64,000 nucleotides of DNA from contig OZ024742.1 in the NCBI GenBank assembly GCA_964016885.1, forward strand, positions 21,142,001 to 21,206,000, written 5' to 3'. Numbering within the stretch: position 1 is the first letter of the stretch; each line of letters opens with the position of its first letter. The DNA comes from Eledone cirrhosa (lineage: Eukaryota). Below are positions 1 through 64,000 of this stretch, piece by piece. Made by a program: the position numbers and the translations under genes. The notes beneath the pieces were generated by a model. It saw nothing but the letters and a program-made list of their open reading frames with translations. It was not told where the DNA came from and ran no database searches.

Positions 1-559
1 GAATTCTTTCATTCCGTTTTTTGAATTTCTTCATATCAAATATATGCTGTTACATGTCAGCTTGCAGAGTTGTCTGGAGCTGCTCAAATTATGCTGCATA
101 TATCAAGTGATGTTTTAAATTCAGAGAAATTCCCATGTTTCCGGTTCCATCATATGTCAGAGTTGCAGTATTTTATTTCTTGATTGTTGAAAACTGCTCA
201 AGTAAATATTGATTTTGTTTTCATTAGGCTGAAATGTACTTTTACTTAAGGAAATGAAGAAAACAAACATTTATATTCGTTTCACTTGACTTGAATAAAT
301 AATTGCTACTTACTCTATCGTCTCTGAGTTATAAATCTGGGAATTCCTCCAGTTGGGGTTTTAAAGACAGGTTAGTGTAAGTATCTTAAAGATGGAACTC
401 TAAAATCTCGTTTAGTTAGTAACTAAAGAGACTTTAATACTTGATAAAGTCTGAGGATTATCGTCAAGAAACACGGCATGTTTAAGAATATTCAACCTGG
501 CAGGGCCCAACCTTCGTCCGCTCCGAACACAGTCGATTTCTTAAGCCTAGTGATTTATT

Positions 560-960
560 GGTATTATATTTAGCGACCTCGATAGAATAAAGTACCAGTA
601 ATGCACTGATTTAATTGCCGGCCTTGTGCCAAAAGTAGAAACAATTATATTTATCGACCTCGGTGGATTGGCACTATCGGTAGAGGGTCGGACGCTCTGC
701 TTTACAGCAAAGAGTTACGGCCCTTTATTGTCTGAGTTCAAATCCCGCCGAGGTTAACTTTGCCTTTCATCCTTACGATAAAATAAATTACCAGTAATAC
801 ACTGAGATAATTGCTGGCCTTGTGCCAAAAGTAGAAACAATTATATTTATCGACCTCGAAAAGATGAAAGGCAAAATTGACCTCGGTGGGATTTGAAATC
901 AGGGGCAGGGATCTAGGAAAAAGTTCTGATAAATTTTCAATCCGACGCTCCAAAGACGTT
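560..960 (+). mobile_element. Tandem cluster of tRNA-derived SINE copies (octopus OK-like family)
   Basis: Repeated GAGGTTAACTTTGCCTTTCATCC and GGCCTTGTGCCAAAAGTAGAAACAATTAT blocks, also found at 12850, 20830, 30995, 31860 and 56840. The last ~120 bp is in the opposite orientation. Confidence 0.75.
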
Positions 961-1034
961 TCCAATTTGGAACCTTGTTTATTTAGCAAAATCTCTGTGT
1001 ATGTCAGCAGGGTATGTTAATGTATATGGATAAC

Positions 1035-1320
1035 ACTGACACTTCGTCAGTTATGACGTTGAGTATTGCAGTTCATAGGATTAACGGAACAGCCTGCTTA
1101 TGAAATTAACGTAGTTCTCAGGATGATTTAGCATGCTGCAGAATGTGACAAGGCTGACCCTTAAAATTACAGGTACAACTACATCTTTCCAGCTGTTTGA
1201 ACTGGAGCAACGTGAATTAAATGGTCTTACTCAAGGACACAAGGCGTCGCCGAGAATCTAAATAATGAATTTACAAACGTGAGCTGAATACCTTAACCAC
1301 TAAGCCACTCGCCTTCACGT
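1035..1320 (-). mobile_element. tRNA-head SINE (second family, OR-like)
   Basis: Reverse complement matches 56417-56740, with a TGTGTCCTTGAGYAAG core and a tRNA-like head. Confidence 0.7.
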
Positions 1321-4024
1321 GATTAACATTCATACATCACAGGATGATGTATAGTTTATTAGAACGTACTAATATATTACTATTACTACCAGTAACGCAG
1401 TGGGTAATTGCTGGCCTTGTGTCTAAAGTAGAAACAATTACTAAATATATCAACCCTAGACCCTATGTCTCGCTAGAGGATGATTTTCAAGACTATTATC
1501 TTGACGCGCTGTTTCACAGTTAACACCTTCGGCGGATAACACATGAGAAACTAATCTGTAAATTCCTTTAAATTATTGAAGATAGAATGAAAATATTTCA
1601 TTACGTGTGCAATCTTTGAAGAGGCATACATATATTTCAGTTACTATAATTCCTTTATTAACAAGTTAGATGATGAAAAACGGTTGCATCCTAATCCTAT
1701 ACATATACTTTACACATGAATTCGGAATGTAGTTAAGGAAAACATTTTTTCATACCTTAAGAAAATATATATGATCTTCTGCACTTTTGTATCATTGTCG
1801 GCAATTTCTAGGAAACAAAAAAATCCTAACATTGACTGAAGATAAAAGAATCAAATTCCCATTCTCACTACCTCCGTCTTACTCGTTCTCCCCATCTTTT
1901 ACTCGTTCTCCCCATCTCTCACTATTATAAGCAAATGGCGGCTCAAGCGCTGATCAGCCCGCACCCGTCAGAATTAAGAAGGTGTTTCTCCGGAGGATGG
2001 TGAGAGGGACCAATCGGAAGAGCCATTCCAGCTCGCTAGGCTCACAGCTCCGGATAGCCAACTCCGTGCCGATGTTGGTGAGTAGGAAGGGGGTCCTAGG
2101 GCCAAGGGCGCCATACATTTTCACTACTACGTGATCAATATTTCGAGAATTTACCCTCCTCGCCCAGAAGTGCAGCAGAACCGGGATTAGTCGCAGACTG
2201 CACGAGATTGCGGCTGGAAAAATTGTCATTTCAGATCAGAATAATGAAGAATTATATTTAACGTGGGATTCATTAATAATGGTTTCTAAGTTAGACACAA
2301 GATTACCAACTTGTTGGGAATGAAAGATCGAATACCGACTCCAGCACATTAGAAAAAATAGATCATTTTCAAAAACCGCAAAGACATTTCTGCAGACAAT
2401 GATCAGCGACACACGCGGTAAAAGCCACCCCACATCGCGGGGCTCCTTCTTCAGACGAGCTGCTATCGATCCAATTAAATTAATGAATATTAGTTACTTT
2501 TCTCATTACGTAAAAACTAGACAATAAATTCAATTCACACGGGATTGGAAATGGGCAGAAAATCACCAGACTACATACAAGGATATGTCCAATTCAGAAT
2601 TAAAATATATAATTTATCCTCTTTTTTCAATTTTATTACTAATTAAATATTAATCTTTCATATAATCTAGAGGTATTTTGAATTATTTAAATTGATGTCT
2701 GCAGATTATTTTGTCAAAAAGAAAATTAGTAACAAAAACAACATTAACTGTGACATAGAAGTTGTGTGATGTTAACATTTCTGATTTTGACATCCGAATT
2801 TTAAATCTATAATCTGAAGAGAATCAAGAACACTTGGTTGTAAAGAAGTTTCACATGAGAACTCTTCTGATTCCAACATTCAATTATCTCGATTAGAAAA
2901 GATTGCTAACACGTCAGTGTTGCTGTGATGAAATAAAACAAAGAAGAAATGAAATGAGAAAGTTGTGTGTTCACTCGCCAAAGAAATGTGCACTTCCAGA
3001 AGACAGATTAGTGAATATACATTTAAAGTATATATTTAGTTTCTGACGTTGACACAAAGTTACTTTTTTGGTAGGAGGCGAGTAGTTATTGATAGTGAGA
3101 GGGTGAAAAACGAAAGAGACTTCGGCGTGAGTGGAAATTGAACGGCATATTGATTGATAACTGGAATATCAAAAAGGAACTTTCATGTATCAGTTCTAAA
3201 TACTACCAAAGCATTGAGACCAGTCCGCTTGGGCGAAAGATTATGAAAACCATAAGATTGCCCGACAGAAAGACTTGTGGTATGTTTGATACAATATATA
3301 TTGTAGGTCCTGGTTTCAAATCCCACCCAGGTTGACTTTCTCTTCCAACCTTCCGAGATCTATGAGATATAATACCGGTGATGTAATTGGGTCCATATAA
3401 TCAGCTCTCACCATAAATGTGTAAAACGTCGGATACCATCAGCTCGTAGTGGGTAAACGTCAACCATGTTGAATAAAACTCCTGAAACATTAGTGTCTAA
3501 TATTCACATATGGCTAGCTAACAGTCGCATGATCGCAGGTTAAAACATCCATAGTAAGACTAATATAACTTTATTATACATAAACATAATTTAAATGCTT
3601 CCATATATGCACCTCTATGTTAGTGCTATTGCTAATCATCATTATTCTTACAATTACTCAACAGACATAGATTGATGAATTGTCATAAGGGAAACGAACA
3701 TGGAAAACAGGTTAATTGAATGGCGTTTAAATTAGGTTTATGAGTGTGTGGTAAGTTTGGGTGAAAGTGGTAAACTTAAATCATGTATGTTTATATGAGT
3801 GAACATCCTGCTCGAAATGTGCCCCCTTATCTTAATTATTTTCATTCCAACATTTCACCCTCCCTTTTTCATACCTCGTCTCTCTCTTGATTTTGTTCGT
3901 TCCCCGTAAAGGACGTATGTCCAATACATTGAGACATTAACATCTTTCTTTATCCTTATCTTTATTATCAAGCGTGAAACTAAACTTTGTGTTTTTGCAT
4001 CTCTGTATTTCTCTTCTCTATTAT

Positions 4025-4120
<96 letters not shown>

Positions 4121-4624
4121 TCTTGAATCTTACCATGCATCGAGCACGTCTCTGAAATGTGGTCATCCCGGCCGAAGTACCGCACGCTATATATATCTAA
4201 AACTATCTATATATATACATATCTCTCTCTCTATATATATATATTATATAGAAACATATATTATATATACACATATATTATATAGATATATATATTAAAT
4301 ATACACATATATTATATATACACATATATTATATATATACATATATTATATATATACATATATTATATATATACATATATTATATATATACATATATTAT
4401 GTATACACATATTATATATATATATTATATATATACATATATTATATATATACATATATTATATATATACATATATTATATATATACATATATTATATAT
4501 ATACACATATTATATATATACATATTTTATATATATACATATATATATACATATATATATATATATTATATATATACACATATATTATATATATACATAT
4601 TTTATATATATACATATATATATA

Positions 4625-5180
4625 TATTGTTATACTTGGGGAGGGTCATATTTGCGTAATATTGCCAGAATTAATAACAGAACACACTCACTGTTTGGTT
4701 GGTTTTCGCTTCTCGCTGTCTTTTATATCTGCGATCTAACTTACTCGGTCCTCAATGTTGCCGTTGACTGACCGGCGGTCAAAAATAATACAGATACAAT
4801 ATAGACACAAACACATATATATAGTTTACATAATTTACATAAATCTTTCGTTGCACATCTGCAACATCGTCAGTGGTGTTATATTCATTGTTCCTCCTGT
4901 TGTGTTGTATGTCTACGCCATTTTTTTTATTTTTTTATTCAGTCTCTCTATATATTTATTTATTTATTTGCTTGTTTGTTTATCTTATTTTATTTTGTCT
5001 TCTTTGCGCATGCGTTTGCGTGTGTGTATAGTGTTATGTGTGATGTGTGACTAGTGTGTATAGTGTTGTGTCTGATAGGTGACTAGTGTGTGTTTATGTG
5101 CTTGTTGTTATTGTGCTTGTGTATGTATTTATTTATCTTATTTTATTTAATTTTATTTACTTATTTATACTTCTCTTAGA
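4625..5180 (-). mobile_element. PLE pseudo-LTR-like fragment with degenerate hammerhead core (4846-4873)
   Basis: Terminus TATTGTTATACTTGGGAGGGTCAT is shared with the 62440-62890 family. Minus strand reads CTGACGA-T-GTTGCA-GATG-TGCAAC-GAAA. Confidence 0.55.
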
Positions 5181-5472
5181 TCAGTGTCGTTTGTTTGGGT
5201 GTTATATTATATATATATAAATATATTATATATACATATATTATATATATATACATATATTATATATACATACATATATTATATATACATATATTATATA
5301 TATATTATATATATACATATATATATATACATATATTATATATGTATACATATATTAAATATACATACATATATTATATATACATATATTATATATATAT
5401 TATATATATATTGTATATATATTATATATATACATATATATATACATATATTATATATATACATATATATAC

Positions 5473-5523
<51 letters not shown>

Positions 5524-5667
5524 TATACATACATATATATGTAGGAGGTGAGTTTTATTGTAGTACAATAAAGCAATGCAGATATCGGATAAGAAGCACT
5601 CTACAGTTTGTAGGACTGGAGTATAAATAATATATAAGATCAAAAGATGGTTAAAAGAGTTCCATGT

Positions 5668-5736
5668 ATTTTATTATGCGCATTTCAAAAACAAATATCA
5701 TCATGCAATAACATTTGTGTTTTCGTCAGATAAAAT
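5668..5736 (-). ncRNA. Type I hammerhead ribozyme motif (family A, copy 1)
   Basis: Minus strand: ATTTTAT-CTGACGA-long stem II-GAAA-TGCGCA-TA-ATAAAAT, giving a 7-bp stem I and palindromic stem III. Confidence 0.8.
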
Positions 5737-5794
5737 AGGAAGACATGATATGAAGGTTAAAATACACTTGTGAATAGTGCAGTTTTAAATCACG

Positions 5795-5826
<32 letters not shown>

Positions 5827-5857
5827 CATATATATATACATATATATATATATAAAC

Positions 5858-5888
<31 letters not shown>

Positions 5889-5901
5889 CATATATATATA
5901 C

Positions 5902-5957
<56 letters not shown>

Positions 5958-6102
5958 TCAGGTTAGGAGGTTTACCACTGTTTAGAGCTGGTCTATTCCG
6001 TATGGTCAATCGTAATGCAATAATATAGAGAGTACTCAACGTAAGGCAGTTCAACCGTCTTTGTTTTTGTAGTTGGTGGTGCTATAACGGAGTTAAATAT
6101 TA

Positions 6103-6460
6103 TAATGAAATGACAAGAGGCTGGATTTGTGAAAATCCTTGAAAGGTTTATTATACTATGATCATTTCAATGACCGGGTTCCATATGAATCCGGTGATAT
6201 CATGAGGTATTCGAAATATAATACGTGAATGTAATAGATAAAATTCATGGGGCCACCGGCTGAGGTTGAAGGAACAGAATAGCGGTCGCCCTCGGGCCCT
6301 CGTTTTTAAGCCCCATGGATTTTATCTATTACATTCACGTATTATATTTCGAATACCTGATGATATCACCGGATTCATACGGAACCCGGTCATTGAAATG
6401 ATCATAGTATAATAAACCTTTCAAGGATTTACAAAAATCCAGCCTCCTGTCATTTCATTA
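6103..6460. repeat. Foldback element with ~150-bp inverted arms, each carrying a hammerhead
   Basis: Arms 6103-6253 and 6310-6460 are near-perfect reverse complements. The right end abuts (TA)n. Confidence 0.9.
6353..6410 (+). ncRNA. Type I hammerhead ribozyme motif
   Basis: ATAC-CTGATGA-stem II (ACCGG/CCGGT)-GAAA-TGATCA-TA-GTAT. The mirror copy at 6153-6210 has a mutated CTCATGA core. Confidence 0.7.
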
Positions 6461-6488
6461 TTATATATATATATATATATACATATAT

Positions 6489-6599
<111 letters not shown>

Positions 6600-6600
6600 C

Positions 6601-6853
<253 letters not shown>

Positions 6854-6868
6854 TATACATACATATGT

Positions 6869-6909
<41 letters not shown>

Positions 6910-6918
6910 CATATATAC

Positions 6919-6959
<41 letters not shown>

Positions 6960-6964
6960 TATAT

Positions 6965-7150
6965 ATGATGGCTGCCAACTCGTTTCCGTATACGGCCACT
7001 ACTTTATATCCATGTACGAGAACCCCTACCGATGCGCTGAACGAGTGTGACTTTTTAGTCCAGCCTGCGACATGAAAACTCTGGTACAAACACTACACCT
7101 GTAACAATTATTAACACATAGTGCTGGGCCCATGGTACCATGTGACGACA
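6965..7150 (-). mobile_element. RTE-type LINE 3' end fragment
   Basis: Encodes [22 protein letters not shown], a C2H2-like RTE C-terminus. Near-identical to 7463-7648 and 59345-59495. Confidence 0.65.
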
Positions 7151-7415
7151 TGTATACATACATACATACACACATACATACATACGCACATACATACACA
7201 CATACATATACACATACATACATATACATATACATACATACCTACATACATATATACATACATATATACATACATACATACAGACATACATACATATATA
7301 CACACATACATACATACACATACATACATACACACACACACACACATACACACACATACACACATACATACATACATATACATATACATACATACATACA
7401 TATATATATACATAC

Positions 7416-7452
<37 letters not shown>

Positions 7453-7462
7453 CATATATATA

Positions 7463-8030
7463 TGGTGGCTGCCAACTCGTTTTCGAGTACGGCCACTACT
7501 TTACATCCATGTAGGAGAACCCCTACCGAAGCGCTGAACGAGTGTGACTTTTTAGTCCAGCCAGCGTATTGAAAACTCTGGTACAAACACTACACTTGTG
7601 ACAATTATTGACACATAGTGCTGGGCCCATGGTACCATGTGACGACAAGTGCAGAGAGATCTCCAGATATAAAGCAATGCCTGTGCCGTGAAGCTTTTAT
7701 AGTGAGTAAAGGCACTGCACAAAGCCAGTCCCACTCTCTTAACCAAGATGATATTTACCAAAAAGAAGAACAAGTCAACATCATTGGCTACCATCAGAGT
7801 TGCAGGTGTTATATCAGAGTTTTCCTTCTCCTAGAATTCTGCCTTGACAAAGGCTAAGGGGTCATCTCTCCCGGTGATTTTGGATGGCCATTGACTCTTA
7901 AGAGCTCCTTTGCCCTTTGACAGGTTTTCTTTTTAGTCCCGCAGGATGTCCAAAGTCACCCCCCTCACCAAGAAACCTTGGTGGTGTTGCCAGTTTAGTC
8001 GCCAACGACACGACCATGAGACAGGTTGTA
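7463..8030 (-). mobile_element. Internally deleted (bipartite) RTE-type element
   Basis: GC-rich 5'UTR-like end (7900-8030) and a degenerate APE-like segment (FF..VKRVGLA) are joined directly to the RTE 3' zinc-finger end and microsatellite tail. Confidence 0.55.
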
Positions 8031-8031
8031 C

Positions 8032-8268
<237 letters not shown>

Positions 8269-8269
8269 A

Positions 8270-8300
<31 letters not shown>

Positions 8301-8878
8301 AAAATACGTATTTAAGAAAGCCACAACAATGCAAAGGGAAATCTCGAGGTAGGAAGTGAAATATAGATAGGAAAAACAGGTGAAAGTGAAAGTTGAGAGA
8401 CACAAAGATGAAAACAAAACAAAGGTAGAAGGGTTACCGTAGTAGAGATTTAATCCCAATATTTCGGGCTCACGCCCATCAACTGGGGAAAAGTTCCCAA
8501 AGGGGGGTGGAACTTTTCCCCAGTTGATGGGCGTGAGCAAATAGAGGGGTGCAAATATGTCTGTGTGAGAATGCGTGGGTGAAAGGTTACGTACACTGGA
8601 AAGAAAAAAATTAAGTCTGAATGTTAATTAAGTGCAAACACAAAACCAACCACGCATATCTTTACTATCTCCAATCCCTCTATAGATTTAGAAAAATAAC
8701 CAATAATATAAAAACAAATAACGAAACGAAATTAAATTTCGTTTCGTTTGTAACTCACTTTTGTATGACTGACGCTTAAACAATTAAGTTAAAAATGTAC
8801 ATCCACATATGTATACTGAAATACTAGTATGCATATGAATACACACACGTGTACATATGTAGATGTACCGAGTTTTTC

Positions 8879-9299
8879 ACTGGTCACTTTACTGTGAGTG
8901 TCCAGCTATTCTGTATGTAAACACACAGACAAACCGGTTTTTAGAGTCATACTGGTTTTTGAGGAAACACCTTTCCTCAATTTCGTTTCGTTATTTGTTT
9001 TTATCGTCTCCGTTGAACCGGTACGTACTCACGCTCTATGCAAATTAGTCTGACCATTACTAATTTTCATAGAAAAAGCATATAACGATATGTGCTTTTA
9101 CGATTCTCTAGAAAGGCCGGAAGATAGGTAAATATTGCTGATGAGATGTAACAACATCGAAACTAGTCCAATATTCCTTGTCTGGCTTTCTGGAGAATAG
9201 AGGAAAGGTGTTTCCTCAAAAACCAGTATGACTCTAAAAACCGGTTTGTCTGTGTGTTTACATACAGAATAGCTGGACACTCACAGTAAAGTGACCAGT
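8879..9299. repeat. Perfect 100-bp inverted repeat enclosing a hammerhead
   Basis: 8879-8978 is the reverse complement of 9200-9299. Confidence 0.92.
9131..9175 (+). ncRNA. Type I hammerhead ribozyme motif (textbook minimal form)
   Basis: AATATTG-CTGATGA-GATGT-AACA-ACATC-GAAA-CTAG-TC-CAATATT. Predicted cleavage is after GUC (C9168). Confidence 0.92.
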
Positions 9300-9460
9300 A
9301 GGCGTTCTCCTACATGGATATAAGGTAGTGGCCGTACTCGAAAACGAGTTGGCAGCCACCATATATGTATGTATATGTATATATGTATGTATATATATAT
9401 ATATCTATGCATATATATATGTATATGTATATATATATATATGTATATATATCTATGCAT

Positions 9461-9509
<49 letters not shown>

Positions 9510-9667
9510 TATCTATATATATATCTATGCATATATATATGTATGTATATATATATATATATATATGTATGCATATATATATATATATATATACATACAT
9601 ACATATATATATATATATACATACATATGCATACATATACATATGCATACATATATATATATATATA

Positions 9668-9747
<80 letters not shown>

Positions 9748-9749
<2 letters not shown>

Positions 9750-10014
9750 CGGCCCTGCTCTCTTCAACATCACACCAGGACACGTCAAAACAGAAACTGA
9801 CCACACAAAATTCAAGAAGTCTTTGGACAAATTCCTCCAAGTAATCCCGGACAAACCACCCACACCCGGATATGTCTCCGCAAACAGTAATTCTCTTCTC
9901 GAATGGGCCATGGTGCCCAAATCCTGAATTGAAAGACTTCGCCAGGTGGTGCTATTAAGTTAGACATGGCCTGGGCCAATACTGGCCAAAACATTTCAAA
10001 GTTATTCAAAGTTA
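9748..10014 (+). mobile_element. CR1-type LINE 3' end fragment
   Basis: [28 protein letters not shown] is homologous to the C-terminus at 42876-43301. Short TTCAAAGTTA-like tandem tail, flanked by (TA)n on both sides. Confidence 0.8.
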
Positions 10015-10025
10015 TATATTTATAC

Positions 10026-10111
<86 letters not shown>

Positions 10112-10125
10112 ATACATATATATAC

Positions 10126-10338
<213 letters not shown>

Positions 10339-12849
10339 TACCATTCAGTATTTATATATGCAGATATTATATCCTCCCATTACTTACTTCAGTCACATAC
10401 ACCCATTATACATGGGTGTATGTGACTGCAGCTTAATTCTTATAAAACAAATGTTCCTCAACTAATGGGCGGATGAAATATCTGCATACTTACATACGGA
10501 ATGGTAAACCTATATAAACTATTTACATGACATGACATCTCAGTTTCGTGTTGTGAAAGAAATATTGAAAACAATAGAAGACAACTGAAATATTAGTATG
10601 CTGATCAGTAAATGGGAAAGAGAAAAAAGTAGTTTTACATATTTTCGTTGATATTGTAACATGATATTTGTATTGTTAGGATAACAACATGACGAATGAG
10701 GCAGAACAATTAGTGACGGGTAATCTGAAATGATATCCATACTAATATATTATATATACAAACCACATAGTTTATATATGAATGACTTCCCCATCCCGCC
10801 CAAATATCCCATATACCTGTATTTTCTAAAACGATAGATTAGGAACAGGCAAAACAAAATATCAATTATAATGTATATTCATTCATGACACGCAAAAATC
10901 CTTTAGTCAATAACCTATGACGACAGTAAACAAGAGGAAACGGGTTTCATAAATGTTTTATTCTGGAAATGAAGTTACTTTTAACATTTTATTTCCTGTG
11001 TGTGGTCTGAATATTTCATCACAATTCTGTATGATCCAACGAAAACAACATTTGAAGACACCAACATTCTTCCGACTAATTTGTGTTGTTCACCTCCATA
11101 AATCCGGTTTCTAACAGTTGATTGGTGTGACAGAGATAATTCAATTAACAACCATTATGCGTTATTGCTGCTTCCAAATAGAAATTATTTCTTTATTTCT
11201 TTGTTTGTAGGATATCTCTGTTATGATCTGAATAATTATTGGAAAATATTAACCCTAGTAACACACGATCTTATTCTGTATTCTGCCAATGCACGGTGAC
11301 CGGATGTATAATGAAATGATCGTTATGCATTCTGTTTAAATCACTGTTGCGTTCAAGTGCCATGGGACCAATAATTTTGAATAATACTATATCCTTAGAT
11401 TAATAATCTTTAATAGTCATATATTATCAAACAAATAATATTCAATGATCGCATCCTTTTAGACAAATAACTCTGAATAATCGAATAATTCACACCAATA
11501 ATGGTGAATACCCATATATGATCAGAACAATAATTTTTGAATAATCATCTATGTTCAGTCCAATAATGTTGAATAATTATATATCACCAGAGCAATAATG
11601 TTACTGTGAAAGTTTCATAATATCATGGTTTCTCTTATAGACGAAATCATTCAAAACTTCAAAGTCTTTACGAGGCTAGTGAGTAAAGGCCAGAGACTGA
11701 CTATGAAGGAGTGATGTTAGAACTGTGAAATCTTACATGCATTAATTTCAAATCTTCATATTAATAACTGCATTGTTTCCTTCCAGGCATTATGTTGAAA
11801 AATAAACCTTATTTGGCTATTCACGAGAGTATCTTTCCAGCCGATCGTCGTAGATAGAAATACATATACACTGGCAGTTTCCTTGTGTATATGATACAAT
11901 TGGAATATAAAATAATATTAGATGACAGAGGAATGATGGTTGGATGGTTATGAAGTTCGCTTAAAAAGCACGTGGACTCAGGTTCAATCACACAACATAG
12001 CATCTAAGCCAACAAATCTTTTTTTATAGAATTCGGTGGAACCAAGCATTGTGAATGAACTTGGGATTACTTAAATTGTTTAGGAAACAATCGGATGGAC
12101 TATAATTGTAAATCAATAACCCAGCCTCGTCCCTCAAAGCACCATTTAAAATCTTATGATAATGATTTTAAGGGACAACCTGTCCTAGAAATACCCAATC
12201 ATTTATATGTTGATTTCAGGAGTAGACAGTGTCTCTTGTAGAGAGAACAAGGAGAACAACACTCTTCATTCAAAGAGACGGATGTCTATGGAAGAAGTGA
12301 ATTTAATCTAACCAAGAAACATACGCATTATAGTATCTCCATAAAACCCAGTGGTATGCTATATATAATAGTTTGATTAATTTTATAAAATCTAAACCAA
12401 GTAAAACAAACAAACAAAAAACATTATAAATCTTCAACAGAAGTAAATTCCAAAACAGGAATTTTCAATTAATTGTCGCAAATTTGTTAGAGATGCATTT
12501 CTCATTGCAGAGTTAGTAATTTCAGCTATCTCTTGTTTACTAAAGTTATAATAGTCTCTATATTATTATTGCAACACACACTATTGACAGTGTGGTTAAT
12601 GCCCGGTCGGTTTCAATGATTAACATTCAATTGTTTGTTGAACTCAACGTAAGATTTGTTAAATTAACCTAAATGAGACTGAGCATTCTACAGACTCTAA
12701 TTAGTGTGATACAATACTTAACAATAGTATAACTCTGCATTAGAGATAGAATACATACTACTAGTTTAATACAGTCACGTACACGTATTTTCATTGAGTC
12801 AATCACAGGCTACGGTTAATTACAATTGCACATTACACTACACAGTTAA

Positions 12850-13000
12850 GGGCGGTGAATTGGCAGAGTCGTGAGAAAGTCGGATATAATACTCTGCGGC
12901 ATTCATTGTGGCCCTCTGCTCTCTGAATTCAGATCTCGTCGAGGTTAACTTTGCCTTTCATCCTTTCGAGGTCGATAAAATAGTACCAGTCTAGTACTGG
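12850..13000 (+). mobile_element. tRNA-derived SINE (OK-like)
   Basis: GGCGGTGAATTGGCAGA head, GAGGTTAACTTTGCCTTTCATCC body and GTCGATAAAATAGTACCAGT. Confidence 0.75.
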
Positions 13001-13724
13001 GGTCCATTCTTCCTCTATATCTCTTTCCCACTTTATATTCTTCTCCGGAAGATATCTGCTGTGTTCAGACCTGGATAGAGATGGGCTCCACCAGGTTAAA
13101 AAATACCCCTAAAATTCCACTACGGTGCCCCTACGACTGCCCCAGGCGTTACTGCATCATACTATACCATAATATACCGTACAGTGGGTCTGAACACGAA
13201 AACGTATGATTGCGAAGCTAGTTTATTACCTCATATATAAGATCCACGTAACATATTTGAAATAGACAATACTGAGACAAAATTCTTTGAGAGGAGGCGA
13301 CATCATGTGGTACATTATACTAAGTGTTCTAGTTAAATATTTTGTATGTCTGTAGATGACATTACAATAATACAACCGGCCCCTCGTCGCTTGGTACTCA
13401 AACAAAAAACGATGATTTTGTATCTCGTATTCGTTGAAATCGATTGAAACGCTATTTGTTTCTTTTAATTTCACTGCTTGATAAACTATTTCCATCTGAA
13501 GGTTGCTAGATCTACGACAGTGCTTTCTCTAATGCCAACAATTACTTCAATTGTTCTGTTTTCTACTGCAGAGCCATGCAGTCTGTTGCAAAGACTAATT
13601 ATATGAACCTAGCGAACTTTTAAATATATATGTACATCTTGTAAGTTATGTTTTCCTACAAAGAGAAAAAGTGTATTCAGTAGGACTTAAATTGCAATAA
13701 TAACTGAAAAACATACAATATATA

Positions 13725-14162
<438 letters not shown>

Positions 14163-14165
14163 TAC

Positions 14166-14204
<39 letters not shown>

Positions 14205-14220
14205 CACATATATATATGTA

Positions 14221-14252
<32 letters not shown>

Positions 14253-14275
14253 AGTATATATATATATATATACGA

Positions 14276-14392
<117 letters not shown>

Positions 14393-14432
14393 TATATATA
14401 TATATGTATGTATATATATATATGTATATATG

Positions 14433-14463
<31 letters not shown>

Positions 14464-14468
14464 GTATG

Positions 14469-14520
<52 letters not shown>

Positions 14521-14536
14521 TACATATATATATATA

Positions 14537-14903
14537 TACATTTTTTTACTGTGGGTTTCGTTGTTGTGGTTGGCAGTACTTTGGCATGTGTTAGGATGTT
14601 TTTCATTGACTTAGATTATCTTTTGCTCTTTACGATATCGTGTGTTCGTAGGATTTGGTTCATTCTATGGTCCTTTTTCAACACAGGGATGTTCTGGAGG
14701 ATGGTGTCAAACGCCTCGTTGTTGAGGGGGTTGTGTGTTGAGATGTATAGAAGAGCTTTTAGTTTCGGTTGATTTACTTTACGGTGTCTAAGGTCCTGGG
14801 TACTGAGTTTTAGGGCACGTTGGATTCCATTGTCAATTAGTGATGCAGGGTAGTCCCTGTGTATGAGTGTGTCCTTTAGTTCTTGTAGCCGTAAGTAGCA
14901 GGT
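14537..14903 (-). pseudogene. Inverted 5' segment of PLE ORF (RT thumb/linker)
   Basis: Minus strand reads [48 protein letters not shown], which continues into KKCNRP at 14912 on the plus strand. Confidence 0.8.
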
Positions 14904-63970: not shown

Positions 63971-64000
63971 TTGAATTAGTATGGTATAGACAAGTACATA

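Follow-up and report, generated by a model that had tools for sequence, protein, structure and literature searches.

A truncated, head-to-head copy of a 466-bp hammerhead retrozyme in Eledone cirrhosa, likely inserted by a Penelope-like element

Results

A single two-armed insertion at positions 8708-9299

The 64,000-nt stretch of Eledone cirrhosa DNA analysed here (the window) carries a single insertion at positions 8708-9299, which consists of two arms joined head-to-head (Table 1). Both arms are pieces of one 466-bp unit, numbered such that u1 corresponds to window position 8979. The first-pass annotation had described a perfect 100-bp inverted repeat at this site, and rightly so: 8879-8978 and 9200-9299 are reverse-complementary at 100 of 100 positions, and the match stops sharply at both limits with no extension inward or outward. 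The repeat is the overlap, u222-321, that is present in both arms. The hammerhead does lie in the spacer between the repeats, but these are not the terminal repeats of an element built around it, given that they are the overlap of two pieces of one unit; the element also continues to the left of the repeat for another 171 bp, to 8708, which had been overlooked. Only the right arm carries the ribozyme, presumably because the left cDNA ended after 271 nt, at u222. A perfect inverted repeat around a ribozyme can be a mere by-product of integration.

The inner junction (8978/8979) and the right junction (9299) each occur once in the 3-Gb genome and, with both defining junctions unique, the inverted-repeat element is not a mobile unit. 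No target duplication was found at 8879/9299, nor did we find the hallmarks of a MITE or terminal-inverted-repeat element, that is, the same inverted ends at many loci together with a target duplication. Over 8708-9299, there is no stop-free stretch of 150 codons. The octamer-like word ATGCAAAT is visible by eye in the sister family described below as well; the octamer has a promoter role in newt satellite 2.

Table 1. Features of the insertion and its flanks (window coordinates; u, unit position)
Feature	Position	Strand	Remarks
Left target, another repeat	8640..8710	.	ATA 8708-8710 common to target and element
Left arm, unit 222-466, then 1-26	8708..8978	-	3' end u26 at 8708, one of two fixed family ends; without hammerhead
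'Tail' between the fixed ends	8708..8782	-	u418/423 at 8782/8777 to u26 at 8708; 13-bp hairpin 8720-8748
Inverted-repeat arm 1, unit 222-321 of left arm	8879..8978	-	100/100 match
Head-to-head (5'-to-5') junction u222/u1	8978..8979	.	one genome match, here
Right arm, unit 1-321	8979..9299	+	single hammerhead; ends ~100 nt before the other fixed end, u418-423
Octamer-like word ATGCAAAT (u60-67)	9038..9045	+	candidate promoter element, lead only
Extended hairpin, hammerhead at tip	9103..9198	+	z -5.1; identical to commonest variant (14 loci)
Type I hammerhead	9131..9175	+	predicted cut after C9168 (u190)
Inverted-repeat arm 2, unit 222-321 of right arm	9200..9299	+	100/100 match
Right flank, middle of a third repeat family	9298..9360	+	other copies 7029, 7526, 59432; upstream part missing

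Flanks and age of the copy

The left end of the insertion lies in a short AT run rather than a long (TA)n. An uninterrupted copy of the left target at 26460-26340 continues differently after a short AT run, and contigs from three (X1, X5, X6) of six sequencing runs (kind unspecified, four organism labels) diverge with loose ends after 8710. On the right, u321 overlaps the third repeat by 2 nt (GT). As the left target breaks off and the right repeat lacks its beginning, one deletion is the simplest reading, and the original right end, which we would expect at u418-423 with an overlap of ~200 bp, was likely lost together with flanking DNA. Alternatively, and for the right end only, u321 could be original, the second DNA end having been primed there by the 2-nt microhomology with loss of target DNA. 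Odd outer ends in 11 of the 48 junctions with both ends visible speak for this alternative, as does the single private change of the copy, which leaves little time for a later deletion; against it, one later deletion simply explains both missing flank segments. We regard an original end at u321 as a serious contender, if on balance doubtful.

The first-pass annotation had taken the identical arms to suggest a recent insertion. The copy is indeed young, but arm identity is a weak means of dating, given that 31 of the 115 arms compared from elsewhere likewise agree perfectly over these 106 columns. Its youth follows instead from near-identity to the family: the window copy differs from the eight nearest arms at 0-3 positions, and only one change, at 9053, is private to it.

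A type I hammerhead at the tip of an extended hairpin

The hammerhead is present as originally described, with stem I formed by 9131-9137/9169-9175 (7 bp) and stem II by 9145-9149/9154-9158 (5 bp), around a core of CUGAUGA (9138-9144), GAA, ACUAGU (9162-9167) and C9168; the stem II base pair is G-C. The CUGANGA, GAAA and NUH core elements together with helices I and II make it a type I hammerhead, and a stem I bulge and an AACA loop 2, candidates for a tertiary contact between loops 1 and 2, are also present. Two features had escaped notice: stem I is prolonged into the hairpin 9103-9198, and helix III in a single molecule amounts to one A-U pair closing CUAG. ACUAGU is self-complementary, which allows a double hammerhead to form.

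The Rfam model HH9 matches 9120-9191 with 38.9 bits (E 3e-8, 801 bases), below its gathering score of 52, and at the gathering score there was no Rfam match anywhere in the window. We counted 1,597 exact genomic occurrences of the 38-mer 9135-9172 and none of its reversed control; the match is therefore not due to chance. The window insertion itself is ordinary, being one of more than 1,500 identical hammerhead cores. Many family copies have T at the position of window 9168 (GUU site), and T dominates by depth in runs X1-X3; in many copies, it accompanies a compensated variant of stem II.

A scan of the window returned eight hammerhead-like matches, seven of which have a long stem II and a final A preceded by a TA-rich stretch. 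The proposal that the motif at 9131 is the best ribozyme candidate in the window holds insofar as it is the sole one of the eight to combine a short stem II with a GUC site, but its predicted self-cleavage as a single copy is poor (see below). Atypical hammerhead-like motifs with a long stem II and a TA-rich palindromic helix III lie at 5729(-), 59760(-) and 63965(-), and motifs of these types recur in many of the fetched loci.

Predicted folds favour tandem copies over the lone window copy

In all four read-through contexts folded, stems I and II were formed at 0.92 and 1.0, whereas both mirror-element motifs that were folded (48024 and 48958) were fully paired to their antisense arm. The earlier expectation that fold-back would spare the window hammerhead and bury those of the mirror elements is thus borne out in prediction. 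The mirror elements (47490-48343 and 48424-49394) look like two-armed (TA)n insertions of other families; each arm bears one atypical hammerhead-like motif (48024+/47818- and 48958+/48838-).

The predicted monomer fold pairs the core CUG with UAG (probability 0.68-0.86), and a stable helix III was not found in the monomer (A9162-U9167, probability 0.0). The active fold costs +7.4 kcal/mol for the lone window copy; in a naturally occurring tandem, the figure is +0.4 kcal/mol for the double hammerhead and +15.1 for two monomer folds, energies that ignore tertiary contacts and Mg2+. Helix III pairing is satisfied only in the double form, as in amphibian motifs, and in a single copy, such a helix III is predicted to require a partner hammerhead. 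That hammerheads with a weak helix III rely on a second hammerhead is a general rule (PMC4209133). According to Cervera and de la Pena (2020; PMC7229834), axolotl HHR_Amex1 was cleaved to 6% in 1 h alone and much more as a dimer, and according to Li, Clavereau and Pollet (2026; bioRxiv 10.64898/2026.07.22.740005), eight of nine predicted Xenopus retrozyme dimers stayed uncleaved in vitro.

Given the cost of +7.4 alone versus +0.4 in tandem, arrays elsewhere are better candidates for activity than the window copy, and tandem arrays such as L022 and L105 would make better constructs for cleavage tests. With one cut site at the locus, release of a unit-length RNA is impossible and, with no downstream start sites on its strand either, monomer production or a new move is unlikely. 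As modelled, the window copy, with one cut site and without a tandem partner, is likely a dead end, although pairing with transcripts of the many sister copies could still allow its RNA to be cleaved in trans.

Across 27 distinct hammerhead sequences (23 from the family and four from its sister family), 92.6% of cells pair, compared with 39-48% in slid controls, and 17 of 34 pairs have changes on both sides; the shuffle test on these sequences is inflated by their relatedness. Compensatory changes occur in stems I and II, and the A-U pair of helix III is invariant. These substitution patterns indicate that the hammerhead motif is under selection within the family.

A family of dispersed 466-bp tandem units

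Searching the 3.0-Gb genome with the spacer returned 18 scored matches, mostly within 466-bp tandem arrays, and copies of the family were found on C1, C2, C3, C4 and C9. The unit is non-coding, has G or C at 167 of 466 majority positions and folds strongly as a whole (z -10.9). Two or more tandem motifs on the same strand are present at 26 of the 41 loci selected by hammerhead, and one insertion reaches ~14.3 kb (L103/L104); the window locus itself is a single-motif fragment. Runs X4 and X6 contain contigs of 495 and 496 nt, corresponding to one unit plus overlap. With its tandem type I hammerhead units, its short, low-GC, non-coding unit and its dispersed young copies, the family is, judged by sequence, a new family of a known kind of element, the non-LTR retrozymes, and the window holds a truncated, single-ribozyme copy.

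Several related observations were made along the way. In runs X4, X5 and X6, labelled as three other organisms, the unit is found at low depth with 95-99% identity, which may reflect relatives, contamination or transfer. A sister retrozyme family (L025:998-1700, L028:7680-9200, L030, L074, L116, L141) has a unit of ~480 bp that is 65-77% like the 466-bp unit, the same ACUAGU, a GUA site and U-U as the basal pair of stem II; visual inspection places its ends at the two equivalent sites. A long array of a 470-bp subfamily (~89% identity) extends over L068 (G000:C1:95653000-95661000), L101 and L102. The insertions L131 and L132, separated by ~18 kb, share arms and junction and are likely the product of a local segmental duplication.

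Insertions end at two fixed sites, one on each arm

We mapped 86 regions, 46 found via the hammerhead or adjoining such loci and 40 via end motifs, some of which overlap one insertion. Outer ends lie at u26 or u418-423, adjoining (TA)n. Genome-wide, u26 next to TA occurs 2,302 times, and the longer u418/423 end pattern has 739 forward matches and 1,765 reverse matches, the latter inflated by a variable gap. Among the ends listed for the first 104 Mb of C1 (94 u26 and 57 u418/423), there are 40 adjacent outward-facing pairs within 20 kb, and 38 of these have one end of each type (p 7e-10 versus even odds). The two exceptions are a 26/26 pair, which turned out to be two insertions (L111), and a real 418/418 pair (L112). 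Removal of eight overlapping regions left 53 two-armed junctions: 36 are one-of-each, one is 418/418, none is 26/26, 11 (the window included) have one odd end with both ends visible and five leave the fetched region.

Unlike the outer ends, the inner 5' ends are evenly spread over the unit (chi-square p 0.58, n=106). A start of the arms at the ribozyme cut was considered and discarded (4 of 106 inner ends within 5 nt, p 0.24); inner ends are not enriched at the cut site, which means that the arms read through it. Stalling of reverse transcriptase at the foot of the hammerhead hairpin was likewise not significant (15 of 106 in u200-245, p 0.10). The inner junctions mostly join unrelated unit positions with 0-7 nt of overlap. 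Overall, the insertions have the layout of Penelope-mobilised copies, with an inverted 5'-truncated arm, a tail at one end and an AT-rich or microsatellite target.

Both arms appear to be copied from one sense-strand template

Rare changes at 78 loci are skewed on the ribozyme strand, with 40 A>G against 17 T>C (p 0.0013), an excess that depends largely on a few loci (L138, L137 and L105); G>A and C>T are balanced (16 and 19). A>G makes up 15 of the 29 changes common to both arms and five of the 40 on one arm only. At L105, 20 units across two arms show zero differences and share three rare A>G changes. Clusters of A>G on the ribozyme strand, reminiscent of hyper-editing, were seen at L138 (9 of 10 rare changes), L137, L105 and L065. 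This pattern would fit A-to-I editing of one sense-strand template that was copied repeatedly into both arms. In only 23 of 50 insertions were the two arms each other's strict nearest match, with 10 ties, a count in which overlapping fetches of one insertion were scored as 'other'. Arms that read through the cut site are also expected from an uncut linear multimer of a young array, and the 5-unit higher-order period in part of the L068 array implies that not every array comes from a monomer circle.

Head-to-head arms might also arise by self-priming on an antisense template, a hypothesis put forward in PMC3846280, or by fold-back at the DNA level. The window junction does have a hairpin to either side (8959-8980, and the tail hairpin with u1 as its loop), and a few junctions are long palindromes (L107, L108, L109, L087). 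Against these routes stand the mostly unrelated positions joined at inner junctions and the A>G excess on the ribozyme strand, and fold-back leaves the one-of-each end types unexplained; we consider this origin unlikely. Fixed paired ends and the A>G skew would instead fit Penelope-type copying of a sense RNA from both DNA ends.

Penelope-like elements as the putative partner

Penelope-like ORFs with RWK/RWR and DKT motifs, which mark the Hydra clade, lie near several of the loci, and one Hydra-type Penelope family has a (TA)n end and the same two-armed insertions. In the window, fragments of Penelope-like ORFs are found at 14867-15316 and 34938-35999. Pfam named one of six ORF pieces (GIY-YIG, at 14867-15316), a PDB search with the ORF pieces gave nothing significant, and the Atlas grouped the L019 ORF with animal RT clusters. 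No autonomous element sharing the unit sequence was found in the 86 mapped regions or at 14 further Penelope-like loci; as no Penelope-like ORF shares real sequence with the unit, we infer the partner rather than having found it. At L027:8752 / L096:1250-3807, a 15-unit array stands head-to-head with a 5'-truncated Hydra-type Penelope ORF; array and ORF may represent a single insertion copied from two different RNA templates, although the element is truncated at its far end.

The unit might alternatively be the pseudo-LTR of an autonomous Penelope-like element yet to be found, of which our copies would be solo or tandem fragments. Penelope signatures are seen throughout, the 5' end of the L027 array is joined to the truncated ORF, and in bioRxiv 10.64898/2026.07.22.740005, 24 of 57 Xenopus retrozyme families are homologous to known elements, 21 of those 22 elements being Penelope-like. 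However, across the 86 mapped regions, which sample a few percent of the 2,300 or more insertions, no ORF continues into the unit on the same strand, and the 3' region of the L027 element shares only one AT-rich 40-nt match with the unit, which makes a pseudo-LTR quite improbable.

Discussion

Very probably, the locus holds a truncated copy of a 466-bp retrozyme whose two arms stand head-to-head; a Penelope-type enzyme likely inserted it, and its inverted repeat is the stretch present in both arms. The alternative, a recently inserted unit whose terminal inverted repeats enclose the hammerhead and which is active at this locus, is hardly credible. In its favour, the arms are perfect reverse complements (100/100), stems I and II persist in the folded-back RNA and the motif is the commonest family variant; against it, the element reaches 171 bp past the left arm, neither junction recurs anywhere in 3 Gb, there is no target duplication at 8879/9299, the arm sequence is internal to a tandem unit and the lone active fold costs 7.4 kcal/mol.

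For the retrozyme family, we envisage the following route. Tandem arrays would be transcribed, and adjacent hammerheads would pair via ACUAGU into double hammerheads that excise 466-nt monomers, which probably circularise. A Penelope-like RT/GIY-YIG protein may then nick both strands of an AT run and, on the sense RNA, one DNA end would prime at u26 and the other at u418-423. Each cDNA would be of variable length, crossing the cut site when long enough, and microhomology would join the two cDNA ends. We tentatively propose, and consider plausible without holding it to be established, that this reflects an undescribed Penelope step, in which each end of the break is assigned one start site for reverse transcription on a sense, A-to-I-edited retrozyme circle, both polymerases crossing the ligated ribozyme site. 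If true, such a step would settle the question of sense versus antisense templates that the available text of PMC3846280 leaves open, and would demonstrate the circle-template step that appears only as a proposal in the text of PMC7229834 at hand. A literature search, covering few subscription journals, returned no description of one-of-each end pairing or of edited retrozyme copies in titles and abstract openings.

The window is a damaged example of this end assignment, and not the best one. As a truncated copy, the locus itself matters little; the end-pairing rule of the family will be more interesting if shown biochemically. Thousands of young insertions with fixed paired ends, together with the predicted 466-nt RNA, now provide material to address both the head-to-head arrangement of Penelope insertions and the question of circular templates.

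Relation to known systems

The family shares with metazoan non-LTR retrozymes, as far as the available text of PMC7229834 and bioRxiv 10.64898/2026.07.22.740005 goes, tandem units that are non-coding, low in GC and equipped with one type I hammerhead each, a range from monomers to long multimers and the proposal of Penelope elements as the mobiliser. A helix III of one pair plus a palindromic tetraloop is likewise described for axolotl HHR_Amex1 in the accessible part of PMC7229834. The unit of 466 bp exceeds the 170-400 nt given there and falls within the 51-972 bp of the bioRxiv study. Circular RNA is a feature of the retrozymes described in these portions, whereas the circles of the present family are putative; conversely, head-to-head arms with one of each fixed end are found here and do not appear in the retrozyme descriptions of the two texts in the form available. 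Under the two-unit rule for 'active' loci in the bioRxiv text, the single-motif window locus falls short.

Among ribozyme models, Rfam Hammerhead_HH9 (RF02275, clan CL00010) has the same type I topology, and the core and bulged stem I align across the whole model; the window motif scores below the gathering score, as given above, and is without the longer helix III of HH9.

Penelope-like elements, in the accessible portions of PMC8557442 and PMC3846280, produce an inverted, 5'-truncated copy in head-to-head orientation, with a tail at one end only. In the part of PMC11167929 available, Penelope has two internal RT start sites that are independent of hammerhead cleavage, both DNA strands are nicked and extended, and the PAc protein performs nicking and extension of both strands in vitro. 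AT-rich or (TA)n targets and microhomology at the 5' junction are shared with endonuclease-bearing members in the same three partial sources. The tail at 8708-8782 resembles the Penelope tail described in the available text of PMC11167929 and PMC3846280, but is longer (69-74 nt versus 30-40 bp). In contrast to Penelope-like elements, the family reported here has no ORF, and its arms may hold many tandem units.
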